A program made the position numbers and the translations under genes. DNA of 64,000 nucleotides, taken from assembly GCA_030295235.1 (NCBI GenBank), contig AP026133.1, forward strand, positions 1,116,001 through 1,180,000, in the 5' to 3' direction. The notes under the pieces are model-generated. The model was given only the letters and a program-made list of their open reading frames with translations. It did not search any database and was not told where the DNA came from. The DNA is from Fistulifera solaris (Eukaryota). Below are positions 1-64,000 of this stretch, piece by piece; the first letter of the stretch is position 1; every line of letters starts with the position of its first letter.

Positions 1-657
1 TTTCTGCGGAGCTGGGATGTCGAATCGGAACAGATCTCCGTTGAGCTCGAAACACACACAACGTCTCACATTACTACATTGACGTCAGCGTATGACCCTT
101 TCATGTCTTCATCTTCCGGTCTCGGCCCCGATATTATTGTAGCTGGGCTTAGTGATGGCGCCCTTCGAATCTATGATATCCGTAGCCGCCGAACAGCACA
201 AGAATTGCACTCAGGACATGGTAGTCGTGGTTCAAAGCGTACCGGAGCAAGGGCAACGCTCTATTCGGAGCACAAGAGCTGGGTTGTCAGAACTGCGTTC
301 ACAAATTATGCGAGCAAAAGTGAGATAGTATCTGGAACACTGGCAGGTGAGATTAAGTTTTGGGACTTGCGAATGTCATCAAGCATCCGAACTATTGAAG
401 GGCAACGCTCCACCATGACGACCTTGGCCGTCCACCCGCAGATACCAATGTTGGCAACTGGGTCACATGCACAGTTCATTAAGATGCTGACCCCAGACGG
501 AGATACGTTACAAGTCTTACGATACCATGAAAAGATGGCGAATCACAGGATTGGTCCTGTTAGTTTTGTCGCCTTTCATCCCTTCAAACCTCTTCTGGCT
601 GCCGGAGCAACAGACTCAATGATTGGCTTGTATGCACCTATCAAGAAACTTTTCTAA
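1..657 (+). CDS. RAPTOR: RAPTOR/KOG1 (TORC1 subunit), C-terminal WD40 region, 5'-partial
   Basis: Frame 1 is open from base 1. It contains WD repeats (GALRIYDIR, GEIKFWDLR), and the end LRYHEKMANHRIGPVSFVAFHPFKPLLAAGATDS resembles the Raptor C-terminus (RIGxxSxxAFHP). Confidence 0.85.
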   Translation, partial: FLRSWDVESEQISVELETHTTSHITTLTSAYDPFMSSSSGLGPDIIVAGLSDGALRIYDIRSRRTAQELHSGHGSRGSKRTGARATLYSEHKSWVVRTAFTNYASKSEIVSGTLAGEIKFWDLRMSSSIRTIEGQRSTMTTLAVHPQIPMLATGSHAQFIKMLTPDGDTLQVLRYHEKMANHRIGPVSFVAFHPFKPLLAAGATDSMIGLYAPIKKLF

Positions 658-721
658 ATACATCTTCAAAATTGTTTTTTTTCTAAAACGCCTTTAGACT
701 TAAGACTCATTCGCCATCTGA

Positions 722-2035
722 TTATTCTTCCGACTGCCATCCACACATTGACGTCCCTTGAAAACTGAACATGTTCCATAGCCGTTGCTCCCACCGCAAC
801 CTCATGTTCTGACGTGCAACAGAATAGTATTGATTTCTCAAGGTCTCCATTGACGCTGTCCAACTCCACGTCTCGGTGTCCAAGCGTGCACGATTCGCCA
901 TTTTGTCTCGCAGACCCACATCTGACCGCAATTGACAAATCCTGTTGGCATACTCGTCGGCATCATTCGGTGTGACTAAAAATCCCGTTTCACCATCGCG
1001 GATAAGATCTACTAGACCACCCGCTCGAGCTGCCACGACGGGGACTCCACTCGCCATGCTTTCCAATACAACAAATCCAAGCGTCTCCGAAGTACTCGGC
1101 ATGACAAAGACATCAGCCGAAGCAAAGGCTTTTGACAATGCCCTACCTTGCAATGGCCCAGTAAAGAAGGCTCTTTCCGTGGGAAGCAAAAGGGAACGCA
1201 ATTCGGCTTCGTAAGGTCCATTTCCAATACAACTCAAGCGTACATTGGGAGGCAGTCGTTTCATGATTTCAGGAAGCAGATGCAAGCCTTTCTCAGTAGC
1301 TATCCGACCGACGTATACGACCAAGAAATCTTCTTTGTGACCATCGGTCATGATAACACGCATCGTCTCATCCTTATATCGTGGATGGAATGTCTCTGTA
1401 TCAACTCCTTTGGGCCACACCATCACCTGATCGATTCCGTGTTGTTGAAATTCTTGTTGAATTTGCGGACTGGTTACAATCGTGACATCCGCCAGCACGT
1501 GATGAACCCAACGGATCCACTGCCACACGATCCATTCGGGGAGTCCGAATAGTTTGGGTAGATATGTTCGCACATAGATGGGTAAATGTGTATGATAGCT
1601 CACCAAGAGAGGGATTGAGAACATGCGAGAAATCAAAGCCGCCGAAAGCACCAAGAATCCCGGGGATGATGCGTGTATGATATGCGGTCGATGATGAGCC
1701 ACCGTCCGTAGCGATCGAAATGTGTAGTCCCAAGACAGTGACATGAGCGGATAATGTGGCAACCGAAATCCAGCCGTATAATGAATGGGAAACCCCAGCC
1801 AAATTTGAGGCAGATTCTTTGTATTGACAACTTCTGTTGTCACAATTTTTACATCATCCTCCGGGTGTTTATTAGCAAGATAATTTAAGAGAGCTTGAAA
1901 TCGGTTGGCGTAACCCGACATATAGGTAAATGGGGACGGTTCTACGAACAAACAAATTCGGAGAGGAGTTTTGTCATCTTTTGCGAAAATCATGGGAAAA
2001 AGAGACAACAAAAGAAACAGAAACGCGGACTGCAT
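722..2035 (-). CDS. SQD2: Sulfoquinovosyltransferase (SQDG synthase), GT4 family, with N-terminal signal peptide
   Basis: RICLFVEPSPFTYMSGYANRFQ matches the plant SQD2 N-terminal motif. It also has IIHASSPG, SYHTHLP and the GT4 motif ETLGFVVLESMASG. ATG at 2035 is followed by a hydrophobic leader. Confidence 0.9.
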   Translation of the reverse strand: MQSAFLFLLLSLFPMIFAKDDKTPLRICLFVEPSPFTYMSGYANRFQALLNYLANKHPEDDVKIVTTEVVNTKNLPQIWLGFPIHYTAGFRLPHYPLMSLSWDYTFRSLRTVAHHRPHIIHASSPGFLVLSAALISRMFSIPLLVSYHTHLPIYVRTYLPKLFGLPEWIVWQWIRWVHHVLADVTIVTSPQIQQEFQQHGIDQVMVWPKGVDTETFHPRYKDETMRVIMTDGHKEDFLVVYVGRIATEKGLHLLPEIMKRLPPNVRLSCIGNGPYEAELRSLLLPTERAFFTGPLQGRALSKAFASADVFVMPSTSETLGFVVLESMASGVPVVAARAGGLVDLIRDGETGFLVTPNDADEYANRICQLRSDVGLRDKMANRARLDTETWSWTASMETLRNQYYSVARQNMRLRWEQRLWNMFSFQGTSMCGWQSEE

Positions 2036-3896
2036 GGGCGTTTCCAGTAACAATTCCCGGTGAGAGATTGTATCTCATGGAGAACCGCAATGAAGATTAC
2101 AATAAAAGTAACTCAAACGCACTCTCTAGTAAGGTCAATGAAAAAGTAGAAGAAACCATCAGGCCCGTTCCTAACCAAAATATCGTACCCAATATCGTAC
2201 ACTTCATCGCACTCATTTCCGGGTTATCCCTTTTTTTGTGCGATGGATTTCCATCGTACCAGGTACCCTCGCGTGCGATGGGGTACGATGCGATCCATCG
2301 TATCCAAACTCGAACCATAAACTGGGAACCTTTTGAATAACAACGAATTGACATTCCAATAAAATTTCTTTGACGCACACACTTTTCAATAATTTGGAAG
2401 AAATCATCCATCATTATTGTTAGGACACAGCTATCCCTTTTGGTACGGAACATGAATAAAAACAATGTTATTGTCGTGAGCCAAGGAAACGCTTCCATTG
2501 CAGCAACAACCTATTTTCGAAGCGTTTCAACGAAGCTGGTCAAAATGTTGCTTTCTGCCACTGGCGATGATGGCATGGCTGTTATGTTGGATTCACACGA
2601 TTTTGTGATTTGGCCAGCGACTTCGTCGAAGAGAAAGGTAAGTCATCAACGAAGATTATCAACAAGAACTTTAGATTGTTAATAACATAACTGTACTATA
2701 ATCATTGTTTTATTTACTTATCACTATTGTTGTTGTTCAATTCCGATAGCGACCCATCCGACAAACATCCGGCTCAAAGGAAAGCAAACGGCAAAACAAT
2801 TGACCTTTAAGGGCATCCATCGACAGCCTCTGACAAAGCAGTCAACCCATCAGTCCGAAAGCCTATAAAATGGCGAGCAAATGCATCAAGGAACTGAATC
2901 ACAGTTGCACGACCGGTCAAACCAATCGCACAACGACGCCATGAAGCGATGGTAACTCTTACCGCGTCGGATGTCGCGATCAAATAGCCAAAGAACAAAG
3001 CAAAATGCAAGGGAAGGAAATACAATCAAACGATAGCATTGAAAGATTTATAAAAACAATTGCAAAACAAACATTATCCACAACGACCCCTGGGTGACAA
3101 TTATGAGACGACCAAATGATGGAGCCGACGGAGAATCATGACGAAGATTGTTTTTGAATTTTATGTTGTATACGTTCCGTTGTCCGCAATTGCGTAGGAT
3201 AAGTAAGACGAAATAATAAATAATGAAGTTATGGAGGAATGATTGTTTTGCGGATCGGAATGTCAAATTGGCGCCAATTAATCAGTGGGGTTTGAATGCC
3301 GGATGGTACGATGGAAGCGATTCGGTTAGGACTGGAACATCGTCACCCAGCTTCCTTCGTACGTTGACGTACGATGGATTGGGGGTACGATATTTTGGTT
3401 AGGAACGGGCCTCAGGAAGCGCAGCTCTTGCTTCTCAGTGGATGTGTGAAGTATATTAAGGACAAGGAGAATCTCACTTTTCCTGGCAAAACACCTCCTA
3501 CCGGTACAAGCCCGCTCTAGGTATTACGGTTGGAGTATCACTTAAGGCCGAAAAACCTGAAAACCAAGATTTTGTCCACACTAAATAAATCGAGCATCAG
3601 TTGTCAAATAGTGATTTCAGTACAGGTACTAAGTACATTATTTTGGGATTATAGTGTGGAATCACTGTATCACCCCGCCTGTCAACTCTCCCACCTTTCA
3701 CACATTATTTTCGAAATTCAAAAACGGAGACCCGCTCTCACTTTCACAAATCACTCACGACTTCCAAACTGTTTGCACATGAAAAAGTGAGCGACTCAAC
3801 CGACATTTTTTTTCATGGCCATAAAAATAACAACACACCAATGCTGTCTCAAATTCCTCCTTCCATACAGCTACAAACCATTTAAGAGACGTTTTC

Positions 3897-4199
3897 ATGT
3901 TTACTCATCCTCGCTTTCGCTCGTTCTATTCCTCATCTGCATCCGAAACGCCCAGAAAATTTGATCAGTGGAGTCAATGGTACGAGAATGCACAAATAAC
4001 GTCTGGGACGTTGCTAGGCAACTCTCCCACGGATCCCAAACTTCTCGCATTCATGCAACAGTCACAGCCATATCCATTACCTTATCATGGCCATGGGTTG
4101 GCCACGAGAAATGTTACCAGCAACAACACGGATAAAGTGGCAGCCGTTTCAGTGCGTGAACAGGTCCAAAGGTTCCATAAAAGCCGAATATGTATATAA
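3897..4199 (+). CDS. Possible small hypothetical protein
   Basis: ATG-initiated 100-aa ORF in an otherwise empty interval; no recognisable motif. Confidence 0.2.
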   Translation: MFTHPRFRSFYSSSASETPRKFDQWSQWYENAQITSGTLLGNSPTDPKLLAFMQQSQPYPLPYHGHGLATRNVTSNNTDKVAAVSVREQVQRFHKSRICI

Positions 4200-5018
4200 A
4201 AAGTCTCTCTGTGGGCAGAACTGAGAATATCTAATGCTTGCGCTAGCTAAGCAATCAGATGTTTACGCGTTGGGATACACAACGATATGTCTAGTTTCTC
4301 TGATTTAAGATCTAATGTTAATCTATATTCCCTTAACGAACGAACTAGCTACTTTGTAATCTCTTGGCAGTTTCTAATGTTCAAATTGACTCGTTCGTAG
4401 TCAGGAAAAAATTCGTTTTGCATCCCCAGAATTCAACAGAAACTTCTCTGTTTTGTTCTTGATGTCGTGTCAAAGGGATGAGAGAGAGGCAGAACTTCTT
4501 CGTTCCAAGTGCGCTCATCGGCAGAAAGTGCGGGATGCAAAGTATTGTGTACAAGTACATTCACGTCGGCCCCCGTAGAGAAATGTACCCAGCAGAGGTG
4601 CGTTCCCTGTCTACCTCACGTGAACCGAATCATCATCATCGAAAGGCACGAATGGCCAACCGATAACCTATGACCGAGCCTTTTGGTGGGACTGGATAGA
4701 CGGCTACAGGTGACATGTCGGATGTCGGACAGTTCAGGTTAATGATCACGTCCACAGAAAATCTGAGGATGTTATTTGTCTTCACGTAACCAGAAAATCT
4801 GGCTGTGTGGTGTCGGCGATGACAGAAAACGTTGTTTTATTTTTGTGCGCTGCGATAATGCCAACAAAAACTAACTGGCAACTGCATTTTTGATGAATAA
4901 GTGTCATCTCTCTTCCACAATCCTATACAACAACAAGTTGCTGATTACACGGACGATATTGTTTGTCAAAATACTGTTCAATTGAAGAGTACCCGCGAAC
5001 AAGCAATTCTTTTCGACA

Positions 5019-6143
5019 ATGCGAACGAACGGTCTTCCTGTTTTCTTGTCAGTGATCTCACTCACTATTCGTTGCGGGGCGTGGGTTATGCCAACCAACC
5101 GAACTCCGAGAAATCGATTGCTTCAAGCTGTCTCTTCTACAGCGTCTGATATCAATACGTTTGAGCGTTGGTGCCGCGATCAAGGGTGTAACTGGAACAG
5201 TGCCGTATCACATGCTTACTTCTTGGACGGACGCATTCGAGGGCTGCAATGGACGGGAAAAGCGCGACCCGCACAACCGGAATGTGCTGTCAGTATACCC
5301 AACACTATCGTTCTTTCGGTTGAAGACAATGATACAATGTGGGATGCCAAATTAGCATGCAAACTTTGGGAGGAAATGCAACTTGGTACTCGGAGTTCCG
5401 TGTCCGGATATTGCTCTTGGCTAGCGACCGCGAATGGAAAAAGTTACGTACCGAATACTGTTCCGTCGACAACTGTCCCCAACGCATTGAGACATTGGGC
5501 TGAAGCGGAGAAGGAGAGCCTATCCGCCAAGCCAGCGGGACAGAAACTGGTAGAATTACAAAAGAAACAGGACGCCGCTTGGCGCGAAAAATATCAACCA
5601 TACTCCGACGTTCTTTCCTGGGAAGCTTTTGAATGGTGCATGGAAGTTGTACACTCACGGGCATTTCGGGGAATTGGATCCTCCGTATCCGTCATCCCGG
5701 CAATTACGGCGCCTCTTCTGGCAGCGTTTGCTGGCTGGTATTATGTTACAATCGTCAATCCGCTCGCAACAACCAGTAAAGGAGATGATACTTTATTAAC
5801 ACTCTTGGGCGTCGCGGGACTTCTCTTTGCGAGTTTCCCAACTGCACTGCAGTTGTTACAAAAACCAATTGTCGCGTTATTGCCATTGATTGATTCCGCA
5901 AATCACTTGGAGGCCGCCGACTCCCAGATAGAATACGTTCCTTCCAAGAAAACATTTGACCTCTTCATCGGTCCTCAGTGTATCGACAACGATACATCGC
6001 AACTTTACATTAGCTACGGCAAACAATCAGACGAAGCGCTTTTACTGAATCACGGGTTCTTGCCCAATGTCCAAAAGAGGCCAGGCGATACGGGCAGCAT
6101 ACGACAAAGTCTAATCGAAGTATTTCATGCTCGCAACCCCTAA
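5019..6143 (+). CDS. SET-domain (Rubisco LSMT-like) lysine methyltransferase, probably plastid-targeted
   Basis: SET motifs RGL, VHSRAF, LLPLIDSANH, YISYG and LLLNHGF. The signal peptide ends CGA-W followed by a Ser/Thr/Arg-rich transit-like stretch. Confidence 0.8.
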   Translation: MRTNGLPVFLSVISLTIRCGAWVMPTNRTPRNRLLQAVSSTASDINTFERWCRDQGCNWNSAVSHAYFLDGRIRGLQWTGKARPAQPECAVSIPNTIVLSVEDNDTMWDAKLACKLWEEMQLGTRSSVSGYCSWLATANGKSYVPNTVPSTTVPNALRHWAEAEKESLSAKPAGQKLVELQKKQDAAWREKYQPYSDVLSWEAFEWCMEVVHSRAFRGIGSSVSVIPAITAPLLAAFAGWYYVTIVNPLATTSKGDDTLLTLLGVAGLLFASFPTALQLLQKPIVALLPLIDSANHLEAADSQIEYVPSKKTFDLFIGPQCIDNDTSQLYISYGKQSDEALLLNHGFLPNVQKRPGDTGSIRQSLIEVFHARNP

Positions 6144-6613
6144 AGAGGAAGAAAATAAAATGGATTAGAAGCTAGCTAATTAACAACAATTTGACTCTTG
6201 AGAATGTACAATTAGCGCGAGAAAAGAAACCGCGGAATGTTATTCCTCCTATTTCTTGCACCTTTTTTATCAAGTATCTGCAACGTTTATCTTGTTTGGT
6301 GATCGATAATAGTTATGATTTAAGGGGTGCTGGTAGACTAGAGTGTTCTTGCTTTCTGCTCGTCGAGGTCGAGCACCTAGAACCCGTACCCCGTACCCCA
6401 TACAGACGGTCACGGTCATTGCGAGCACGAATTTTCTTTCATCAAGGCCGTTACGTTTTTTTTTCCTTTCGTGCATCACAACACCATGGAAACGAGCATT
6501 TCTCTCTTGACGTAAGAGCTTGAGACAGGAATCAAACCGTTCTAGAGTCTTTTAACGGGGAAAGACGTGCACCTATATGTTAGAAGTAAACGCATAATTA
6601 ATATCATTTGAAA

Positions 6614-7803
6614 ATGAGACGAACCAAACGAGATAGCGACGATGAAGGGCCGGATTACGAAAGTGACGAAAGTCAAAGCATTGAATCGGCTCGAGCTTTC
6701 CTTCCCTTGGAAACGGCAAACGGCGGTGCGGAGGAGGAAACATCACCGATCGTTGAGGCGGTAACACGACTACAAAATTGTTTGCCGCATGTCAGCGCTA
6801 AGAAAGTAGTTTCTACTGTTCTTACATCCTTATTCGTTATCATTCTATGGGATGCTGTAATGAGAGACCCCGAAGACCGATTTTTAAGACCTGATTTTGC
6901 GGAACGATTTCTGCAATGGGTACAAGATCATCCTCTGAAAGGAATCGTCGCGTTCTTTCTTGTGATTGCCACGGCTGTCGTGTTGATGATACCCATCGGA
7001 ACGCCCTTGACAGTCGGTTGTGGCTACATTTACAAAGGAGCTTACGGATGGAAATTAGGTTTGACGTTGGCTACCTTTGTCGCCTTAGGGGTTCCGCACT
7101 CGGTGCTGTCATTTGTTTCTTACTAGGAAGATATTTGATGCGTGAGCAAGTCCGCAAATGGGTTCGAAAATATCCTTTATTTGATGCGATCGATATGGGT
7201 AAGTACAACTGGAGATTCATTCTGATCACGACATCCATTGTCACTGATCTTGTTTGGTTTGGCTTTCTTGCTTGACATAATGCAGCGGCCGCCGAACATG
7301 GCCTCCGCATCATGGCCATGCTCTATTTGACACCAATTTTACCGCTCGGCCCCGTAGCTTACATGTGCGGCACGACATCTATGGCGTTACATCATTTTGT
7401 GTTGGCCAAGGTAGCGTCGTTGCCTCTCATGCTTTTGTATGCGTTTATCGGTGCCAGTACGGGAGCATTGCTCTCACACGGCAAATCGCAAGAAGAATTT
7501 CGAAAGATTGAGGAAAACCAAACGCTGATATTATCAGGTATCGGACTGAGCTTTGTGATGATTGCTGGTATCACTCGAAATATCAAGAAGGAATTGAATA
7601 AGGTGAGTCTGTGGTAGCGAGCTACGGTTTTTTTTTTCGTTCGCATTTACCTCTCACTTTTATGGAATTGGTAACATTGCTAGATCTTGGAACGACAAAA
7701 GAAGCACAAACCTGGTGAAATAGAACAACAAGACGAACCAAGAGATGAAGAAACAACAATAGAGATGGGAATGACCGCTCGACGGCAGCGGCGTAAAGCG
7801 TAA
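6614..7803 (+). CDS. TVP38/TMEM64 (VTT / SNARE-associated) membrane protein
   Basis: Motifs IPIGTPLTVGCGYIY, GSALGAVICFLLGRY and LTPILPLG. Introns 7199-7285 and 7603-7683; apparent 1-nt frameshift near 7085-7090; stop TAA at 7801-7803. Confidence 0.85.
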
Positions 7804-8325
7804 CCCAACGAATTGCCCCAATAGATCAAATTCTGCTCTCCAGAGTTGGCCCCATTGACGGGACTTCACCAAAGTAAGGAAACATCACACGAACTACTCG
7901 AAGTTTCCGTAATACCTAAAGACGAGTCTTTAGCTATAAGTGTAGATCCAACGTCTGTTCCTATAGTTTCCTTTGTCCTCCGTGGATCGTGCAATGTTCT
8001 ACGTTAAGGTTAGCGTTTCCAGCTTCCTTTACACGACACAAGACCCAATCATCCATCCATCCATTTTCATTGGACACTTCCTCGTAGTACTAATACGAAC
8101 GCGCGCCAGTCAGCAGTCCACGCCCTAAGTACGTCTACATGTTCCATCTCCTAAAACTCCCTCCACACGTCCCAACGGCTGTCATTGTAGCTCCAAATAT
8201 TATGGGTGCGCCGTTGCGTTGCACCTCGTTTGGTTCCGCCAGCGACGCACCATTTTTCTATTCGCAACAGCGACACTGTCGAGCAACAACAATTCACTTG
8301 AAAAGATACGGAGTTACCTATCACC

Positions 8326-10119
8326 ATGGAAGAACCTTGGGATGAATTGATGGGACCTTCTCCCGATGATGTAAAGCGAATGCTAAATAATGACGAAACG
8401 AGATCACAAACTGTAGTGAGATCCGCACCTTCTGGACCTCCTCCGGCCGGCATGTTTGCACCTCCTCCCGTTTCTTCGAATAACTCGGTCGCCTCGTCCT
8501 CCAAACTCGCCTTTGAAGATGAAGAAGACGGAGATATCCGCATTTCTTCGAGTGCGAGTGTTTCGAGTACCGATGCTAACGCGATTCGTCAGGAAGCACT
8601 CAATGTACTCAAAGTCGCGGACGATCGTTATCAAGCGCAAAGCAGTTATTCTCTTACGAAAACAGAAGGCTTCAGTGAATCCTATACAGACTCGAAAGGC
8701 AAGCGCGTTCCTGCGGCACTCCGGGGCTTGGATTTCAGTAGCAGCTCGGCGACGACTCGAACGAAACGATATCACGATGTGCCTTCGGTCACCGCCAACA
8801 AGTTCTCGGTCGAAGATTACGAATACGCGGATCAAGATGTGGTTGATGTCGTCGGGATGGATCGACGTGGCATGGCGACTCGCAGTGAAGCCGAGTCGAC
8901 CTCAAGCAGGAAATGGTCGTCTCGATACGATGTCGATAAGACATTGCTATCCATTAGCATGTCAAAACAAAACAAACACGCCTTAGAACAGATGGACCGA
9001 GATCACACCAGCATGAATCTATTCAACAACAGTTCCGTTCGAGCACCCAAGGTATTCGGGAGTGGTTTCTCCTTTCGCAAAAACAACGTCTTTGGTAAAC
9101 AAAACGTTACAATGAAGCCACCGGATGCCAACTTACAAACGGTGTGGATGGACATGGATGGTTCTTCTTTACCCGCGCCCAATACGCGCAACAAAAGCTG
9201 GCAGGAACAACTCGACCAAAAGCGACGTCAACGACGATGCTACATTGTCACGGCAGCGATCCTCTGTATTCTGGTGGTGGCGTTGGCTTCTATCTTTGGG
9301 GCCAAGTCGGAAGAGATCTTTGGTAAGGGGAATGAGGCTCAGATTGGCACGGGTCCGATTGTGCCGGGCAGTGTAACTTTCTATGTGACGGCCGACGGCC
9401 CATACAACCTCGAAGACGAAAAAGATCTGTTGAATGAAATGAAAACGCTTACCCCCGAGACAAGCTTCATTGTTCACTTGGGAAACCTTCAAAAAGCAGA
9501 AGAGACTCTTTGCGCTGATTCCGAGTACTTTCAAACAGCGGCATTCATGAAGCACTTCCCGATTACGACATTTGTGTTGCCGGGTGAAGAGGATACCGAC
9601 AATTGTCCGTTCCCCAAACGAGCCTTTGAATCTTGGAAGGACCAATTCAAGTTCTTCCATCGACACTTCGATCACTTGCAAAGTAAGAACTTTGAAGTCA
9701 TGTCTGAAGTTGATCAGTACGAAAATTTTGCCATTCTGCACGGCGGAGTACTGTTCTTGGGAATGCACATCACAGGAGGTCGCGTATCGGATCGTGCGGT
9801 TCACCAGAGTCGTAACGATTACAATTACAAATGGATTGAAGGTATGATTAAGTCGAAAGGAAACGAGGCCCGAGCCATTGTAATGCTCGGTAATGCCCGA
9901 CCTGGCGAGGCGCAGAATGAAGATTTCTTCCAACAAGTAGCGCAGTTCTTGGCCACGAATACGGACAAGCCGATTGCCTACATTCATGCGGGTGGATCAA
10001 CGAGCGAGGTCTACACACCCTTCAAAGACAACAATCAGATTCTGGTCATCCAGGTAGGCGACAACCCGTTGATGAGAGTAAATGTTGGCTTCGGTGATAG
10101 ACCCTTTATTTTGGCATGA
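8326..10119 (+). CDS. Type II membrane protein with a C-terminal calcineurin-like metallophosphoesterase fold, metal ligands apparently degenerate
   Basis: A disordered N-terminus is followed by basic residues and one TM helix (YIVTAAILCILVVALASIFGA), then FYVTADGPY, FIVHLGNL and FVLPGEED at the DxPY, HLGD and PGDN positions. Confidence 0.7.
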   Translation: MEEPWDELMGPSPDDVKRMLNNDETRSQTVVRSAPSGPPPAGMFAPPPVSSNNSVASSSKLAFEDEEDGDIRISSSASVSSTDANAIRQEALNVLKVADDRYQAQSSYSLTKTEGFSESYTDSKGKRVPAALRGLDFSSSSATTRTKRYHDVPSVTANKFSVEDYEYADQDVVDVVGMDRRGMATRSEAESTSSRKWSSRYDVDKTLLSISMSKQNKHALEQMDRDHTSMNLFNNSSVRAPKVFGSGFSFRKNNVFGKQNVTMKPPDANLQTVWMDMDGSSLPAPNTRNKSWQEQLDQKRRQRRCYIVTAAILCILVVALASIFGAKSEEIFGKGNEAQIGTGPIVPGSVTFYVTADGPYNLEDEKDLLNEMKTLTPETSFIVHLGNLQKAEETLCADSEYFQTAAFMKHFPITTFVLPGEEDTDNCPFPKRAFESWKDQFKFFHRHFDHLQSKNFEVMSEVDQYENFAILHGGVLFLGMHITGGRVSDRAVHQSRNDYNYKWIEGMIKSKGNEARAIVMLGNARPGEAQNEDFFQQVAQFLATNTDKPIAYIHAGGSTSEVYTPFKDNNQILVIQVGDNPLMRVNVGFGDRPFILA

Positions 10120-10684
10120 TTCAATTTGAGGGCGAGCATCGTGCATTGCGTAGTTACACGATGCTAGATTTTCTAAGTACGACCGTTATCGCTTCTAAAG
10201 TACTTTTGTGTTTCACTCTAGCTAGTGTCGCCACTGGCAATCGGCAATAGTTTACAACCGTCAACTTCGGAACTCAACTGTACACCCAAAGCTAGCTACA
10301 AAAGCGTAGATCCTCAAGGGATGGAATGGAGAGATAGAGGTTATTTCGTGCCTCACTCTCATCACAGTGTTTTGCAAATTGGATTGATGTACCGCTGCGT
10401 CCTAACGGCATCTAATTAAATAATAACGCCCTTTGTACCAAATGCCACTGCAGACTTCTTCAGCAAACGAGAAGTAGTGAAACCTTCGTGCTGCTTGCCG
10501 TCGTTTTTTCCTTTTTTCTAGGACAAGCAGTTTATTAAACCTACAGATTGAATACTTGCTATTCTGGTCGATCCAAGAACAGGAGAAGCGACATAGCGAA
10601 CACCGCGGTTAATAAGGCGGACACCCTTCGACTTCTTTCTGAAGTTTCAGCGAATAGCACCTTTCGACCACAAGCAAGACGATT

Positions 10685-12208
10685 ATGCCGCCGGAATTAG
10701 AATCAAAACCAAAGCCCGGTCAGCCACAGTCTCTTCTGAATACAGAGCAGAGAACACCTTCCCGTGATGAGACGGTCGAGCCGACAACCGTTAACGATGT
10801 GATTAGGGGCACTGCTAAATCAAACTCGTATCTGAATTCACCCATCATGCGATACGTAAAAAAGAAAGTCAGCTATCGAAAAACGCACGGTGTTCAATTT
10901 CAAAAACAAGTGGAAAGCTTAAATATTTCGGCCGGACCAAGCTTTCCAAAAGCAAGCAGTCCGTCAACGAACCCTCTACAATCTTTCGAAGGGCAAAATA
11001 ATGAAACACCTCCACCAGAGACTGAAGCTTTGGAACTAGATCACTTGGAACGATTTATCGATCGTTGGCAGTATTTCCGATATCGTTGCGGACTGTTGAT
11101 CAATGATGTGCGTGTCCAACTGTTTCTCGTAAACTTGATTGCTATTAACGCTATCATGATGGGAATCGCAACATTTGATTTCGTCAAGGACGACCCTCAA
11201 GTCTTAAAGATCTTTGATGTGACAGACCTTGTCTTTCTGATCTTTTTTACAGTGGAACTAGGAATGCAGTTTATTTTTTATGGATTCAGGCTTTTCACAG
11301 ACGGATGGCTGGTCTTTGATCTTATCATAATTACCCTCAGTTGGGCGTTTTCTCAAGTTCAGATCATTCGATCATTCCGAATCTTTCGAGCCTTTCGATT
11401 AATCACTCGTATTAAAGTTTTGAAAAACCTTGTACTCGGTAAGGGAAACATGGATCTGTGTTGTATTTTGCTGATATTCTATCGCGGCGAATGTTCCTCA
11501 TACTCTCTTTCTGCAGCCCTTTTTAGTGTGGTACCTCGAATGTTTGCCATCGGCATCTTGCTCTTGCTCGTGTCCTACATTTTTGCCGTATTGTTCACTC
11601 AACTGTTCAAAGACTTGTACAAAGATGGCTATACGGAGGAAGACTATTTCGGAAGGATGGACAAGACATTCTTTACTCTCTTTCAACTCATGACACTGGA
11701 CAATTGGGCAAATGTTGCTCGTGAGGTCATTGCGGTCTATTCATGGGCGTGGATACCATTCATTGTTTTTGTGATTGCCACAGGATTTGTTGTTGTTAAT
11801 CTAATCATTGCTGTCATTTGCGACGCGATCTCAGCGTTGCGCGAAGACGAAAAGGCAAAGCTACACGGTACTTACGAAGAGAACAGTCAAGAAAGTTCCT
11901 CCAATAAGCCAGAAGGCGATGATGACGACCAAAGTATCCAACTAGAGGAGGCCGCAAAAGAGGAGGACGAATATCATGTAGAGGTTGACGTGCGAGCGCA
12001 GCTCGATTCTTTGGAGCAAAATGTCTCGGAGCTTTCACAAATGCAGGAAGACGCTTTGCATGCTTTAGAAATACTGATGCAGAACTTGCAAGCACGTGGC
12101 TTGCAAGACAATTCCCATTCCTCAAGTAGTAGCGTTTACCACGAGGACGATGGAACAGCCGTAATTAGGATATTGAAGGACGATGATGAAGACAACACCA
12201 GTCCTTAG
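10685..12208 (+). CDS. Single-domain (6TM) voltage-gated Na+/Ca2+ channel, BacNav-like EukCatA type
   Basis: S1-S6 helices; S4 IRSFRIFRAFRLITR; pore FFTLFQLMTLDNWANVAR; S6 VVVNLIIAVICD; C-terminal coiled coil. One 78-nt GT-AG intron at 11439-11516. Confidence 0.9.
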   Translation: MPPELESKPKPGQPQSLLNTEQRTPSRDETVEPTTVNDVIRGTAKSNSYLNSPIMRYVKKKVSYRKTHGVQFQKQVESLNISAGPSFPKASSPSTNPLQSFEGQNNETPPPETEALELDHLERFIDRWQYFRYRCGLLINDVRVQLFLVNLIAINAIMMGIATFDFVKDDPQVLKIFDVTDLVFLIFFTVELGMQFIFYGFRLFTDGWLVFDLIIITLSWAFSQVQIIRSFRIFRAFRLITRIKVLKNLVLGKGNMDLCCILLIFYRGECSSYSLSAALFSVVPRMFAIGILLLLVSYIFAVLFTQLFKDLYKDGYTEEDYFGRMDKTFFTLFQLMTLDNWANVAREVIAVYSWAWIPFIVFVIATGFVVVNLIIAVICDAISALREDEKAKLHGTYEENSQESSSNKPEGDDDDQSIQLEEAAKEEDEYHVEVDVRAQLDSLEQNVSELSQMQEDALHALEILMQNLQARGLQDNSHSSSSSVYHEDDGTAVIRILKDDDEDNTSP

Positions 12209-12514
12209 GAGAACGACGGAAAGTAGTGAATATTGACAGCCTTTTTCGCCATTTTCTTTTTGATGGGGTAGAAGAAACGTACCGAGAGAGAAACTCATTG
12301 TTTATCTTTGAGCCTCCCATGCGACAACTCTTGATGGCGAAAAATGTGGCGGATTGTGCTACCAATTAGCGCAAGTTTGACGTAGGTCTAACTACGACGG
12401 CATTAGAGAATCGAATATGACTCCATTTCCACTACCTTCAATCCGTTCCACACGCTACGTAAGATTTAATCGCCTATTTGAAAAGTACAATCATCTTTAG
12501 CAGCATTCTCAATG

Positions 12515-12856
12515 CAAGTCTTGGTTCTTCACGTCGATTATTCTTTCGAATGTCAAGTTTTTGTTTTACTATAGGCCAATGTCTAACCCGTTTTTTGACA
12601 CGACTGCATTTGAGTCATGATGCAATATTCATTTGAGCCGCAAGTAGCTACGAAAACAATCATTGAGTTATTATTGTCTTGACTGCAATCCGATTATCTT
12701 TATGAATAACATTCTTAACGCAAGTCTTGGTTCGTCACGTCGATAACCCTTTCGAATATTTGCATTTCCTATTACTATTACTATAGGCCAAAGTGTTGAC
12801 CGTCTTTTGACAAGACTGCATTTGAGTCATGAATTAATATTTTTCGAGCGCAAGTT
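12515..12856. repeat. Imperfect direct duplication of about 135 bp; each copy contains the dispersed hairpin-ended repeat
   Basis: CAAGTCTTGGTTC..CACGTCGAT..CTTTCGAAT..TTACTATAGGCCAA..GACTGCATTTGAGTCATGA..GCAAGT occurs at about 12516-12645 and about 12721-12855. Confidence 0.8.
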
Positions 12857-12988
12857 TCAAAAAAACTTGTTACCAGACCTTCAAATGGATGACCATTGCA
12901 ACCTATATACCCCCAATAAGTTGTATTACGAAGTCACCATATCACTAAACTCGTCCATTAAATAGTTACTTTTACCTCTCCAACAGCA

Positions 12989-13909
12989 ATGGGTAATTCT
13001 CAGCCAACTAATCGTACGGGACGTCAAGCGACCGCTCAGGTAATTTGAAATTCGCCGTCTTTCGTTGTGTTCTTCTGTTTCCTTATCATTGCTCATTTTA
13101 TCCTCCCATGTTGAAAAACAGAAACTTGAAAATGCTAAAAGGTGGGAATTCTTTCCTTGACAGAGCATAAGCTAAACGACATTCCTCCGGCTGTGTTCGA
13201 TTTGGCAGCACATCTGAAGACACTCGATTTATCTAACAATTCACTGACCCGTTTAGATCCGAAAGTAGCTCAACTGACCAAGCTCAAAACTCTCATCTTA
13301 GATGGCAATCAACTTTGTGCAACGACCTTGCAACCGATCAGCGAGCTTTCTCAACTACAAAAACTGATTGTATCGCAAAACGATTTAGGACATTTACCTC
13401 GAACGAATAAAACGCAACCACCCAAAACGGCAGAACCTGCCTCTGCTTTACCTCATGATCTCCCGACGACGCTACGTGAACTATCATTAGCTCAAAACAG
13501 AATAGTCGACATTCCGCCGTCCGTATTTGTACTAGAAAAGCTCGAAAAGATGGACTTATCCAAGAATCAACTGAAGGGATGTCTGATCGCGTCCATCGGA
13601 TCCTTGAAGAATTTGACCGAGTTGCTACTAGATGGAAATGCTTTGACATCGCTACCCGAGTCAATTGGTTCTCTCAGTAAACTAAAAGTTCTCTCTCTCA
13701 AAGACAACGCTCTGCGGGGTAAAGTCAAGCCCCAAGCTCTACCGGCCGTGTTATTTACCAAAACGCCCGTCATTGACTTGAATCTTCACGGCAATCCCAT
13801 GACGAACACGGAATTGAATGAGTTTGAGGGATTCGATCAATTCTTAGAAAGACGACAAAAGGTGAAATCGAAAACGATGGTCAACTTATCCGTTTGTGGT
13901 CTTAGTTAG
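12989..13909 (+). CDS. Leucine-rich repeat protein, LRRC57-like, with N-myristoylation motif
   Basis: Exon 1 (12989-13039) encodes MGNSQPTNRTGRQATAQ; intron 13040-13121; one A is missing in the run at 13137-13140. LxxLxLxxN repeats follow, and the end ELNEFEGFDQFLERRQKVK resembles LRRC57. Confidence 0.75.
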
Positions 13910-13987
13910 TGACGAGGCGATGTTTTGCGTCCCAAATTTCATTTTTTATAAATCTTTTATTTTCTTCAGTTTTCTTTACGGTGCTAG

Positions 13988-14347
13988 CTAACAACGACCT
14001 TGCGTAAGCAATGCATTGCAAACTCCTTCACCGTAATCGGTAGTGTAAGGAATGATGACACCGACAACGAGAAGAGCGATCAAAGTCACAATGAGCGATC
14101 CCGCAATAATTTTGCTAATGAGCGGATCGGTATTGTTGTTGAGTGCGACATCCAAATCGTATTCATCGTCGTCTTCATTGATGCCCAGTTTCTTGCGACG
14201 TTCATTGGTGAATTTGTTGCCTTTGGCCGACAACGCGGAATGTTTTTGTTTCGATGCCGCGTGGCATCTCGTTCGGACGACAAAGCCTTCCGCTAAAATC
14301 AGTAGATAAGCGAGCCAAACTACAGCGAGTGCAACAAATGACTTCAT
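13988..14347 (-). CDS. Small putative plastid membrane protein
   Basis: Signal peptide ending AEG-F, a basic transit-like region, an acidic patch and one C-terminal TM helix. Confidence 0.65.
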   Translation of the reverse strand: MKSFVALAVVWLAYLLILAEGFVVRTRCHAASKQKHSALSAKGNKFTNERRKKLGINEDDDEYDLDVALNNNTDPLISKIIAGSLIVTLIALLVVGVIIPYTTDYGEGVCNALLTQGRC

Positions 14348-14672
14348 TATCGTTTGATTCAGTGAACATTGATTATTTTATGTGGTTGCATCACATAGCG
14401 TCGCCAAAATACTTTGTATAGAAATAATGCTCCGCGAAGCGACTCATGACTGAGATCCAATCGTAAAGGCTACACTTCAAATGTATGGTAACTTTGAAAA
14501 CCGCCCATTTTTTCCATAGCCATTCGCAAAACGCCAACAAAAGAAAAAAGGAAAAATCTAGCCGTCGACTATTATACCTTTTCTGGTAAAAACAACCATT
14601 CAGTCAAGTTGCAATCAAGGTTACTCAGTCAAGAGATAGAGAGGGAAAGAACCAGAGGATCAAGTCGAAGAA

Positions 14673-16224
14673 ATGAGCGAAGACCTACCGGATCGAATGA
14701 GAGATGCTCCGCCTCAACTGACCTTTGATGATGGTTCTCGTGCAGTCCTCGTCACCGTCACGGGAGATCCAGATAAACGTACTTCACCACGACACTCCAA
14801 TTTACGTCAAAAGAGCAACCAGATCAAATCCATTCAAGAATATTACGAAATCGATCGAATTGTCGCGCAAATCCAACATTACCAACGAATTGCTCTCCAA
14901 TTTCCCGATGAATTACTCAGTGATGCACCGGAAGTGTGTTGGGCACTCGAAGAACGTTTACCGCAGACACTGATTTTCTGTTTGGGAGATACAACGTACG
15001 CGTCGTGTTGTCCCGATGTAGTAGCGGCCGCACATTTACAAGCCGATTGTTTGGTACATTACGGTCATGCGTGTCTTTCGGCGACGACCAGTCACATCCC
15101 TGTCCTACATAGCTTTGGGCAATTGGAGATGAATGTAGAAACTTGTACTGCACAGATTGTGAACCAAATAAAGGACAAAGTCGAATCGAATCGATCTCTG
15201 TTGCTCTTCTATGAACTCCATTACGCGCATGCGATGGTGGAACTTGCGAGCCAGTTATCGAACACAATGAACGTTACTTTGGCACAAGTCCCGGAAACGA
15301 CGTCCAATGTTCCAACAACTGAATATTTCTCGAAAGACACCTCTGACAACAACGAAGAACAGCTTCATCTGGGTGGATTGCATATTCCTGCCATGCCAGA
15401 TATATCCGGCCATGTTCTACTCTATGTTGGATCAGAGAGCAGTCGACAATATCTGAATATCATTCTTCGCTTTCTTTCCACTACCTCACGTCCACGGGCT
15501 TTCTGGACTTACGATCCGTCGCAACGAGTCCTTTCCACTTCCTTGTCACCGACGTTTCAGCGACAATTGAATCGGCGCTTCTATCTCTTACAGAAGGCGA
15601 AATTGTGTTCAGTCTTTGGAATTCTGGTAGCACAACTCTCCAATCCGACGTTACGAACCGTTGTGAACAAATTACGAAACATCATCACCGATCACGGTCG
15701 ATCGTCGTATACATTTGCAGTGGGAAGGTGAATCCGGCCAAATTGGCCAATTTCGCCGAAGTCGAGTGTTTTGTTTTGGTGGCGTGTCCCGAACATTCCT
15801 TGTTGGACGAAGAACGCGAATATCCCACGAGTGTCATTACGCCAATGGAGTTGTGCATGGCGTTGGGTGTGAGTGATTGGGGATCGACACCGTATTCATT
15901 GGATGCGAAAGATTTCTTGTGTGTGGAGTGTACGACTACATCTGGACAGCACAAGGAAGATGACAGCAACTCCGAAACCAACGACGATGCACCCCACTAC
16001 AATCTCACGACCGGGCAATACGAGTCGGTTCCCCAACGAGCGAGTGCTGAGATCGATCTGTCGTTGTTGCCGGGACAAGGTAAACTCATGGCATATCAGA
16101 GCGCCGCTGCCGACTTTTGCAAACTCGTGAATACCAAGGATTGCAAGTCAAGGCGGGAGAAACAGCAGTACAACGAGCGCAGAAGGGTCAACAAGGGATC
16201 GCTTCAAACTACGGCAATCGATAG
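14673..16224 (+). CDS. DPH2: Diphthamide biosynthesis protein 2
   Basis: IALQFPDELL, LGDTTYASCCPD, VHYGHACLS, VNPAKLANF, LVACPE and the C-terminal REYQGL...G.QGIASNY. Two apparent 1-nt frameshifts, near 15725 and 16120. Confidence 0.88.
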
Positions 16225-16498
16225 TACAAGAATAGATCAGCACGGAAACTAATCATTCATGCTCATTATTACTAATAGTATATCTATGACAACAAAACAG
16301 CTTGTCCAAGCATTCATCCCTTCGTTCCTGGAAAAGGTCATGTAATTCTAGTCTCGTCCCCTCAACTTTTCAACAACCGACAGTAGATGGATATCATCTA
16401 ATAAGACGGTTGCCCTCACTGTACAATCATTCAGAATACCCGTTTAACAGCAGGGAAAGTAGCTCGTCATCGAAAACACTCTCGTGATACATCATATA

Positions 16499-17059
16499 TC
16501 ATATACATCCTTCTCTTTGCATTTCGGACGCACTGAAATGATTGACTGGCTGTATGCTGATCCTTTTGATGCCGTCTGATAAAGCGCCTCCATGCTGAAG
16601 TAGATCGCCTTTGCGCGGCACGGGGCTCAGCTTTCTCATTGAAGGATCGACTGTTGTACAGTGTGAACGCTTCTCTGCCGTGCAGAAATCTTTCTTGTTC
16701 GCTTTCACACTAATTACGGTAGGTACCGATTTCGTAGTAGTCCTCTCTGCTTCTTTTTGCGATTCTAAAATGGCCAGAAGCGTAAGCGTATCCACAATAT
16801 CATCATCCTCGCCATCACTATCGCCGTCGAAGAGACTCCCCTGCGCCGGTTTCTCGGTTCTCGGAAGCGGATATTGTTGCAATACCGGAGGAAGCGGATC
16901 CGGTAGCATTTCTACGGTCATGTGTTGTGCTGTACGCGCATCAATTGGAATCGCATGCATCAAATTGCCAGTTGATCGAAATTTCGGGGCATCCAGGGCC
17001 CATAATTGCCACTGCTCACACGGCGGAGCCACCGGCTGGGCGAATCTATTTCTCTTCAT
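16499..17059 (-). CDS. Hypothetical protein
   Basis: ORF of about 186 aa from ATG 17059 with natural-looking low-complexity composition; no family recognised. Confidence 0.45.
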   Translation of the reverse strand: MKRNRFAQPVAPPCEQWQLWALDAPKFRSTGNLMHAIPIDARTAQHMTVEMLPDPLPPVLQQYPLPRTEKPAQGSLFDGDSDGEDDDIVDTLTLLAILESQKEAERTTTKSVPTVISVKANKKDFCTAEKRSHCTTVDPSMRKLSPVPRKGDLLQHGGALSDGIKRISIQPVNHFSASEMQREGCI

Positions 17060-17829
17060 GTTCAATTAGGTAAGCTGAGCAACTCTAAATTCTAACAATT
17101 GTTGTTTCTCTTTCCATTCAATGTTGCCAGGCTTGGCCTTCGGCACGGTTCGACAGTTGCATGCAATGCAATCGTTCAACGGTGGCTTTGCGGACCTTTT
17201 GGCTCTGGCAGCTTCTGGAACTCACAAACAGGAACCACGAGTCGTTCTCTGACAATAAGCCGAAGTGTAAATGCCCGGAGTATTAAGGTACTTCTTTACT
17301 ATAAGGTGATATGTGTAAATTTATTTATCAACTCTAATTGATTGGGGACAATTACCCCAGCATGAAACAGTTTCGAAGTTACCTTAGTAGAAAGTACAAA
17401 GGATATAGAACAAGCAGACATCGGGCAGCTCGAACTTCAGTAACGCTTTGTTAAGTGAACATATCCAGAATGTTCTGCTGAAAAATTTAGCTACGTTCGA
17501 CGAGAGAATTAGTTACTCTAACTTTAAGCGCTAAGCTAGAAGAGGATGGTGGCTGAACGCGCGACACACGGTGGCGAACGAAGATTAGTTACGTGACAAC
17601 GGACAGACGGCAATTTTGTCCGTGCGGCGTCGTCGTCGGTCGTCGTCAGCTTGACGTCAGGAACGCGAACCAATTTTTACAGCTAAAGGAAAAGCGAAAA
17701 AAAAAACGACGACACGACAAAAGGTCCAACACTAAACAGTCTACATCCAATCATTATTGTACAAGATTCGTTGCTCCTTTTCACCAACAATTAGTATAGA
17801 GAGGACATTCAACTACAATACAAAATACA

Positions 17830-18617
17830 ATGACTACCGCGGCAATAACTCGGTCATCCCAGATCAAATGGGCCGTTTCTGGTTGGGCTTTCTTTATTGC
17901 CGAAAACGCCATCTTATCGGAAAATCGGACGTGGATTATTGATCAGCTGGGTGATGATGGTTATCATACTTTATACGGTGCATTTTCGACCGCTGCCATG
18001 GCTTCAGTGGGATTCGCCTACTTGAAACGACTATCTCGTCCCCCACCATCACCGGCACATCTACCTGCACTGGCATTGTCATGGGGATGCCTTTCGTCTG
18101 GATTGTTTCTAGCCTTACAAACGGCTCCTTCCATGCAAATCCCTGTTTCTATTCAACAAAGGACGGTCCAACATCCAACACACCCTCTTGGAAGCTGCAA
18201 GTGCGATGTCCTTTCGATTTCACGCACGATCGAGACAACAATGAAACTGTGAAAGGAATTGAACGCATCAGTCGACATCCGGGTCTGTGGAGTCTGGCGT
18301 TTGTGGCTCTTAGTAATGCAGCTTTGTTGCCGCCGCTTCATCCTTTGCAGCTGTGGTGGATGGGGCCTACGGCGGTAGCGTGGGTGGGTGGAAATCATAC
18401 AGACGCACGATATCGACGAGGAATGGGCGGAACCTTGGACCCAGTCTACGAAAGCCAAACGAGTAATATTCCATTTAGCGCTATCGTAACCGGGCGACAG
18501 GGGAATGCTACAGATGCAATGAAAAAGATGCTACAGGAAATCAAACCGCTGAATGCTCTCGTTTCAATAGGCGTCGCTACGCTATTCGTTTTGAGCCGAG
18601 GCCGAATTAAAGCTTGA
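17830..18617 (+). CDS. NnrU-like membrane protein
   Basis: Multiple TM helices with GIERISRHPGLWSLA, HTDARYRRG and TSNIPF, typical of NnrU. Frameshift near 18155. Confidence 0.75.
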
Positions 18618-18718
18618 CAAAACATACAACATTAATAACACTTGACTTTTTGTTGAGAGCAAACGTTTACATTTCAAACGAATAATGGGAAAAATAACAG
18701 ATAAAGAGCAGATACTCT

Positions 18719-20069
18719 TTAGAAACCCCTGTGCAACGACATTTCACTTTTACGACTGGCATCGAGAATCTCATTGATTTCTTCGTCCGAATTTTGACTG
18801 ATCTCACTTCGTAAGACTTCACAAACATCTTCCATACTCGGTCGCTGCTTTGCATCGCCCCATCCTCTACGCAACATATTGTTGATTTCGGGAGGCCATT
18901 TCGGATCAGGCGCGGGACGAGCGCCTCCAGCTACCACCTTTTTCTGAAACATGCCCATATTGTAACCTTCAAAGGGAGTTTCCATTTTGAACATTTGCCA
19001 CATTAAAATGCAGAACGAGTAGACATCAACGTTTTCATTGTACGGTTTGTGCAAAGCAATTTCCGGAGCCATGTATCGTGGACTGCCTGTGTCACCCGTG
19101 AGTTTGAAGTTCCCATCCTTGTCTCTTACGTTGAGGTCGATCTCTTTTACAAGGCCTAAATCGAACAGCTTCACGTCATCGCGAACGTCAAACCCAATGT
19201 TGTCCGCTAAAGTTCGCATCAATTTTCCGCGCGTTAGATGCATTCTGGATCATGAGAACTGAGTGTGGAAGCGCTATCGTCAAGTACTTACGCTTAATAT
19301 CACGGTAAATGATGTTGCTATCATGCAAGTACTTGATAGCACATCCAAGATCGTAAGCCACTGTTACTCTTTCCAACCAAAACGCCAATTCTTTCTTGCC
19401 CTTCCGGTCCATCATCCTTCCCAATCCCTTTGGCTGCTTTTTTCTTCCACTTGGTTATCCGCTGCCCCATGATGTCGTACAAACGATCCAAGATGACAAA
19501 GTACTCGGGAGAGAAAGGTGTCCCCAAGCAGGTAGCTCGCATTTTGATAATATTGGGATGTCGAATAACTGCCAAGAATCGAGCTTCAACAGCTAGATCG
19601 ACTACTCCATTAATGAAAGTCGATGCATCATTGAACGATGTGTCTTGTAACTTTTTGATGGCATATCGACAATCCTTTCCCTTTCCTCTAAGGCAATTAG
19701 CCTGCATAAAACCTCTATCCTGTACAATGTGATTGATATCGTCGTCGGCTACTTTTTCGGCGTTTGAGGCGCCCTGTGACACGTCTTTCAATTTGATAGC
19801 AACGATTTCGTTGACAACGCAGAATCCTCCCCGACCTAGCACCGTTCCTAATGTTAGCTCTGGAAGCTCAACTGAGTGAGAAACAATGTATTTTATTGCT
19901 TTGTGTAATACACTTGTTACTTACCGCTGCTTTCGAACTTCGGAATACGCTCTTCGAGAGAAACATCCAAGATCTGCGAGTTGTCCGTCTTGGCTTTCAC
20001 CGTTTTCTCGGCTATCTTCAAAAGTTTCGACAGATCATGGCCCTCAATACTGGTAGGAATAGCAGGCAT
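18719..20069 (-). CDS. Ser/Thr protein kinase (TKL-like diatom family)
   Basis: LGRGGF, YAIKKL, YRDIKPDN (spliced), LFDLGL, TGSPRYMAPE and DVYSF. Introns 19860-19924 and 19207-19291; frameshift near 19422. Confidence 0.9.
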
Positions 20070-20874
20070 TCTTTAGAGGATTAAATATATTTGAGTATTC
20101 AATGATAAACAGTAAACAACACAATGTCAATAAGGTTGAAATGCGATGCCGAAGATCGAAATAAGTGCATGAAGATAGAGAGTGAACGAACAGCGGCCAA
20201 TGGCATCCGGTATCCAGTAGTGCCGATACGATTTCAAAGTGTCTGATCATCACTGATCACGATTCTCTCCGTCCGTCGACCGTCGTTACGCTCGTTAATT
20301 CAATATATTAGAAATAAGGTAGCATAAATTACTCGTTGGAAACGCAAAAATGGAGGCAAAATCGCCTCCAAACATTGCATTACCACGCTATAACGTCTAA
20401 TTAGGTAAGAAAAAATGTTTCAAAAGTCTATGCAGGTTCCACGTCGGCTCGTTAGGAAAATTTTTGTCAATTTAGGGGTACCCGGATATTAATTAGTTTG
20501 ACCATTTTTCGGGTCGGCTTTGCACCAATTGCGCCGAAACAGCTATTAATAGCATGAAGAATCGTGTGTTACCGCAAGCAATGAAAATTTGGATTTGCGC
20601 TCCAAACGCAGAAACGAAGAAGCCCTAGAGGGCTTCGAAAGTGTACGTGGTTTACACGTAGCCGCCGTTGGGAATTTCATCGACCGAGGGGAACCCGGAA
20701 ATGGATTTTTGTTTAGTTTTTCGTGGCAAGATTTTTTATGCGCGTGCCACGATTCGGCATCGTTGCTTTATTATTTCGAGTCGTCGGTCACTTCGGAGAC
20801 TTAATATTGCTTCGCAAAGCAATTGGATCTTTTTTCATTGATCTTGACCAACCCACCGTTATCAAAATTGCATA

Positions 20875-21920
20875 ATGAAGATTATCACTGCCAGCGTTGC
20901 TCTTCTCTTTTCCTTGTTCGCTCTGGCGACAGCCAACAGGTGAGTCTCCTGATAAAGACCGGCCTACAAGAATGTATTATTCACAAACGTCGTTTTCTCT
21001 CTTTTCAGCGAACTGGAGAAGGTCACTCACAAAGTATACTTCGATGTAGAAATCGAAGGATCTTCGGATGGCGGTCGTATTGTGATGGGATTGTTTGGCG
21101 ATACCGTACCGAAGACCGTAGAAAACTTTCGAGCCTTGTGCACGGGTGAAAAAGGAACTGGAAAGGCTGGAAAGCCTTTGCACTACAAGGACTCGATCTT
21201 TCACAGAATTATTCCGAACTTTATGATTCAGTAAGTAATTCTATGATTGTCCCGCCTTCAAAATGGGCGCATCGAAACATTGCTCCTCGACGAACTCACA
21301 ACATTCGTTTTTCTTGTGCGGTTGATCTAGAGGTGGCGATTTTACTATGGTACGTTTCTTTTGCACCAAGTGTGTGGCGATCTTTGAATAAGTAAAGGCT
21401 AACAAGTGCTTTGCAGTTCAATGGACGTGGAGGAGAATCAATCTACGGTGAGAAGTTTGCCGATGAAAATTTCAAAATCAAGCATACCGGGCCCTTCTAC
21501 TTGAGTATGGCCAATGGTAAGATTACTGCATTACATGGTGATGATATTATGTTGTTTTCAGTATCTCACTCAACGTAATGCAAGCTGGACCTGGTACCAA
21601 TGGAAGTCAGTTCTTGTAAGTCAATTTTTATGACACGGTTGTTGTCTCGGATCGAAATTCTTACGCTCGATTTCTTTGTTTACTTTCAACCATAGTATTA
21701 CGACAGTTGCAACTCCCTGGTTGGATGGCCGCCACGTTGTGTTTGGCAAGGTATTGGAGGTAAGTAGACGACCGCGAGAGCTGTATAGTCCTGTGGGGGC
21801 TCGACATCTCATGCTTCATTGATATAGGGAGAAGCCATTGTCAAGAACATTGAATCTCAGGGTTCCAACTCGGGTCAGCCTAAGGCAAAGGTAACCATTG
21901 TGGACTCTGGTGAGCTTTAG
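20875..21920 (+). CDS. Cyclophilin-type peptidyl-prolyl isomerase, secretory (CypB-like), 7 exons; absent from the ORF track
   Basis: Exons 20875-20939, 21009-21230, 21331-21349, 21417-21516, 21585-21615, 21696-21759 and 21828-21920 splice in frame. They give a signal peptide, [52 protein letters not shown] and the end DSGEL*. Confidence 0.93.
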
Positions 21921-22661
21921 AGTGTAGAGAGGAGCTTAAATAATTTAATAGTAATCTATTCCCGCCTTCGTACAGAACGGTAGCGCAAAAGGTGCATACT
22001 AGTCTCTAGCTAGGTATTCTCCTTATTAAGAGGATGTCTCAAACTGATTTGCAAGAGGAGAGAAAGCAACTCGGCTCTTCCTTTAAGCTCACAGTAGCTC
22101 ACCCAATACCAATACCTAGTTATTATTACCTCCATCGCTAATGGACGGTGAGAACATCGTCAACCGCATCGTTCGTCGCGTTGGTAAATTCTGATCCGGG
22201 TTTCAATATCACAGCACAAGAAATAACGAGGTGAGTGACCTTTTTGTCCTGCACTGTTTTGTTTTTCTTTGCTCTTTAAGAAACATTTCGTTCGGGCTAT
22301 GTTTGTGTCAGATACATGATCCTTTGATACGACAAGAAAAAGAACCAGAACTTGAGCTTCATGCAAGGTGCCAAGTCAAAAAGCGGGCGGCGAAAGAAAA
22401 AAAGATCGTGAAGAAAATGTCGTAGGAGTACCGGATGAAGTGAGATTCCATTCTTTGTGAATCATACGTAGTTGTAGTACTGGTGCTCTTGCCGCAATGG
22501 AATTTACTATTTACCACAATCTGAGGTTCTCGCGATAGAGCGTCTCGGTTTCCTATCACTCACTTGCGTCGTCTTGCAATTTTATAGCTTATTTGCTTTC
22601 GTCTTTTTTACAACTGTAAGCAAAGATCCTTTCTTGTAATAATAAATCAATAGCAACATCA

Positions 22662-25637
22662 ATGAGTTCCCCTTCATCCTTACGGCCGGCATGGCACCGT
22701 GGGGCTTCCGGAGGCGGACGAGGATTTCAACCTCCTCCGCAAGTGTCGAATGAACGCCGCACCTCCGGCGGTAACACTCACGAAGCGAAACAATCCAATT
22801 TCAATAAGTTTGCCGCGTTAGACGATGACGATGATCCCTCTCTTTTGGAGAAGAAGACAGAAGAACGCACGGCAAACTCGCGAAGTGAAGCACTGCGCAG
22901 CACGAATAATCGATCGGACGCCACGAACGCCAAGGACGCTCTCTCGCCGATCTGGCGCGGACTTCGGAACGGGAGAGAAGCGCCAGCTACGGAAGTGCGG
23001 GCGATCGAAGTACCAGCGGAACGGCGAAAGGCATTATCAAGCCGGTGAGTGTTACTGCGCCGAATACGGAGGCACATGTCATTCGTTTCACGCGGGAAAA
23101 ACTCTTATCGATGAGACCTTCACCGAGGGCTTCGCCACCGGACGCACTGAGAGAAGTGCTGGAAGGAACCGTCATTCTTTCGGAAGCTGCACAAGACCCC
23201 GTGTGCTGGGATGTCTTTGATCCGGATACGATTTGGGCCGCCGTGGCTCGTGAACGCAAAGCCGCTCGAGGGGAACCGGATGCAGCGGGAAGGCGAACAA
23301 ACCGGAAAGACAATAGTCGTTGGCAACGCGGTGTAGCTCTTCCTACCGAGGAAGCGAAGAACCGTGAGAAAGATGCCGAAAATCCATCCGACTTATGGGA
23401 TGATCCTGTCGGGGCAGGTGCGGCAGCGGACTTTAGTGCTTTCGGTGCAATGCCAGAAGACGATCTGTTTGACTTTGAAAAAATGGCGGAAGCCACGAGA
23501 AAGTTTGAAGAGGAAATACATGGAGACAGATCTCGAGCGATGTCAGAGGTTGATGATGATCAGGGCCCTCCATCGGCTATCAAAGTTGACCCCAAGCGAC
23601 CGCTGGCTAGTGTGGGAACCACGATGCAAACTGGTACCGCAGATGAAGTCAATGTCTTTGATGATTTCGACGATCCTGTAGCAGAAAGTGCGATTCTTCA
23701 GACGGATGGTATCAAACCAGGTACCGAGGATAAAAGTGCAACATCCAAATTGATGGAGCTTATTGGTGTCACTAGGGACGACAACGCAGCCTCTAACGTT
23801 GCTGCTGTGCCACCCGTTGTCCCACCCACTGTCAATGCATGGAACAAGCCGAAAGAAGATGCTGCCGCACTTTCCCTTAATCCATGGGGCACATTACTTC
23901 CGGGGCAATCGGATAGTAAGTCTTCTGGATTTGATCTACAGGCGAGGCTTCGAGACGCGGAGTTGGAACGACAAAAGGCCAGTGAAATGGAGAGATTCCG
24001 CCAAGAGCGGGAGCACCAGCGATTACTTGAGCAACGACAAGCCGAAGAACGAGCACGAGAGCAGGCTCTACGGCAGCAGCAGGATAGCGTTCAGTCGCAA
24101 GTCGAGCTTGTCTTGTTGGAGCGCATTTCTACTGTTTTGGAAAATTCGTGGGGTCAATCAGACCTTGTGACGGTTTTGAGCGCTCTGCATGCTGAAGACA
24201 GTCGGGTCATTCCGCTTCTTAATACGACAGACGCGCTTCGTGCATTGATTATCCGGAATCCGAGGCGCGTGGCTCTTCGTCCAAACCCAGTTTTTGGAAC
24301 GGAAACACTCGTACTTTTGATGACGAATGCGCAATGGCAACAAGATCAGATTGCTAAGCAGCAGCACTCTGAAGCTATCTCCCGATCCCAGCAAGAAGAC
24401 CTGAAACGCCGAGAAGAGTTATTGCAAAGGCAACGAGCTGACTCGACGAGTGTTCCGGCTATAATTCCCGGTGCGCCTTGGTACTATTCCGATCCACAAA
24501 ACAACATCCAGGGTCCATTCCGTGGAGAAGAAATGCGTCAATGGCTCGAAGCTGGTTACTTCAAGAGCGATTTGCCCATTAGTCAAAATCAGACAGGCCC
24601 ATTCAGAGCGCTTTCGATATGGTTCCCTGATATTTCCGTTGCGTTTGTGTACGAGACCGACGGAGGGCGTGAAGACGAAAAGAAGAAAGCCATGGAGGCT
24701 GAGAAGGCTGCTGCTGCTCAGGAAGAAAAGGAGCGCCGGGAAAGAGAAGCCGCAGAACGCGAACGACTGGCTCAAGAAGCTGCTGAACGTAAAAAAGCAA
24801 GAGGAAATGGAACGTCAGGCAACAGAAGCTGGTCCTAATGAATCTTCAAACCAGCTAAAGATGATGCTTGGGCTGGGTGGTAATGCGAATCTAGGTGTAC
24901 CTTCTGCTCCACCTAAGAACGACATTAAACCCAATAAGGATGAACTGAAAGCAAGAAATCCTGCAGTAGTTGGGACACCAACGAAGAGCGCTGCTCCAGC
25001 CTGGGGACAAGCGGCAAAGCCAATTGCAAAAAAGTCGATGTCAGAGATTCAAGAGGAAGAAGCAAGAGCAGCTGCTGCCGCTGCTTCGCGACGCGAGAAT
25101 GGTCGGCCGTCTGGAAGTGGTTGGGCGAACGTAGCCGCCTCGCGCGGTGGTAGCTCGGCATGGGCTGGAGGAGCTGCCAGTCAGCGTCCTGCGGCTGTAA
25201 TCCAGAGAAGCGCTCCAGTACCGACTGTGCCAAGCCAACCCTACGCTGCGAAGCCCCAAGCCGCCGTAGCTCTATCAAATGCACAGATAGTAGCGGCGAA
25301 GCCACAGACCAACACGACTGCCGTAGAAGACTTTGGTGCACAAATGTCTCCAGCTCTTGAGAAGTGGTGCAAGGATCAGATGCAGAAGCTAAACGGAACT
25401 GATGATCTTACTCTTGTAGCGTTTTGCATGACCCTGCAAGATCCAGTCGAAATTCGTCAGTATTTGACAACGTATCTTGGCGCAACTCCGCAAGTCAACA
25501 ACTTTGCGACTGATTTCATTAATCGTAAGAACGGCAAAATGACGCAAGAGGAATGGGAAACACCTGGAGCCAAGTCGAAAGCCCGCAAAAGAAGCGCTAA
25601 GTCGACCGTAACGTCTGTAAGCCCTAATTTCCATTAA
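22662..25637 (+). CDS. GYF-domain protein (GIGYF/Smy2-like translational repressor)
   Basis: FTREKLLSMR resembles a 4E-binding YxxxxLL motif; GYF domain WYYSDPQNNIQGPFRGEEMRQWLEAGYF; KKSMSEIQEEE; C-terminal EKWC...IRQYLTTYLG...FATDF. Frameshifts near 22930 and 24795. Confidence 0.85.
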
Positions 25638-25697
25638 GTTGGTTTATGTTGGTTTACTAGAATCACTCAACTTTTTAAAAGCAGTAGGCAAGGTTAA

Positions 25698-27543
25698 CTA
25701 ATAGAAATTATCGGGGTTCAGACCTTCGGGAAACAAGCCGTCTTCAATTGTTTCTGGTATGCCTGTTCCGTCGAAAATACGAGCATTCATCTCATCGCCT
25801 CGCTTTGACGTACGCTTAGCTTGGTCTTCTGCTGCTCTTAATTCATCGAAAATAGCTTTTCGGGCCTCTTCGAAGCGTGCTGCTTTCAGTCGTTTCAGCT
25901 CGTCTGTTTCACCGTCAGTGGATGTGATCACGGAAGAGCTGGTACCCTCTATTCTCGAAGCCAATGAATCTGCAGTTGATGAGGCTTCTATTGGGACTGG
26001 ATTGGCGATCCGGTCAAGTTCTTGCAGCAAGAAGTCTGCTGCTAAAGCGGTAGCACTCGTTTCGGGCCCCGACAACTTTGTTGCTACTTGTCCATCCATT
26101 CCTAACCGCTTTTCAAGTGCTTGCTTCATGACATTTACTAGATTTCCTTGTTCTACTTGATTCCGATCCACTTTATTTGCAGCCGGTGTAGAGTCATGAA
26201 CAAGTGAAATGTCAGTGTCGCGGACCTTTCCCGTTTCTTGAAAATCCTGAGCTATTTTCAGGGCATCGTATTCTCGTCGATTGACTTTCAAGTCGGCAAT
26301 CTCGCTCCAGTCTCGTAAGCGAAGCATTGTCTCGAGCTTGTCTACACCCACTGATTGCATCGTCTTTTCGTTTTGCTTGTATACTAAACCTGTCGGAATA
26401 CCTTTTTGGGCCGCGCGGACTTGATTGGTGCGCAAAATATTGAACATCGGCCAGGGAGATCGCCGTGCATAATTCGCCGCTCCAGCTTGTTTTCCACTGC
26501 GTGCACTACCGTCACGAAAACTCCATTGAGGATGAAAGAAGACAAGCTGAATCAAGTTCTCAATTTCCAGAGGCGCCAGAGGCTGAGTCAATGTTGTCGT
26601 AAACGTATCAAAGACTTCAATTTGATCAAGGCAGAACTCGGGCGCAATCAGCAAAATAGTACTCATTTCTCTTTCGTCGCTGTTTTCCAAACGTACAACT
26701 TCTTTCCAGTATCTCGCATACATATCTTCCATGGTAGTGCTTCGATCCACATCATAATAAACATTTCCCAACGGCAATCCAGCCTTATCCGGTCCATTGG
26801 TGAAAGGACAAATTCCCATTTCCGAGCATATTTTATTGACCCACTTTTTGGAAATATCAATGATGAGATCGTCATCATCGGGTACTTTGTTTTCAATGGG
26901 AGGATATGGGTCTTGTTGAGGTCCGTCTTCGTATTCGTCGTCAATCCCTTCGTACAATTTGTCAAAATCGGTTCCATCGTCCCAGAATGGATCATAATTG
27001 AAATCGTAGTCGTTTTGTTCCGACTTTGGGTCCGCATGCGATCGTACTGTAAAGCCAACAACTTGTCCCTTTTTATCCATGTAAGGCACTAAAGATGTCG
27101 TAATTCCAAAATAGTCACAAACATCTTTGCAATTATCTAAATGAGCCATGAGTAGATTCAAGAAGCGGGCAGTGAATTTTTCTTGCATTTGTGGATAAAC
27201 GACCGTCATACTTTCCTGAAAACAAAAACGAGCATGCTGTGTGTGAGTTGATTCGATTGTTGCATTCGAATGCTTGATCATGGCTTTACTATCAATTGAC
27301 TATACTTACCCCTTTGGCCATGGAAGTCGCTTGAGCAATTTGTTGCCAAATTCCCACCAGTAATTGTGGTGTAGTGAAAGCCGGGTCACGTGGATGCCAT
27401 TCATCGTCCGAATGCACATCCATTTGTTCCGGCAACGACGACAGGAGCCGGAAACTGGGAAATGGAACAGGCTGCTGTCTCGTCACAAACGCCAATGTCA
27501 AGGGCAGCTGAGTCACGAAAACGAGGAGTGATAGAACAATCAT
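25698..27543 (-). CDS. Putative plastid-targeted protein with a DUF1415-like domain
   Basis: Signal peptide ending TLA-F; intron 27216-27309; motifs W...MGICPF, QLVFFHPQW and ANYARRSPWPMFNILR. Confidence 0.75.
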
Positions 27544-29203
27544 CTTCCGATGATAAGTCAGTATACTGAAGCAAGGTGGTCAATCAATGAGATGATGTCG
27601 AAAGGAGGCGAGGAAGAGGAAACAAGAACTTTTTTTGTGTGGTTACAACTGGATCCACTTTATTTTGGATGATTATTATTTATTGTGATGGCTATATGGC
27701 GATCATCATCGCATCCTGTTTCTGCATTATTTTATTTTTTTGCGGAAATGGAAAAGGGTGGGGTTGCGGGGACGCGGTTTAACGACGGACCGGACGACGG
27801 GTGACGGGTGGGAGCGGAAGGCAGGCAGACAGGCGCATAGAGGGCAGAAGAGCAGAGCAGATACCAGTACGTACAAAGTAGTAGGGCAATACTTTGTAAA
27901 TAAGTACCTGGTACGGTACTCCGTAATCATATCATCGCTTTCTCCGACATGATGCTTTCGTGACAAAGAACGATAATCGACACCGAATCGATATCAATAC
28001 GTAAAATTTTCAAAACATGGAGCGTACAAATGGGCTGCAGTTGTATGTTGTATGTCGATCCCCTTGTCACCAATTTTTGGGTCTCCGGCAATACATAAGA
28101 GGCAACCGGAGTAATGGTGGTATTTTTTGTAAACGTTTTGAGACCGGAAGATTGCTGCGATCATCTATTATCCCTGAGGGTTCTCATTCCGATGGGTCTT
28201 TCTTCGTTTGGATCTCAGCGTTTCGTCTTTTTTCATCAAATGGATGCCAATGTCATTCGGTTGATTGACTTTATTGAATGCTGTTGCGGATCAGAATATA
28301 CCATTATTTGTCGATTTGGTTTGTAACATCCTGCCGACGTGATGGAATCCGATCTGCATAAATGTACGCCGCTGTACGAAGCTGCTTTTATGGAACCGGT
28401 TCGTAATTGGTGCCGACCTATGTCACCACGATCAATTACCAGGGTTGACGCCGCTGTTGTTTGTCGTCGTTCACAAGCGGTGTTGCGGCCGTCGAGACAC
28501 TGCTGCAGTATCCCGAAACGGATGTGAGCAAATAATGCAGTAGGCAATACTGCTTGGCATTGAAGCTGTCAAGGAATCCCAATGGGTGGCGACCGAAACA
28601 CCTTTGCAAATTCTGCAATTCTTCCCGCAGCTTTCGTTTCTCCTTGATTCTACCCAGACGAATGTGACAGCCCTCGAATCATCGGGTGTCCGGAATGGTA
28701 CCTCTCTTGTTGCAATACGATGCGAATCCCTCTAGTAGATGCAGTGTCCATTTTGTGGTGCAAATGGCGTGTGAAGAGCACGCGATTGATTGATTGATTG
28801 ATTGATCTACTAAATTGTACGGAGTTTCCCTCGGATTTGCATTCTACCGAAAATAAATTGTGAGGAGTAAGGCTGACGGCGTGCTAAAAGTCAACGGCAT
28901 AAGGTATTCCAGAAGAAGTTGCTACTTGTTCAGGGCCTCTACAATAACAGATTCTTCACCACCATGAGTTCTGGCGTCTTAAGCTTGCACTTTAGTCTAT
29001 CGCACCATTTCTGGCTCATGTCTACCAGTGGACGCGCGCGCTACCACTAAAAAGGAAATTCATCGTTCACACTAATTAAGAATGATTTATATTTCGAAAA
29101 GAACATGTGAATCACCGGTTCGGACTTTCGAGAGCTTCGTCGTCATTTCGGAGCACAGCTTCCCGGATCAGCTTTCTGCGGAGATGGTTGCGCTGGAGGT
29201 GCA

Positions 29204-30631
29204 TTAGAAGGGGAAGTCTGGGCTATCAACCAAGGAGCAGAGGACATCCACATTTTCCTTCAATAGAATACCGGTTTTGGTGACGCTGCCACGAGCCCAC
29301 TTTGTCAAAGCATTTCCAAGCACGGCAGAGCGGTCATGGTCGGACGCGTGAGTCAAGACTCGGGCACGATTTTGGAGACGTACTGGCTCGACGATGGCCT
29401 TCGCTTTGCGATAAAGCCCTTTCTTTCCCCCGTCAAATTTGAGAACAACATCCACGTGAATGTGCTGGCGCATGAACGAAGTCAAAGTAGCTAAGTGATC
29501 CAGATCCACTTGACTTGGGACTTTTTGACCATGAACCCGGAAAATCACTGTACGGAGACTGCTCTGAGATCCAATTACCGTCAGCAGTTTTTCCCAGAAT
29601 GCGAAGAGAATATCCAAGCACCCAAGTTCTAGATGATACAGGTGTTGATTCGCCTCGATTGCTTGCAGCAGTTCCATTTGTTGTACCGCTGAGGGTGGAT
29701 CATTGCTGCTATAGATCATTCCTAGTTCCCGCAAGTCTCCGCTGCCCTGCAAAAAGTTGGTATGAAATCGGACTGGCAAGCGATGATGAAACGTCAGCAT
29801 CACTGCTCGGGGAACGACATTAAAGGGTTCGATCTTATTCGACAAGTAGCCACAGCCGAAAATGTCGTACTGGACCCGCCATGCCGGTGAAGTTAGTGGA
29901 AGAACCAACTGTGGGTTTTTCAAATCATTGCTCTTCATGATCAGCTCAATCTGGGAAACTGTACTCATTAGCGCGGAAATCATTGGAAAAGAGGAAGCAA
30001 AACGAAGTGTACCGAAGTGGGTCGTTCGCTCTGAAAGGGCTTTCACAAACGCGTTTCCTTTATCTTCAAATTGGCATGAAATATTCAGATCCATGGGGCG
30101 ATGGTGCGACGCCAAGGCAATCGATTCCTTTGGGGAGAGAAAACAAGATTCATTCAGCTTGAGTTGTCGATGTCGATTCATCTCGGTGAATGTTTCTATG
30201 AATTCCGGCGTAAGGAAACTTGTCGGGACGAACGGATCATTCGAGTTACTACGATCAGTACCAAGTTGAACCACTTTACCACCTCTGTCCTGCAAACACA
30301 AGAATTGTGCAATACAATCCGCCACGACGCTTTCTGATTTCCCATAAACGAACATAACCTTTCCTCCAAAGGAGACTCTCGCGGTTGCCCTTTGAAACGT
30401 TGCATTGATAGGAACGGTCTGTGGTAGCTTGTTGAGTAGAATAAAGCTCTCCTCGTTCATCCAGATGAGAGTACTGTTTTTCATATCTTCGAAAAGACCT
30501 TCAACACTTTTTGGGGGACAGAGTTTGCGGTAAAACTGTATCGTGCTCCATTTGGTCGCGCGAATTTGCAACATGAGCAACGTTTTCTTGTCATCGAAAT
30601 CCTCGAGAGGAATCTTTTCAAACCAAACCAT
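29204..30631 (-). CDS. Lineage-expanded hypothetical protein (RNI/LRR-like family), intact copy
   Basis: Intact 475-aa ORF. It shares motifs with the 37711-39415 gene (GNAFVKALSER vs GTAFINALANR; ILLKENVDVLCSL vs LLLSDHADVLCNFL). Confidence 0.75.
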   Translation of the reverse strand: MVWFEKIPLEDFDDKKTLLMLQIRATKWSTIQFYRKLCPPKSVEGLFEDMKNSTLIWMNEESFILLNKLPQTVPINATFQRATARVSFGGKVMFVYGKSESVVADCIAQFLCLQDRGGKVVQLGTDRSNSNDPFVPTSFLTPEFIETFTEMNRHRQLKLNESCFLSPKESIALASHHRPMDLNISCQFEDKGNAFVKALSERTTHFGTLRFASSFPMISALMSTVSQIELIMKSNDLKNPQLVLPLTSPAWRVQYDIFGCGYLSNKIEPFNVVPRAVMLTFHHRLPVRFHTNFLQGSGDLRELGMIYSSNDPPSAVQQMELLQAIEANQHLYHLELGCLDILFAFWEKLLTVIGSQSSLRTVIFRVHGQKVPSQVDLDHLATLTSFMRQHIHVDVVLKFDGGKKGLYRKAKAIVEPVRLQNRARVLTHASDHDRSAVLGNALTKWARGSVTKTGILLKENVDVLCSLVDSPDFPF

Positions 30632-30856
30632 TATGTCTTTCGTTTTTAGTTAAAGCGTGTTTGTTGATTTGTAAGGAGCAACAACTGCTAAGGAGCGTTG
30701 ATGCAATAATGAATTCCTACAAGTGTGATGATCATTTTTTCGTTTTCATCTCGCGAGAACAAAAACAGTGGGCTCGCGAAGTTGGTACCGGTGTGAGTTT
30801 TCCTTGGAACGTACCTGGTAAAGCACCTGCCCGAACAACCTTGGCTGACAGAGTGA

Positions 30857-30990
30857 ACCGTGACCGCTATGATAGAAAGTGCGTTGCCCGATTTTAGGCG
30901 TACTGCGCTTCTATTTTCGGATCATGTCGATGTGTTGCATGGAATGCTCCATTGCTCCTTGCTCGATGAACACGAGGTAATGATGATCCA
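30857..30990 (+). pseudogene. Orphan 3' fragment of the same RNI-like family
   Basis: Translates as TAMIESALPDFRRTALLFSDHVDVLHGML, matching the family C-terminus (RASSNFQYGALLLSDHADVLCNFL), with no upstream coding body. Confidence 0.6.
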
Positions 30991-31438
30991 CAAATCAAAC
31001 GACGACTTAGCATTCAGCCGCCTCGTGCTGCGGAGAAAAAGCCAAAATATTCGACATGAGATTTCAGTTATTGGCTTTCTACCATGAGCCCATTTTACTA
31101 GACTATAATATAATAACCAGTTGTCTACGATTTGTGAAGATCGCAGTTTCAAAAGTACGCTCTACTGTGTTCCAAGACTCGTGACTAACTCTCCGTAGGT
31201 GGCCTCCGACTCAAGATACCGAAAGGGTGTCCATTCTGTTCCCTTGCGATTGTGATTCTTTTCCTGAAACAGGCAAATGCTGAACATTGATTTGTCAACA
31301 CTACGCAGTAACTTGGTAGCGGGGAACAAGGACAGCTGTGACTTGTGACAAACATCTCTAGCTACTCTATCACGGAGTACAACACAAACGAAGGTAAGTT
31401 CAAGTTTGGATAACGTATTTATTTGCTTATTCGTTATT

Positions 31439-31950
31439 TTACTCCGTAGCGGTCAGAATATCCGAGTCCCCACCGTCCATAATGGCCAATACAGAGCAGT
31501 TAAAGAATTTACCGCAAGCAGTTCCCAACGCTGTGTTATCTCCTGCATAATGGTGCACTTGTGTCTTGGCCAACATGGCCAAATATTCAACTTCAGATTT
31601 TCGCAAGTGTGGGCAGTTAGAGGCGATCAAGATCATTTTAGCCTTTTGCTTTCGTAGCGCCTTGACGGCTTCCTTATATCCGAGGATCGCCTTTCCAGAC
31701 TTCATAACAAGTTTCAGACGACTGTTCATGGAGTCGGCTGACTTTTTCTATCGATACAAAAAGAAACAAGAATATGCATAGATGAGAATAATTCCGTTAC
31801 AGAAAGAGACGATCGTTTCGATCCGCCTCGTGGTGGTTGTTTGTAGAATGGCTTGCGAATAACCAAAACATGACAACCATCTCGGGCGGGCGAATGCAAA
31901 AGAAACAGCCCCCTCCGGTGTCATGCACCTACCGCTTTTTTAGAAACCAT
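31439..31950 (-). CDS. RPL30: 60S ribosomal protein L30 (eL30)
   Basis: Exon 1 (31950-31933) encodes MVSKKA; intron 31932-31748; exon 2 encodes [19 protein letters not shown]...EYLAMLAK...LGTACGK...GDSDIL. Confidence 0.96.
31868..31926 (-). promoter_or_regulatory. Putative L30e-binding kink-turn RNA element in the RPL30 intron
   Basis: The transcript reads GCAUGACACC-GGA-GGGGGC-(16-nt loop)-GCCCGCC-CGA-GAU-GGUUGUCAUGU. This gives two stems flanking a 3-nt bulge with tandem G.A/A.G pairs, and the same ACCGGAG...GAGAUGGU core as the yeast RPL30 element. Confidence 0.75.
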
Positions 31951-32433
31951 GGTGAAATAATGTGTGTGTAATTAATTGATTACAGTACTTGAAGAAAGAT
32001 GAATAGCAAAGGATGCAATTGAGACACCTTTGTTGCATCCAAAAAGACGCGGTCGCGGTCGCGGTCGCGGTCGGTTGGCCGATTTCGATTTTAGTAGCAA
32101 GGTAAGGAGTAAGGATTTGCAATTAAGTCAGAGGTACCAGGTATTGCTCTACCCTTCTTGGACTATGTAAATCCCTTTCACACAATAAGTGATAGTTCCG
32201 CATCATGCGTACACATTACACTCTAATAGTGAATCATGTACCGGTACCTGTCAGACATCGTTCGAATCGTCCCACACGTAACTGGCGTCAATCGTCGAAA
32301 ATTCGATCACGAGACAAAACGCAGCGCGAAGTAAAAAAAAGTGGCATGACAATCAACAAGAAATACAAACGATTCAAATTCATTTCTCTTTCTTCAAACA
32401 ATCTTTGATTCGAAACGATAAGTTGAGTCAAAG

Positions 32434-35108
32434 ATGGCGAACAATATGGAATCCCTTCTCATGGGAGGAAGTGACGACGATTCGGATTCCGACGTCGATG
32501 TCAAAGAAGGATCGACCGTCGCTGCCGCTGTCCGTGTGCAAGCGGCTCCTCCGCCCGTTGCTTCCCCTCCTCCGGTTCCTGCTCCTGTGGATCTTGCAAA
32601 TAGACCAAAAACTGCATCTGGCGGCTCGCAGAGTGGGGTTTCGAATCCTAATAGCAATCACGGAAGCTTGCAGCCACCGAGCGGCGGACCTTCTTCCGAT
32701 TTATCAATGCGATTGAAGAGTTTGTATAGCCCTGCCGCTAAACCGGTGCAAGCAGCACGACCAGGACAGTCTCTTGGTCAACAAATGCCTCCTACTTCGG
32801 TTCCGCAGCCGCCGCAGCTACAACAGCAGCAGCGAATGCCTGCAGCTGTCCCCATGCAACATCAAGTTATCCCTCCTCCCATACAACAACAGCATCAACA
32901 ACAACCTGCTCCAAGAGTACCGAATCAGATGCATACATCTCGTCCACAAAATGATCCTTTTGCCCCTACACCAGTTGCCGAAATCATGCAAAAGTTCAGA
33001 ACTACAATACACAGCATCGCCTGGGGCCAGTGCCCAGTCCGCACTCGACGGCCACGTCTCGATCGCTCTCTTCCGTTCCTCCACAGCAGCAGCAACAACC
33101 ACAACGACAACAGCAGCCTTCTGTATCATCGGTTGCAGGAAGCACGGCCAGCACGTACAATGCCCAAAAGGAAATGGAACTGAAAAAGCAAAAACAGCGA
33201 TTCGTACTTTTCACGCAGAATCTTATTAAGATTCTGAAAGTACAAGACCCTGGTCTTCATGAACGTGTCGGGGTCGTCATTAAAGACTGCACTGCTCGTA
33301 ATAAGCGGCAAGAACCCGGCTACGAAAGTGTCACTGTTAGTATGCAACGACGTCTTCGAGAAATTGTAAACGACAACTATTGGAAGCAAGCGCAAAATGC
33401 GACTATTGCTAGCTTTGCCAAAGCGAAGGAGAAACAACAACAACAACAACAACAGCAGCAGCAACAACAACAACAACCACAGCCAACACAGCAAGTTCCT
33501 CCGCCAGGTCGTACTGCAATAGCTGGCTCCGCAGCTCCGACTGCTTCAATTCAACAACTGAACACGGGGCTGCCTCAGCAGGGTGCAAGAACTATCGCTC
33601 AAATGACACCAGAGGAGCACGCGGCCCATGAAAGGCGCCAGAAGGAGACATTTCAGATTTTCTTGAAGATTCTTGTTAAAGTTCTCAAAGACAAGGATCC
33701 ACCCACGTTCAATCGCGTCAACACCATCATGAGAGAATGTGCAGAGCGCAACAAGCGCCACGAACCGGGATACGAAAGTGTGACGGCCAGTGTCAAGGCG
33801 CGACTCAAGGCGGTTGTTAGTAATGCATATATTGAAGAAGCCAAACGACTCACTGCAAAGTATCAGGCACAGCAGCGAAATCAGCAACAACAAGCACAAA
33901 CGCAGCCGCCACAGCGACCCGGCGTGGCGCCAGCGACAAAGGCCCAGCCAACGTCGCAAACGGCAGCGAGCCAGACTGCAAAGGCCAAACGCCCTAGTTT
34001 ATCCGCGACCGGTACTTCAACGAAAGCGACAGCTGCTGCGGCCAAGACGGCGGCAGGCTCGATGGGAAAGGCCGCCGGTAAGGCGGCAACCAAACGTCCA
34101 AAGTCGACACCGCCTGCTCGGAAACCTAGTGTCACCAGCGCTTCATCCGAGAAAGCGAACGTTACTGGTGCCAGTCCTACGAATGCCAGTCTTGTTGAGC
34201 CACAAGCCGTTCCTGTCGTTCGTGACTATAGCGAATTCATGGAAATGGTCCATCACGCAGTCAATTTTGATTGGACGACAGCAGGCCTGGCATTAGGGAC
34301 GGACTCTCTAGCAGAATTGCCGCAAGATCAGCAAAGTTTGTTGATTGATGTTAAACCGATACAGCCTCCTTTAGCGTCGGTCTTTCCGTGTCCGGGGTGG
34401 GGGGAACGCAACATTGTATCCGTGAGAAATGCATGGGCGCGAGTTCATTATTGCGAAGATACGAAGTTGGGAAGCTTCAATCGTTTGACTACCACTCCTA
34501 CCGAGGTAGATCCTTCTACCGAATGGAAGAGCGAGGAGCATGCAGAATTCAATGAACCTGTTTTGGCTGCTTTATCAGAAGGAGTGCAACAGTATTTGAC
34601 GACTGTGCTGGAAAAGGCGGTTCTATGTGCTCGTCAACGTCACAATGTTGACGGTATAAGATTATGGCATCAGCAAGTGATGGCAGCAGACGAAAAGGAA
34701 GCTAATCCGTTGTCGCTACGACTAGGATGTGACGTCTCTCGTCAATGGGCCCAAGAGCAGGGAAATGCAGCCATGACCGTGAAGCGCATGGAAGAGGCGC
34801 TTGAACGGCAGAGTGGTATTCCTAGCTATGAGCGCGAGCTGACAACCGAGACCTTGTTAGATAGCACCAGCATGACAGAGTTGAGTTTGAGGCCAGCTCT
34901 TTCGTCTAAGGCGATCGATATGGTAGATTATCACGCCAAACGAAGCTTTGAGATTTATGGTGGAAAGGATGCCGGCGAGCCCCCCTTGGGCCGTGTTCCT
35001 AAGCGAGCGAAGATCGTAGTCAGTGATTTTCTTGTCGCCCAACATTTGGGGACACCGCGTCGCTGTCACCGGGCCGCAATGGTTTCTTTTGCTACAGCAT
35101 TTTTCTAA
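32434..35108 (+). CDS. TAF4-like transcription factor: Q/P-rich, two RST-like helical repeats, C-terminal histone-fold-like region
   Basis: PolyQ tract; duplicated unit F..F...L.K.LK..DP....RV....C..RNKR.EPGYESVT; LSEGVQQYLTTVLEKAVLCARQR and KIVVSDFL resemble TAF4 conserved regions. Frameshift near 32990-33030. Confidence 0.6.
33435..33478 (+). repeat. CAA/CAG microsatellite encoding polyglutamine
   Basis: (CAA)n(CAG)n(CAA)n run, visible directly. Confidence 0.9.
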
Positions 35109-35988
35109 AGGCTACACTCTTCATTCCTCCTAAGCGTACTGTCACCACTTGTGGAGGAAGACTCAGCAGTCCGAAAAAATATGACGAATAAGTTACATGG
35201 GTAAATAAAGTTAACTATGGTACATTCTTTATCTGAATCACCGCCTAGTCGAAACACATTTTTCTTTTGTGGTCGTTTGTCCTAAAATAGTATGAAATAA
35301 GATCTTGTTTGCGGAAAAGTGGAATCGTCGTTTGTAACTGAAATCACTGTCGGCCAAATTGTTGGTTCTCGAGACTGAAGAATAAAGAAATAAATGGATA
35401 GAACCTATCAAACCTATGTCCTATCCCTACAAGACAACCGAAGAGAATTGCTTGCTCGTTCTTATGTTTCTCACATTATTGTTCCGCCTCCAACAAGCTC
35501 TCTTGTCATCGATGTTGATAAGGGCCTCTATCTCTATAATCTTTTCAAAAGGTCCAGCCCGATCATGGATGCTTAAAACCGTTTTCAACTATTCGTCTTA
35601 AAAAGTACTATAGGTCAAAGTGTAGACGACCTTTCTTCAAGACTGAGTGAATTCAGTCATTAGACGGCCTCTCAGGACTTCGACCTGCAGGCTACTCGGG
35701 AATTGGGCCACTCTTGTGCTACCAGGTATTGCTCCTTTTTCTTTGATGCATAATACGGAGTAAATTTTTGAAGATAGCATTGACTATATCTCGAGCTGGA
35801 GGGCTTCGAGCCTCCAAATTCTTCGACTTTTACAGTAGACTCCTCATGACTCCTCATGACTGAAAACCAGCCGAAAAAGATTATTGTGTTACGTTACCAG
35901 GTATTTCATCGCAGTCAATTTAAAACTACGATAATAATAAAAATAATAGCCAAACGATAACATTGTTGGTTTGGCTGTGCTTCAGAAG

Positions 35989-37256
35989 ATGTTTCGCATG
36001 AAGCTGTTGGTGTTAATTGCATCTGTTGCTTTTGGCAATGGCTTTGCTTTTGGATTTTTGACGACGTCACAAAGCAGATGGATTTTTGCACAGCATCATC
36101 ATCGAAAGTCACCATCACAATGTGTCTCAAACTGCGCAAGTCGCAAGAACAGTGCTCGTAGATTAGGGAAAGATATAAAAGAAGCTAAAGATGAAGACTT
36201 TCCCGGATACATGCAAATGATAACTCGCGAAGAAATGCTGATGCAATTTCTTTCTGGTTCTTTATGGACACTCCCTAACACATTCGAGATGTTCCTCAAC
36301 CAGTGCACCATTCAGTCTTTTCTGTTCCTTGTCAAGTCGTTAAGAGATCCACAGACCGTCATGTGGCTGGAAGAATTCACCCAACCTGATACGCGAGTGA
36401 CGGTAATACCGGAACCTTCCTTTCCGCAAGAGAATAACCCTGGCTCCTTTTGCAGCAAGTTGCTGGTGTATCATGGTCTAGCTGCTCTCAATACCACGCG
36501 TTTCCCGACGTGGGACTCCTATTTTGTACAATTATTGGAGCAGCCCGTTCAGTCTTATGTGGTGGAATCAGACTTGCCACACGTCCCCAATTATCACCTG
36601 GACATGGAACCCGCTCGCTTGTGTTCGCGCATCATCAGTGTCCGAGAACAGATTGCACGAGAGTTTGTCAAAGATCTCGACGCAATTAGTAGCATGGGTT
36701 GGCGTATGCTGAAATCGTACTGGGAAGAGGTTCGATCACCTGCTGCGATGGTGTAGACGATCGCGCGGCCAAAGTTGCGCGAGAGAGGCGACAACAAAAC
36801 TTTCTTTTCCTTGAAATCAATCCCAACGAAGAGAGTGACTACCAGCCGTCACCTTTACGAAAGGGCAACTTTGATCTCTTGTGCAACTTAGTTACGCAAG
36901 AAAGCATTCATCGAATTCTCAACAACCAGCCGGGCAATCTGTTTCTTCGTCGGTTTTATGTCGACCGGATTCACTATTTCGTAGGCAACCAACAGTACGG
37001 ACGGGCAGACTCGTTTCTGAAAGAGCTTTTACTGCATGTACCTACATTTGAAGACGCATCTGAAGGAACTGTCGCACTCACGGACCCTACTAGTTTGGCT
37101 GAAACGATTCTAAAGATACGAGACGATGTTGTGAGAGAATGGAAGTCGCTGGCGGTAGCCGTACCTGACAAGCACATGATGATTCGAAGGCTGCAACTTG
37201 ATCTTATGTTTGGCCATGTAGCGAGTGAAACGGACGACGCGCAAAGTATGCAATAG
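35989..37256 (+). CDS. Putative plastid protein with two RbcX-like domains
   Basis: Hydrophobic leader followed by a basic/Ser-rich transit-like region. Two internal repeats end in RIISVREQIAREF and TILKIRDDVVREW. Frameshift near 36740. Confidence 0.65.
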
Positions 37257-37336
37257 TTTGGAAAAACGAAAAATCGCAAAACACCATGAATGAAGACATT
37301 CCTTCGGCGATTGACCGAAGTCATTTCGCACGGATG

Positions 37337-37484
37337 GAGCCGATGCTGGAAGAGTCTCAGGGTATGGCGTTTGAGTCTTCTTTAAAGTATTTGTTTTGCT
37401 AAATTCGAGAGAGCCGATACTGGAAGAGTCTCAGGGTATGGAGTTTGAGTCTTCTTTAAAGTATTTGTTTTGCCGAAGTCGAGA
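37337..37484. repeat. Tandem duplication, 2 x 74 bp
   Basis: GAGCCGAT(G/A)CTGGAAGAGTCTCAGGGTATGG...TTTAAAGTATTTGTTTTGC...TCGAGA starts at both 37337 and 37411. Confidence 0.9.
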
Positions 37485-37710
37485 TTTATAGGATCTTTCT
37501 AATCGTGTCGTTGATCAACGATGAAAAGTGTGCCGATACATTGGTGGAGACATTCGACGAGGCGGAATGAAAATGAACCTTCCACCCTCGGGGCTCTCTT
37601 CAGACTTTGTTTATCTAGCAATCTACAAAGATCTTGGGTCTTTGGAGACATTCGACATGTAAGAAAAGTCCGAGACAATACTTTGTCGAGTGAGTTATTT
37701 CTTATCAGAG

Positions 37711-39415
37711 CTATTTCGATTCACGCATTTTCTTCGCCTTGCGAGAAACGGAGACATGTGTAGCCGTCTGCTCCTCCTCTACCTCCATTGGTTGCGCGAC
37801 TCCATGTTCCGCGACATCGGCGTGCAAGAAATTGCAGAGGACGTCAGCATGGTCGGAAAGCAACAGTGCACCATACTGAAAGTTGCTTGAGGCGCGTGTT
37901 ACCAATGTCCTCCCCACCAAAGAGGATCGCTGTGACGAAGACATTTTGACAATCTCAGCCGAACATTATAAACGCATTTACTGAGTAAAGTTCTTCAGTA
38001 CTGGGTCCGTTTGAGCATCGATTACCTTCCTGATCCAAGACAGTGATTTTTCGGTTGTGGTGTAGTAGCTTGTCGAGCCAAGCGGGAGCGCGCCTCAACC
38101 GTTCAAAGCCGTTCTCGTCGTCGCTGTCATCGTCATCGAAATCCGAGGATTCTCCAAACACAGAAGCATCCATCGGTGGGTATGCGCCGACTACGAGCGT
38201 ACGAAGTCCCTTGTGCGACTCCATACACGGGGTCATAATCTTGATGATCGACCTTGTATCAACTAGGAAATCAGTACCGCTCAAATCCAAGTGATTCAAC
38301 TTTGTGTTCGCCGTGATAACGCGGTTCACAGCTTCTGCCACTTGTGCTATCTTGTGACCTTCAAACAGCACATTGTTCCCGAGGTCTCGGTGATAAAAGT
38401 TGAAATACAAGCGACCAAAGTGTCCGATCTTTGCCAAACGATGCAAGAACTTGACGAGAAATTTACAAAAGTCTTTCACCTTGTCCAGGTAGATGGTAAT
38501 GCGAAGGTCTTTGGCATGAATCTAGAGGAAACGAAAATTCATTGGCAGCATGTGCTTCGCATAGACTTTGTCAGCGAGGGCCTTGGTGTTCGCGGAGAAC
38601 GGAAGAAGAGCACACTCTTCACCAACTCTGCCAATCTGGAGTTTTTCCACTACTTTCCCCAGTTGCAAAAGCCGTTCAAAATTGTTGCGGCTAAAGGGCG
38701 TAGTGCTGGTGTCATAGCTGATCGAAAGTGAGCCAAACGAAGGCTTTCGATTCGCGAGAGCGTTGATGAAAGCTGTTCCTTCGTTTGTAAAGCGAAATCC
38801 TTCCTTACACTTATGATTCTTGACAAACTGCGATTTTGCAGGCTGGGGCCGGGTCGCCAGAATGAAGGACAGTTCGGGGCTCCAGGTTCCTGTGTACAGC
38901 TCGAACTCTCGTTGCGGATTCGCATCCAACATTGAGCCAGTTGGTCTGGCTGAAGATCGGCGAAATCAAAGCCGTGCTTCTTGCGGATGTCATCCTCAAA
39001 CGTCCAAGCTTCCAAATAGACTTGAGTTTCCTTCGACTCCTTGAGAGACCAAAGAAAGACGGCTGTTTCCAAGACACTCTCTTTCGTCTTTCCGTAGATC
39101 GCACATTGAAAGTCGAATGCGACCGACCCAAAGCACAAAGCAAACATTCGGCTCTTCAAACTGCACACGCATAGGTTCATGGTAATCATTTTCACAAACA
39201 CAAATGAGGGTGTTATTATCACACCAGATAGCTGCCTTGCTGTACAACTTCCAGTCCAAGTCGTTCAAGTGCGTTGGTTCCCGTATCATTTTGTATTTGA
39301 GTAAATCATTTCTGTCCTTGTTTTCGGTCAGTCGAAACGACTTTTGCTCCGACGATAAACGTTCTTTCGGAATGAGCTGTAGACGAGAATCTTTCTTCGT
39401 CATTTGTTCGTTCAT
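37711..39415 (-). pseudogene. RNI/LRR-like family paralog with at least 4 frameshifts (pseudogene or sequencing errors)
   Basis: Fragments 39415-39150, 39222-38930, 38932-38522, 38479-37955 and 37944-37711 are collinear and homologous to 29204-30631. They include the LRR-like LNHLDLSGT. Confidence 0.65.
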
Positions 39416-40005
39416 TTTGATCTTTGCGGCGGAGGTAACGAAAGTGTTGATTGATGGCAATTGTGAATTGTGAGACGATGTTGTGAGCGATGCGTTCTTC
39501 CTCGCAAACTTGCTTCCGTTATGACCGCATGCAACGAAGAGACATTCCTTAAATAATGAGAAAGATACGCTTTTTCGATATGTACGACATTTTGTACGAG
39601 GGGCTACGTGGGTCCCGGATTTTCTTTGGGTCACGAAAGTCATACCACCGTGCAACGTATTTACAAGTACTCTCATCCAAAGTGTACTTTCGACTTATCT
39701 ACGACTGGTTTTCAGTCATGAATTCTTTTTTACTCGGCGACAATGCTGCCTACCAATCGCTCGTTTAACAAAATATTGTGATTGTATTTGTCGTTGCTGC
39801 AATGCAATAATCTTTCGCAGCGTTTGAATTACACGTCATTCTATTTTACGTCGAAGAGCCTTGCTAAACGGTTTCTTCGTGTTTATTTACTATAGACTAA
39901 AGTGTTGTCTGTTTTTCGTCAAGACTGCATTTCAGTCACGAATCATGAGGCACCGACAACGATGATCATTGATCATTGATCGGGTACAATGATCACTGAT
40001 CACTA

Positions 40006-40902
40006 ATGACAATGATGTATTTCACGTATTTATCTTCGACAACACTGCCGAAAAGAGCCTCCGCTATGCGATTGTTACCTTTTCTATCACGTACAGCAAT
40101 TACCTTCCTGCGAGGAGGCGCCAACAATAGTACAATGAGCACACAAGAAGTAACCTCGGTGCCAATCGCCCCTGCGTCATTTCTACTACTAGACTGTTTG
40201 CCTCCTCTCGACAAGACAATGTATCAACGGCGAATCATCCTTGTTCGTCACGGAGAAACAGACTGGAACAAACGAGGTCTTATGCAGGGAGGGGGATTTG
40301 ACATTGAATTGAACGAAAACGGCAAACGACAAGCGAGTCGGGTAGCACTCGAGTTGGTGAATATCATGGCGAACCGAGAAACGGTTATATTAGCGTCGTC
40401 GCATCTTCAACGCGCTGTACAGACCGCTGATGTTTTGCAGGAGATCTGGAAAGCGCAACATGAGCACTTGGATATTGCTCGAATCACCATGAATGAATTC
40501 GGTGAAATGCGATTTGGTAATTTGGAAGGGAATGCGCTGCGAGGACCCGAGGCCACAGACGAGAGTAAGGCGCACTTTCGTGACAACAGTTACAAAATGA
40601 CACAAGACAAACACGTGTGTTGGCCGGGAGGTGGAGAGTCAACAGCTGATGTGGAAACGAGAGGTTTGCAGGGACTCAACGCCCTTACTAAGAAGTATCC
40701 AGACGCTGACTTGCTCGTCATTGTAGCACACGGACGGTTCAACAAAATACTCCTGGCGTCGCTCCTTTACGGAAATGTGCTACAATACTCAGATATTGAA
40801 CAAGGAAACACGTGTATCAACGTAATCGACCAGAGAAAGGATGGGAAGTACGACCAAATCGTTCTAAATTACTTAGGACACCTTCGAAGTGAGTTCGGTT
40901 GA
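40006..40902 (+). CDS. Histidine phosphatase superfamily (phosphoglycerate mutase-like) protein
   Basis: LVRHGETDWN, SSHLQRAVQTA, EMRFGNLEG, PGGGES and VAHG. The start codon is uncertain (40006, 40066 or later). Confidence 0.9.
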   Translation: MTMMYFTYLSSTTLPKRASAMRLLPFLSRTAITFLRGGANNSTMSTQEVTSVPIAPASFLLLDCLPPLDKTMYQRRIILVRHGETDWNKRGLMQGGGFDIELNENGKRQASRVALELVNIMANRETVILASSHLQRAVQTADVLQEIWKAQHEHLDIARITMNEFGEMRFGNLEGNALRGPEATDESKAHFRDNSYKMTQDKHVCWPGGGESTADVETRGLQGLNALTKKYPDADLLVIVAHGRFNKILLASLLYGNVLQYSDIEQGNTCINVIDQRKDGKYDQIVLNYLGHLRSEFG

Positions 40903-41202
40903 TAGCGAACGGATTCATATTTGATAAAGGAAAGTTTGTTGATCGTAAATGGCTATTAGTATCAAAAGGGCTACGATGAACGGCTCGTTCATGGTGGAAC
41001 GACTACTCTAATACTTTCATACAAGGAGGTGTTCAACAATCAAATCATATCTTGGTTGAGCTCCAGTGATAGCGGAACTCAAGCGGTTATGTCTGTTCAT
41101 GGGCGCTGAATAGGTCTATTTCACACAACCCTTGCAAGTACATGAAACATGTTTAATCTTATAGAATACATTACCTCTAACACATATCCGATACCATGTC
41201 AA

Positions 41203-44200
41203 TTACCGGGTGTTGCTTCCAGCAGAAGATTGCAGACAAAATTCGGTGAAAGTCATGTTATTTTCCGTGGAGATTGCGATAGGTTCAGGATAATTGAAGA
41301 GAGTTACGCACTCGCAAAGAACCGGACGTCGGCTGGTTCCGTAACCGCTTCCACAGCTGTAAATAATCTCGCACAGGGAGCGCGTCGAGTCATGGCAACC
41401 AATGACATCCTCTAAACTCGTTTCGCAGCGAATAGATTGAACGTTTTGAGCTTTGTCGTCAATCATCGGCACTACATCGCGTTCCGGTATGATATTGAAG
41501 GTCTTACTGTCAAGAGCTTCTGCCGAGAGTGGAGGGTCGAAGGAACTTCGAGACAGCATCGCGTTGGGGGCCGATAGACCAACCCCGAGAGCTCCTGTTT
41601 GTGCAGCAGATCTTGATATCAAAATGAAAGCCAGTTTAGTAGCCGCGATCATCACTGTACAGTCACGTTGAAGTCGACACTTACATTAAAGTCAAGCCAC
41701 CCCCTAAGCTGTGTCCTGTGATACCGACTCCACCGTATATTCCAACTCTCACGCCTTCCTGAATATATTTGACAAACGCCGTTGTATCCCGGTAAAAAGA
41801 TACGCGGTCGATACTCTCACTCTCAATCTGTGACAATAATCTAATAAGTCTTCTCATCACCGGCGTGAATACGATACCAACCGGTAGCAGTTCTCTCAAG
41901 CCCTGCATCAAAAGGCGGCGCTCCACAATTGAGCATCAGTTAACATGTCCCAATTATTTGTTGTTCCGCGAATGAGCACGTAGGAAAAGTTATTGTTCTG
42001 AGGAAATGTGACAAGCTTGAATGAGACCGCTGAATATTCGTCCTCAGCCCGAGAACGCCACTCCTCAACCACATCATCTCTATCAACCGCCCCACCATCA
42101 AACCATCCATCAAGTTCTCTTTGAGTAACGTTTCCTCTTCCACGGTAAGCAAGGCCAGCCAAGAACGCAAAATCTGTTGTCAAGGTAAGAAATCAGGAAT
42201 CGCACCATTACACACTCAGTCAAACGACGTACCGGCCATAGACTGCAAGGGACTGTTGCCCAGATCACCACTGATTTTGCAGGAAGGATATCGCGTAGAG
42301 TCTTGCTGGTCATATCTGTAATCAAATGAATACGTATACGGTGTATCGAACGTAGCCAACGAGTCCACGTCGTTTGACACAGCACCAAGAAAAAGAGCAA
42401 GGAACACAAATCCAATAGTTCCGAGAACAGTCACCCAAGCGCCCCGACTACGACCCCTTGTAATGTTACCGATAATCTCACTCATGCGCGATTGATTTTT
42501 CCAAACTTCTTCCTCGTTGGCGCCGTCGACGATATCCATGTGACCAGTTTCCTCCAGAACAAGCACAGCGTTCACATAATATCGACAGAAACTGATTCCA
42601 GCAACGACGAAGAATATCAAAGCTAGTGGATAGTTTGAGATGGCCATCAAGCTGATCAACGGATAAATGAAAAGAGACCAACTTCGACAACGAACATGAC
42701 CCAGCAGAAAAATTCCGTCGGTTTAGAAATTCGAAACACCTCATCGACCGCGTAGACGGCCTGACTGACCTCAACCTCTTCACTTTTCTGTTGGAACTGA
42801 TCGCGGGCAAAGTTGATATCTGAACCGAACTTATAAAGCCGGTAAGACGATTTGAATGTCGGGTAAAAAAAGCAGAGCCCAGCCGCAATGATGAACATTG
42901 TAAATGGTACTCCCATACCGAGATAGATGAGCAGAGAAAAGAAGAAGAACACGAGCAAGAATGAGCCAATACCCGAGCACAAAATCGAACTTTTGATCTC
43001 CATCTCAGTCAATGCACCAGGGCCTTTGACTATCGCAATGTATCGCGATTCCCTTTTCCGGCAAAAGATCTTCTCCAGAGTCCACTGTTAAGTACGCGAG
43101 TGAGTGAGTGTGAGATACCGATCATCCGAAGGTATTCGAAGATGAATAGCAGATGCGTACCAATTCTTTTGTGACAAATGGCCGAACATCGCGGGCATCA
43201 TCGACAGTGTAGATCCGCTCTTCTTTGTCTTCTTCCCAGGCCTCGAAAAGATTGAGGCCGGTTCCTTGACGAAACTTTGGATTTAACGTCAGCTTCGAAT
43301 AGAATGACATGCGCTCGTCCAACGTTGACGACACCATGTTGCGAATTGACGCTTGCTTTCCTTCGGTGTATTCACTATTCACGATGGAGCCCAAAGAAAG
43401 GTAGTTGATCGTTTTGCGCCCTCCGTATGTCGATACTTGACGAAGTAGAATGCATCGGTGAAGGACGTTCAACAAAGACGAATCATTGTCATGGTATCGG
43501 TTCTTGCAGACTTCCCAGCACGCTTTCTGCTCATAGAGCAGTACGTTCGCACAGAAAATGAGGAAGATTACAAAGACGGAGAAAAGCCAAACCATGAGCG
43601 TAATCTCCCACCATTCGTCGCTCCCCGAAAGAAGCGTGCAACATAAAATGAAGATAGGGAACCCCAAAAAGCAAAGGAAGAACATCCATTCCACCACGAC
43701 AGGATCAATTGATCGCAGTGCAAAGTTCCGAATCAAGAAGTGACCGTTAAAGACATCCGAAATGTAAGCACCAGCAATGACTAGAGCGGAAGCTAGCCCA
43801 TACACAAGCATAGGGAACGCCAACACAACACCGACTGCATTTCCGACATGAGCATTGCCTTTATTTGTAACACCCGCTTCGATGGCTAGATCGAGAACCG
43901 TGAAGAGAAGGATCTGCATACAAAAGACGAATAAAAATCCCGTCCAAAAGGCTGCGACCAAAGTATAAATGATACGGAGAAACCGAACCCCTTCGGAGGT
44001 ATCATGAATTCGTCGAATCTCAATTTCGTGTTTCTTTGTTTTCTCATTGAGCGTTTCTTCGAGAATAAACTGAGAATCATCCGCCGCAATAATACGCGCA
44101 GCGCCCTGTTTATCGCGGTAACGAACCGTGCTCGTCCGGATGGGGAGAGTAAAGTGATCCTTCAATGCCGTGATGCGAGGTCCTTCTTCTGAGTCTTGAA

Positions 44201-44285
44201 TCTTGACCGCAAAACCTCCCCTCGAGGGATGGTCAAAGGCCTCTTCCGGCGTAGGATCTTCGGGATCTGCTTTGTCAAGAGACAT
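41203..44285 (-). CDS. Multi-pass membrane protein with a C-terminal class-3 lipase domain
   Basis: Many TM helices, then IRGTTNNWDMLTD, ITGHSLGGG, DVVPMID and CH. Introns 43085-43160, 42174-42232 and 41612-41684; frameshifts near 42660 and 41915. Confidence 0.85.
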
Positions 44286-44681
44286 TATATGCAAGAGGCT
44301 TTTGCTGATTGATAAAATATTCGGTTTCAGTTGCGAATGAGAGATACGAAGTCTGCCAAACAGAATGCTGAACGCTTTATTCAATTGTTGCTCGCACAAC
44401 GATCTTTTCCTAATCGAAACACAAAACCGTGAGAAAGTTCTTTTTACGGGTACAGTGATGGCTGAAGAATGCAGGACATGCAAACACTATCAAAGAGAAT
44501 GTGGGCTTGGCTTCCGTTGCTGAAGAATATCGTTTACCTTCAAATATCTATAAAACGAGAAATGAGAATCAGCAGAATTCGACAAAAGTATAACACTTCC
44601 CCAGCCTTATAAGGCTAGGGTTACGACTGTGTCTTCGGTTTTCCTGGGACCCAAAACGCGGTAAGTTCTTGATTGCACACT

Positions 44682-45032
44682 TCCGACTATTGCAACATGT
44701 CCGACTATTGCAACATGTCCGACTATTGCAACATGTCCGACTATTGCAACATGTCCGACTATTGCAACATGTCCGACTATTGCAACATGTCCGACTATGG
44801 CAACATGTCCGACTATGGCAACATGTCCGACTATGGCAACATGTCCGACTATTGCAACATGTCCGACTATTGCAACATGTCCGACTATTGCAACATGTCC
44901 GACTATTGCAACATGTCCGACTATTGCAACATGTCCGACTATTGCAACATGTCCGACTATTGCAACATGTCCGACTATTGCAACATGTCCGACTATTGCA
45001 ACATGTCCGACTATTGCAACATGTCCGACTAT
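44682..45032. repeat. 18-bp minisatellite, about 19.5 copies of TCCGACTATTGCAACATG
   Basis: Near-perfect tandem array; three adjacent units carry a T>G change (TATGGCAA). There are no spacers. Confidence 0.97.
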
Positions 45033-45566
45033 CGACGAGTTGCAGTTGCAAGTGTCCAGCGAGTACCGTACCGGTACCGCTTCCCTACTTATTTGAACAA
45101 CAATAAACCTTAATCGGAGTAACTTTCATTGAAGAAACGTGTTAAGCGAAGAGACATGACCTTTCTGAACGGTCGCCGTACGCACCACCGCGAATTTTTT
45201 GCAGGTATCGCAGAGACATGAAGAAGGGGAAAATCGCACTTTTGCATTTGCCTCTATTTTTATAAAAAAATAATAGCACTATGTCGATTATTAGTGAATT
45301 AAGCCATAAAGTTTCAAGTTATTTCCAGTTTTCGCAATTATTTCCTGCAGTCTCCTGGTACCGGTACGGTACCGTACCTGGTATGTACAAGTAGGGGAGG
45401 AAAGACCGCCGCACCAGCCACCGTGAATTTTCGTTTAGTTCTCGTCACCATCGCAATCATCGCAACCCACAGCAACAGGCTATAAAGCAACTCCGTACTT
45501 GTTTTTGTTGAGTCGTTTTGCAATTATTCTTAGCCCCATTATAAGGTTCTCGGTCTATTGTCAGAA

Positions 45567-46719
45567 TGAGAAAAAGTCCTTTCACAAGACTGATACAACT
45601 GCTCCTGCGACAGCAGCTTGCGTCCTTCTTTTCGCAGAATTTGCTCGCGTAGAGTGTTTTCTAGAAAGGCCGTTGACTACACATATTCACAATACTATTT
45701 TCAGCGCAAAACGACAATTCAATTTTGCTGTAAATGGATGGGTGCAAGATCAATACGGCGAATGGGAATGGGAAGAAGACGACCCGAATTATCAGGCATC
45801 GACATCTGTCGTGATCCAAGTATCGGCAACGCCTCAACTCCCCTCGGGAACATACCGACCCAAGCAATCACTCGGACAAAATTACCTGAAGGATCCGAAT
45901 ACTGTCGCTAAGATTGTTCGCGCCTTTCATCAAGACGCCAGTCGCTACCAACCAACTGTTGAAGAAATTGTCGAGCTAGGACCGGGCGCTGGCGCATTGA
46001 CTGACAAACTCGTCGAAGTCTACGGCGCAAGTCATCTACATTGCATAGAAATTGATGAACGATCTATTCAGTTACTAGAACAGAAGCATCCGACATTGAA
46101 AATCACGCACGCCGATGTATTACAGGTCGATTATTCCGAAATGGCAGTCGAGCGACCACTGGTCGTTATTGGCAATTTACCGTATTACATTACATCCCAA
46201 ATTTTGTTTGCCTTGGCGGATGCAGCACATGTCGGAGCTGTTTCGAGTGCCACTGTTACAATGCAATGGGAAGTCGGTCAGCGTATGATCGCCAAACCGA
46301 AGACGAAAGACTATGGCATTCTGTCAGTGGTCTTTCAGCTGTACGCAGAAGTTGTCTGTCACTTCAAAATACCGCCTACTGTATTTTATCCGAAACCAGC
46401 GGTCGACTCGGCATTGATTGGCTTGCATTTTTATTCACCATCTCTTTTGCGTGAAAGATTACAGGGAGTCGCACCCGTGCAATTGCGCCGAGTGGTTACG
46501 ACAGCATTTCAACAACGCCGAAAAACATTACGGAATAGTTTAAAGAAACTTTGTCAACAGGAAGGAGTAGAACTATCCGAGGAATGGGCAGTGCAGCGAC
46601 CCGAAGAACTGACACCGGAAGACTTTGTTGCCTTGACCAAGTCTATCTTCGGGACACAACCCGAGATGCAATTAGGGAAGAAAGTGTGGAGGAAACTTAA
46701 GCATGGTAGCAATAACTAA
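45567..46719 (+). CDS. ksgA: SSU rRNA adenine dimethyltransferase (KsgA/RsmA/Dim1 family), probably organellar
   Basis: PKQSLGQNYL, VELGPGAGALT, IEIDER, IGNLPYYIT, FYPKPAVDS and AFQQRRKTLRNSL. The start codon and N-terminus are uncertain. Confidence 0.9.
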
Positions 46720-47371
46720 AGTTCAAAGAGCGAGTTATTGATATAAAAAACACCGGTGCCGCTTGGTTGGTGCTGTTGTCTGTTGTCTTTGCTTAAGGCT
46801 TGTACGAAACCAGCCGCTTTAGAAGTACTAGTTACTATCCAATAAAGTGTGGGTTTCGTGCTGTGACTCAACAGGATTCCAGTCCCGGATATTTTCAGCA
46901 AAAGGGCAGTACCGGTGTCTCTCTCTTTCCTCTTGATTTCTCAACCGTTGACAACACAAAGGATGAGTGCACAAAGCCTCAACGGACAAACGAAAATGAC
47001 CCTCCGCTCGAAGGTTGTTCTACTTTCTGATGGTACAGTCATTTTGACGCCTTTTCTCGCTGCCGCCACCAGCAACCAGCAACGCGTTGTTATCGATCTT
47101 CACCGCCTCCCTTGCAGCAAGCGCGCCAGAGATGATTATTACTGCCATGCACCACTTGAAGGAAGAATAGAGCTGAAACGAAGTAAGCCTGTTCGTAAGA
47201 CTAATTTCTCATTCGTCAGTCGGTCGGGTAGCCTAAAGGTTGCTGAGAAAACGAGATATATATTGTGTCGCTCATAATCTATTTCTGAGGAGAGTGAAAC
47301 CAACGGTTGCGTGGCTTTTTTTCGTCTTTCCTCGAGAATATACAGAAACATCAAAGATTTCAAACTGCAAC

Positions 47372-50300
47372 ATGTCAACAAAACCAAGGCCTAGTTTAAG
47401 CAGTTTTCGAAAGAGGCTTTCTGGGAGGAAAAGCAAAGATGAAGAGGCAACTCAGAACGAGCCGATGTCACCGGAATCTGCTAGCAAACGACGAGGACAC
47501 AGTTTGATGCCACCGAAAAGCCCTAAAGGAAATTCGAATCGGCGTGCTCATTCTGTAGAAGCGAACACCCTAAAAATAAATGAAAATAGGGATGCTAGTA
47601 AATCTCCGCGAACACAATCTCCTCCACCAGCGCGCCGGAATGTCTTTCAAAAACTGCGCGATAGGTCACGATCACGCTCCCGTTCGCGTCCTAGATTAAG
47701 TGCTATCGATGATAAAGGAGAAAGGCGCAAAGAGATGTTGGTTGCAGTGACTTCATGTCGCAGTGACGGCTATTACAACGACAAGGCACCGGGTTCTACG
47801 AGCAAATTGCCCAGAAAAGCACCCACCAATTTAAAGCTTTTTCATGAGTTGGCAGTAGGAGTCAAAGATGCTTACGTAGCCGTCGGAGCAAGACCACAAA
47901 AGCCGTCGGACAGTGATAAAACAACCATGGATTCCAGAGAATTCGAAGCACGCCTCATATTGTGGAACTTTGTTGGGAATCTGGACTTTGTAAGTACAGC
48001 AAAATTGTGCTCCGTTCTGATTACTTGTGATTTAATCTTTGTAACTTATTCAATTGATATTTCTGTGACAGCTTCTTGCCCTTGTCGATGAAGTTTCGGT
48101 CGATACAGTCACGCGAGGCGCTTTGAAAGACGATGCTACTTTTAAGGGATTGAGAGATGTCATTAAAAAAGGAAATCGAGTGTTAGAGACCATGCTAGTT
48201 CGAAGAGAGCGGAAATACACTTTGTTCTTTCGTTTAGCGCAGCCGTTTGACACCGATTTAATTGACCGCATTGGTGCATGGAATGCAAAAGTCGAAAAAG
48301 CGGTTGGACAGGTCACGGATATTCCACGAGAAAGTGGAACGGAAGATTCTTCAGATACTTCTGCAAACACCATGGGTTCTCCATCCGGAAGCGTGAGTAG
48401 CCGTGTGGGCGTTTTTAGTCGAGGTAGGCAGCTGATACCGACAGCTGGACGTGTGCGCTCGCGACGTGCTACGCCGACACCTAGACTTCGAAAGCATTTC
48501 AAAGATGGTGAAGGAGATGCTGATCACGACGCTGGCGAAGACGGGTTTTCATCCGGATCGGCATCTCCTAGTCCCTCGTCCCGGCATCATGATGATACTG
48601 ATCTTCTTCCCAGCGGATTAATGAGAGGTCCGAGTCACAATCCACTCAAGGAAATTCAACCTGTGGAAGCCAAGGACGAGTTAGTGGATGTGATTCGTGG
48701 TCTTCGCGTAGAAAAACTAAAAAGTCACGACGCCAATGCAGATGCCGATCTCGCTGCGCTGAAACCTAGCTGGCGTCCCAAAGCCGACATTCCATCTGCG
48801 GTACCGAAGCTACCGCTCGAGTATGTGCACAGACACCGCTTGATGAAGCAAGTCGTGGGTTGTTTGCTAGACGAATCAGATTTCCAGGAGAACGAAAATG
48901 GACAGATTATGAATACCGCGATAACTTGTGTAACATCTAGACACGGGGATAAGGCTGGTAACGGGAAGTCCATTCTGGCCGTTGCAGTTATTCAAACAGT
49001 AGAAGTAAGGGAGCGTTTTTCTGACGGCATTGCGTGGTTGAAGTTAGGACCTGCTCCTTTGGGTGATCGTGATGTAAGAAGGCTCTACGAAGACTTATAC
49101 AGGCAAATTATCGCAAAGGAGGAGGACTTGGATGCCTCCGTAACGGACCCTATCAGTGAGGGTAAAATGGAAGACTCGTTCAGCTCGGTCCTCTCCGAAA
49201 GCAGGATTGATCGAATGGTGGACCGCGCAGATAGTTCGCGTCGATTTGCTGGCGGCGACCTGGAAGGAATCAAAGAAGATTTGGCACGAATGATTGTTCG
49301 GCGAAATATATTGATTTGCTTGGACGATGTCTGGCGCGTGGAAGACGCGAAGTGGTTCATCTTTGAGACGCCTACTTACGCAGTGCCTCCGCGAGATAGT
49401 CCATACAAAATATTAATCACGACGCGTATGCCAGCCCTCCTTGGCAGTGGCACAGTTCAGGAGGTTTTTGTTCGAATCTTCTCAGAACACGAGGCCGTAA
49501 AACTCTTACTTTCAACGGCAGGAAGAAGACCCTACGGCGGCCGAAGCTCGGCCGTTTTCAACCAGTCCAAAATGATTGTAAAGGCTGTGGAAACTCTCCA
49601 CTCGGCATATTACTGATCGGAAGTATGCTTCGACATTGGAGCCGTAACTGGAATTTAAATTCCCCGGTGTGGATGGGCGTCTACAATCAATGCAGTCTTA
49701 ACCTCGAAGAAGCAGCCAATCTTAGAAGTTTCAAGAACGCTTTCCTTCGAATCGTCGATTTGAGCTTTTTCACAATTGATGACAGTTATGTCCGAATTGG
49801 ACTTCGACGCTGTTTCGTGTTGTTTGCCATGGCGTTTAGGTCAAATGACTGGGTTCTCTCCGGACGTGGAATTCCTCATTCAGTGCTGATCAAGTTTTTT
49901 GGGACAGTAATTGAGTGCGGAGTTGTTGGAGGCAAGAAATTAGATCCGAAAAAGGTCGTAAAAGACTTGGAGAGTTTGAAGCTGATTTCTCGGGCAATGC
50001 ATGCAGTCACCCGAACGACCTCGAAAGGCGGACAAGACAGTTTTAGCGCCACGGACTCACAAGCGAACATTGACATATCCGAGAAATCCGAAGAAGAAGG
50101 GGATTGGGATGACTTTGAAGATATGCCGACGAGAAAGATCCAACACTTTTACACTATGCATGACTCGCTAAAAACTGTTGCCGAGCAAATGGCTGAGCGA
50201 GAGATGCCTTGTTTCACGCCGGAAGCGGATACGTACACGTATTTTGCGGAAGCTGTTGCCGACGAGAAGGTGATAGCGAAAGAGAACATGACACCGATAG

Positions 50301-52016
50301 AACTTCCTCTCAGATTTATCTTCAATACACCCTCCCGCGATAAAGAGCAAGATACTATGTACCTTACGGATGAATTCACTCACGAGCTTGTTGCAATTAC
50401 ACTCCTCGGTGGCGGTGATGGACGATCTCTAATGAAAAGAAATTTGAAGGAGGTACTCCAAGCCAACCAGCTTTCGATGCAGTTAATCGAAGGAGGCGAT
50501 AAATTCGAAGAGTATACGACGTCATTCCTTCCGGAACACCTCATGTTTGCAAATGCTCATACAACGGCTGCCGAATTACTGACCAATCCAGACTTTGTCC
50601 GGCGTAGGGTATTCGGACTTGGAATTATGGAGTCGACAGGAAGACAAGTCGCCGATATCTTGGACGGGCGCAACTTTTCTGCCAAGGCCGCAAAAAATAA
50701 AAAGATTGTTATGGGCCAAAGATGACGACGCTCCTCCCTCTCCGAGCAAGCTGTCGAAAGTTCCCCTTTCTCCGCCTCGATCCCCTGGCAAGCTTTCCAA
50801 AGTGCCTCTGTCACCGCCACGATCTCCGGGTAAGGAATCAAAACCAAGCGACGGAGCAGCTGCCTCCACGTCGCCGTTCGAGTCAGATACAATTGTCTGC
50901 GAGGCTGGTCGTATGATCATAGAGGAAGTCCACAAAGCAACTAATAGCATGGGATCGTCTGATTCCCTTGGAATGGCTACGTGTCTCGTAACAGTTGGCG
51001 AGACTTTGCTTAGATGCCGACAGCCGCGAGACGCCATGCTACGACTGGAGGAGGGCGTCAGCATTTTTCGTGGTCTCTTGGGACCTTATCATGTGTATGT
51101 GGCACACGCTCTTCATTCGGTAGCGAAGGCTTTAGTGAAGCTGGGTGAAACCCGTGTAGCTTTGCTGAAATTTGCCGAAGCCGCTCGAATTTACGAAACC
51201 TGCAATGCTACACTTCATTATGATTCCATCGCCAATGCTCAGTCTCTGGCTTCGTTGCTCGTGGATATTGGCGACGTTAGAAAAGCCGAAGCCATGTTTG
51301 AAGAAGTGATTGCAATGAAGCGGAGTGTTTATGGGGAGAATTCTGTACCAGTGGCAAAAACGATCAACAGTTACGCGATTCTTTTGGCGAAACACGGTCG
51401 GATGAACGATGCTTTGCGACAGTATGAAGTTGCCAGGGACACGTATCTCAAGTCTCCGCCGTCGCTTATCATTGATCCAGAATTTGAAGCAAAGTGTAGC
51501 TACGACATGACCTTGATTACCCTAAACATTGCTTCCATTTATTCCAAAAAGAATGATCTACATCGTGCCTTGCAATCATACGAAGAAGGCGTGAAAGGTT
51601 TGGCTGAGTATGACGAAGCAATGGAAAAGATTCGAGAGATCAATGGATCCGTTTTGACGGCAGCAAAACACTCATCGCACAAACACGTCATTGCTGCTCT
51701 TGGGCGTATCGGATCACTTAAAATCAAGCTGGGTGATCAGGAAGGTGCATTAGAAGCGTATTTGTACTTGATTGACCAAGTCGACGATGACAGCCCAATA
51801 GCATCACACATAGAAAAGGCCAAGGCGCATATCAAGTGTGCGACTATGTTTCGCAAACGCGAGGGAGCTGAGAATCAAGAGACAGCGATTTCGCATTTGA
51901 AGGAAGCTCATCGCATGTACAAGGCTTTGTACGCATCTGGTCACAAGGACACAGTGGCCATTCAGACGACTATCAAGCAGTGGCTAGCGGAAGATAAGGA
52001 AAAAGAAACGAAATAA
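47372..52016 (+). CDS. STAND NTPase of NB-ARC type with an APAF1-like helical domain and C-terminal TPRs (NLR-like architecture)
   Basis: Intron 47990-48071. P-loop AGNGKS, Walker B ILICLDDVW, RNBS-B ILITTR, GCGNSPL (after correcting a frameshift near 49582), MHD (YTMHDSL), and TPRs after a frameshift near 50720. Confidence 0.8.
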
Positions 52017-52186
52017 ATGTTTTTAAAACGTTCACCGCCGTCGCAGTTTTCGCAATATTTGTCCGGTTTGTTTTCATCTCTATTTACTATGGTGCGAAAT
52101 GTACAACAGCAAAAGCGACACGAGGTGTTCATTTTTGCCTGTTGCAAAACGCTTCTCCAATGAAATAAATAACCCATTACATTACT

Positions 52187-53181
52187 ATGGTGCAAGGACT
52201 CAAGTTTCTGTCGAAAAAATCGTTTCATCCGCAAAATCGTAGCAACCAGAAGCGTGTATGGGAGAGAGAACAAGAGAAACATCAAGAACAGACACGAATA
52301 CGCGAACGTGAAGCGCAACTTCGAAGCGAGCGCGAAGATGAGGAACTAGCAATAGCCAGAGGCGACACAAAACTGCAATTTCTCTACAAGCCTCCTCCTG
52401 GGTTCATAGAAACAGATAGCAAAGAGGCGAAACTTAACGCAAAGATGCCCGCGGATCAGCAATCAACGCAACAACTCGACAATTCTTTATTTGAGCGACA
52501 GCCCGGTGATGACGATGCGGCCGCTGCTTTTCGACGACTACTAGCAGGTCAGACTACCGATCTAACCGAAGGAACCGATGAAGTAGACGCCAACACTATG
52601 ACAGCATCTACCGCAACTACTTTCGGAACGGTGTTACAGGGCAGCAACATGGATCGATCGGATGCACCCAAGCCGGTACTAACTGCTCTCGAACAATCGG
52701 TGGGGCGGAAAAAGCATCAAAATCTTACATTCGATGAGCAAATACAACGATTTCCTGCTCTAGCGAACGCACCTAGAGCAAAGGTGTCTCCGCCACCGAT
52801 GTCGGTGTCACATTTCAACCTTTGGGGACACAGATTCGCAACGTGCGGTGTCTGGCCTGTGGGATTTGGGGACATAGTCGAGGTGATAGGGAGTGTAGCA
52901 AAACGGGATGGGATCCTTTTTCAGCAACAGCAACATGTAATTTGGATACGGCGAAAGGAGGGAAAGTGCATCCCTCTGTAGCACAAGATGAAACGATGAA
53001 ACGAGAAAAGCGCCGAAAGGAGTACTCAAGTTCGAGTTCGAGGGATGACTCCTCCTCGTCGTCATCATCGGACGAAGACCGAAGACGCCGACACAAACGG
53101 CATCGAAAGTCACGTAACCGATCACCCACTCGAACGAAACAGAAGGAGAAAAAGAAGAGCAAGAAATTGAGGAAACACTAA
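52187..53181 (+). CDS. CIR1-like (CBF1-interacting corepressor / Cir_N) splicing-related protein
   Basis: FLSKKSFHPQNRSNQKRVWEREQ, LQFLYKPPPG, zinc knuckle VRCLACGIWGHSRGDREC and a Ser/Arg/Lys-rich tail. Frameshift near 52785. Confidence 0.8.
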
Positions 53182-53687
53182 TGAATGTGCTTCACAATAT
53201 CAAACTCTTTATTATTTATTAACGGCTTTAAAAAGTTAAGCGTGTTTTAAGATAGTTCTTAGTTAGCTACCAGGTATCGATGGTGCATAGCTCGTCACTC
53301 ATGATTTTCGATTTCGAATTACTAGGTACTCCGTATGATGTTTCAAGTTTCTTGATGATGCTGGTTTGCATTATGGGTTTCGTCTACACTAAGAACTCCC
53401 CTGATAGGTTTATTTAGCATTCGAAAGTTCTTCAAGTCATGTCGCGGACCAATTTTTCAGTAGCAATCCGCTACAGTTTTCTGTTGAGGACTTGAATGAC
53501 TTCGACTTTGGTACCGGTTAGAGAGTCATTTTTTAGCAAAACAAGACATCAACAAAAAACTCTTGGGTCTTTTCGAAACACAACGTCGTGCCGGCTAAAA
53601 ATACTCATCCAACTCGAAAGACTTGTTCATGTCGCATTTGTGAACATCAATATAATTGGAGTAACTCATTGATTGTTCTATTCGAAA

Positions 53688-56600
53688 ATGAGTCTCATCA
53701 ACGACTCCTTAGCAGCTGAAATAGCACGCCTGGAAGCCGAAGTCGAGCGGAAAAGGCTTCAGCAACAAATTCAGGCAATGGAGAATGAGATTGCTCAAGA
53801 AATGGTCGACGACGACGAGGAAGAAAAACTAATCGTACTCACTGCACCCAAGAACAACTGGAAAAATGTGTCTGATCAGTCGTTCTCGGCTTCAAATGAA
53901 ATGAAATCGCCGAGATCTGTTCAAGCGGGAACGACGATAAAAAGTCCTCTGAGTACACCTGGGAAGTCACCCGTTCGAAGATCTCTTTTTCTAAAATCGG
54001 TAGTTCAAGCCGCATCAGAAAGAAGTGAGCTTTCGGAAAGGATTGCGACTGAAGCCAATCACCTTCAAATTAAGAGTGAAGGAGAGACAGTAGAGAAGAA
54101 CCTTGTCTCTCCCAACTGGAAGAATAAATCACCTGCACGCCGTTCGGTCCTTCTCAAGTCTGTCGTTGCTGCTAGCGAATTAAGAGCGTCTGCGACACAT
54201 GATACTTCCTCCTCTAGTCATCTGTCAGAGAATGATGTGATAGCAGAGAATCGTGCAAAAGCACCACGAAGCGACGCCATCGACCCGCAGCAACAACGAG
54301 GACACGACGGTGGGACGACTCACCGAAGTGAAGACGAGGGACTGGATTGTCAACGACTGGAAGCCGAAATTCGAGCCCTAGAAGAGTCGGCCGCACGGAC
54401 TAAAAGGGCGATTGAAGAAGAATTGGAAAAGCGACGCCGTCAAGAGGAAGGGACTTGGCAGGTCGACGAAGAAGAATACATTCCTTTACAAATTAATGCA
54501 GAACACCCAAAAATCCAGCATCAACAGTTCGAAAGGCATTCACTTGGTAGTGAAGTAGAAAAGGAGACGCAAGCTGAGGCGGAACGTCTGAAAATAGAAG
54601 ACCAGATAGTAACAGCAGAGTCCGATATTGCAGCAAATTTTACGACGAAAAATAAATATAAAGCAGAATTGCAGCGCGCGCAGCTCGAAGAAGAGATCCG
54701 ATCAGTTGACGCTGTTGCTGCAGGAACCTTGAGACAGAAGAATGAGGCTTCGGAGCGCCAAAGATTGGAGGATGAAGCTAGGGCAGCGGAAGTCACAGCT
54801 GAAGAAGCTAGTCAGAAATGCGATGAAGAGTATTCTAAATTACATGCGGTTCATAAAGACGCAGCCTATGAAAATGCGGGGGTTGCTTCGGATCAGCCTC
54901 ATCTTGATGCATTCTTCCCAGATGTCGAGGATGAAAACTTACTCGCACAAGCCGATACCGCAAAAAAGCTCGAACAAGAGCGATTACAAGCAGAGATCAG
55001 GGAAATGGAACTTGAGCTTCAAAAGAGGCGTGCTGCCGCGTCAAGTGGTGCATCGGTAGCTTCCAAATCATCTCTGTCTTCAAAAGCTTCAAGGAAGGGT
55101 AAGCCACGTAAACTGGTGAATAAGAAATGTCTGGAACGCCAGAAGCTCGAAGAGGAAATCGCCAGAATGGAAGCGCAAATCGGCAGTGCCACATCCAGCA
55201 AAGCGCATGTCAATGAAGTCTTAATCGATCACCCAGCTTTCTTGGCTGAAATAGTGGAGGCAGGAGCGTCTCAAAAGGTGCCCAAAGACTTACCATCCGA
55301 TGTAATCAGCAAGAATCAAGATGATCGGACGTCAATGATGAAGTCAATGTCGAATGACAGACCACCTACTCGCCCAGCTTTCTTGGCTGGAATCGCTGGG
55401 GCTGCGGCGGCTCGAGAGCAGCGGTCATATACAGACATAACTTCAAAGCCGATGTCGAACAACGTAGCACCGGCTCGTCCAGCGTTCTTGTCTGGAATCG
55501 CTGATGCGGCAGCAGCTCGAGAAGAACGTACACAAGCTGCCGAACAAACTACAGAGCTCGCGACGACTTCGAATGATACAACATCAGCTCGTCGGGCTTT
55601 TTTGTCTGGGATCGCTGGGGCAGCCAGGGCTAGACATATGCGCGTAGCAGAAGATGAAACATCAATCCCCACTGGAATACTTTCGGCTCGCCCATTTACG
55701 GATACTGAATCATCACCTAAAACTAGCGCTATGTCAATGCGCCCAAACTTACTGGCTGCAATTTCAGGTGCCGCGACTGAACGTCAGGATCGCCTCGAGG
55801 CAACTGGGGGTGAATTGCAGATGCGAGAAGTGGAACCTGAAGTAGAAGATTCACGCAAAAACACGCCCCAGCCATCTTTTGCATTGGCTGAAATGGTTTC
55901 GAAGAAAGCAAAGGACCGCGAGAAGAGATTGGAAGCCGGAGGCGAAAAAAGGATGACGAAAATAAAAGAGACAACAGAATACAAAAGTGTGTTCTCGAAC
56001 GTGGCCATAGAAGCTGCTAATATGGGACGTCTTACCCGGCTCAATGAACACACTGTAGAAGCCGTAGCTCAGGAAAAGACGCCTCAGCAAGAATGGAAAA
56101 GCAAAGGACTTCTCGCGATTGATTGGCGATCAACCCACATGGCAATCATTCACCAAGCAGCAGCTCGTGGGAACGAAACAAAGATGCGCGAATATGTGGT
56201 GTCTAACAAATCCGTGGCGGAAGAGGAAGAATGGGAGGCCAAAGAGGTGGACAGGAACTCGAGCCGCTTGAACCAACTACTGGAACTCAACAAAAAAGTC
56301 GGTACTGGGACAGCAAAGGTCGACGAGCTAGTAATGGGATTGAGAGAAGAAAACCAGAGTGGAGAAAGCATGCTCATTCGCCCCATGTATGCCTATAACA
56401 ACATTGAAGAAGTAAAGCTTCCGAAGCCTCTACCTCCTTCGATTGATGTCAACAAGGCAAAGCAAAAAGCTGCAAAGATGGAGGAACAAGCCGTTCGCCA
56501 GCATCGCCAGCATCTCCCCATGGCCAATATTAGCGCTCACGTTGCCGAAGTAGTGTGGGAGCGAAGGGCACGCTTGAACCGACCCGGTAGTATGCCCAAA

Positions 56601-57050
56601 GTTCGTCAGGCCTGTGACTGTCCTTATTGTGGAACCGCTAGTCCGTACCAAACGTTTGCTTACCGTGAAGCAGAGAAGCGACATAAAGAAGAGATGAAGC
56701 ATAGGAAAGAAAAACAGCAGCACATTGAGGAAGAACTGGCTGCGAATCCGATCGACAACACAACAATCGCGGTTGTCAAGGAAAGCGCTCAAGAGGCACC
56801 TCTAACTCCAGTGGCTGCAGCGATTTCGGCCGGAGACAAGCTGCGGAAAAAGCTTGAAGCAAAGAAAGCACCAAACCTACCAGCGTCCAAACCGTCACCA
56901 GGTCCAAAGAATGCAACGGCGAAGCCGACCACTGCGGCCAGTGCAGCAACTAGCGCCTCCAGCAATACCACACAAGTGGGCAACTCACCCAAAGCCCAGC
57001 AACCCGAGCCCTTGGCTGCCAACCAGGGTTGCGCTTGCGTCATATTATAA
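53688..57050 (+). CDS. Large coiled-coil protein with WH2-like repeats and a C-terminal CaaX box
   Basis: Repeated RLEAEI-type heptads, about 5 RPAFLAGIAGAA-type repeats, CDCPYC, and the end GCACVIL*. Confidence 0.75.
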   Translation: MSLINDSLAAEIARLEAEVERKRLQQQIQAMENEIAQEMVDDDEEEKLIVLTAPKNNWKNVSDQSFSASNEMKSPRSVQAGTTIKSPLSTPGKSPVRRSLFLKSVVQAASERSELSERIATEANHLQIKSEGETVEKNLVSPNWKNKSPARRSVLLKSVVAASELRASATHDTSSSSHLSENDVIAENRAKAPRSDAIDPQQQRGHDGGTTHRSEDEGLDCQRLEAEIRALEESAARTKRAIEEELEKRRRQEEGTWQVDEEEYIPLQINAEHPKIQHQQFERHSLGSEVEKETQAEAERLKIEDQIVTAESDIAANFTTKNKYKAELQRAQLEEEIRSVDAVAAGTLRQKNEASERQRLEDEARAAEVTAEEASQKCDEEYSKLHAVHKDAAYENAGVASDQPHLDAFFPDVEDENLLAQADTAKKLEQERLQAEIREMELELQKRRAAASSGASVASKSSLSSKASRKGKPRKLVNKKCLERQKLEEEIARMEAQIGSATSSKAHVNEVLIDHPAFLAEIVEAGASQKVPKDLPSDVISKNQDDRTSMMKSMSNDRPPTRPAFLAGIAGAAAAREQRSYTDITSKPMSNNVAPARPAFLSGIADAAAAREERTQAAEQTTELATTSNDTTSARRAFLSGIAGAARARHMRVAEDETSIPTGILSARPFTDTESSPKTSAMSMRPNLLAAISGAATERQDRLEATGGELQMREVEPEVEDSRKNTPQPSFALAEMVSKKAKDREKRLEAGGEKRMTKIKETTEYKSVFSNVAIEAANMGRLTRLNEHTVEAVAQEKTPQQEWKSKGLLAIDWRSTHMAIIHQAAARGNETKMREYVVSNKSVAEEEEWEAKEVDRNSSRLNQLLELNKKVGTGTAKVDELVMGLREENQSGESMLIRPMYAYNNIEEVKLPKPLPPSIDVNKAKQKAAKMEEQAVRQHRQHLPMANISAHVAEVVWERRARLNRPGSMPKVRQACDCPYCGTASPYQTFAYREAEKRHKEEMKHRKEKQQHIEEELAANPIDNTTIAVVKESAQEAPLTPVAAAISAGDKLRKKLEAKKAPNLPASKPSPGPKNATAKPTTAASAATSASSNTTQVGNSPKAQQPEPLAANQGCACVIL

Positions 57051-57376
57051 GCGTCGTTCTAACTCGAACTTTATACATTAACAACATCTGAGTAATATAA
57101 GTAAAAGACAAAGAGCCCTCTAGAATTTTTACAGGTCTTCACGTCCAACATTGTGTGTCAGACACACTTTTCTTCCAAGGTTTCCTTCTCTCAGTTTGTC
57201 TCTCAGTTTGTTGCGTTTTCGCGAGTATCCTTTACTGGAGTGTAGCATTTTAACGATCAGCGTTTTCTCGATTTGTCCACGACAGTAGTTGATTGGTGAT
57301 CCGCACATCAGGCGCAGATTGAACTCTTCTTCTAATATAGGTTGCCCGACACAGAATTCTGTATCCTTTCAATGTG

Positions 57377-57951
57377 TTACATCATGGATTCATTGTAAGC
57401 GTCGACCGTTTGTTGAATTTGTTGATCAAATCGATTCGAAGATATAGGCGCATTGAGAGGACTAAACGGATTTAAAATGTGCCCGACATAAATGGCGTGA
57501 ATCTTAGCAAATAGTTTTTGAATATCTTCATGATATCCATCTCGAACTGTCAAAAGGAATTTGATTTGTGTCGTTGTCATGTACCCTGCAATAAGAAGAA
57601 AGGAATGAGCGTGCTAGAGAAGATCCTCATCCAAATTCAGGAATACCTACCATAAACGCGCATATCATCTACCGGGCACAGGAAACCGACGAACATGGCA
57701 TCCGTTCCGGTAACTCCGGGAGCTCGCCACGCACACGCCGGAGGAGGACCCGCCAATTGTTCGAATTTGTCAAGAGCTGCGTGAAGAATGAATTGTTGTC
57801 TCACCGAACATGCTTGTTTTATGCTCAATGTTGTGGAAGGCGAGAGCCCAAATAATGATTCCGCTTCATCGATCGCATCGACATGGTCGAATTCGCGAAG
57901 ATAAATTGGCGTATTGTTTTTACCCACAATAGCTAAACTAATGACGGACAT
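57377..57951 (-). CDS. TRAPPC2L: Sedlin-family TRAPP complex subunit (TRAPPC2L-like)
   Basis: LAIVGKNNTPIYLREF, HAALD, VYGYMTTTQIKF (spliced across intron 57586-57650) and ILNPF. Confidence 0.85.
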
Positions 57952-58548
57952 TGCTTTCGACGAAGAAAGAGTATTGACGACACGACAAAGTACCAGGTAA
58001 TCAAAAGGACGAATGAATGCGAATGAATGCGAATGAATGATAAATAATGCACCCGCCTTGTCGCATTCGCGTGATGTGAGGCGGTGTCGTGACTAAAATG
58101 CAGTCGTGGTAAAATTCAGATTACACTTCGATCTTATAGTAAGACATTGGAACTTGGAACAGCGCGATGATGAACGGTCACAAACCATGACCGAAATGAC
58201 CACCGACGTCATCCAGAGAAGCAGGGACCACAGCCACGATGAATTTACTATAGACTTGATTGTTGGTCGAAAAAATAACAGATGTCTGACCGAAATAGAT
58301 TATTTTAAGTAAGGACCGACGAGCGTAATTAACAGCGAAAACAAACAACAAACTTCAAAAACTCTCTCCTCTCGTGAAGATGACCCAACCCACCGACGAC
58401 GCGTTGAATAACAATCGATCCCTGACCTCACAAACACTATTCCCAGTCTACAAGTACCTGGTACTGGCGTGTTTCATTATCTGGTTGTTTGCTACTCCGT
58501 ATTCATTTGCGTATAACTCTCACAGGCGATACGGCGATCTACATTCCG

Positions 58549-61005
58549 ATGGAAGGCATTAATCGTTTGACGAAGGATTACCGAAACAACAAACGAAGAG
58601 ACGATTCCAGTGGAGATAGCAGTAATGATGGAATCGATATTTCTTCACATTCACATACATCGACAAACTCAATGGTCTCGTTTCTTTCCATGGGAGGAGA
58701 TCATCTACTCGATGATCTGATGGATTCGACCAGTCTCGCAAGTCAAGGAGACGAAGACGAAGAATCGGAAGAACAGGATTTACTAGAAAGATCCTCCGAA
58801 TCATCAATATCTTCAAAATCAGGAGATTCCATTGTAGAATCGGGTGAAAGTGATCCGGAAGATAGTTCAGGGGAATTCGCAGAAGAGGAAGATTTTACGA
58901 CAGATCGGGAAGAGGAGTCATCGGAATTTCAGCTGTCACCAGTGAAAATAGCGCCGACAAAAACGCCTTCCAAAGGACGAGGAGTTCTTCCTGTTGCATC
59001 ATCAGATAGCTTATTTGGTGGCGTGCGAAAATTCTTTCAACGGGGGAAAACCAGGAAAGGCGAACAGCAAGAGATAGGAGACGAAACCCCGGAATCTGAT
59101 TCCAAAAAGAAATCCCAATATCCCGAACACGCAGAGGAGGAAAGCGTGGTGAGCAGGATATATCGCCAAGCAAACGGTGTGTAGATCGAACGAGCACCAG
59201 CGATAGTCTGGTCGGAGCGTCCCGACAATCGCCATCAGACCCCCGTCGTGGGGTGCAGCGTACTAGCACATCCGACTCTTTGTCGGGTGTTGACCCAAAA
59301 TCACACACCAACCCTTTGCATGCGGCAAAAACACGAAGAGGTGGAAAGAGGAACAAAGATGGAGCAGAGGATACTGATGCCTCACAAAATGCGAATGACT
59401 TGGAAAATGTGACCCGCGAGCCTACTCGTGGCGTGATACGAACATCCACTACGGACAGTTTGGGAGGAGTAGACCCCAAAAAGCACAACAATGCACTTCA
59501 TGCAGCAAAAACTCGTCGTGGTGGAAAGAAAAGTGAGATGATAACAAGTAGTAACGAGGAAACAAGTGAATCGAACGATCATTCGACAAATAGTGCTGGC
59601 AGTCGAGAGCCGACCAGAGGCGTGATGCGCACGTCGACATCTGATAGCTTGGGAGGAGTTGAACAGAATAGTTCTGCCCACGCTAATCGTACTCGACGTG
59701 GTGGAAAAAGAAACAAAGATAGCACATTAGGTGAAGGCGAAGCCCGTGAAAGCTTCGACACATCGGACTCACTGGATATGTCGCACAGCTCTTCCCAAAA
59801 AGAGCCGCCCCGTGGGGTGGTCCGAACATCTACATCGGACAGTTTGACCGGTGTTGATCCTAGAAAGCATACAAATGCAGTGCACGCTGCCAAAACACGA
59901 CGCGGTGGCCGACGCAACAGAAATGATGGTGATCACTCGGCCAATGTCGATGCTTCAGCCTCCGCCGACACATCCGAAAATTCGAATAATGATGCTGATC
60001 TTGAGGAACTGAGTAGAGGCGTTGTGAGAACTTCAACCTCCGATTCTTTGAATGGTGTCGATACAAAAGGGCCGCCTTCCCACGGCAGACCAGTAAAACG
60101 CGAAGAGGCGGTCGACGAATTAGAGTTAAAGTCGATGACGAAGAAGGCGACTGCAGTGAAGGCTTCGACAATTCAGAATACGTAGCAGACACATCCGAAA
60201 ATGCTTCATCTGAACCAAAGACACGTCGAAGAGGTCGTCGTAACTCAAGCAATGAAGAGGAAAGTGTTGAAGCTAGCTGCGAAAGAGTTCCGCGAACTAG
60301 TACCGTCGACAGTCTTTTGGGCAATTTTGGTTTTGAACGCAAGCGAGGCGTACAACGGACCTCGACGACGGATTCACTGACAGGATTGGACTCGAAAAGA
60401 ACAGACCCGGCAAAGGATGTGACACAACGACCCCGACGACGAGTGATGAATCTACTGAAGGATTGGAGCTGACGGAAAGCCAACAGCGCGGCAAGACTAC
60501 GGTAGATAAAGTTCTCGGGGCTTTCGGTTTACAAAGAGGTGTAGCAAGGACTTCAACGTCCGATAGTCTCACTGGAATGGATTCTAGAAAGGTCCGAAAC
60601 AAAGAAATTCATGCCAGCAGAACCCGTCGAGGCGGTCGCCGAAATCGGAATAATGGAGAAGACGCGAGTGAAAGAAGCGCGACCCCAGAAGAGGGAGCCG
60701 TTTCACCCCAGGGAAAAGTGGTGCGAACGAATACTAGCGACATTTGGGCGCAAAGGCTGATGCGGCGTTCACTACCGCGCACTCTGACTGCCGATTCACT
60801 CGAGGGTGCAGATCCAAATAGACACAACAACCGTCCTTTGGGGACAAAGACCCGACGCGGCAGTCGCCGTCCACACACCGAAGAGCAAATCGAATTCGAA
60901 TACGAACAAGGCAACGACGAGAATGGTGATGATATCCTTCTAAAGGATGATGTTCATGTAATCGAGTCGGAGGAATTGTCAGCCGAGGATAAAAATTGTC
61001 AGTGA
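58549..61005 (+). CDS. Disordered repeat protein with about 8 RGVxRTSTSDSL...KTRRGG units
   Basis: Collinear ORF fragments 58549-59184, 59253-60185 and 60463-61005 share the repeat. Frameshifts near 59160, 60090 and 60440. Confidence 0.7.
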
Positions 61006-61182
61006 TGATGCCCGGCCTTTTTCTTACCCCGCTATGTTGCCGTATCAACTTTTGAATAAACTTGAAATAACGACAAGCCTGTTTTATTACATTATCATCT
61101 TAATGTTAGTTTACGAGAGACTCGAGAAGCAGCGACACAAAGCAACGGAAGAACTGCCCCATTTTCAATCGATTTCACAACT

Positions 61183-62384
61183 CTAATCAAAGGTGTTGTC
61201 CGCATCCGCCATTTCTCCACGAAGAATGGCTAGATCCGCCTCGACCATCTCTTTGACCAAGGCGTCGAAAGGCGTGGAGGATGACCATCCCAATTTTTCC
61301 TTGGCTTTGGCCGGGTTTCCCAGCAGTAAGTCGACTTCGGTGGGACGGAAGTATCGGGGATCGATACGGACCAAGATGCGGCTGGGATCGGCAGCATCGA
61401 CCCCCACTTCGTCGACCGTGCCCTTCTCACCTTGCCACTGGACGGTGGTGTTGACGACGGCGAAGGCCTTTTCGACGAATTCACGAACCGTGTGCGTCTC
61501 TCCCGTCGCCAAGACGTAGTCATCGGATGTTTCTTGCTGCAACATTCTCCACATACCTTCGACGTAATCACGTGCATGTCCCCAGTCACGCTTGGCATCC
61601 AAGTTACCGAGGAATAGTGTTTTCTGCTTTCCGTGGTGAATCGCAGCTACACCGCAAGTGATCTTTCTCGTAACGAAAGTTCTTCCACGACGTGGCGACT
61701 CGTGATTGAAGAGGATTCCGTTGGTGAGATGCATACCGTAGGCTTCACGATAGTTGACGAGAATCCAGAACGCATACTGCTTGGCAACCGCATAGGGCGA
61801 ACGAGGATAGAAGGGAGTCGTCTCGGATTGCGGCACTTCCTGAACCTTTCCGTAGAGTTCGCTGGTCGATGCTTGATAAAACTTGACAGTCTTTTCCATG
61901 CCGGCTGCGCGGATAGCATCTAACATGCGCAAAACACCAACTCCGTCGCAGTCGGCCGTGTATTCGGGCATATCGAACGACACTTTGACGTGACTCATCG
62001 CACCCAAGTTGTACACTTCAGTCGGCTTAACGTTCGAAATGATGCTAATCAAGTTTGTGGCGTCACACAAGTCTCCGTAATGCAAGAAGAGCTTTACTCC
62101 GGTCTCGTGACGGTCTTTGTAGAGATGATCGATGCGACCCGTGTTGAAGCAAGAAGAACGACGAACGATACCGTGGACCTGCAGACGAGTAGAAGAAACG
62201 TGAGAGTCTGCGTCTCTGCTGAATCGATCTTCACCATAGCCCCTGTTGAATAATCTTTGACGAAAACGAGAAAAGGAGACATACGACGTACCTCGTATCC
62301 CTTCTCAAGAAGAAGCTCCGTAAGATACGAACCGTCTTGACCGGTAATACCGGTAATTAAAGCGCACTTTCTTTCAGACGACAT
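61183..62384 (-). CDS. GMD: GDP-mannose 4,6-dehydratase
   Basis: [14 protein letters not shown]; intron 62179-62291 splices in frame; [29 protein letters not shown] and RDWGHARDY. Confidence 0.97.
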
Positions 62385-63505
62385 TATTTATGATTGATCG
62401 AGGAAGTTTAAGTAATCACAGCAACAATAGATGATAAGAAAAGGATTCCCTGGTCAAAGGCGTGACTTTGATTATGAAATGAATGCGACCGCGGAGCGGT
62501 GCAAGTTTTTAATGATCCAGACGGAGAGGGTCATTCTTCCTCTCCGTTTGCTTAATGACACGTTTGTGTACTTAAGAGGTTGAGCGACATGGAACCGGTA
62601 CCGATAGTTTAAAAATAGTCCGTAAATAAAATACATTAAATCTGATACATGGAGACCCTATTGACAATAAGGGACCGCGACCCGTGACCGCGACAACACC
62701 AACGGACGCCGGATCGTGAATTATATAATAAGGAAAAAACAGATCGTGTTTCGTACATCGAGAGAAATGACTCACACTTAGACTATGGAAGAGGCGGGCA
62801 ATAATGCGCCACGTATTACTATGAAAGCGCAGCGCACAGCGCACAGGCATAATAATGAGATGCTAGGGATTTAGAATTTGGGACGTTTCCCTCGTGCGTC
62901 TTACAGCTTCTAACAAGAAATAAGACTTTCAACAAGAAATTACGCTCTCATATTTTGTATCAGGAAGTACCAGCGGGAAGTGAAAATCGTTTCACGGATT
63001 GGCAGCTTCAGTACCGGAACATTGAAACATGCAAAAGAGGCAAGATCGGCTAAGTCGATCTTACCGCTTTTTCTTGCTAACAATTAGGGACGTTTGAAAA
63101 AACTGATCGGTCCAGGGTCCAGGTCGAGGAGGTTAACAGTTAACCCTTGCTAGGAGTCGCGTATCGCTACTCGCAAGCTCGCAGGGATACTGATAAGATG
63201 TACGGTAGAGAAGAAACCAAAATCCGACATAACATAGAACATAGACTATCATCTAGGGTGAACCGCTCCGGCTCTCTTTTCTTTTTTCGGCTTGCGCGAC
63301 TCACTACTAGGTATAATTAATGCTGTTTTCGGTTTTCGACTTGCTGCTGATTGTTCAAACACGGTTAACGAAGAAACGTGACTCTTCGTGAAAGACAAAG
63401 TAAGACTAAACATTAAGCAAGAATGGTCTTGCATCTTGCGCAAGCTACCGGTGATCAATAATTCGTGAATAAGTTATGCAAAATGACTAACATACTGGCA
63501 ATGGT

Positions 63506-64000
63506 CTAGCAACCTGCTAAAACCGCGACATGCAAACCAAGAAGAAGTGCCCCCAGTAAAACATTCCAGCAAAGACACTGCGCGTCACTAGATATTTGAA
63601 CAGAGTCTATCTGAGGATCGGATATCGGTGAACTTGAGTCATCTCCTTCGTCCGCAGCAGCTGGTAAAACCTCAAATGACAGAGATGATAGATTGTCATA
63701 TCGCAAGTCACTGACCGATTCCCAGTTGTCTGGATTCGCAATGGCTTCACGGAGTCGGTATGCAGTTTCCGAGGTTGAACCTTTGTAGCGGTAGCTGTCG
63801 TAACGAGAAAGAGTCACGTACGAGTAATTAAATTGCTCAAGCATTTCTGGAAGCGCACTGTAAGTTGTGTCACCACCCGCATTGAACCAGCGTCCCCCAA
63901 AAGTAAGACCGGTCAAAAGTTGACGTGTTCACGATTGTCGTCGCAAACAACAAGAATCGTGTCACCCGACAAGGAGAGATCAAAGTTTCCTCGCACTGAT
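63506..64000 (-). CDS. 3' part of a putative cell-surface protein with a C-terminal hydrophobic (TM or GPI-like) tail, 5'-partial
   Basis: FDLSLSGDTILV...SALPE...AIANPDNW, then a Ser/Asp-rich spacer and a hydrophobic end. Frameshift near 63918. Confidence 0.55.

Follow-up and report, generated by a model that had tools for sequence, protein, structure and literature searches.

A conserved kink-turn at the start of the RPL30 intron in the diatom Fistulifera solaris and related loci as a candidate operator for eL30 splicing feedback

It is textbook knowledge for bacteria that ribosomal proteins exert feedback through mimics of the sites they bind on rRNA, and the autoregulatory sites of ribosomal proteins usually imitate the rRNA site. 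To our knowledge, the eukaryotic cases of such feedback are a handful in budding yeast, with RPL30 as the founding one, and eL30 splicing feedback is known so far solely from that yeast. The autoregulatory kink-turn (k-turn) of yeast RPL30, formerly L32, was described by Vilardell & Warner and by Mao, White & Williamson (1999), and further by Chao & Williamson (2004; PDB 1T0K) and Macias et al. (2008), as cited in PMC3706390, PMC8047918, PMC1874613 and PMC5061560. In yeast, eL30 that sits close to the 5′ splice site inhibits the binding of U2 (PMC8047918), and its site, placed in the 5′ UTR or 5′ end of the transcript, also acts on the mature mRNA (PMC3706390). On the large-subunit rRNA, the site of eL30 is a k-turn in helix 58 (PMC3706390). 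In archaea, an autoregulatory k-turn for L7Ae is located in the l7ae 5′ UTR (Daume et al. 2017, PMC5539422; Huang et al. 2019, PMC6298567).

The present analysis concerns an eL30 (RPL30) gene within a 64,000-nt stretch of the Fistulifera solaris genome (contig AP026133.1, positions 1,116,001 to 1,180,000), hereafter the window, where a yeast-type k-turn had been predicted inside the intron. The gene lies on the minus strand and has two exons and one intron. Four small public runs from one study (X1–X4), whose type is given as a guess ("RNA?"), overlap the stretch and were examined over positions 31300–32200. A contig of run X3 connects 31747 to 31933 and omits 185 nt, with plus-strand ends CT..AC that read GT..AG on the gene strand. 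The parts of the gene, in window coordinates, are:

31933–31950, minus strand: coding part of exon 1, the ATG plus five codons (MVSKKA), based on the sequence and the X3 contig joint 31933/31747
31927–31932, minus strand: 5′ splice site GUAGGU, based on the sequence and the X3 joint
31748–31932, minus strand: sole eL30 intron, 185 nt, GT..AG, based on the X3 joint
31439–31747, minus strand: exon 2, 102 codons plus TAA, based on the reading frame and protein matches

The ATG is at 31950 and exon 1 contributes six codons. The protein encoded by exon 2 has eL30 chains of mammalian ribosomes as its best structure matches (E 1.7e-40), and it also matches the yeast L30 of entry 1T0K, the L30–mRNA complex (E 8.4e-33). 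A loose poly-T end at 31405 in run X3 fits the poly(A) tail of a minus-strand mRNA; this end and the 185-nt joint at GT..AG indicate a genuine intron that is excised at its predicted ends. In run X2, a contig (31554–31891) crosses the 3′ splice site and joins exon 2 to 144 nt of the intron, so intron-containing molecules are present too. The contigs of X1–X4 inform on the presence of spliced and unspliced forms only and carry no information on levels. When the retained intron is read in frame, a TGA stop appears at 31921–31923, which is codon 10.

The predicted k-turn hairpin occupies positions 31868–31926 of the minus strand, starts at intron position +7 and is entirely intronic. Its components, with conservation counted over the 20 full elements compared below, are:

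31917–31926, minus strand: 5′ strand of the basal, non-canonical (NC) helix, GCAUGACACC, beginning at intron +7, with covariation among 20 loci
31914–31916, minus strand: non-bulged core strand GGA (G3n, G2n, A1n), invariant in 20/20
31908–31913, minus strand: 5′ strand of the apical, canonical (C) helix, GGGGGC, read from the sequence, with the −1 and −2 pairs G-C in 20/20
31892–31907, minus strand: terminal loop of 16 nt, variable in relatives
31885–31891, minus strand: GCCCGCC, the 3′ side of the C helix, in which the G at 31887 is bulged
31882–31884, minus strand: 3-nt bulge CGA (L1–L3), with L2 and L3 invariant in 20/20
31879–31881, minus strand: bulged-strand core GAU (G1b, A2b, U3b), with sheared G·A and A·G pairs and then U·G
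31868–31878, minus strand: GGUUGUCAUGU, the 3′ side of the NC helix, in which a single U is bulged (31875 or 31876)

This arrangement of a 3-nt bulge followed by tandem sheared G·A/A·G pairs is that of a standard simple k-turn, as defined in PMC5061560. On the C helix side the bulge is closed by a Watson-Crick −1b·−1n pair, and the NC helix of the window continues beyond the G·A pairs with 10–11 pairs. The base at L3 (31882) is expected to flip into a protein pocket. The core words of the window k-turn presumably resemble the core of the yeast L30 site. The anatomy that the original prediction had read from the letters was found in place: its text of the first 65 intron bases is exact on the minus strand (31868–31932), the intron has the 185 nt it gave, which are those omitted in the X3 contig, and the canonical stem, the CGA bulge, the tandem G·A/A·G pairs, the U·G pair and the second stem with its bulged U are present at all positions, wholly within the intron and beside the donor. 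RNAfold gives this copy −23 kcal/mol, with z = −0.27 relative to shuffled versions, so it is no stabler than shuffled sequence.

For the comparison, metagenome contigs were scanned with the eL30 protein alone, blind to the RNA, which resulted in 44 loci, and the same query in a genome collection gave one further locus, L045. The contig of L045, with 335 kb, is filed under an Actinomycetota MAG, yet it is plainly eukaryotic. The same scan of viral contigs presented merely an irrelevant match of 12 residues (L046). The scanned relatives are 67–90% identical to the window eL30 protein. Duplicates were dropped (L014, equal to L012; L019 and L020, equal to L015; L022, equal to L021; L038–L040, equal to L037), as were the near-duplicates L023, close to L017, and L034, close to L033. 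Contigs lacking the 5′ part of the intron and partial or distant matches were kept outside the count (L002, L011, L018, L024, L027, L042–L044 and L046). There is no intron at this place in L029, a spliced, cDNA-like contig, and in L035, L037 and L041. A split k-turn around the AUG was suspected in L035 and L037–L040, and its halves would not pair. Exon 1 and the intron start are visible in 25 distinct loci, the window included.

A k-turn is present at the intron start in 21 of these 25 loci. The full element occurs in 20 of them (the window, L001, L003–L008, L010, L012, L013, L015, L016, L021, L025, L026, L028, L030, L036 and L045), and L031 has a shorter, minimal k-turn at the same intron position. 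The remaining four, L009, L017, L032 and L033 (76–86% protein identity), have no intron-start k-turn recognisable by eye or with the covariance models R1 and R2 described below, so the device is, as far as these sequences tell, dispensable or replaceable. In all 21 k-turn loci the YGGAG motif starts 13–17 nt past the donor G, mostly 15. The introns of these loci have about 200 to 590 nt, and the terminal loop differs between relatives in its sequence and spans 7 to about 95 nt.

The GGA/GAGAU core, whose conservation in orthologous RPL30 first introns the original prediction had implied, is kept in 20/20 elements but for its final U. No exception was seen at G3n, G2n and A1n, at L2 = G and L3 = A, at G1b, A2b and G4b, or in the two G-C pairs closing the bulge. 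U3b is found in 19/20, and L003 has A·G in place of U·G at 3b·3n. The bulge always has 3 nt, and its first position is C in 18 elements, U in one and A in one. In the donor, positions 1, 2, 3, 5 and 6 (G, U, A, G and U) are invariant in 20/20. The bulge column of the C helix holds G in 18/20 and A in 2/20, while that of the NC helix is occupied in 18/20. The C helix is 92.5% paired; its −1 and −2 pairs are always G-C, and the other pairs vary from G-C to G-U only. Since double changes are missing from it, the C helix is backed by conservation, not by covariation.

The NC helix presents another pattern, and here the expected covariation was seen, with both-side (compensatory) changes in 7/7 outer pairs of the model-fitted alignment of the 20 loci. 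At least eight different NC-helix sequences share one architecture, with two to three core-side pairs, a bulge or mismatch of 1–2 nt, and then five to seven pairs. In the whole alignment, 87.8% of the cells are paired, 8/17 pairs and 26 cells have both-side changes, and the covariation score was reached by 0/500 column shuffles; these best figures come from related sequences fitted to the model, and they lean towards it. When the 3′ partner was slid by 1–3 columns in the same alignment, pairing dropped to 21–55%. A plain MAFFT alignment of 15 elements, L031 excluded, was 82% paired, with six pairs showing double changes and a score reached by 13/500 shuffles. In an alignment-free test, the 12 nt preceding YGGAG were paired with a 15-nt stretch starting at G4b (the final G of GAGAWG); own flanks gave a mean of −12.0 kcal/mol, against −7.8 for between-locus swaps, a difference matched by 0/10000 permutations. 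RNAalifold on the MAFFT alignment proposed a short alternative CGG/CCG pairing and not the k-turn helices, a result set aside because nearest-neighbour energy models give G·A pairs no score.

The covariance model R1, built from 15 elements and the k-turn structure, was used to search for the element elsewhere. Over 160 kb, on both strands, it gave 23 matches with E ≤ 3e-8, all of them at RPL30 intron starts, and the next best match had E = 2. The 64-kb window contained a single match (E 1.9e-17), with a runner-up at E = 2. R1 also recovered five elements that had played no part in its training: L008 (E 4.2e-13), L010 (4.5e-10), L016 (2e-8), L026 (1.2e-9) and L045 (1.4e-16). By this comparison, what sets the element beyond chance is its conservation, not its thermodynamic stability. 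A chance resemblance, or an element that acts as DNA and has no RNA structure (an intronic promoter motif, for example, or an enhancer), could draw on the single-sequence fold energy, which is not above shuffles, and on the fact that first introns of highly expressed genes often contain transcription signals. Such an origin is nevertheless highly improbable and is disfavoured because of the covariation, given that compensatory changes keep the NC helix paired across at least eight helix sequences; moreover, the element keeps to one strand and to a set distance from the donor, and nothing comparable was found by R1 elsewhere in the 160 kb.

Two known classes of RNA elements were also considered for the hairpin and rejected. 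The SECIS quartet is AUGA..GA, and the bulged strand and core words of the hairpin do not match it. In box C/D snoRNAs, box C is RUGAUGA and box D is CUGA; conserved C/D boxes at the ends, a conserved guide and, on this strand, an Rfam family at E ≤ 10 were all missing. A scan of positions 31300–32200 with the 4227 Rfam families (E ≤ 10) gave three chance-level matches, none of them at the strand and place of the element.

A second, shorter k-turn hairpin was observed 7–75 nt upstream of the ATG in ten loci (L004, L006, L007, L009, L010, L016, L028, L029, L036 and L045). Its core runs from YGGAGC through a loop to GC, after which come a 3-nt bulge whose last base is A and then GA-AGG (UAGG in L028). 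The covariance model R2, made from seven of these 5′ UTR hairpins, picked up those of L004, L006/L007 and L028 de novo, with E 1e-3 to 6e-3; over 163 kb it otherwise found only the L003 intronic element and a chance-level match on the minus strand of L004 (E = 1.5). In six loci, L045 not included, own flanks of the 5′ UTR k-turn gave −7.3 kcal/mol against −3.4 for swapped ones (4/720 permutations), and several of these helices are weak. With R2, no 5′ UTR k-turn was found in the window. In L041, which is 67% identical and has no intron at this place, the core halves appear inverted around a hexaloop, 26 nt before the ATG. Both sites are present in L004, L006/7, L010, L016, L028, L036 and L045, while the window has the intron site only and L009 the 5′ UTR site only.

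The two sites bear on whether the hairpin could be constitutive intron architecture, presenting the donor or shortening the effective intron with no protein feedback involved. Intronic stems that help splicing are known in yeast ribosomal protein genes (PMC12311795), and a fixed distance to the donor would suit a structural role equally well. For such a role, however, a plain helix would suffice, whereas 11 core positions, including the unpaired L2 and L3, are invariant in 20/20 elements while the helices drift, which is the signature of recognition by a protein. In ten loci this core turns up again in the 5′ UTR of the gene, with no splice site near, and the host gene itself encodes a k-turn-binding protein. 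We regard a purely architectural hairpin as unlikely, and a protein-bound k-turn as the better account of the element.

Regarding the identity of this protein, two positions of the k-turn are informative. Yeast L30 accepts A or C at loop position 3, with a protruding A in its natural site, while Snu13, 15.5K and L7Ae strongly prefer U there (PMC1874613); in the yeast L30e pre-mRNA k-turn, 3b,3n is U·G (PMC5061560). The elements described here have A at L3 in 20/20, so the U typical of Snu13/15.5K is absent, they have U·G at 3b·3n in 19/20, and they lie next to the first intron's 5′ splice site. On the protein side, rat L29, K36, K87 and Y89 were probed for RNA binding, and Y89 (yeast F85), a position that needs an aromatic residue, stood out as the foremost contact (PMC3706390). 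The counterparts of these residues are retained in the window eL30 as L22, K29, K80 and F82. Since L3 is A and 3b·3n is U·G, the k-turn features point to eL30 as the favoured partner among the L7Ae-family proteins.

Binding by Snu13/15.5K or another L7Ae-family protein was weighed as the other possibility, in which the hairpin would belong to an intron-embedded small RNP, snoRNA-like or of the "kink-loop" type, that might damp the excision of its host intron. The G·A/A·G core is read by all L7Ae-family proteins (PMC5061560), and in mammals thousands of 15.5K-bound intronic K-loop RNAs are reported to suppress host intron excision (preprint 10.64898/2026.08.03.742641). The words GAUGA and CUGA also occur in the basal helix region of L003, L005 and L025, but CUGA is missing from the window and from most loci. 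The A at L3 in 20/20 runs against the U preference of these proteins (PMC1874613). The would-be guide loop varies freely, both in its sequence and in its size (7 to about 95 nt), no snoRNA or other Rfam family was matched on the gene strand of the intron at E ≤ 10, and the element is restricted to RPL30 genes in the 160 kb searched with R1. In addition, the topology is opposite to that of a terminal box C/D motif, with the bulge on the 3′ strand and the C helix at the apex. A small RNP of this kind is therefore improbable, and eL30 is retained as the candidate ligand.

We consider it probable that the intronic k-turn is an autoregulatory operator of eL30 in its own pre-mRNA, through which an excess of the protein would block splicing. 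Once transcribed, the first ~65 nt of the intron would form the hairpin, with the k-turn between the NC helix, at +7, and the GC-rich apical helix. Whenever more eL30 is made than ribosome assembly takes up, free protein would bind this k-turn. As the NC helix starts at intron +7, the complex would abut the donor hexamer, and eL30 bound directly against the 5′ splice site would block a step of spliceosome assembly, by analogy to yeast L30 and U2. The strictly kept donor distance fits such a steric mechanism. The unspliced RNA would yield no eL30, because the retained intron brings the in-frame UGA at codon 10, and it would probably be degraded. When eL30 is scarce, the site would be free, the intron removed and the mRNA made. 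Taken with the conservation of the core and the covariation of the NC helix, the splicing feedback that the original prediction proposed is supported, with eL30 as the presumed binder and repression as the presumed effect.

The distribution of the two sites allows a broader reading, which we put forward tentatively and rate at somewhat under an even chance. The eL30 k-turn feedback may be old and modular in this algal lineage, and perhaps in eukaryotes, with the two jobs of the yeast site split between an intronic operator for splicing and a 5′ UTR operator for translation, and with lineages keeping one, the other or both. Within this split-operator reading, L031 would be a minimal form at the intron site and L041 an inverted K-loop form before an intron-less gene. 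If true, yeast would represent one survivor of a widespread eL30 regulon layout and not a curiosity.

A search of full-text literature, with subscription journals and supplements outside its coverage, found no description of an L30 k-turn or of eL30 autoregulation in diatoms, Phaeodactylum, stramenopiles or algae, in agreement with the original prediction, which knew of none in diatoms. For an RPL30 k-turn at a splice site, the same full-text literature gave yeast only, apart from one paper on a diplomonad, in which stem-loops in the introns of Rpl30 are noted with no claim of a k-turn or of feedback. The presence of an L30-type k-turn in a distant photosynthetic lineage would mean that the mechanism is either very old or easily re-invented, and the extent of ribosomal-protein autoregulation at the level of splicing becomes testable in a second, genetically tractable group. 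The element is also a candidate natural protein-responsive splicing switch of ~60 nt, accompanied by a candidate translational one, for algal synthetic biology, and the covariance models R1 and R2 can be used on any eukaryotic genome set.

The more distant of the known systems resemble the element in part. The mammalian 15.5K kink-loop RNAs are likewise an intronic k-type motif, and theirs suppress excision of the host intron, but as the preprint describes them they have terminal C/D motifs, a K-loop, 15.5K as ligand and thousands of hosts (10.64898/2026.08.03.742641), whereas here there is one gene-specific site with A at L3. In the archaeal system an L7Ae-family ribosomal protein represses its own message via a k-turn hairpin, as eL30 would do here, and the short "type 2" hairpins in the 5′ UTR of the relatives resemble the layout of the l7ae leader. 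That system differs in being translational, with a prokaryote-type leader, a different protein, a U-type loop and no splicing. The k-turn in rRNA helix 58 is the natural target of the same protein, eL30 (PMC3706390).

Yeast RPL30 is the closest system. It shares with the window the gene itself, a site beside the 5′ splice site of the first intron, and a standard k-turn with a 3-nt bulge, a protruding A at L3 and U·G at 3b·3n; yeast L30 and the window eL30 also have the RNA-contact residues in common, including the aromatic equivalent of yeast F85. By analogy, the expected outcome would be the same, with excess free protein repressing splicing. The layouts differ in several respects. In the window the donor hexamer is outside the helix and the element is wholly intronic, whereas the yeast site is described with the splice site inside the helix. 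The mature mRNA of the window loses the k-turn, while the yeast site persists there and translation is repressed too. Ten relatives of the window have a separate, shorter 5′ UTR k-turn, unlike the single site of yeast. Compared with yeast RPL30, the C helix of the element described here is an apical hairpin with a conserved bulged G, and the NC helix has a conserved bulge of 1–2 nt after the second or third pair. The comparison thus gives good support to the view that the principle and the gene would be those known from yeast, and that a different layout and a far-removed lineage would be new.

Ten related loci from the scan of metagenome contigs and the genome collection for eL30 proteins carry a second, minimal k-turn hairpin, located 7–75 nt 5′ of the RPL30 start codon. 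It comprises a canonical (C) stem of 2 bp with its loop, a bulge whose last nucleotide is A, and then GA-AGG, which is replaced by a UAGG variant in L028. This element may act as a translational operator.

Minimal k-turn hairpins (coordinates per locus)
L004:1034-1082, upstream of ATG
L006/L007:1174-1217, upstream of ATG
L009:939-1003, upstream of ATG
L010:116-185, upstream of ATG
L016:40-85, upstream of ATG
L028:400-444, upstream of ATG
L029:1235-1280, upstream of ATG
L036:1037-1081, upstream of ATG
L045:1127-1173, upstream of ATG
L031:301-347, intronic

A search of the window with R2, a covariance model built from seven such hairpins, returned no minimal upstream k-turn. Two other features are located 5′ of the eL30 ATG in the window:

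32011-32040, (-), perfect 8-9-bp hairpin (GGATGCAA..TTGCATCC), ~60-90 nt 5′ of the ATG
32046-32075, (-), (CGCGAC)x4 repeat, just 5′ of that hairpin

The region 32011-32075 may represent a promoter or 5′ UTR signal; the contig of run X3 that is spliced across the eL30 intron stops within the hairpin, at 32017. In the intronic k-turn hairpin of the window (region 31862-31901), Logan contigs are interrupted in both X1 and X2, with breaks at 31862/31872 and 31891/31901, and the short piece between the breaks presents greater depth. Allelic variants in the loop, or a GC-rich stem that troubles assembly, may explain this pattern.

Both k-turns occur in L045, a 335-kb sequence from genome_contigs whose eL30 is of eukaryotic type (90% identical) and whose eL30 gene is split by two spliceosomal introns. 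Its MAG is titled 'uncultured Actinomycetota bacterium', and the contig is evidently eukaryotic and mis-binned. The second intron (L045:1427-1503), within the codons for ...MNTR|LKLV..., has no counterpart in the gene of the window, and intron number therefore differs within the group.

Some eL30 genes lack the coding-region intron. In L035 (~95-127) and L037-L040 (~1455-1500), the word (G)TGGAGAT lies 15-20 nt 5′ of the ATG, immediately preceded by CAG, which resembles the 3′ splice site that would end an intron in the 5′ UTR. Pairing of this word into a k-turn was tried at these loci and none was found. A tRNA gene adjoins the (G)TGGAGAT/CAG site on its 5′ side in L037-L040. In the intron-less eL30 gene of L041 (67% identical), the halves of the k-turn core occur in inverse order 26 nt 5′ of the ATG (L041:843-866), with the bulged strand first and a hexaloop between them, a layout that is K-loop-like.

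What the first reader, a model, noticed from the sequence alone, without database searches (positions are those of the whole stretch)
35989..37256. Tandem RbcX-like domains in a putative plastid protein from a red-Rubisco lineage
Seen in sequence: two related units, FLNQCTIQSFLFLVKSLRDPQTVMWLEEF...DSYFVQLL...LCSRIISVREQIA and LVTQESIHRIL...FLRRF...DSFLKELL...LAETILKIRDDVV. From memory they parallel cyanobacterial RbcX (YLTYQAVR..L.E.NP..AIWL.EF...YLE.L....L..RILTVRE.LA). Established: RbcX is a homodimeric assembly chaperone for green form IB Rubisco, whereas diatoms use red form ID Rubisco, which is not known to need it. Inference: a single-chain pseudo-dimeric RbcX-fold chaperone, acting on red Rubisco, the pyrenoid or another client.
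Basis: inference. Interest (0 to 1): 0.7.

Follow-up and report, generated by a model that had tools for sequence, protein, structure and literature searches.

The report
Diatom single-chain double RbcX-fold protein
This diatom gene encodes a chloroplast-addressed protein made of two fused copies of the fold of RbcX, the helper that assembles Rubisco in cyanobacteria and plants, which makes it a testable candidate for the unidentified helpers that algae with red-type Rubisco are thought to need.

Summary
Observation confirmed, with one correction. The gene (35989-37256) lies in two frames in the assembly; a same-haplotype read contig has one extra base at 36749/50, so it is one intron-free 422-aa gene. 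The two units are homologous (profile probability 97%, score 68 vs at most 33 in 100 shuffles). Each has the RbcX fold: unit 1's top five of 48,161 PDB chains are all RbcX (Z 7.1-8.4, next 4.8); unit 2's top four are RbcX (Z 5.9-6.7). Covariation supports an internal RbcX-like pseudo-dimer. The family has two old paralog clades; every named member is a diatom (Phaeodactylum B5Y4J4, B5Y4R2). RbcX's corner arginine is kept in unit 1 only (190 vs 15 of 191); cleft Tyr20 is Gln in both units. It is an RbcX-fold homolog, not a canonical RbcX. Binding to red RbcL is untested (complex predictor not available). Best guess: a form ID RbcL assembly chaperone (about 0.42). Reviews say red-Rubisco organisms lack RbcX homologs. 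This scan noted the same family twice before, once in this genome and once in another.

The parts
35989..37256 (+). Single-exon nuclear gene, 422 aa once the 1-bp assembly deletion is allowed for; clade A member of a diatom tandem RbcX-fold family
35989..36048 (+). Signal-peptide-like hydrophobic start ending at a small residue plus Phe (first half of a diatom bipartite plastid presequence; cleavage site approximate)
   Evidence: sequence; crude rule met here and in 104 of 182 relatives vs 7 in shuffles
36049..36282 (+). Transit-peptide-like Ser/Arg/Lys/His-rich stretch and spacer; fast-evolving (dN/dS 0.57 between homeologs over 36100-36270)
36283..36735 (+). RbcX-fold unit 1 (helices 1-2, variable loop, invariant His-Gly motif, helix 3, added beta-hairpin, long helix 4/5); dN/dS 0.15
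36628..36630 (+). Arg aligned with the corner Arg of RbcX helix 4 (model residue 124); R in 190 of 191 non-redundant relatives
36749..36750 (+). Frame break in the assembly; a same-haplotype read contig has one more G here
   Evidence: (tables 4 and 8)
36736..36848 (+). Inter-unit linker (about 38 aa, variable, partly helical), ending before the conserved SPLRKGNFD motif
36849..37208 (+). RbcX-fold unit 2 (same helices, HFxG motif and beta-hairpin; corner Arg position free, R in 15 of 191); dN/dS 0.20
37185..37187 (+). Arg (model residue 308) in the last helix of unit 2; strongest covarying partner of Glu130 of unit 1 (36646-36648)
37209..37256 (+). Acidic C-terminal tail and stop; most relatives end in Phe-[Glu/Gln/Asp] (128 of 191), this copy ends Met-Gln

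Best explanation
A nuclear-encoded, plastid-imported protein in which an ancestral RbcX-derived homodimer became one chain by gene duplication and fusion. Shown by computation: two homologous RbcX-fold units that pack on each other with swapped C-terminal helices, as RbcX subunits do. Inferred: the arch keeps a central peptide cleft and one conserved corner. It most likely acts as an assembly chaperone for the plastid-encoded form ID RbcL: the cleft takes the RbcL tail (here D-I-S-F-N-Y where green RbcL has E-I-K-F-E-F), the unit-1 corner Arg contacts the N-domain of the neighbouring RbcL, and RbcS later displaces it. Fusion let the halves specialise, so the second corner decayed and the cleft changed (Tyr20 to Gln) to suit the red tail. 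The conserved C-terminal Phe-Glu/Gln may be a self-ligand for the cleft (speculative).
For: Fold: unit 1 top 5 of 48,161 chains all RbcX, Z 8.4-7.1, rmsd 4.6-5.5 A over 98-104 residues, next unrelated 4.8; Foldseek top 4 RbcX, probability 0.75-0.95; unit 2 top 4 RbcX, Z 6.7-5.9, rmsd 3.2-4.5 A over 99-110 residues. Sequence: the family profile's two best PDB hits are RbcX, E 0.02 and 0.044, with two collinear stretches; 26 of 90 members hit PF02341 at E<=1, more than any other family; one unit-1 fragment, P0355, passes the curated cut-off (29.5 vs 27 bits; 1 of 12 tested). Pseudo-dimer: pLDDT 91.6, pTM 0.90; 14 of the top 30 inter-unit couplings involve a swapped last helix vs 24.7% by chance and 3-7 in 8 within-cluster shuffles; top pair E130-R308 z 10.9. 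Corner Arg R in 190 of 191 in unit 1 vs 15 of 191 in unit 2; the RbcX corner Arg is needed for assembly (R118A inactive; PMC4549274; its mapping to my residue rests and recalled numbering). Plastid-type presequence 104 of 182. Red RbcL tails keep I/V-x-F-x-Y at the motif's positions. Form ID Rubiscos fail to assemble in other hosts, taken to mean unknown chaperones are needed (PMC9833100). Purifying selection, dN/dS 0.15-0.20.
Against: Structural Z-scores are modest and rmsd is 3-5.5 A; Foldseek E-values are 0.4 or worse; the window protein scores 12-13 bits against a 27-bit Pfam cut-off. Tyr20 is Gln in both units (168 and 173 of 191) and Gln29 aligns with Leu (162 of 191; weak register). Both units carry a beta-hairpin before helix 4, near the corner, that RbcX lacks and that could block RbcL. 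Red RbcS has a hairpin that replaces RbcX in form IC Rubisco (PMC9833100), and this organism's RbcS has the long C-terminus (139 aa). Every named member is a diatom, whereas form ID Rubisco is far wider; my searches listed only top hits and are weak for distant lineages. The RbcL tail's aromatic residues are conserved for Rubisco's own structure, so they are weak support. The covariation regions were chosen after seeing the first list.
Confidence: 0.42

Rival explanations
1. An RbcX-fold peptide clamp that has changed client: it chaperones or scaffolds some other plastid protein complex in diatoms, not Rubisco.
For: Changed cleft residues and added hairpins and His-Gly/HFxG motifs in both units; red RbcS can do RbcX's job; only diatoms among named members; not named among Rubisco partners in the passages read of the T. 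pseudonana pyrenoid study, where RbcX occurs 0 times in the main text (its tables not seen).
Against: The corner Arg that contacts RbcL in RbcX is near-invariant in unit 1 and free in unit 2, which fits a kept partner contact; the only clients of RbcX proteins in the papers read are RbcL.
Confidence: 0.3
2. It binds assembled Rubisco through the RbcL tail but works in pyrenoid organisation or regulation (partitioning, holding the tail open, competing with the activase CbbX) rather than in assembly.
For: Some relatives carry disordered inserts with repeats that match the pyrenoid protein family DPC2 (P0161: E 1.5e-15, 57.9 bits, under the 70-bit cut-off); a YL-acidic-x-L pattern is in 8 of 225 relatives vs 1.3 in shuffles. 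A carboxysome role for cyanobacterial RbcX is recalled, not read.
Against: The inserts are rare and absent from the window protein; DPC2 matches fall in low-complexity loops.
Confidence: 0.22
3. The likeness to RbcX is convergent: a common helical bundle with chance motif matches.
For: Z under about 13 can be a common arrangement for helical proteins (tool note); Foldseek E-values not significant; Atlas feature scores 0.85-0.86, below the 0.9 lead threshold.
Against: All five RbcX representatives stand 2.3 Z units or more above the first unrelated chain for unit 1; sequence profile, Pfam and structure all rank RbcX first; both units match along RbcX's full length.
Confidence: 0.06

Closest known systems
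RbcX (Pfam PF02341): cyanobacterial RbcX (PDB 2peo, 3q20; complex 3rg6) and plant/green-algal RbcX-I and RbcX-II (4gr6, 4gr2, 5bs2)
   Same: Helix order and fold in each unit; swapped last helix between the two halves; L-T/N motif in helix 1, conserved Trp in helix 2, R-x-x-S/T-V-R-E motif with the corner Arg in unit 1; predicted plastid location.
   Different: Two unequal units in one chain instead of a homodimer of about 15 kDa subunits; Tyr20 is Gln in both units; corner Arg only in unit 1; added loop, His-Gly/HFxG motif and beta-hairpin; conserved Phe-Glu/Gln C-terminus; found with form ID, not form IB, Rubisco; below the Pfam cut-off; no binding or function shown.
DPC2 (Diatom pyrenoid component 2, PF25195)
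   Same: Uncharacterised diatom plastid protein; a few relatives carry inserts that match its repeats.
   Different: The match lies in optional disordered inserts, under the curated cut-off; the window protein has none; the folded core is unrelated.
Red-type RbcS betaE-betaF hairpin (built-in RbcX substitute, as reviewed in PMC9833100)
   Same: Addresses the same step, stabilising RbcL during assembly of red Rubisco.
   Different: It is part of RbcS, not a separate chaperone; shown sufficient for bacterial form IC, while form ID still fails to assemble in other hosts.

Membership tests
RbcX (PF02341) | Subunit fold: four-helix bundle plus a last helix | tested here: met
   Unit 1: top 5 of 48,161 chains are RbcX, Z 7.1-8.4, rmsd 4.6-5.5 A, 98-104 aligned. 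Unit 2: top 4, Z 5.9-6.7, rmsd 3.2-4.5 A, 99-110 aligned. Predicted models.
RbcX (PF02341) | Score over the curated Pfam cut-off (27 bits) | tested here: not met
   Window pieces 12-13 bits for unit 1, no hit for unit 2; best E 1e-4 among 90 full-length members; one unit-1 fragment passes at 29.5 bits.
RbcX (PF02341) | Homodimer of about 15 kDa subunits | tested here: not met
   One chain holds two unequal units; 20 hits under 172 aa all match 41-73% identical over a third of the query or less and look like gene fragments.
RbcX (PF02341) | Arch-shaped pairing with the last helix packing on the other subunit's bundle | tested here: met
   Indirect: pTM 0.90 for the two-unit chain; 14 of top 30 inter-unit couplings on swapped helices vs 3-7 in 8 shuffles. 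Coordinates could not be inspected.
RbcX (PF02341) | Hydrophobic cleft pockets (Tyr17/Tyr20; Leu57/Phe60 in CrRbcX-IIa) | tested here: not met
   First position Phe/Leu (kept); second position Gln in 168 of 191 (unit 1) and 173 of 191 (unit 2). Unit-2 register is by motif.
RbcX (PF02341) | Corner Arg of helix 4 (R118 in CrRbcX-IIa) | tested here: met
   R in 190 of 191 in unit 1; only 15 of 191 in unit 2. Met for one half.
RbcX (PF02341) | Corner Gln at the end of helix 1 (Q29; Q69 in CrRbcX-IIa) | tested here: inconclusive
   Aligns with Leu (162 of 191), but that stretch scores -0.1 bits and has a gap nearby.
RbcX (PF02341) | Binds the RbcL C-terminal motif and supports RbcL8 assembly | not testable with these tools
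   Complex predictor not available; needs biochemistry.
RbcX (PF02341) | Occurs with form IB Rubisco | tested here: not met
   The organism's plastid RbcL is 67-94% identical to the 74 red-type RbcL aligned, with tail D-I-S-F-N-Y.
RbcX (PF02341) | Located where RbcL is made (plastid stroma) | tested here: inconclusive
   Bipartite-like presequence in 104 of 182 vs 7 in shuffles by a crude rule; no experimental localisation found.
DPC2 (PF25195) | Score over the curated cut-off (70 bits) | tested here: not met
   No hit in the window protein; best relative 57.9 bits in an insert.

The most novel reading that the evidence does not exclude
This family is a dedicated assembly chaperone of diatom form ID Rubisco, an RbcX kept or regained after the switch to red rbcLS and turned into an asymmetric single chain; supplying it (one or both paralogs) is part of what is missing when diatom Rubisco fails to assemble in E. 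coli or plant chloroplasts.
Probability: 0.35. Interest if true: 0.9.

Novelty: new variant of a known kind. Interest (0 to 1): 0.7.

Why it matters
[quoted passage not shown] A conserved, plastid-addressed RbcX-fold family across diatoms contradicts the first statement at the level of fold and gives a concrete candidate for the second, with named genes in a genetically tractable species (Phaeodactylum B5Y4J4, B5Y4R2). If it serves another client, it would instead be an RbcX fold with a non-Rubisco job, and a natural single-chain version of the dimer.

Tried and rejected
Intron or pseudogene at the frame break: rejected. Complex prediction with the RbcL tail: tool not available, nothing folded; no verdict. 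Sequencing runs: no RNA holder listed; X1 covers intergenic DNA evenly, so no expression evidence for this copy; some relatives come from transcriptome sources. Canonical RbcX in the own genome: no match, control Synechococcus positive. PF02341 and the clade-B profile in 50 bacterial genomes with red-type RbcL (50 of 80 loci given): 0 of 50 each; the profile search had no positive control. Viral contigs with P0453: nothing; viral structures: no match under E 0.09. Metagenome scan with the alignment was not accepted and not repeated. Foldseek on the two-unit model: no E<=0.001, RbcX chains scattered from rank 4. Atlas: no model held; feature hits under 0.9. Single-unit relatives: only apparent fragments. 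T33-E213 coupling persists in shuffles, so treated as a clade artefact. DPC2/PYCO1-like inserts as a family trait: rare, rejected as defining. Literature: nine searches listed no paper whose title or shown abstract describes an RbcX-like protein in diatoms; the six Phaeodactylum accessions occur in 0 papers; accession strings and 'RbcX' were absent from supplements of PMC10288592 (3 files), PMC8670125, PMC8252717 and PMC7972479 (12 of 16 searched), but those tables may use gene ids I did not have. Supplements of the T. pseudonana pyrenoid preprint (Rubisco co-IP table) were not seen and could bear on the claim.

Full report
Observation. They lie in two reading frames in the assembly: a 255-aa piece from the ATG at 35989 and a 187-aa piece ending at the stop at 37254-37256. 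Laying three public runs on the region showed two haplotypes in run X1. The contig that matches the window with no other letters over 36633-36855 has one extra G behind 36749; the other haplotype lacks 5 bases there, which is also in frame relative to the restored copy. A search of the own genome found the homeolog on contig C7 with one open frame of 436 codons across this point, and a more distant pair on C36 and C37. The C7 copy has its own one-base shift in the presequence, which database relatives P0003 and P0245 lack. I conclude that the window holds one intron-free gene of 422 aa and that the break is an assembly deletion. Between the homeologs dN/dS is 0.15 for unit 1, 0.20 for unit 2 and 0.57 for the presequence region, so the gene is under purifying selection.

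The repeat is real. Profiles of the two units from a 90-row alignment align with probability 97.3% and score 67.9; a reversed profile scores 12.8 and 100 block shuffles at most 33.3. Both units share features that RbcX lacks: a His-Gly or HFxG segment after helix 2 and a beta-hairpin before helix 4. The duplication therefore followed those additions (inference).

Relation to RbcX. By sequence the link is weak but consistent. The window's unit 1 hits PF02341 at E 0.09-0.24 and nothing else; unit 2 has no hit. Of 90 members, 26 hit PF02341 at E<=1, more than any of 38 families. The family profile's two best hits among 177,635 PDB sequences are RbcX, E 0.02 and 0.044, with helix 1-2 and helix 4 matched in order. 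One unit-1 fragment passes the curated cut-off (1 of 12). By structure the link is clearer. The two-unit core folds with pLDDT 91.6 and pTM 0.90. Against 48,161 representative chains the top four are RbcX, aligned on unit 2 (Z 6.7-5.9, rmsd 3.2-4.5 A, 99-110 residues; next 5.2). Unit 1 folded alone (pLDDT 88.5) has five RbcX chains on top (Z 8.4-7.1, rmsd 4.6-5.5 A, 98-104 residues) and the first unrelated chain at 4.8; Foldseek ranks four RbcX chains first, though with E 0.4-1.0. These Z values are within the range the tool calls middling for helical proteins, so the argument rests on rank, gap and agreement with the sequence hits. The Atlas's nearest named clusters were also RbcX, at 0.85-0.86, a lead only.

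Pseudo-dimer. In RbcX, helices 1-4 form a bundle that takes helix 5 of the other subunit (PMC4549274, parts 1-4 of 5 read). I could not inspect coordinates, so I used covariation on 191 non-redundant members. The strongest inter-unit coupling is Glu130 (unit 1, helix 4) with Arg308 (unit 2, last helix), z 10.9, and 14 of the top 30 couplings involve a last helix against the other unit, versus 24.7% by chance (p 0.007) and 3-7 in 8 shuffles within clusters of relatives. The regions were defined after seeing the first list, one shuffle reached z 9.9 on a clade-driven pair, and covariation cannot itself tell intra- from intermolecular contact; the pTM favours intramolecular.

Functional residues. 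RbcX binds the RbcL tail EIKFEF(E/D) in its cleft and touches the neighbouring RbcL N-domain with corner residues; R118A abolishes assembly in CrRbcX-IIa. Using the alignment to Anabaena RbcX (residue numbers Y17, Y20, Q29 also in PDB titles; the equivalence of R118 with this helix-4 Arg is recalled), the corner Arg is kept in 190 of 191 unit-1 sequences but only 15 of 191 unit-2 sequences. This asymmetry is what a fused dimer using one corner would show (inference). Against a simple RbcX role, Tyr20 is Gln in both units (168 and 173 of 191), and Gln29 aligns with Leu (162 of 191, weak register). The organism's plastid RbcL ends W-K-D-I-S-F-N-Y-T, keeping the hydrophobic positions of the motif, as do nearly all 79 red-type RbcL printed; these positions also serve Rubisco's own structure. 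Most relatives end in Phe-[Glu/Gln/Asp] after an acidic tail (128 of 191; background 0.35% per position); its role is unexplained and the window copy ends Met-Gln.

Location and range. A crude rule for a diatom bipartite presequence is met by the window protein and by 104 of 182 relatives starting with Met, against a mean of 7 (maximum 16) in 200 shuffles. A FastTree tree of 119 members splits into clades of 69 and 50 (support 0.96 and 1.0, midpoint root), each holding pennate and centric diatoms (Stephanopyxis; one of 24 named rows dropped for short coverage). The window gene is in clade A. Phaeodactylum has one of each among the clusters looked up: B5Y4J4 (A) and B5Y4R2 (B). Every member that carried an organism name was a diatom, but most carry none and only top hits were listed (150 of 231; 120 of 343; 115 of 115), so absence from red algae and haptophytes is not shown. 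No canonical RbcX was found in the own genome, nor RbcX or this family in 50 bacterial genomes with red-type RbcL.

Mechanism. My best reading (0.42) is an assembly chaperone for form ID RbcL working like RbcX: cleft on the tail, unit-1 corner on the neighbouring N-domain, release by RbcS. Fold, pairing and predicted location are supported by computation; the client is inferred. Rivals are another plastid client (0.30), a pyrenoid or regulatory role on assembled Rubisco (0.22; a few relatives have DPC2-like inserts) and convergence (0.06). The complex predictor was not available, so binding is untested.

What is known. [quoted passage not shown] Passages of the T. pseudonana pyrenoid preprint contain no mention of RbcX (supplements not seen), nor does PMC13159521; PMC12636532 discusses green RbcX only. 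Nine searches and four supplement searches found no description of this family; the library lacks most subscription journals. The protein fails several RbcX membership features (cut-off, homodimer, Tyr20, form IB context), so I do not file it as an RbcX; it is an RbcX-fold homolog and a new variant of that kind. Two earlier notes of this scan reached the same reading on other DNA; they came after my own reading was set and are not independent evidence.

Verdict. Real feature, RbcX ancestry about 0.9, Rubisco-related role about 0.6, assembly chaperone about 0.4. Interest 0.7, because it contradicts a stated absence and makes an open question testable with named genes.

Noticed in passing
L002 about 790 (G000:C7, presequence region): The homeolog has its own one-base shift in a T run of the transit-peptide region; database relatives P0003 and P0245 are intact there, so this assembly probably carries many single-base deletions that make genes look broken.
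   Followed up: partly
window 37337-37484: A 74-bp unit repeated twice, 93% alike, just downstream of the gene; the other haplotype in run X1 skips 199 bases here.
   Followed up: no
P0161, P0112, P0117, P0121, P0350, P0025, P0038, P0176, P0015: Some family members carry disordered inserts with short repeats (S-Y-L-D-x-L type matching DPC2; R-S-L-L-x-A-R-L; K-K-S-Y-S type, one weakly matching PYCO1); they may be mobile plastid or pyrenoid motifs.
   Followed up: partly
family C-termini; window 37209-37253: Conserved terminal Phe-[Glu/Gln/Asp] after an acidic tail in 128 of 191 members; unexplained.
   Followed up: partly
   Followed up: no
L003 581-2061, L004 549-1974: The clade B pair has two introns inside unit 1 and a basic Gly-rich hairpin loop (K-R-R-G-x-G-H-G-G-W) absent from clade A.
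   Followed up: partly
window 32422-35108 (+): Large Gln/Pro-rich gene upstream with two similar helical blocks and no Pfam hit at E 0.01; also appears in two frames.
   Followed up: no
window 40000-40902 (+): Histidine phosphatase superfamily gene (PF00300, E 4e-36).
   Followed up: no
G000:C60 (L006, L007): The plastid contig holds rbcL twice, in opposite orientations about 115 kb apart, perhaps an over-assembled circular genome.
   Followed up: no
L008, L009, L020: RbcL 83-94% identical to the diatom's in records titled as Clostridia, Flavobacterium and Roseivirga bins, likely plastid contamination of those bins.
   Followed up: no
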